Shown piece after piece: positions 1 to 29,502 of a DNA stretch of 29,502 bases. The stretch spans positions 248,001 to 277,502 of the forward strand of contig ML992512.1 of the NCBI GenBank assembly GCA_010093995.1, in the 5' to 3' direction. The notes under the pieces were generated by a model, which was given only the letters and a program-made list of their open reading frames with translations, searched no databases and was not told the origin of the DNA. The number at the start of each line of letters is the position of its first letter. The first letter of the stretch is position 1. Position numbers and translations under genes: made by a program. Source of the stretch: Elsinoe ampelina. Lineage: Eukaryota.

Positions 1-963
1 GTCAATTCATCAACATGGCAAGCAGGTAGTGTTTCAAGAGGTAGACGCCGGACAATGAATTAGTGTTTCGGAGATGGGTGAGACAGAACCTTGCTCCAGC
101 CTGAGCAGTAGTGGGACGCTCGATCGAAGAGGAGTTGTCGAACTAGACCACCATCAACAATGCGCAGCCGACTTCGCAATGGAACCGACGAGGAATGCAA
201 AATATCTATGGCAAAGTCCAGGGGCACGCGTCCATTAAACGCGGAGACCAGCAGCAAATAATCTCAAGGTACAGCAAATATGGACACTGATTGGCTGATT
301 GCGGCTGCACTTTTGGGCGCAATCAAACCACTTGGCGCCGTCTTCTGGTTCGGGGACTTTGTGGCATTTCTAGAAGCGGGAGAATTACCGGGGGCTGCAC
401 TAGTGAATCTCTATCAACTTGTGCATTTTTCTTCTTGGGATTCTCGCCATTTCCCTCCATTATCGACACTCTCGTTCAGAAGAGGGACAAGTGCTCTGTT
501 GTGATCACCAATACTGCACCCAACGATGTCATCAAAGTATGTGATGCAGCCCCAACGTCGGGCGCATCAACTGTCAAGCATATCAACGCCTCCACTGCCG
601 GTAGCCCTACAACGCACCTCTCTCCTCTTGGCTAATATTTGGGAGATCTCTTTTGATCGACAGCAGGGTAGAGAGTCATCGCCGAGATCCATCTACTAGA
701 GAATTGGACGAAATGATAGTTGCCTTTATCCAACGTGACCGGAAGACTCAAGGATGGCCGGCAGCCGAAGAGCGACCAGCACGTGACGGGCTCGGCCGGA
801 GCCGCAGTGCCAAGTCTGGTAAGCAATGACGACTACTCCTATGATTCGGCGTGAGGAATGTAGGTAAGCATCAAGCCCAGCATCCATACAAACATTTGTA
901 CGCCGTATAGGCCGTCTCCAACAACCTGGCTGGTCCATCGAATGCAATCCGTCTGCTTGCGCA

Positions 964-2576
964 ATGTTGTCCGCAATAGCAGTCAGCCTTATAGGCCTGC
1001 TAGCATTTGCGCATGCTGTGCAATGGGCAATCAGCAGCTTCGATGACGGTAGGGAACCGCCTCGACTGAAAACAAGGATACCTCTAGCCGGTCACCTGCT
1101 CGGAATGATTCGTCACGGCCGACACTACTATATGAATGTCAGGTAAGGCGATCCCTCTTGACACGGCCCATTACTTGGCTGACAGCGTCCTTAGCAAGCA
1201 GACGAACGCAGACATCTTCATGCTTGACATTTTTGGAACCAAGCTGTATATATCCAAGACATATCGCCTTACTTCCGCGGTCCAAAGAAGCTCGAAGACC
1301 CTTTCCTTCAAACCCTTCCAGAAGATCACTGCACAGAAAATGGGTGGTGGATCAGCCACTGTGGTCGACAAATTCACCGACCATGTTATCGATGATTTCA
1401 GCCATGCCCAGAGGGCTTCATTCACGCCGGGACCAGAGCTCGACGCCCAGACTGTTCGCATGGGAGAACGCGCTCTCATCGACGTCGAAAGCTTGACGAC
1501 GAATGACAAGCCAACCTCCCTGATGCTCCTGAAATGGTCCAGACATGCTGTTGTCCAAGCTACTAGCTGTGGCATTTTTGGTATTGAGCACCCCTTCCTC
1601 GACACAAAGGTCGAAGATGCCTTTTGGTAATATCTTCTAATAGACTACATTCTCATACTTCTCTGACTGACCCTCCAGGACTTGGCAAGCATGGCTGGTA
1701 TATTCCATGGCCGGCGTTGACATTACTGGTAGAGGTAACCGCTCCCGCGCAATTGTCTTTGATGCGATGCAAAGCTACTGCGCTCAGACGCACACCGACA
1801 TAGCGCCCGTCGTTACTGAGCGATCCCGTGTGATGCGGGAAGCTGGGCTGAGTGAGAAGGAAATCGCAGATCAGCAAGGCTCTTTCTGCATTGCTGCATT
1901 CGCTAATACAGTTCCTACGCTTTTCTGGACGATACATGAGCTATTCTCCCGACCCAATCTCCTAGCTGCTGTCCGGGACGAGGTCACCTCTATTGCAATC
2001 TCTGGTAGTAGGGAGACAGCGTTTACGCTTGACGTTACTATACTCAAGACGAAATGTCCTTTGATTCTCTCAGTGATGCAAGAGACTCAGAGGATGCGCC
2101 ATGTTCATGCCTATATCCGTAAAGTCACAGACGACACCCTGCTCGATGGTAAATGGCTTCTTAAGAAAGGGCACTTCTTACAAATGCCAGGCGAGCCCAT
2201 TCACCGCGAGAAGACAGTCTGGGGAGAATTGGCCGACAAGTTCGACCGTTACCGCTTCATGCCTTCCAAGGGAGACAAGAGCGTTCCGCCGAGCAGTTTC
2301 GCGGCATGGGGTGCTCCTCCACATTTGTGCCCGGCGAGACAATTCGCTACCACGGAGATATTGATCGTTGTTGCGCTACTTGCTGTACGGACGGAGATAG
2401 ACCCTGAGAGTGGAAGGTGGGAAGAGAACCCTGCTGTGGACCTGGCAGATATTGTCACGTTGCACAATCCCAAGAGGGACATCAAGGTGCGAGTGCAGGC
2501 AAGAAAGGAATGGCTCGGTGAATGGAGACTGGACATGGGAGATAGTAGGACGAGAGTGCCACTTGCTTCCGGTTGA
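964..2576 (+). CDS. Cytochrome P450 (CYP7/CYP8-like fungal group), 3 exons: 964-1142, 1195-1626, 1679-2576
   Basis: N-terminal hydrophobic anchor and Pro-rich hinge (REPPRLKTRIPLAGHLLGM). Introns GTAAGG..TTAG (1143-1194) and GTAATA..CCAG (1627-1678) join three ORF-track pieces in frame. I-helix AAFANTVPT, ExxR (ETQR), PERF-like FDRYRF, heme Cys motif AWGAPPHLCPAR. Confidence 0.92.
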
Positions 2577-2723
2577 TGGAGATGCCTGACAAAATTCTAT
2601 CAGCGTGAGTCACCAACATGATGTCTGGAGGTCCACTCAGACTCTCAGTCTTGGCTTTACGACCGTCGACAACATCGAGTCGCTTACTATTCGCACCCAC
2701 AACACGTCCAACGAGGGTGCCGG

Positions 2724-3530
2724 TTACCATACGGCCTCGTCACTGTGTGAACACCGCGAACCAACGTACGATACTGCAGAGAGAGCAGAACACGATCGAG
2801 TTGAGCAAGGTGGAGTTGGGGGATGTGTCTTGGCCTCTGGAGTGCCAGGTTCGTGTCTCTCTCCAGCAAGGCTACTTGAGGCGGAGCGCGAGCGAAGCCA
2901 CGACTTCATGCCATAAGATCGGACTTTGGGTTGTACTAATACAGAACACGCATCATCAACCTGGATGCACACTTTGCCGATATGCTTGCCCGCCTTCAGA
3001 TGAGCATATGCGGCACGCACACTTTCCTGGTCAAACCTGAAGACCTGATTGACAGGCATATCGAGGTCATGTGCCGCCACCACTTTAACCAGATCCTCCA
3101 ACATGGTTCTCGGGCCGACGTAGATACCTCGTAAGACACAGGACTTCCATAGTGTCTGCAGAGGCAGGTTTGCGATCTTTTGGTGAGCGATGCCGGTCAA
3201 TGCACCGATCAATGCCACGATCCCGGTGCCTGTCTCCACACGATGGCTCTCATCAAAGGTGACAAGAACATGGTCGCCAACCTCGAAGCCATTGACGCCT
3301 TCACCAACTCGATGGACGATGCCGCAGACATCGTTCACTGGAATGAGGTCGTCTTTGCAAGGAATCGGCACTTCCCTGGTGCTGTTCCCTAGATCGCGAT
3401 AGTTGAGTGAGACTGCCTTGACTTTGATGACCACACCTCCATGTTTGGCTGTTGGACTGGGCTCCTCTCGTGCTGTGCTATCCTTGTAGGAGGCTCGAAG
3501 TGAGTTGCGAAAGACGATATGAGAAGACAT
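2724..3530 (-). pseudogene. Internally deleted medium-chain dehydrogenase/reductase (zinc-type ADH-like, MDR7-like), probable pseudogene
   Basis: N-terminal GroES-like motifs (VKAVSLNYRD, GIVHRVGEGVNGFEVGDHV) and C-terminal motifs (LRGIYVG, YAHLKAGKHIGKVCI) are present. The central nucleotide-binding region is missing (TFDESHRVETGTG joins directly to IVALIGAL), and the frame runs ~70 codons past the usual family end. Confidence 0.7.
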
Positions 3531-4172
3531 GATAAGACATGATGATGGCTCAAAGGACTAAAGTATCGTAGTCTGATAACAGAGCACGGTCGGTGAATAC
3601 ATACCTTAGATATGCGTCTTAGCAATATCTACCTTGATCTTCTGAGCTTACAGCGCAATTCTCGCGGGTTGGATTACAAGCGTAGCGTCCAATCATTGCT
3701 CCATTGCTTGCATAGTTACCACAGGATTTATAAGTGCTTCAATCATTTGAACGTGGATTCAGATGAATATTAGTGTATGCTCTGTGCATTGCATGATTTT
3801 GTGCAGCTTGACAAACCCTCGTAATTACAGACCTGAACCAGACCCAGTATGAGCATCAATCATTGTTGTATACCATCAGTGAATACGAGTATTCGACCCA
3901 GTTGAACGGCTCGAGAGGTAGCATGGACCTGAAAATGATAGAGCACAAATGCAGGTCCGCAGAAGGGGAAGGTGTACACGAAATGAGGAGGAATTGACGA
4001 GGACCCTTTCAGTTTGAGATCAAGATGCGGCTCTGCTGGGGAGGACAACTTTCCGACTGCCCTCTACGACTTCCATGTACTGATCTCTGCGCACCCACCA
4101 CTTTCTCCTGCGATTCAAGCCGTGCTGTGAGGTCAAACAACAGCCAATGCCTCATCGGTAACACAAAATAAC

Positions 4173-5399
4173 ATGAACGGCTTCGCCGACCATGGACTGG
4201 ACGAGTCCGCCTTTGGGGACAAGGGAGGAATCTCCGTAAAGTCCTTCGATGCCTTCCCAAAGACAAAACCGACATACCAGCAAAAGACACACTCTGGAGG
4301 AGTATGGACCGTCGTCCTTATAGTGCTGTCATGTCTTCTGGGGTTCAGCGAGCTCCGACGATGGTGGGCAGGCCACACCAGTCATACTTTCTCCGTCGAG
4401 AAGGGCATCTCCCACGACCTACAGATCAATCTCGACATAGTCCTCGCCATGAAATGCAAGGATGTGCGGATAAATGTCCAGGATGCTTCAGGCGATCGCA
4501 TCTTGGCAGGCGAGACGCTTAATCGAGCTGCTACGCTATGGAACCACTGGTCAGGAAAGAAGGCAGGCCACCAGCTAGGATCCTCCCAGCAAGAACGCGA
4601 GAAGAACGACCATTCATCAGCCTACGAAGAGGAGGACGTACATGATTACCTTGGCTCAATCCGCGGCTATCGCGCCTTTGCCGACACTCCCCGTGTCCCT
4701 CGAGGCTTCACCCCCGACGCATGCCGCGTCTTCGGCACCCTCTCGGGCAACAAAGTCCAAGGAGACTTCCACATCACCGCGCGAGGCCACGGCTACATGG
4801 AATTCGGTCAACACCTCGACCACTCCGCCTTCAACTTCACCCACCAAATCAACGAACTCAGCTTCGGGCCCTTCTACCCCAACCTCCACAACCCCCTCGA
4901 CAACACCCGCGCCAGCACAGAAGAACACTTCTACAAATTCCAATACTACGTCAGCGTAGTCCCCACCGTCTACACAACAGACAGCAAAAACCTCGAACTC
5001 CTCCACCCCCGCGTCAGCCCCGGAAGCAGCGACGAAGCCCTCAAAGCCCTCCAACGCACATGGGCACTACGCAGCACCAACACCGTCTTCACCAACCAAT
5101 ACGCCGTGACGGAGCAGAGCCACGCCGTCAACGAGTACGCCGTCCCTGGCGTCTTTGTCAAGTACGACATCGAGCCCATCCTCCTCACCATCGCAGAAGA
5201 ATGGGACGGCTGGCTCGCGATGCTCGTCCGCATCGTAAACGTCGTCAGCGGTATCCTAGTCGCAGGAGGCTGGTTGTTCCAGATGAGTGATTGGGCCAAG
5301 GAAGCGATGCGCAAGGGGCGGCGGCGGACGGATAGTTTCGGGGGCGTGCTGCACGGGCGGAGCGCGAGTATGGAGGAGAAGAGGGTTTACACGGACTAG
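4173..5399 (+). CDS. ERV41: ER-Golgi COPII vesicle protein Erv41 (ERGIC family)
   Basis: Intronless 408 aa ORF. SFDAFPK motif then TM1, DASGD, CRVFG..NKVQGDFHI, FNFTHQINELSFG..NPLD, YYVSVVPT, PGVFVKYDIEPI, TM2 near the C-terminus. Confidence 0.9.
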   Translation: MNGFADHGLDESAFGDKGGISVKSFDAFPKTKPTYQQKTHSGGVWTVVLIVLSCLLGFSELRRWWAGHTSHTFSVEKGISHDLQINLDIVLAMKCKDVRINVQDASGDRILAGETLNRAATLWNHWSGKKAGHQLGSSQQEREKNDHSSAYEEEDVHDYLGSIRGYRAFADTPRVPRGFTPDACRVFGTLSGNKVQGDFHITARGHGYMEFGQHLDHSAFNFTHQINELSFGPFYPNLHNPLDNTRASTEEHFYKFQYYVSVVPTVYTTDSKNLELLHPRVSPGSSDEALKALQRTWALRSTNTVFTNQYAVTEQSHAVNEYAVPGVFVKYDIEPILLTIAEEWDGWLAMLVRIVNVVSGILVAGGWLFQMSDWAKEAMRKGRRRTDSFGGVLHGRSASMEEKRVYTD

Positions 5400-5581
5400 T
5401 CACGGCGTGGGAGGATGGGGTGGTGTATCATGTACAATCAATGTCTGGGTAGCATGTCAAGCATATCGCAATGGCAAGTTTGAGAACGAAAGTCCGGTTT
5501 CATCGTTCCCGTTGTTTCTTCGTCCGGGGGGGTATATCCTCCACCTCGGCTCATCCGTGGTGACACAGTCAGTCATCGATT

Positions 5582-8500
5582 TCATTCCTCCTCTCCTTCG
5601 GCGTCCTCCTCGCTTTCTCCCTCCGCGTCTTCCTCGCCTTCTGCATCTGGCACGAATTCATCTTCGTCATCCTCGTTATCGTCGTCCTTGACTTCCACCT
5701 CGACTTCCACCTCCATCGCATCATCCACCTCTCCCTCCGCGTCTTCTTCCTCTTCCTCTTCTTCGCCCTCTGCGTCGACCTCATTCGCCGCGCCGTCACC
5801 ACCATTCACCTTCCCTCCCCCACCGCCCTGCTCCTCTGGCTCATCCTGCTCCTCCTGCTCCTCCCCCTGCCCCTCCCCCTCGTCGACCGCCTCCTTCCTC
5901 CCCTCCTGCCTCCCATTAACCCTCGCCTCCCTCCCCAACCCCGACCTCCCCCTCAACCCCCCACCCGGCGTCCCTCCCCCACCCACCCCGCGATCCTTCC
6001 TCGGTCTCCCTCCACCAGGCGAATTATACCCCCTCCGCCCCCCGTAACTCCGTCTCGTACTCCTGCTCCCCAACGGCCTACCTCGCTTCTTCGGCGCTGC
6101 GCCCGGTATAGGCGGAAACACCTCGAAGCGCGAAGGCGGGATGTGGGACAGTCGGGTACTGCTCGTCGCGGATTCGGAGAAGAGCGTGTCGTAGCTTTGG
6201 CGGCGGGAGAAGGTGGTGATGCCGTTGGGGGTGGAGGGGTATTTGATGGGTGAGCGGGCGGGGGAAGAGGTGGATGGAGGGAGGGGTGGGGGTGGGAGGT
6301 GGGGCTTCTTGAGGGTGCGGGGGGAGACGGGGTCGGAGGGGAGGATTGATGTGCCGTTGGGGAGGGGTGGGGAGGGGTCGGTGTGGATGCCGTTGGTTTT
6401 CGGTTCGGGTGGGGGCATGTGGTTTGTTGGTTTGGGGTCTTCGGCGTCGGAAGGCTCGTCGCGGGGAGCTTTGGTTTGGATTGGGGCGTTGGCCTCTTCC
6501 CCGATGGCGAAGTAGGACGTGGGTCGGCCCATGACGTAGGGAGTCCAAATGAGCTTGGAACCGTCGATGGTCATGTGGTTCTTCTTGTCCTGCTTTTCGA
6601 CGTATTCTTTCATGTAGTCAAAGTCCAGACGGAAAGCGTAAGTGTGGGTGACAGGGTCGCGAACGAGGAATCGAAGAGCCTCAAGTGTAGAGATGATGTC
6701 GTCGGGAGTCATGCCAGTCTCTCGTGCAATGTTTGCGACCGATAACGGCTCTGCGATTTTGCTGGTGTCCTTGTATCGCAGCAATAGTTTGCAAAGAACA
6801 CCTCGCCAATACGATCGGTATGACACCAGACCCATGTCAGAGAGCGGCTTCTCCGGCGAACCAACGCGTTTCTCAACCTTAGTGAGCAGGTATGAGAACT
6901 CGATCATGGTGCGTCCAAAGCCTCTCCGCATATGTATTGGTAAGACCAGGATGCAGGAGACGTTGTTGCCTGGGTTGAGAAAGATGTTGGGATCAGATGT
7001 TGGTGGGTGTTCGTCTGCTCCTCCGACTGAGTGCACTGACCCGGCGAAAGACGGATTCGGCTGCTGACTTGGAGGCGGACCAAGTCCTCGTTTCTCCTTG
7101 GAGAAGTACCCAACAAAGTGGCAACCGAACTCGTCATTCTCGGTCATGACATAGAACAAGAATGGCTCAACGTCGTAGTAGAGGGTTTTCGAGCCGAGGA
7201 AGAGCTTTGCTAGTAGACAGAGGTTCTGGCAGTACAGAGGATTGCGTCGTCCATCCACTTCGAAGAACGACAGAGTAGTCGGCCGCTTGGTCTCTGGATT
7301 GATGATCGGACTGCGATAGATCTCATCGCCAGGTGGATGGCGTGCTGGGCATTTGAGCTTATGCCGCCACGCGACGAAGTCTGAGCTCATATACTTCAAG
7401 CAGAACTCGCAAATGTAGAGCGTTTTGTTGCGACTGTACTCCTCAGGATATGGAGCAGCGTGCCATGTGTCGATCTCGTTGTTGCCAAAATTGATACACT
7501 TGATCTTACTAGGAGGACCGAGTGTCTTGGGTCGAGCCGGCGTCTCAGATGCTTGAGCTTCAGTCTTGCGGCGCCAGTCTTCCTCAGCCTTCCGCCTTGC
7601 CGCTTCGAAGACTTCACGGTCTTCTTGTTGAGGATATGTACGGTCTGTCTTGGCTTCTGAATCTGTCAGGATCCCGCCATATGGCTTGCCTTTCAGCTCA
7701 TCCACCTCGCGATCTGGAAAGGCGTAAAACGGATTCGAATACATGGTCGTCGCTATCGCTGGATAGTGTGCTTGCGGTTCCGGTGGCGGCGCAGCTGCAG
7801 CTGCAGCTTGCTGGTTCTGACGCGCCCTGCGCTCTCGATCTCGTTCACGTCTTCGTTGCTTGCGCTGTGCATTCTTCTCGACGCCGTCTAGCGCTGCAGC
7901 GCTGATAGGTATCGCAATGATAATTGTCTTGGCCTCCATATCTTTCGTGATGATCCGTGCTGATGTTGACGTTGATTTATGCTGACGTCGGGGCCTACCC
8001 GAGCCTTCACCATCTACACCGTTCGCTGTGGAAGGCCGAGAGGACTGCGCACGAGCAACACGTACGTTCTCCTCGACAACCGATGCTGTGGATGTCCTTC
8101 GGCGTTTGAGATCGCCAGATGCATCCTCGTCGTGTTCTTCGGTCGATTTCCGCTTCCTAAGTGCTCGTGAGCCATCCATGGGATCCTCGTCCAATATGAG
8201 GTTGTTAAAGACGGAATGAGACCCCGGTTTGATGCCACCTCGTGCTGCCGGGAGGAGGTCACGTGCCAACTTCGGCGCTGAGGCACTCCGGAGCGCAGCA
8301 TTTGGATCGATCTCCTTGACAATCGGGCCTTCTTCATCTGGCTCGAGGCCGTTTTCGATGCAGGTCGGACACCGCCATCGCGCGATATCTAGATGCATTG
8401 GTTAATGTGCGTTGGTGGGATATTTGACGGGACTTGACTCTTACCATCTTCGGCGCCCAACGCTTCTGCGTCTCTAGCGCATTGTCGATGAGCTGTGTAG

Positions 8501-9081
8501 GGTGTCAGCATGCTCGGCCTCAGTCTGCATGACTTGTCCATTTCCGTAGTCGACTCACCATTATCACCACATACGCCGCACGACAGGATTTCTTCGTAGT
8601 CCTCGCCCGGGTCGTGCTCTTCATCTTGGCCACAAAATCTTGGAATAACAGGTCAGCATTCCGCCAGCTTTTGTGGTGAGCAGACTTACACGCATCGACT
8701 AGACACAGCGTTGTCTGCTTCGGCATCTTCCTCTTCTGCTACCTGATTCTCCGCTTCCCACTCATTCTCGGTGCCAGATCCGGAGTCATCAGATTCATTG
8801 TCCACAGAGCCATCGTTGCTTTCGACCTCGGCATCCTCGTCGTCACTGCCAGACTGAGCCTTGGTGTTGCGACTGCTACGGCGCTTCACAGCTCCGACAA
8901 CCTCGCTGTCCAATTCATCCTCGTCCACTTCTTCGCCTTCGGCATCTTCCTCTGACTCTGATCTTTCAGCCTGGACTTCGATGTCATCATCCTCTCCTTC
9001 GGCATCCTCTTCAGACTCCTCGACATCTTCCATTTCTACATCCTCTTCCTCCGGCTCCTCTTTCTTCCTGGGCCTTGCCAT
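5582..9081 (-). CDS. SAS3: MYST-family histone acetyltransferase with N-terminal PHD finger (Sas3/Mst2 type); exons 9081-8690, 8638-8559, 8492-8445, 8388-5582
   Basis: MYST motifs: WHAAPYPEEY, C2HC finger CEFCLKY..H..C, HPPGDEIY, CQNLCLLAKLFL.SKTLYYDVEPFLFY, GYFSKEK, GSPEKPLSDMG. Three introns reconstitute a PHD finger CVFC...CGVC.DNAHRQC...WRCPTC. Acidic N- and C-terminal tails. Confidence 0.92.
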
Positions 9082-9781
9082 TGTGAAGGCAGCAATTTCG
9101 CTCTATGGTGAAAGCTCAGCGATATGAGCTACAGGCGCAAGATCGTGCCAGAAATTCAAACCAGCCGAGTGCAGAGCCGGGCGCTACATCAAGCTCATTT
9201 CGTCTTTCACCACTTTTCGAAGTATGGTGCTGTGAGTCTAGGGTGCTGCTGAGCTTTTTCGATGCGCAAAACAAGAGAAGGGAGGCATCAACACGCGCTG
9301 ATTTGCATGTGAAGTCTTGCTTCGCCCAGATGGTCCTCCAGAAGCTCCAGGCGCAAGTGAGTACAAGAAGTAATGAGTCGAGCGAGGCGCGTCGCGAATC
9401 GCTCTGCGTGTCACCAGGGCCCACACAGAGTCAGCTTAGAGATCGACGGGGTATTAGGCGCAGTCCAGCGCGTCGAGACGTAGATTATAGCGTAGTGACA
9501 GCGCTGCAAGGCGCGGCGAGAGCTGCACTTGTCTTGCACGGCCGGAGTCGTGTCACTATGCGCGAGTCATGGTATTGTAGGGTTAGGGTCTCACCCTCAC
9601 TGCTCGGCTGCATTTGCTTGGCCGGGTCTTCTGCCGTTCACCAACGACAAGACTGTCACGACGAGTGTCTTATTCGACCGTCCAGGATCCATTGCACCTC
9701 AACCACAGCCCCGTGAACGTATTACCTCCGCGCAGCGTCTGCCCAGAACAATCGGCATACCTCAACACTGAACCGCTAGCA

Positions 9782-10263
9782 ATGGGTGTTCCGTTCGAGG
9801 CCCTCATCCCGTATGGGATCATGATTGGTGTATGTCTTGCGATACGAGTATGAGCAAGAGTCAGGATATGCTGATGCGGATGAAATAGTTCTTCGGCTTG
9901 AGCGGAGCAGCCCTTTCGAAGATCAGACACATGGACAACGGAGGCAAGCGGCCGCGACACTCAGTAGACGGATGGGACAGACAGAGTAAGGACACCCCAG
10001 GGCGAATGAGGTGGGGCATCGAACGCATTCAATACGCTCGATGTGCAAAGAGGTGATTGTTTAACGTACATGCACTGACATGGGACTAGTGATGGAGAGG
10101 GACCTGAGGCTTACAGGATATCTGAGAGGGCAAACGGATCAAGTAAAGGCGCCAAAGGGTTTCGAGCTGAGCAACAGATGGAAGGTAAGGAGACTTATCA
10201 ACTACTGGATTTCGTATCTAGGTCAATGCTAACGATAGACAGCTGGAGCCGTCGTTGACGTAG
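9782..10263 (+). CDS. NDUFA1: NADH:ubiquinone oxidoreductase MWFE subunit (NDUFA1 homolog); exons 9782-9829, 9889-9985, 10090-10184, 10243-10263
   Basis: Spliced translation MGVPFEALIPYGIMIG-FFGLSGAALSKIRHMDNGGKRPRHSVDGWDRQ-MMERDLRLTGYLRGQTDQVKAPKGFELSNRWK-LEPSLT*. All three introns are GT..AG with CTRAY branch sites. Missed as a whole by the ORF track. Confidence 0.93.
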
Positions 10264-10640
10264 AGCCCACAGCATTTCCTTTCACGAATCCATGTATAGC
10301 ACAACATAACAGCGAAATACGTCTTCAAAACCATCCCGGGTCGTGTGTCTAATCGTGGTCCTGGCATCTCATCTCATCGTTTGTCACGTCCATGCCGACA
10401 CCACACGTCCTCATCACACAAATGCTATCGTGCAGATATTACGGCGCCTGGCACAACTCAGAATGGGTCAGAAATGACGGAAGAGGTAGCTCTTCAATCG
10501 CGCGACAGGTTGAATCTTTACCAACAGTGTTATACTGACAACAGTACTTATCCAATTGCTGACGTTGTCATTCTGTCCAGCTGAATTTAGCTGAAATTGT
10601 TACTCTTCATGATTCTCCTAGTTCGATAGTGCTCAAGCAT

Positions 10641-11451
10641 CTACGCACTTGCCTCCTTCAAGACATCATACTGTCCGTCATTGCTAACGCCGCCCTGCGA
10701 CTGCCCGCCGACAACACCAGGCTGCTGGGCATCGGCCTTCTGCAGACCCTGCAGCGCAACACGCGACGGGTCGTTCTTGGTCCCCACATCCGCCGAGAAG
10801 CTGGCATTGGGCTCATTCCCATCGAAGCCTCCCTCGGTCAGATTGGCGCCCTTGGGCTGGAACCTGCCATCTCCCTGCCTCGCTGCCTCCCTCTCAGCCA
10901 CGCCGCTCGCGGCCTTGGTGCTCGGGATACCACCACTAGCGACACCGCCAATGGCCCCGCCACTGGAAGCACCGCCAGCGACATCCCCAGAGGCACCCCC
11001 ATATGAACCACCAGAAGCAGCCGCATACGACCCCGAACTACCTCCCGTGGCGGCCGACCCCGCATTCCTCTCCCCAAAAACAGCATTCTTATCACTAATC
11101 TCCCTCCCAGCATTCAACTGCCTAGTCTCAGACCACTCCTCCTCAGCGAGCCTCGCATCGGCATTCGGCGCCGGAGCCAGCTCGGTCGCGCCGGAAGTGT
11201 CGGTGGTGTTGGTCGTGGTGGACTTTGAGGGCTGCGAGCTGGCTGCCGCGCCGGTGGTGGAGCCAAAGTCGCCGCCTGAGGCGAGGGATTCGCCGGCGAG
11301 ACTGTCTGAGGTGATGACGCCGGGGGCTTCGTTGATGGGGTTGGTTTGGGAGGTGGGGTCGGTTGTGACCTGGGGGTGTGAGTTGGTGTTGCGTGGGAGA
11401 GAAGGGAAGGGAAGGGGAGGGAGGTACCTTTGTTCCTGAGCTGTGAGACAT
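10641..11451 (-). CDS. Gly/Ser/Ala-rich hydrophilic hypothetical protein (~250 aa); exons 11451-11428, 11369-10641
   Basis: ATG 11451 (MSHSSGTK), intron GTACCT..CCCAG (11427-11370), then in-frame VTTDP..NEAPGVITSDSLAGESLASGGDF..PKGANLTEGGFD..DPSRVA. The ORF-track N-terminus from 11579 reads through the intron and UTR. Confidence 0.8.
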
Positions 11452-11924
11452 GATGGGTGGATGGGTGGGTGATTTGGTGATGTACAGTGAGGATTAGTGC
11501 CGGTGGATGTTATGTGAGGAGGTGGTAGTGTTTTGCTGAGTTTAAGAGGGAATTGGAAGCTCGATTTCAAGGATGGCATGAGATCTCATCATTTCTGTGT
11601 TGCATGGCTGTGACATCACGTTGAAGGATCGCAGGTGGCGGATCCGGGTCATGCTCCGCTGTGGTCATGAAAATTGGGTCTTGAGTGCTACCGCGGAAGG
11701 TATCTTTCGTGGGACATTATTGTACGTGTAAGTGCAGTCTCACAGAAACCGATGAGAAGTCCAGGAAATTTACACACACGGCACGGGAAAGACTATTGGC
11801 TTATCGAGTTCATTGCATGGTGAAACTATTTGAAAAGTACCCCGCAACGCCACTTGGAGGGGCTCGAAGCCGCTGACGGCGAGCTCTTCTACGTTGAAAC
11901 TTTCGTTTTGGTATCTCAAGTCAT

Positions 11925-12311
11925 CTACTGCTTTCCGGTAGGATCGCTGTTGTGAGGGTAACCCTTGTCTGGGTTCCTCGTCTCAGCTACATCGTCGCTC
12001 TTCTTCCCTGATGCCAGCGCGTCGCTAGGCAGGCCGTCGAGGCCCTCCTTGCCCTGCCTGCCCACATTCTTCAACGAATCGACGTTTCCGAGAGCAGAGT
12101 TGGGATCAGTGCGGACACCGCTGTCGCCGGTCGCCGGGTCGCGGAGGTCCCCATCACCAGTTGTGAATCCACCAGAGATACCGCCTGAGCCGACATTAAC
12201 GGTTCTCTCGTCGGCGGAGTTGAAGTCGGAGGCGACGGGAGGCTGCTCTGGCAGAGGCAAGTTGGCCTTGCGCTCCTCGATGATTTCGGACTTGGATCTG
12301 TTGTCGGACAT
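11925..12311 (-). CDS. Small hydrophilic hypothetical protein (128 aa)
   Basis: Good start context (AAGACCATGT), C-ending codon bias, and motif KANLPLPEQPPVASDFNSADERTVNVGSG..LRDPATGDS resembling conserved fungal hypothetical proteins (from recall). Confidence 0.8.
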   Translation of the reverse strand: MSDNRSKSEIIEERKANLPLPEQPPVASDFNSADERTVNVGSGGISGGFTTGDGDLRDPATGDSGVRTDPNSALGNVDSLKNVGRQGKEGLDGLPSDALASGKKSDDVAETRNPDKGYPHNSDPTGKQ

Positions 12312-13301
12312 GGTCTTTACTTGTTGCGTCTATGTCATTTGTCAGTCTGTCATACAGCCGCGGCCAGGCTTCAGAGCATACTTGTGTTGACACTTTGGTA
12401 TTTGCGGATTGTCTACTAGGTGAATGTGAGGCGGCTATTGGAGTGAGAGAGACAACTCAAGTTCAAAATCGTATGTGCTTGGTGATTTCTTCGTGCCGTC
12501 CTGCTGACGTATGGGTGATGGTAGACCCACAAAACGACAGGAACACATCACCTGATGCAGCACGCTACTGTAGCTTGATAGAAGACACGGGAGAAGCACA
12601 AGCATGTCAGAGCTTGGGATGGTGCCCGAACTACACATGCCCATCAACGATTGTGTGCAAATCTGGGCAACATGTCGAGAAAATGATATCTGAGGCAGGC
12701 CGCTGCTATTCCCGGATGCTCGACCGCTGGGGTATCCATATTTGAGTTGCAGTCATGGGACATAGAATAGATACTTCATTGGCCATCGTGGATACACCAA
12801 GAAAAAGTTACATGAGTAGTAAATTTGAGTTTGAAGCTGCTGGAAGTTCACTAGCCCCACTTCACCACACCGCGGAGGAGGCGGAATGTGGAGGGGGGTG
12901 GTCAAGTTGGCATCGGAGCTGTGCCAAACGTGCGAGGCCGTGCAAAACATTGCGCACCAATCCTCTTCAGCGGATACCACTTGTGGTCGATCGACAACGT
13001 TTTGATGGTGTACAGCTCCTCTCGCAATGACTATAGCTGCAGTCCTAAAAAGCAGCAGCCCGTGCCAGTAGTTCGGAATTGCTCTTTGCTGGCCGGACAC
13101 CTTCCTTCGACCATACCACCTCCGCAATTCACGCCTCACCGTCCCGACGTGTGTCGAGCAACACTTCAGCATTTACGGTACCCTCATAATTGTCTCACGG
13201 GGTTCCCATCATCGAAACATGACGAACCTGATGAGTCTCAGCCTGCCATATTGAACGTCCGCGTGCATCAGGACAGAGCCAACGCCTGGTAAACCGCCGA
13301 C

Positions 13302-15152
13302 ATGTTTACCACTACAGGACTATTCAAGTCGGTTCCCTGTCCACGACGCGAGAAGTGTGATGCTCTCAACTGTATCTTCTCACATGATGCAAAAGTTCTA
13401 GGCCTCAGTGTACCTCAGTCTTCACATGATGCTGCAAACCACAATGGTAAACCGGTCTCAGGTAGTGCTCATTCTTCAGAGCCGCCTGTCAAGAAGAGGA
13501 AATTAGATGTCAATCTCTCTACAAACTCGTCAACACATGAGTCGAGGCCGACAGCGGTACAACCAAGAATGGCTATCGGAACCAAATCGAAAGTAAGCAG
13601 CCCAGCAACACCGCAAACGCTGAAGAAGACCATCACGCCCCCTGTACTCGCGGCGAAAAGCAACAAGGCAGACGCGCAGCAAGCAAAGCAAGAAGTTCTC
13701 AACCCTCGGCTTCTGATATCCGCACCTGCAGGCCACGAGAAACGGACACTATACCTCAAATATCTCCATGAACAGATGCAGCGGCTGAACAAGCTGGTGA
13801 TTGACGGGAAGCACTCGGAAAAGTCCAAACTCGTGCTCGACTCACAGGAGCTTATCACGGCTGCTCTGGATGAAGAGAGGCAGCTCGCATTCGACAATCC
13901 CACTGTGTACAGCAATGTCATCAAACAGCGGATAGGAACCTACAAGAAGATGGCGGTAGATGACTGGATCAGTCATGTGAAAGACAAGATCTTCGCTGCT
14001 CGCGTGACAACCACTGACAAGATCCCCGGTGCCAAACCTATCGTTACCAATCTTACATCGCCACAAGAAGTCCGCATCCTATTCGAATTGAGCACCAGCA
14101 AGGACATGCTCACGAAACTTGGCTTCGTACTGGAACCTCCGACGCCGGAAGCAATTGAAGAACGCAAGGTAATGACTATGCAGGCGAACCACTTCGAAGT
14201 ATGTGACCGCTGCAAGTCTCGCTTCCAGGTCTTCCCGGAACGGCGGGAATCTGATGGTGTGCTGACCACGAATGGACCCTGCGTCTACCACTGGGGGAAG
14301 ATGAGATATCCAAAGCGTGAGAAGACCGACAAGATCAAGGGCTCCAAAGATCCTGTCTACATCTGCTGCGGTGAGCTACTGAACGCCCCCGGCTGCACAA
14401 CTTGCGACAGTCATGTCTTCAAAATGGTCGAAGCAGCACGAATGGGGGGCGTGGTGCAATTCACGAATACTCCAAAGAACGCAAACCCCAGGAAGGACCA
14501 CAAAGACAGACCTGTGAAAGCAGTGACATTCGACTGTGAAATGGGCTATACGGTGTATGGACTGGAACTCATCCGCCTGACGGCCGTGACCTGGCCGGAC
14601 AACGACGAGCTCATCGACGTCTTGGTTCGTCCCAAAGGCACCATTCTCGACTTCAACACCCGCTTCTCAGGCGTCGACACCAGCACATTCACCTCCGCCA
14701 TCCCGTGGACAGAAGGTCTGACACCTCTTCCAATGAAACCGGGGGCGAACGGCAAAACCGTCCTGCCCATCGTCTCAGACCCCGAAACAGCAAGGGATAT
14801 CTTCTGCTCCTACATCACCCCGGACACGCCCCTCATCGGCCACGCTCTAGAGAACGACATGAATAGCATCCGTCTCTGCCATCCAGTCATTGTGGACACG
14901 ATTGCATTATTCCCACATCCCAAGGGACTACCGATCCGGTACGGCTTGAAGCAGCTCACGCTGACGCATCTCGGGCGGGATATCCAGACTGGTGGTGAAG
15001 CGGGGCATGATTCGTTGGAGGATGCTAGGGCGACCGGCGATCTGGTCAGGGTGAAGGTGGGGCAGACGTGGGAGCAGATGAAGAAGAAAGGGTGGGTGTG
15101 GAAGGGTGGGGAGTTGGTGGCGCCGGAGGGTCAGCGGAGTGTGGCGAAGTGA
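13302..15152 (+). CDS. REX3: RNA exonuclease 3 (DEDDh family)
   Basis: N-terminal C-x5-C-x4-C-x3-H finger, Cys/His region CDRC..CVYHWG..CCG..GC...H, Exo I DCEM, Exo II GHALEND, Exo III HDSLEDA. Confidence 0.92.
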   Translation: MFTTTGLFKSVPCPRREKCDALNCIFSHDAKVLGLSVPQSSHDAANHNGKPVSGSAHSSEPPVKKRKLDVNLSTNSSTHESRPTAVQPRMAIGTKSKVSSPATPQTLKKTITPPVLAAKSNKADAQQAKQEVLNPRLLISAPAGHEKRTLYLKYLHEQMQRLNKLVIDGKHSEKSKLVLDSQELITAALDEERQLAFDNPTVYSNVIKQRIGTYKKMAVDDWISHVKDKIFAARVTTTDKIPGAKPIVTNLTSPQEVRILFELSTSKDMLTKLGFVLEPPTPEAIEERKVMTMQANHFEVCDRCKSRFQVFPERRESDGVLTTNGPCVYHWGKMRYPKREKTDKIKGSKDPVYICCGELLNAPGCTTCDSHVFKMVEAARMGGVVQFTNTPKNANPRKDHKDRPVKAVTFDCEMGYTVYGLELIRLTAVTWPDNDELIDVLVRPKGTILDFNTRFSGVDTSTFTSAIPWTEGLTPLPMKPGANGKTVLPIVSDPETARDIFCSYITPDTPLIGHALENDMNSIRLCHPVIVDTIALFPHPKGLPIRYGLKQLTLTHLGRDIQTGGEAGHDSLEDARATGDLVRVKVGQTWEQMKKKGWVWKGGELVAPEGQRSVAK

Positions 15153-15335
15153 GCATGGGCGATGGAGCGAGTCGATCGTCATGGGGTGGGAGGCGGTGGA
15201 GTGGGCAGATCATGAAGTCGTTGAGCATCGTCGCAGTGTGATCTGTATACCTAGAAGCGAAATCTCCAGCCGATCGTACCTCGTGTTCCTCCTTCGCACA
15301 TCTCTTCATAAGTATCATTCACTACCAGCACCCCC

Positions 15336-16163
15336 TCAATAAGTCCTCCACAAATTCCACGCCAAAAACATCCTATCCCCCTGCCCCCTCGTAAACCCCG
15401 TCTTGCAATAATCATAAGTATAATCCATATAATTCTCCACCAAATCCGTCCCGTCCATACCAGGACAACTATCCTGACTGCCCCTCTCGGGGCAATACCA
15501 CGTAACCGCACTCTGCTGCGGCGTATCATCCACCTCGTCCCCGGCCCCATCACAACTCTGCCCCTCGAACGTATGCATCAACCCCAACCAATGCCCGACC
15601 TCGTGCACGGCCGCTATGCCCTGCTCGTACCCCGCCCAGGCGCCGCCGGGGAGGGCGTCGGCGTGGATGTACGCGCCGTCGAAGGAGATGTCCGTTGGCC
15701 GGGAGGGGTTGGGGATGGGGTAGTACGCGTACCCGACCACGACGGGGAGGTCGGATTGGAAGTAGAGGTTTAGGGTGCGGTAGTCGCCTTTGCGGAGGAC
15801 GCGCGCCATGTCGGATTGGGTTTCGTTGGTGGTGGCCCAGAGGTCGTTGTTGTGGAAGGTGGTGGACATGTGCCGGAAGGAGATGTCCGAGGGGGCGTAG
15901 CGGGCGTTGAGGACGGAGATTTGCGCGTCGATTTGCGATTGGGTGTACCGGTTGGCTTTGGCGGCGGTGGTGATCACGTGGACGTGCACCCAGATGCCGG
16001 ACATGGCGGAGGCGGCGCGGAGGGAGGAGCGGGGTGGGAGGGGCCCGTTGGAGGGGATGGGTGGGGCGCCGCATGAGGCAGGAGGGGCGGCGGGGAGGAG
16101 GGCGGAGCTTGCGAAAGGGGAGAGGAGGGCGAGGGCGAGGGTGAGATGGCGGAGAGGAGACAT
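15336..16163 (-). CDS. Secreted zinc metalloprotease, peptidase M43 (pappalysin/ulilysin-like)
   Basis: Signal peptide (MSPLRHLTLALALLSPFASSA), propeptide CG, HEVGHWLGLMH zinc motif, Met-turn ENYMDY, FTRGQ.DRM. Confidence 0.92.
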   Translation of the reverse strand: MSPLRHLTLALALLSPFASSALLPAAPPASCGAPPIPSNGPLPPRSSLRAASAMSGIWVHVHVITTAAKANRYTQSQIDAQISVLNARYAPSDISFRHMSTTFHNNDLWATTNETQSDMARVLRKGDYRTLNLYFQSDLPVVVGYAYYPIPNPSRPTDISFDGAYIHADALPGGAWAGYEQGIAAVHEVGHWLGLMHTFEGQSCDGAGDEVDDTPQQSAVTWYCPERGSQDSCPGMDGTDLVENYMDYTYDYCKTGFTRGQGDRMFLAWNLWRTY

Positions 16164-17207
16164 GATTGAGGAAAGGAGGAATAAGATCTAGTGGTCACGA
16201 TTGGTGATCGGGTCGAGGTGTAGGACATAGAAGCTGTACTTATTCTCGCTCAAGTTTTGGGCTTCAAGCTTAGGATCTTGCAAGCCCCTCTTGTCCGGTG
16301 GCTAGTGTAGAGCTGTGCCCATGTGAAGGCCGTGCATCCTCCGGTGGACAGGTCTCCAACATCAAAAGATATAGCGCATCGAACATCTCGTCCGGTCACG
16401 ATATATTGTGATGCTGCTCAATGTGGATGGCGAATGACTACAAGCTGAAGTTATACCGGTGAGGCTGCCGGTGAGCATGCTGTAATGATCCTCCAGGAAG
16501 TATTGCATGCCGAGTAATGAACGGAACAGATGTTGGTATACCCCTCGAATTTTCCGCATTCAATCTGCTGACCGGTAAGGCTTCCTGGTTGGGGGTAGCC
16601 AAAACCAGAATCCACGATCAACATGAGTCGTGGTTTTTGGACTTCTTCCGAACTTCCAGACGCTCGAAGAAGGATTTCAAAAGCAATGCAGCTTCATTGC
16701 CAGCCAGTCTTAACATTTTGCTACAATACAAGCTACGGTATGAAGTCCGTGAGAACGATCGTCGGAGAAGTGGCGGTCAACCAGCGCCTTGGTATACAAA
16801 CCCCTGCAAGTGATAAGTCAAGCTTGAACAGCACATGTTGCGGCTGAACCTTGCATGTTCTCGCAGAATAGATTCGATAGTGCTGCACTGCTGGTGTATG
16901 ACCGCAAGCCACGATGTTGGTTCTTCGAAGGAAAAGCGAATCGGAATTGTAGCCAGAAAATTGCGGCTGAAAATGCACGAATCAAAACGTGAGGTTGGCG
17001 CGAGTCAGTTCGCTGCATGTCATGTTCCTCGGCCTTTCTGGCTCCGTTTTCCCTGTGACCTTCATGTTGACCGCTTTGTTCGGGGGAGCTCAGCGACATG
17101 GCCAGTTGCATCGATGTCCTGGTTTCGTGGTCTGGTAGTGAGCCTTTTGTTCTTGTGATGTAGTAGCTTGTGGCCATGTACCTCTGGACATACAATTTCG
17201 AATGCTC

Positions 17208-18707
17208 CTATCGAGTATCCATGCAAGCAACTGTTCCATCTGCTTGGACCGACCCATACCTTCGACATATCATCCAATTCCGCATCTCGTTGATCATGAT
17301 TATGATCTCCAGCAGCGACAGACCTGTGCCGACTCTGCCGCTGATAGACCGTTCCAGGCGCCTTGATAGAGCATCTCTCTTGTTAAACTCACGGCAACAA
17401 GGGGCATGCAGCACAGTACCTCGGCTACCATCCCTGTCGTGGTCGGGAATGAAGTCATGAACGTCGCGTATCCTGACCACACTGCTATCTTGCAGGACAT
17501 CGAGATCGAAGCTCATGTTGAAGGGTCCGCGTATCTGAAGGTGCTTAAATTCGATGGCTAAAGCAGACGGTGATGCTTTGAGCCAATTGACGGTATCATC
17601 ACCAAGGAGGCTCCTTATCGACCATGGCTTGAGCTTGCGATGAAAGTTAAAGATGTTCTCGAACAGAGGTATACTGAAACGGTGCTCTACTGGGTGAATG
17701 TAGATGACCAGTCGCCAAGCATCGAAGATGTTTGATCTGTCCTTGTTTCGCACAAAGGGAATGCGTAGCAACGACGGGGGGTCGAAGTGGTGAAGTGATT
17801 TTGCTTTCCTGCCGTCAACTTGTGGGTCGATAGAATTCGAGACTAGAGGTAGAGCTGCATAAATGTGTCCTCGTACTTCTGGTGGCAGGTCGAAGAAGGA
17901 TAGGGACTGAGGGTTGCAGCCGCGGGTAAGGATTACGGAAGGCTGTGACGAGATCGTTGTCTTGCCGCGGTGGTGACGGCGTCTCTCGGCTTGTTTCTCC
18001 ATCTTAGCAGCGAGTTTGGCAAAGTCTTGCATATCGGCTGCTAGTTTCATGCTGAAATCCACAAGGATTTGTAGCTCTGTTGTGGTTATGCCATAACCAT
18101 TCCTGGCTGCGATGGACGCGGACAAACAGGAGCATAGACGACCCAACGCTTGCTCTCTATACGGGAGCCAGCCGACCAGTTCAAGTTGAGCTTGTAGCTT
18201 TTGCCATAGCGGCAAGTCCTCGCATCCTGCCAGGAAGGGAGTGTATGTGGTTCGGGGGGGCCCATCAATCGGGGCTGCTATATCAAAGCACACAAATGTA
18301 CATCCGTCGAGTCCAGAGAATCTGATGTGAGGGAATTCGATTGGTGGACAGCCGAGAAGGGGCTGTCGCAGGAAGTCGAAGTAATCAGGAAAGAAATGAT
18401 GCCTAGCATCCGTGATCCTCTTGCTCGTGACATACCTTCTGGAGTGCTCAAAGTGGGGTCGAACAGCTGAGAAGGCTAGTTTCTGATCGAATTTGATGAC
18501 TGCGGCAACGTGGAAGAGTGGCAACTCATGCAGAAACGAGGTTCTGGTCTTGAGACTCCGAGGTAAGTCGTCAAATACCGCCAGAATGAGCTGGTAAATC
18601 CTGGACCGGACTTGTGGAGGCAGGTCGAAGAAGGATGTCGACGGCTGACGATGGATACGTGCATTCCGTGTGAGAAGCTGCCCATCGCTGGCTAGCATGA
18701 GGGGCAT
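17208..18707 (-). CDS. Hypothetical protein with two tandem ~250 aa units, each starting with an F-box-like motif
   Basis: 499-codon ORF. SFFDLPPQVRSRIY and SFFDLPPEVRGHIY; also paired IEFPHIRFSG/IEFKHLQIRG and LSASIAARNGYGITTTEL/LERSISGRVGTGLSLLEI. Confidence 0.75.
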   Translation of the reverse strand: MPLMLASDGQLLTRNARIHRQPSTSFFDLPPQVRSRIYQLILAVFDDLPRSLKTRTSFLHELPLFHVAAVIKFDQKLAFSAVRPHFEHSRRYVTSKRITDARHHFFPDYFDFLRQPLLGCPPIEFPHIRFSGLDGCTFVCFDIAAPIDGPPRTTYTPFLAGCEDLPLWQKLQAQLELVGWLPYREQALGRLCSCLSASIAARNGYGITTTELQILVDFSMKLAADMQDFAKLAAKMEKQAERRRHHRGKTTISSQPSVILTRGCNPQSLSFFDLPPEVRGHIYAALPLVSNSIDPQVDGRKAKSLHHFDPPSLLRIPFVRNKDRSNIFDAWRLVIYIHPVEHRFSIPLFENIFNFHRKLKPWSIRSLLGDDTVNWLKASPSALAIEFKHLQIRGPFNMSFDLDVLQDSSVVRIRDVHDFIPDHDRDGSRGTVLHAPCCREFNKRDALSRRLERSISGRVGTGLSLLEIIIMINEMRNWMICRRYGSVQADGTVACMDTR

Positions 18708-20328
18708 GTTGACCTTGGTGTGTCATATCCCAGGCGCCTTGGTTGCATGCACGATTCGCTTGAACGATCGTGTATAGTCTCTCCACCGTCACTTCACCAG
18801 GTTTACTGTAACAGAATGTACGCTCTGTTGATACCGCCTGAGTAATTGTATCGATTGCAGGCCGAGGTCACAGGCGAGTGACAGAAGATGGATGGACGGC
18901 GAGATGGGCTTCTGCCTGAATGGCTTGCTATGTTTAGCCGCAACGCCGCATCCGAAGCCACAATATAGATTGATAATCTAGTCGAGTCAAGAGGGGGACG
19001 TGACAGCTGGGCGACATGTCGAGCGACGTTCCAGGTCACGGGTGTGAAGGGCTTCTGCTGCTTCACATGTTCTCGAGTAAGTGGGCGCTCTGTGACGTGT
19101 CGATTCTGCAACAAAGGCAGAATGCCGGCATGATTCCATCCGCCGGCATAATTCGCGGGACAAGATCGACAGGGACAAACGCGGGATGCACGTGTACGGG
19201 CAGAGCAGGGTCCTGGGAGTTTGTCGACCTGTCAACTAGCGAGACAATCGACATGTCAACTGTCAAGCTATGATGCCGTACGATCATCGCCGTGACTATT
19301 GTTGGGATACTGTACGATTCTGTACGGCAAAAAAGCGGCTGAGCAAGACATTATGACAGGCCAGTCTCGAAGCAAGCGTTTAGGCTCTAGACAGATGCGA
19401 GGCGACTTTGCAACAAACACGAAGCACATGACACAGCATGTCTTGGATTGTCGGACCGGACGGCAGACAAGGTGGAAAAGACGTTATGCCGCCGACCAGT
19501 TTTTCCGAAGACAAGGCTCATCGTTGGTGGTTTGTCAGGGTCGTTGAGGCGGGTCGTTGTGGTTGCGGGGAGCTCACGAGATGAGCGTCAACGCGCAAAC
19601 CATGGCAGGGAATGTGCACAGAGGCGCTGATCTCGTGATAAGCGACGGCGAGTCTGGGTCAGGGTGCAGGAAGAGGGAGGAGGTGGTGGTGTGCGGCGTG
19701 TGTGCAGTGGAGACCGAGGGATCAGATGTCTCCAGCGTGGAGAGGGAAAAGTGGAGAATATGGGACATCTGTGAAAATGGCGTCCTCTCAACTTTCGGCG
19801 GCGTCGGGCGGCGTCTGTCGTGTTTGCGCGCCTGAGACAGAACCAAGAAGCCGAACAACCAGTGATAGCAAAAGATGTGCAACAGGCAAAGGATCCGCGG
19901 TGGTCTGTGACCCCAGACAGAGCGTGACAAAGCCTGCAGCGTGGCACTCGTGCGCGTACGGCGGAAAAGTCTAACCGTCGACGTCTTGAGCTCTACCGGA
20001 AGTCTTCGTACCAGAGCAAGACATGTTACGCGAGTCTCGCCCATCAGTGTGTGAAGACGAGGTGATATATATGCACTAGCAGCCGCCTGTCAATGTCCGG
20101 ACGCACAGCTCTAATTAAATCACTTCCAGCTGCTCCTGATCGCAGGTCGATCTCAGTCAATTAATCTATTTACCCGCGCGTAATCTGTTCCGGATCCCAA
20201 GCAAAAAGGACCCTGTGACCAAAAGGCAAACAACTGGACAGGACAAGTCACAATCAGGACAAGGTCAGGTCCACTTCTTTCTCCGCGAACCTGAACCGTA
20301 GAACCGATTTCTGGCCCTTGCGCCGCCT

Positions 20329-20353
20329 AATCCAATCCAATCCAATCCAATCC
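20329..20353 (+). repeat. (AATCC)5 pentanucleotide microsatellite
   Basis: aatccaatccaatccaatccaatcc read directly, ~110 bp upstream of the ATG at 20464. Confidence 0.9.
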
Positions 20354-20463
20354 ACAAAACATCAGCTCCTCCTCACATCCTCTTCCCTTCAAAATCCCCA
20401 GCACCAACGCGTGCAGGGATTCCTCCGCGGCAGTACAACACATCCTTCTCTCCCCCCGCCTTC

Positions 20464-21606
20464 ATGCCGCTGTCCCTCTTCACCATCATCCAGGCAGAGG
20501 ACGATCTCCTCGCCCGCGCAGTGGAGGGGTTTGAGCATATGACCCGATCTACACGAGACGTCATGCCTAATTCCGAAGCCCGGCAGGTCCGGCGCGACAC
20601 TCAAAGGAACGACTCCCGTCAACTCCATGTCGACACTGCGAACCATAATAATAACAGGCACTCGGTGCCTCAAGTAGCGTTGCCTGCCCGCGTCGCTCGT
20701 CCTCTCACTCCTCGACGTTCCACCGCTCCAGAATTACCCAGCCCCACGCCCACCCACCCCAACGCTGCTCTCGCATATCAAGTGGCACAACCCCGACAGC
20801 GAACCAGATCTCCATATTCACGAAGTCACTTACGATCACGATCAGCCAATACCCCAAACATGGCAGAGCCCATGGCTAGGGCGCATTCACTGCCTGCACG
20901 ACCTGCTTCGTCTTCGTCTCTTTCTCCGGCCTTGGGATCCACAAGCCCTTTGCTACGATCACCAATCCGCTCAGGAAGTCCTTTCAGACCGTCTTCACCT
21001 CATGAGCTCCACTCAGCTAATGTCAATTCACCATCCTTTTACGACGGTGGGTTTGAGACCATTTCTGAGCATGCAGAACTTGATCTATCACGGTCATCCT
21101 TCGATCGCAGCATCTCCATGAATAGTCTCAACTCTTCACGACCAGTTGGGCCTCGACGACAACGCCAGTCTTCTCCCAACAGGTCACCTCTCACCTCGTC
21201 TGCGTCTTCACCCGCTCTCTCTGCTCAGAGATTCGCAAACGAGTCTTACCCAGCTCTTCACCACTACGGGAGCACGTCCTCCTTTACTTCTCTGCCGAGC
21301 ATGCCCTCCACTCCTTCTACCAACCGTTCGCGCTCGCCCTCCATCTCTTCCCTGGAAACTATCGAAGATGCACCCGACCTTGAGTACGAGGCAATCGAAG
21401 CAGACCGCATGGAAATGCTCAAAGAAGAAGCCGAAGGGGAAGAAGCTGAAGAGACCCCTCGCCGAAGGGGCGCCAGCCTCGACATCCCTTCGCGTCCCAT
21501 CGGCTTCGGCTTCACGAAGGGTCAGGCAAGGAAGAGATGGAGTGTCTGCGGGGGAGAGAGAAGGGCGGACCTTGACTTGGAGACAATCTGGGAAGACCAG
21601 AATTAG
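20464..21606 (+). CDS. Ser/Pro/Arg-rich, largely disordered fungal hypothetical protein
   Basis: 380-codon ORF with motifs RSPYSRSHLRSRS, PSTPSTNRSRSPSISSLETIEDAPD and C-terminal KRWSVCGGERRADLDLETIWED, which resemble a conserved Pezizomycotina hypothetical family (from recall). Start codon uncertain. Confidence 0.8.
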   Translation: MPLSLFTIIQAEDDLLARAVEGFEHMTRSTRDVMPNSEARQVRRDTQRNDSRQLHVDTANHNNNRHSVPQVALPARVARPLTPRRSTAPELPSPTPTHPNAALAYQVAQPRQRTRSPYSRSHLRSRSANTPNMAEPMARAHSLPARPASSSSLSPALGSTSPLLRSPIRSGSPFRPSSPHELHSANVNSPSFYDGGFETISEHAELDLSRSSFDRSISMNSLNSSRPVGPRRQRQSSPNRSPLTSSASSPALSAQRFANESYPALHHYGSTSSFTSLPSMPSTPSTNRSRSPSISSLETIEDAPDLEYEAIEADRMEMLKEEAEGEEAEETPRRRGASLDIPSRPIGFGFTKGQARKRWSVCGGERRADLDLETIWEDQN

Positions 21607-22070
21607 AAAACGACCAGGCGGAATACACGCATGGACAGGTAAGACTGGGTTTGCATTGATTGCACAGCGGGAACGGGAAGCGTTTACGCATATGGGAAGG
21701 GAAATGAACGGAATGATACCCCAGGGAGGATAGAAGAAAGACGATAGATCACGACCACCAGACGTGCGCGTCTGAATGAGCAAATTCGTTTTCACTTTTC
21801 AATCCTTGTCCACAATCATGCGTCGTGCGTGCCACCGAGCAAAACATAGGTTGTTTCTGTACAGGGTCTTAATAAGCACCTCTCGCAAGCAGATATGGTA
21901 TCAGCGCGCCGTCAGAACTCCTCCAATGCAATCCACCTTCGTCCCAACATTCATCATTCATGACCTGCCCTTGGTCCTCCCATCTTCCCCTCGACCAAGT
22001 CCAACGACCCATGATATGCTCGCTCATCAATCATGATCCGGACCCCACCCCTCCACCTTCCACGAGCCCC

Positions 22071-24884
22071 TTAATGCGCCCCTCTAGCCTGCTTAGCCTA
22101 CTCAAGTCAGCCAACACTCCCCACCCACCCTCAACAACAACTCACCTTCATCAACTCGATCCTCGCCTTCAAATTCTGCGTCACCTCCGCCGCCCTCCTC
22201 CAACTCTCCTGCCCCTCCTGTCCCTGCCCTTGCGCAAGTCCACTCCCACTCCCACTCCTCGCCGCCCCACCAATCACACCCGCCCTACTACTCCCTTCCC
22301 TCTCCCTACCTCCCACCCCCTGGTCCCGCACAAACCCACTCAACGGCCTCGCAGTCGGCCGCACAAACCCAGCAGGACTCTGCCTGCCCCCCGGCCCCGA
22401 TTCCTCCACAGGCGACTTGACCCTCTCCCGCTCCCCGTTCACACCACCGCTCTTCAACCGCTGAGGCAGCATCAATTCACGGGGAAGGGAGTTCTCCTTC
22501 CCCTCCTCGTCAGGACTGCGCACGTCACGGCGGAAACCATTCACTCCACCCCCTGGGCCCGAACCCGCTCCTCCCAAGACACCGTTCCCCGTCCCGTTGC
22601 CCAAGGGGGGACTCACCCCCCCTCTATCCCCTCTCCCCTCCCCTCCCATCCCCGATCCCCTCCCGTCTCCCGTCCCGGAGATGCTCAACTGCCGCTTCAA
22701 CCTCTCCACCTCCCTCCCCAGCCCGTGACACCTCTCCTCGGCATCGTCCAGATCCCCCCTCGCGCGCACAAGCTGCGTCTCCTTCGCCTTGACGCTCAGC
22801 ACGTCCCGGGTGTGGTCTTCTATCAGCTGCGCGTTCTGGTTCTGGAGCTCGTGGATCTGCGACGACAGCCGCATCTTGTCCGTCCGTAGGTCGGCGTTTT
22901 GTTGCCGTAGCAGCTCCGTCTCGGCGCGCAGGTCGGCGAGTTCGGCCCGTTCGGCTGAGGAGAGGGAGGAGGGTTGGGGTGTCGCGCCTCGTGGGGAGGC
23001 AGGGGGCGAGGTGATGCTGGGTTTGCTGAGGGCGCGGGCGGTGAGGCCTCGGCCTGGGGTGGGGAGGCCGCGGGGTTGGGGTGGGGGGTCGTCGGTGAGA
23101 GCGGCGGTGGGTTTGCGGGCTGGAGAGGCGAGGACGCCGGGGCGGGTGAGGCCGGGCTTTTTGAGGCCGCCGCCGGGTGGGGGGAGACCTCGCGCGGTGG
23201 TGGTGGGTTTAGCTGGGGCGCGGGCGGTGGGGCGTGGAGCGAGGTCTTCGGCTGGGGAGGGGGCGCGAGCGGGCGCTGGTTTCTTGACGGCGCCGGCGGG
23301 GCGTTTGGTCGCTGGTCGCTTGCCGGCGGCGGCTGGTGCGGCGGCTGGTTTCGGGGGTGGTGCGGCTTTAGGCTTCCATTTCGCTCGCACTTCGGCCGAG
23401 TCGCGGTACTCTATGATTTTGGCTTTCCGGATGTCGTCGACGCCTTCGAGGTGGGCGAGCATGTTGCGGTCGGTCATGATCTTCCAGAGAACACCGAGAC
23501 ATTCTGCTGAGGCGTTACGGGTTGGTTCTTGCGAGTCGGAGAGGAGTGCTTTGGCTGCGTCGGCGATGAGCTTGACTTCGGACATTTGAGGGGCTTCCCG
23601 TGTAGTCTTGAGTGCCCGAGTGAGGAACTTGGTCGATTCCAACTTGACCAGAGGATTCTTGTGCTTCAGGAACTCGAGTGTCTCCTCCAGTACATCTGTC
23701 AGACCGGTGGCGAGGAAGACGGCATCGCATGCTCCAGCTAACGCATCAGTGACAGACTGCTTCTTCTCCTTGAATCGCTCGAGCATGGGTGAGAGAATCA
23801 TGTTCCGATACTTGGTGAACTTCTTCCTCAGACCCTTCGCGATGCACTCGATCGAGTTTGCTGCGACCTGCACAACTTGAATGTTTGCATCCTTCATGCT
23901 CTTTGCACATCCTCGAATGATGTTGTCGAATGGTCCGTCCTCCATCGCAGGCACATTGACCGCAGCGTAGAGCTCATCCAGAACATCCTTGCGATCTTTC
24001 CATTTTGATGATGCCAATCGCTCGTCGAGGTCCTTGGGTACCTTTGCAAATACATCGACTGCCATGTACTCTGGTTCCAAGTCAATCTCCGGCTCCTCAG
24101 CGTCATCAGCCCCAACTTCCTCATCGCCAGCTCCTGCGGCTGGCTTGGACTCCTCAATTGCTTGCTGTGACCGTAGTAATCTCTCCTGCTTCGGTGATGG
24201 TTCATCCTTGACCTTCTCGAAAAGCTTCTCCAAGTCCGTTTGTTGTACTGGTTTCAACTCGCCCCAAAAGAGCGGCTTCATAGCATCCTTCAGCCATCTG
24301 TACAGCTCAACTGTAAGATTCTGCGCCTCGGCGCGTACGTTCTTGTCCGCATGTCCGTAGACCTTTGGCAATTGCTTGATGACTGGCTTCGGCTCTATGG
24401 TCTTACACCCATACGCGTGGAAGAGCGAGGTGAGCGCCGAGAGTGTCGCAGCGATAACCTTTGGTTGTTTATGGGATAGCAGAGGAATGAGCTCGTCGAT
24501 GACCGGGTCTGCCTTGTCCAGCTCAACATACAGCATCAGCGCTTCGAGTGCAGATGCTTTGGCAGCTGGTCTACCAGTCAATCCCTTCTCCACGATCGGC
24601 GTGATGGTCTCGTTCCTCGTCCGCGTACATCCTGGCTTTCCAGCAATCTCCAGAAACGCGCACAGTGCTGCCAGACCTTCTTGTTGCGCTGCCACGTTCG
24701 AGTCTGCAGCGGCGCCTTTCCACAGGCTGGAATCCGACACAAAATCTCTCACAATCGAGTCCGTCTCTTGCGCCGTCTTGAATTCCTTTGCCGCCGTCTC
24801 GTAGGCTTCCTTGCGCACTTTCCATACTTTGTGTGTCCACCGGTCTGTCAAAGGGAGACTGCTGAAATCATCCTCTTCCGCCAT
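22071..24884 (-). CDS. STU2: XMAP215/Dis1-family microtubule polymerase (Stu2/Alp14/AlpA); exons 24884-22146, 22097-22071
   Basis: TOG1 (HKVWKVRKEAY, DSNVAAQQ) and TOG2 (SSKWKDRK, KDANIQVV, ERFKEKK), basic Pro-rich linker, coiled coil. Terminal intron GTGAGT..GCTGAC..TAG (22145-22098) gives the end ELMK-AKQARGAH*. Confidence 0.93.
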
Positions 24885-25543
24885 GTTGGCTGTGGTCTAT
24901 ATATCCCGGTCGCTGATTCTTGGGCGTGTATCCTTTACGGCTTGCGTTTCTAGTGGTTGACGGGATGATAGGCCCTAGGTAATCTGGTTATAACCGCGGA
25001 GGTGGCACTAGCGGTGCAGTCGGAAGTCCAGATGATTACAGTACGCCGCAGGTATCTCCAGTGGTCCGGTAGACAGTGGTCAGCGTAATAATCGATGCGC
25101 CGGGCGATACCGTTTGGTGGGGCGAGTTTATAGAAAATGTAGCTCAGGGTGTTTACTTGAAATAACAAAAGCTTTGGGCTGTGAGAGGATCCCCGCGTTG
25201 GTCAAGATGGTCGCGGCGCGTTTTTCAATCATAACGTGTATCTCAATTTCAGAGTATCCTATCGCGACGATAATTCTTCAGTATCCTGAAAGGTGCATTT
25301 GAACGCCGCACGACTAATCTAAGATCCGTGATAGCACGAGCTATCCTGTGATATCCTGTCTATAGTTAAAGATCCCCTTGGTCGAGCTTGCGGTCAGGAT
25401 TGCTCCGCAACGTCACTCCGACCATATTGTACACAATTGCGACCGACACACCAAACCACCTTTCAGCATAAATATCAGAGCTCAAACTTTTCGCATGAGC
25501 TTGGCTCGTGCCAATTGATGGTCGTGATCACGGAGCAACCGTC
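24885..25543. promoter_or_regulatory. Probable bidirectional promoter between STU2 and LIS1/nudF
   Basis: ~660 bp between divergent start codons (24884 minus, 25544 plus). No specific sites established. Confidence 0.55.
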
Positions 25544-27047
25544 ATGACCAATCTCTTGACGAATCGACAAGCAGAAGAACTGTACGGAGCCGCAAACATA
25601 TCGAGCTCAAGTCGCACACTAATTGCAGACGCAGACACAAGTCCTTGGTCGCATACCTCACTGCAGCAAATCTACCGAAAGCGGCTGCCGCGCTTCGAGA
25701 GGAAGTAGGACTCGGAGACAGCTTTGACGATGCAACTCGAAAGAAGTATGAGGGGCTGCTGGAGAAGAAGTGGACCAGCGTGGTGCGATTGCAGAAGAAG
25801 GTAGATTTCCGATGCAGGAGCTATGTGGATAACGTGTCTAATCAACGCAGATAATGGAATTGGAATCAAAAGCAGGGGCTTTACAATCAGAACTGGATAA
25901 TGCGACACCGACCTCCCTGTCACGGCGCAACCAAGATCCTGCGACATGGCTGCCTCGATCACCAGCATGGCACACTCTTCAGTCGCACAGGTCGCCGGTA
26001 ACGTGCGTGGCATTCCATCCAATCTTCTCATCATTAGCTTCTGGTTCGGAGGATAGCACGATCAAGATCTGGGATTGGGAATTGGGAGAGCTGGAGCGGA
26101 CAGTCAAGGGACACACTAAAGGTGTCCTAGATGTGGACTTTGGAGGACCTCGTGGAGGTACGCTACTGGCAAGCTGCAGCTCTGACCTGACGATCAAGCT
26201 GTGGGATCCCAGCGACGAGTACAAGAATATCCGAACGCTGCCCGGGCACGACCACAGTGTGTCTGCTGTGCGATTCATACCTTCTGGAGCGGCGGGTGCA
26301 CCAATGTCTGGCAATCTGCTAGCTAGCGCAAGTAGAGACAAGACGATACGTGTATGGGATGTAACGACGGGCTACTGCTTGAAGACAATCCGAGGACATG
26401 CCGACTGGGTCAGAGATGTGACACCGACATTCGACGGACGATGGCTTCTATCAGTCAGTAACGATCAGACTGCGCGTCTCTGGGATGCTTCGTCTGGGGA
26501 CCAGAAGATCACCTTTGTCAGTCACGAGCATGTTATAGAGTGCTGCGCATTTGCTCCGCCTGCGAGCTACACACACCTGGCATCAATGGCAGGATTGAAA
26601 AAGGCACCATCAGCCTCATCCAGTGCGGAATTCTGCGCGACTGGAGGTAGAGACAAGCTGATAAAGCTTTGGGACTGCCGGGGAACCCTGATCAAGACAC
26701 TGGTCGGCCACGACAACTGGATACGAGCTCTGGTCTTCCATCCGGGAGGGAAGTACTTGCTTTCATGTAGCGACGACAAGACTATCCGGTGCTGGGATCT
26801 TAGCCAGGAAGGCAAATGCGTCAAGACCGTGGAAGAAGCGCACGGACATTTCATCTCGTGCATGCGATGGGCACCCGGCATTGTAAAAGATGGAGGCGTA
26901 GCCCTGACGAATGGGGCCGAGGGGAGCGCGACGACCAATGGAACAGGGAAAGCCGGCGGAGCGGACGCCAAGACGGATACGACCAGCATCAGGTGTGTCA
27001 TCGCCACAGGCAGCGTTGACCTCAATGTGAGAGTGTTTGCCTCATGA
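25544..27047 (+). CDS. nudF: LIS1/NudF/Pac1 dynein regulator (LisH, coiled coil, WD40); exons 25544-25581, 25635-25800, 25851-27047
   Basis: [21 protein letters not shown] (LisH), [20 protein letters not shown], then WD40 repeats ending [15 protein letters not shown]. Two GT-AG introns join the pieces in frame. Confidence 0.95.
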
Positions 27048-27400
27048 GCACCAACGACTCGAGACCAGTACATAGACTTTGTAATGTTGTCATGACCGAG
27101 AAATGACCGATACCAAGACGCGAAGAGATTATACTTGCTTGGACGGACAAGCATGTCAATCAAGACTTGAGAACAAGAATCGCAGACAAGCGTGATCGGC
27201 TGCCGGAGACCCTCGAAGCATGCCAGAATTTGAGAGAGCACATGGCGAACATGTGGATCGTGGCATGATCTACACGTCAAACTCAGAGACACGTTCGAAG
27301 CATGCACGATGTGTGATCGATGTTCCATTCGGCAAAAGCGAAAACAGTCGATATCGGCCGACGTCATGCGGCTGTTTTCTGCGGCGGCGGCGGCGGAGGC

Positions 27401-27542
27401 TGTTGTAACTGGCAAATCGGATCGAGAGACGTGTATTTCATTCAGAGAGTTACAATAACCGATTTATCTACTGTGCGTGCGCTGACTCATTAGTGCTAGT
27501 TCTTTAGTACCAGAGAAGCTATACTAGCCTTCTATTACAATA
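27401..27542 (-). repeat. 3' LTR (142 bp)
   Basis: Plus strand begins TGTTGTAA (27401) and ends TTACAATA (27535-27542; TTACAACA with one CpA>TpA change): an 8-bp terminal inverted repeat directly abutting the PPT. Confidence 0.82.
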
Positions 27543-27551
27543 CTCCCCCTC
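27543..27551 (-). other. Polypurine tract (GAGGGGGAG)
   Basis: Plus-strand CTCCCCCTC lies immediately internal to the LTR, matching the typical Copia AGGGGGAG-TGT junction. Confidence 0.82.
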
Positions 27552-27903
27552 TAGTATAGATTATTAAAGCTAGAGAACTGTCCTATTATATATAAGTAAA
27601 GTAATTAGCTTATTACTTTATCTCTTTATAATTGCTTATAATTATTAGTGTTAGCTAATTATTAGTGAGAATTTACTATTAGTTTAGCTTATAATTACTA
27701 GCAAGGTTAGTAACTATTAATAATAGCTAGGTAGCTATTGTCTCTATTATTCTATATAAATAAATTAGCTTATAAATCTTAATAAGGGAGATATAAGTAT
27801 CTAGCTAACTTCTTTATAGTTTCTCTTTCCTTTATTATACTTATAATAATAGCTTACTATTTTATATTTTACTTTTATACCTTCTATAGTATAAACTAAC
27901 TCC

Positions 27904-29286
27904 TTATAGTATAAGTACTACTACTTAGCTAGGTATTAGTAGTATTACTACTAGTACTAGAGTACTAGGTAGTTCGCTAGGTAGTAGAGGTAGAGGATAT
28001 AATCTTTCTTAGTCTAGAGATTTAACTAGTTCTAAGATAAGAGAGTAGAGTACTATAAGAGCTATTACTAGACTAAATACTCTTAGTATATTATCTCTTA
28101 TATAGTCTAAAAAGTAGTACTAACTTGTTATAGTTAGGACTAAATAGGCTCTTACTTAAGAGCTTACTATAAGCATCTAGAACGACCTTACTAGCCTTAG
28201 GGACCTTAGATACTACAACTATAACTCACTATACTTAGTCTTTAGGTCCTCTACTATTTAGGCTTTTAGTACTAGTAACCTAGATCTTTTAGTTATAGCT
28301 ACTATCTAGGTAAAGAACCTAACTAAGACAATTAACTTAACTAGTTCTCTAACTTATATAGCTACCTTAATAGGAACTAGTACTACTAGAAGAGTTATTT
28401 ACTATAGTACTAACTACTATACTAAGTATTAGAGCTCTACTCTAGGTAATAATAGTAGCCTTAGTAAAGCTAGTAAGTTTAAGTAGTGTATTATAGTCTC
28501 TAGCTAGTTCTATAGTGCCTATACTAACTATACCTATAGTCTATAGTATAAGACTTACTCTCTTATCTAGTATACTTTAACTCTAAGGCCTCTAAAAGAA
28601 ACTCTAAGTAGTTTAAGGCCTATTACCTAACCTATTCTATATAGCCTAATATACCTACTAACTAAGCTTCTAAGGTCTTTCTCTTTTAGTAACACTTTAC
28701 CTTAAAGGTTCTTACTAAGGCCTACTTCTTCTTATAGTAGGCCTACTAATATTATTAATAAGTCCTTAGTATATTCTAACTTATGCTACTTTATTATAGT
28801 CCCTATAGACTTTACTAATCTAGTAAATTCTATATAGGCTAAGCTCTAGACTCTATAGGTTATTATAGCTAGGTTTACTATAAGTATAGCTAAGGTTATA
28901 TCTAGTAAGAGAGGTAGTCTTCTAACTATTTATACCTTTACTATATAAGGTTTAGCTAGTAGTATAGGTTATATAAGAAATATATCTAAATCTTCCCTAA
29001 GAAATAAAAGATTAAGGGCTAACTCTAATATATTAATAAGTAGTAGATCTTATACTAGCTCTAAGAGCTTTAAGAGGATAAGGACTTCTCTAAGGAAGTA
29101 ATTAGTAAAGTATAATAAGTAGTTAGTAGTATAGGATAGTAGTTAGTATTAAGTAGTAGATATAGCTTAGGTATAAGTAGCTAGTAATAAGGTTATAATA
29201 GCTTTTCCTTTCTCTCTTTTTAATGTTAAAGTAACTTACTTTAAGTTTTTAGACAAATAAGATAGCTTAATAAGTAGTAGTAGCAT
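27904..29286 (-). pseudogene. RIP-mutated extra ORF (~460 codons) between pol and PPT
   Basis: ATG at 29286. One frame gives protein-like segments along its length: KREKGKA, E*VLYYRL*V*LV*AL*N*LE, VEDLKTKYSEL*L*YLRS and a Pro/Ala tail after CpA restoration. Stops are TAA/TAG, revertible to CAA/CAG/TGG. 3' end uncertain (27860-27904). Confidence 0.65.
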
Positions 29287-29371
29287 AAATAATATACTTA
29301 AAATAATAATATAAATAAAATCTAAATAAGTGTATAGTATAGTAATATACTAAATAATTAGCTTTTGCTAA

Positions 29372-29502
29372 TTAGTTAAGAATCTTATTAAGAGACTTAA
29401 GCTTTATAAGTATATTAGCTAACTACTAAGTTATATTAATATACTTAAGCTTAATTACTCTAAGTTTATACTACTCTCTATAGTAATAATTCCTTAAATT
29501 AA
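29372..29502 (-). pseudogene. pol: C-terminus of Copia pol (RNase H), RIP-mutated
   Basis: Frame from 29500 reads NLRNYYYRE*YKLRVIKLKYINIT**LANILIK. Reverting only CpA/TpG transitions gives DLRNHYxREQ..GVI.L.YIDTTQQLADILTK, the Ty1/Copia RNase H signature (IDxRxHxxRE...QxADxLTK). Confidence 0.85.

Follow-up and report, generated by a model that had tools for sequence, protein, structure and literature searches.

The locus analyzed here, in the genome of Elsinoe ampelina, raises the question of whether the 3' end of a Copia-type retrotransposon, between the end of pol and the polypurine tract (PPT), holds the remains of an additional gene and, if so, in which direction and frame that gene was read. 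LTR retrotransposons with additional genes are well known from plants and insects, and the plant Sirevirus-type Copia elements carry sense ENV-like extra ORFs. The order of pol domains in Ty1/Copia elements is PR-INT-RT-RH, with RNase H last, and their insertions are marked by a 5-bp target site duplication. The window, i.e., the whole stretch of DNA that was analyzed, comprises 29,502 nucleotides (assembly GCA_010093995.1, contig ML992512.1, positions 248,001 to 277,502 of the forward strand). For its last part, an earlier note had proposed a fungal Copia lineage with an accessory gene downstream of pol.

Architecture of the 3' end of the element

Positions 27401-29502 of the window are the 3' end of a RIP-destroyed Ty1/Copia-type LTR retrotransposon that lies on the minus strand. 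In the direction of pol, its parts are as follows:

29372..29502, minus strand: C-terminal 42 codons of pol (RNase H tail) with the TAA at 29374-29372, truncated by the end of the window
29073..29371, minus strand: upstream spacer with weak or no periodicity, containing the ATG at 29286-29284 and a 20-nt purine run at 29202-29221
27899..29072, either strand: coding-like core with constant 3-base periodicity and stop depletion
27553..27898, minus strand: AT-rich non-periodic spacer upstream of the PPT
27543..27552, minus strand: PPT, AGAGGGGGAG, which adjoins the 3' LTR; the junction is also found in other copies
27401..27542, minus strand: 3' LTR of 142 bp with TG..CA ends and a 9-bp terminal inverted repeat

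The minus-strand frame read from 29500 provides 42 codons with the sequence ...LANILIK..., and nine codons further on it is closed by the TAA at 29374-29372, in agreement with the end of RNase H at about 29372 that the earlier note had given. The motif described for this end in fungal Copia elements is ADxxTK (Donnart et al. 2017, PMC5445492). The ANxxIK of the window equals ADxxTK with D>N (GAT>AAT after T) and T>I (ACA>ATA), each of which is one RIP-type transition in the preferred TpG/CpA context. A Pfam search with the 42 codons of the pol tail that lie in the window gave no match. With this tail outside the coverage of Pfam, a short motif is the basis of the pol assignment, and a chance match to one as short as ADxxTK is estimated at roughly 1 in 10. 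The TAA at 29374-29372 may itself have been made by RIP, because the frame is open for 34 further codons.

At the opposite end, the PPT was found where it had been proposed, and other copies show the same tract followed by an un-mutated LTR start (loose end at 27528, agreement 0.97); in the window copy, the first TG of the 3' LTR is RIP-mutated. Only the 3' LTR falls inside the window; the 5' end of the element, along with RT, INT and the PBS/hairpin, lies beyond it. The edge of the repeat is sharp at 27400 in the contigs of two runs: those of the single-copy flank end at 27428-27434, five contigs have differing sequence before 27400, and summed contig depth climbs from 201 in the single-copy flank to approximately 206,000 over the LTR.

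Fungal Ty1/Copia elements of filamentous ascomycetes (GalEa-like and FunCo1 clades) have LTRs of the form TGT...CA, 138-311 bp in length, and one large ORF in a total of 5.4-7.0 kb; RIP-affected Copia copies with a GC content of 20-40% are listed for several species (PMC5445492). The element studied here resembles them in its 142-bp LTR, which is within this range, in its ADxxTK-like end and in its RIP-affected, low GC content. It differs in the extra coding-like segment after pol, since none is mentioned in the available part of that publication.

Measured from the TAA at 29374-29372, the distance to the PPT amounts to 1819 nt (1.82 kb), as the figure of about 1.8 kb in the earlier note had indicated, and our analysis supports the view that this interval is unusually long for a Copia-type 3' end. 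No second copy of the LTR was detected within the interval or elsewhere in the window. A candidate second LTR located after the purine run at 29202-29221 was rejected, as a local alignment blind to transitions gave scores of 51.5 and 53, where the null median was 52.5.

RIP at the locus and in simulated host genes

DNA affected by RIP is recognized by a high TpA/ApT and a low (CpA+TpG)/(ApC+GpT) ratio relative to unique DNA. These indices were 2.27 and 0.09 in 27540-29502, compared with 0.55 and 1.24 in positions 1-27000. The GC content was 26-30% in these last 2 kb (27% for the mutated stretch) and around 53% in the rest of the window, and 8 CA, 12 TG and 2 CG dinucleotides remained in 1963 nt. 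RIP in this region is saturating. The differences between copies, as seen in the contigs, were nearly all transitions, and the 20 that were listed sorted by RIP context and not by selection, with no dN/dS-like signal.

As a reference, RIP was simulated by converting CA, TG and CG to TA in five Pfam-verified host genes of the window. Complete simulated RIP produced 6.1-8.8 stops per 100 codons, kept 52-56% of the residues, brought the GC content down to 25-31% (29% in the region under study) and inflated the content of L/I/V. The host genes of the window include those for a MYST acetyltransferase, a Stu2/XMAP215 TOG protein, an ERGIC/Erv protein and a WD40 protein. Separately, the products of four exact ORFs from the window were found in 90%-identity clusters together with proteins of Elsinoe batatas and E. 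fawcettii.

A coding-like core between pol and the PPT

The minus-strand frame running from 29286 to 27904 comprises 461 codons and exactly 35 in-frame stops (7.6 per 100 codons), all of them TAA or TAG, which matches an earlier hand count of about 35. Over the same span, the six frames contained 35, 94, 44, 91, 30 and 64 stops. By comparison, 1000 dinucleotide-preserving shuffles had 60.9 ± 6.8 stops per frame, with 40 as the lowest value in any frame, and in none of them did any frame have 35 stops or fewer. TA dinucleotides were distributed over the three phases as 61/86/161, and the purine content by phase was 0.62/0.46/0.39 (plus-strand codons). The maximum-scoring periodic segment in a purine/pyrimidine (R/Y) code was 27899-29072, with a score of 24.1 versus 2.5 and 3.5 for the other phases. 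Its phase spread was equalled in 0 of 2000 shuffles.

The same phase was found in nine of the ten 120-nt blocks between 27841 and 29040. The exception was the block at 28561-28680, where the stretch is replaced in another copy. The next block after these ten, 29041-29160, showed no periodicity, and the two parts of the interval that flank the core (300 nt and 350 nt) were without a periodic signal. The constant codon-like phase and the depletion of stops indicate that the central 1.17 kb or so was once coding, with no frameshift. These data support the conclusion that the core, 27899-29072, is the remains of a protein-coding sequence in a single unbroken phase, and the proposal of a protein-like stretch in which no frameshift is needed therefore holds for the core but not beyond it.

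Nothing in the core is open any longer: per 390 codons, we counted 31 stops in the minus-strand frame of the ATG at 29286 (hereafter the sense frame), 22 in a plus-strand frame (codons 27905+3k) and 39 in the pol frame, and every frame has at least 22. The stop density of these three candidate frames was 5.6-10%; on the exclusion of the other three frames, which were 38-77 nats worse in an R/Y model, every model was in agreement. The gene is dead in the window copy, and all the copies seen were mutated.

A long untranslated region that never coded, with a periodicity that is accidental or derives from a degenerate 3n tandem repeat, would be in keeping with the lack of a homologue, the lack of an open frame and the odd composition of every frame. 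Nevertheless, the stop depletion and phase spread lie outside all the shuffles described above, the phase is constant across approximately 1.2 kb, a repeat scan of the region returned just short repeats at chance level, and the stop density equals that of real genes after simulated RIP. We consider such a non-coding origin very improbable.

Strand and frame of the core

The sense ORF from ATG 29286 to 27904, in a frame other than that of pol and approximately 460 codons long, was presented in the earlier note as the coding frame of a putative env-like or accessory protein. Its frame turned out not to be unique, given that over the same span the plus-strand frame has fewer stops (30 versus 35) and the pol frame, with 44, is a third candidate. 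Because TA is its own complement, a stop-poor frame has an equally TA-poor partner on the opposite strand; the plus and sense frames have the TA at codon positions 1-2 in common, and the paucity of stops in the plus frame is thus mathematically tied to the sense frame and is not independent evidence for it.

Calibrated tests based on composition disagreed with each other. A 3-periodic four-letter Markov model trained on RIP-simulated host genes, which in cross-validation was right for 7, 8 and 7 of 9 pieces at orders 2, 3 and 4, put the sense frame first by 9.4, 17.5 and 34.5 nats, respectively, and the plus frame 9-42 nats behind it. A RIP-invariant R/Y model, right for 7-8 of 10 pieces in cross-validation, put the plus frame first at orders 2-6, with the pol frame 4-9 nats and the sense frame 12-15 nats behind. 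With regard to the six-frame stop profile, the plus frame was the best fit for four of the five host genes (correlations of 0.81-0.94) and the pol frame for one, while the sense frame was the worst fit for four of them. An iid codon model had little power for frame assignment even on host genes, and an R/Y test of helix/strand periodicity at codon position 2 had none on them. The number of TA per codon, given for positions (1,2), (2,3) and (3,1), was 0.132/0.349/0.184 in the sense frame, 0.132/0.187/0.349 in the plus frame and 0.185/0.133/0.35 in the pol frame. All three readings are compositionally odd, with either 28% L+P or about 27% S+T.

Besides its rank in the Markov model, the sense frame is favored by a stop density inside the range of RIP-simulated host genes, by its lead in the sliding windows at 28151-29050, by a surviving G+C that peaks at codon position 1, as in those simulated genes, and by a host-like E+D content. 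Its purine content by codon position (0.54/0.38/0.61) departs, however, from that of the five host genes, which have 0.60-0.65 at position 1, and its TA values at (2,3) and (3,1) are both beyond the range of all 7 host genes. The proposed start fared no better. Although the ATG lies 86 nt after the TAA at 29374-29372, close to the distance of some 85 nt noted earlier, the ATG and the first 70 or so codons are outside the periodic core, and the N-terminal KREKGKA is a reading of the purine run at 29202-29221, likewise outside it. A surviving ATG is no evidence of a start because the DNA is RIP-saturated, with the few remaining TG counted above. On these grounds, we regard the sense ORF as unlikely.

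The plus-strand reading, an antisense accessory ORF read from the 3' LTR side toward pol, has the fewest stops of the six frames, a purine distribution typical of host genes (the 0.62/0.46/0.39 given above), TA values inside the host range at all three positions and first place in the R/Y model. Precedents exist, since antisense additional ORFs (aORFs) between pol and the 3' LTR are documented, including that of Boty of Botrytis (PMC7264820, PMC8365987). Against it, in addition to its deficit in the Markov model, are a surviving G+C concentrated at codon position 2 (0.41 versus 0.25 in simulated host genes), a composition of 27% S+T and 0.7% E, and negative results in a word-indexed protein search and in the PDB. 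Taken by itself, this reading is also unlikely, though slightly less so than the sense ORF.

The core could also be a C-terminal extension of the polyprotein, in which case RIP would have created the TAA at 29372 and the pol frame would continue through the core. The phase of the core is that of the pol frame, a one-in-three coincidence by accident, and just nine codons separate the ADxxTK-like motif from the TAA. In this frame the purine content has the usual pattern (0.61/0.54/0.38), and the TA values resemble those of the 42 pol codons (about 0.20/0.16/0.34) and of the host ERV gene, with which the stop profile correlates at 0.95-0.96; the frame also leads in the sliding windows at 27851-28300. 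Yet its stop load is the highest of the three (10% in the core, compared with a maximum of 8.8% in simulated host genes), the 120-nt block at 29041-29160 is non-periodic, and the frame came second or third in both Markov models. That no Copia polyprotein with such a tail appeared among the longer proteins searched is weak evidence in the same direction. Such an extension appears a little less probable still than the sense ORF.

Altogether, the reading direction cannot be recovered from the window copy, and the antisense plus-strand frame is slightly ahead of the sense frame. The methodological lesson is that one copy is not enough to assign an ORF where the DNA is saturated with RIP mutations.

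Homology searches

Consistent with the statement in the earlier note that no domain could be recognized, Pfam searches of the six frames, with stops read as Q/W, found nothing, bearing in mind that RIP has changed about 45% of the residues. A word-indexed protein search with the sense, plus and pol frames was negative, and a full phmmer search with the sense frame gave 0 matches among 1.84 billion representatives, which adds to the points against that frame. A PDB search with two frames yielded nothing beyond a match at E=0.23. Searches of Rfam, of viral contigs (by pattern and by protein) and of metagenome contigs (with the pattern of the PPT/LTR junction and, separately, with 28 bases of the LTR end) were also negative. 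Given that residue identity drops to 52-56% under simulated RIP, these negative results are weak and exclude only close relatives and strong known domains.

The core in other copies of the element

The evidence from other copies comes from contigs of two runs of one sample, in which summed contig depth is not equivalent to copy number. The identity of other copies to the core was 86-88% in contigs of 399-713 nt and 97-99% in contigs of 150-165 nt, the latter at 5-8x single-copy depth. The downstream boundary of the core was bridged by one contig (27784-27933, approximately 6x single-copy depth) and the upstream boundary by one diverged contig (28685-29172). Because both junctions recur in other copies, the core was amplified along with its flanks and does not represent an insertion private to the window copy.

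Summed depth was 2.2k-6k across 27983-29074, apart from a single peak of 36k at 28620-28710. Values of 36k-91k were found at 29166-29502, and values of about 100k at 27528-27709. The upstream spacer (29073-29371) had values of 17k-91k, above those of the core, and in the spacer at 27553-27898 depth rose toward the PPT from about 12k to about 110k. The summed depth of the core was therefore 10-50 times below that of both flanks, and because of these lower values and the joint described next, the core may be confined to a sub-family. In each run, a single contig connects 27845 with 29144 and skips 27846-29143 (1298 nt); the short side of this joint measures 27-29 nt and no letters are in common at the junction. 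Carriage of the core by a sub-family alone is a hint, not a finding, and most copies may lack it. With regard to a nested insertion, which the earlier note had named as a way in which its proposal could fail, the picture is mixed, given that both junctions occur in other copies but one weak joint skips the segment and its depth is lower.

These observations bear directly on a serious rival explanation, according to which the core is a passenger, i.e., a captured fragment of a host gene or the relic of another transposon, which entered the 3' untranslated region of a single master copy and was then amplified along with it in only a minority of copies. The difference in summed depth (2.2k-6k in the core versus 36k-206k in the flanks and LTR) and the joint without the 1298 nt, present once per run, are what a passenger would produce, and the boundaries of the core (27899, 29072) coincide with the low-depth bins at 27892-29074. 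Moreover, transduced aORFs are found in one or a few copies, while an aORF proper is present in all or most copies of its family, as laid down in the available text of PMC7264820. On the other hand, the depth of the core is approximately 10-30 times that of single-copy DNA and both of its junctions are shared, very AT-rich flanks may attract short contigs loosely, no target duplication was seen at the short-sided joint, and Pfam gave no signal of a transposase, an RT or a host domain. We judge the passenger explanation unlikely overall, to almost the same degree as the plus-strand reading.

Discussion

Taken together, the data make it reasonably probable, in our judgment, that a sub-family of a Copia-type element carried an additional coding module, an aORF, between pol and the 3' LTR, which was later destroyed by RIP. 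From what had been proposed in the earlier note, a Copia-type 3' end and a coding-like segment stand; the particular ORF named, its start, its strand and any env-like function remain putative. Under the preferred explanation of an aORF, the core would have travelled inside the repeated unit as part of at least a sub-family. In the live element, the module may have been expressed from a spliced or read-through sense transcript or, alternatively, from an antisense transcript reaching it from the side of the 3' LTR, modes that we propose by analogy with plant aORFs and with brtn of Boty from Botrytis. The more specific possibility that, between RNase H and the PPT, an Elsinoe Copia-type family had an accessory gene of its own, about 390 codons long, most likely antisense and otherwise sense, with no detectable relatives, is put forward tentatively, as it falls short of an even chance.

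The aORFs located between pol and the 3' LTR are either sense (ENV-like) or antisense (Grande, RIRE2, Retand), and Boty of Botrytis is cited as a non-plant case (PMC7264820); the additional antisense gene of Boty, a Ty3/Gypsy element of Botrytis cinerea, is named brtn (Zhao et al. 2011, cited in PMC8365987). Like Boty, the element of the window is a fungal LTR retrotransposon, with a probable coding module beyond gag-pol, and the plus-strand reading of the core would be antisense too. Unlike it, the element is Copia-type and RIP-dead; the two are likened by arrangement and not by sequence. With the sense ENV-like aORFs of Athila and Bagy2, a type marked by a signal peptide, a transmembrane segment or a coiled coil, the core shares its position between pol and the PPT/3' LTR and a length of a few hundred codons; it differs from them in that no sequence similarity was found, the host belongs to another kingdom and sense is one of three readings. 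With the antisense aORFs of plant Tat-type Gypsy elements (Grande, RIRE2, Retand and PvRetro13, as described in the accessible part of PMC7264820), it has in common the location between pol and the 3' LTR and the lack of a known domain, whereas the element is fungal and Copia-type and antisense is, again, one of three readings.

A search of the literature on fungal Copia elements with extra ORFs and on Elsinoe retrotransposons, limited in what it covered, brought up no such element. If the proposed accessory gene is real, an additional gene would be described here for the first time in a fungal Ty1/Copia element. Within the literature covered, additional genes of fungal elements are documented only for the Gypsy element Boty, and a Copia-type case would widen this picture. 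The module would then be a candidate for how fungal elements handle their host, for example, with respect to silencing, targeting or nuclear entry.

Replaced and near-identical segments of the core

In the core, the coding-like, three-base-periodic segment between pol and the PPT (27899–29072), 67 nt at 28618–28684 were swapped for 76 unrelated letters in one diverged copy of the retrotransposon. At this same site, the codon periodicity was interrupted (block 28561–28680), and summed contig depth, which is not a copy number, reached a local peak of 36k at 28620–28710. This small piece of the core may be indel-prone or repeated separately.

Across the core and its border, contigs at 27784–27933, 28229–28381 and 28469–28633 differed by only 1–5 letters from the RIP-mutated copy in the window, and their depth was 5–8-fold that of single-copy sequence. 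Such near-identity would reflect either saturating RIP, which pushes separate copies towards identical sequence, or the duplication of copies after they had been mutated.

The LTR and its outer edge

The 3′ LTR (27401–27542, 142 bp) showed the highest summed depth of any part of the element, around 1000-fold that of the single-copy flank in the contigs. RIP in this copy was saturating as far as approximately 27500; in contrast, CpA and TpG were still intact in the distal ~100 bp of the LTR. The short LTR seems to have been largely spared by RIP. The LTR end immediately adjoins unique DNA in which triplets are repeated as (GCC)n/(CCG)n (27380–27400), and a 5-bp target duplication is presumed at 27396–27400, with the 5′ end of the element lying outside the window.

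Host genes elsewhere in the window

Two GC peaks (0.61–0.69) with strong strand skew, at 5000–6500 and 22000–23500, lay within or adjoining the MYST acetyltransferase and Stu2/TOG genes, and are probably low-complexity coding stretches. Two long ORFs were devoid of Pfam domains, each with an exact or near-exact match to a predicted Elsinoe protein:

17211–18707, minus strand, long ORF
20464–21603, plus strand, long ORF, 'Basic proline-rich protein'

Their codon-position-1 purine content was unusually low (0.52 and 0.48, respectively); real genes of odd composition therefore occur in this genome.
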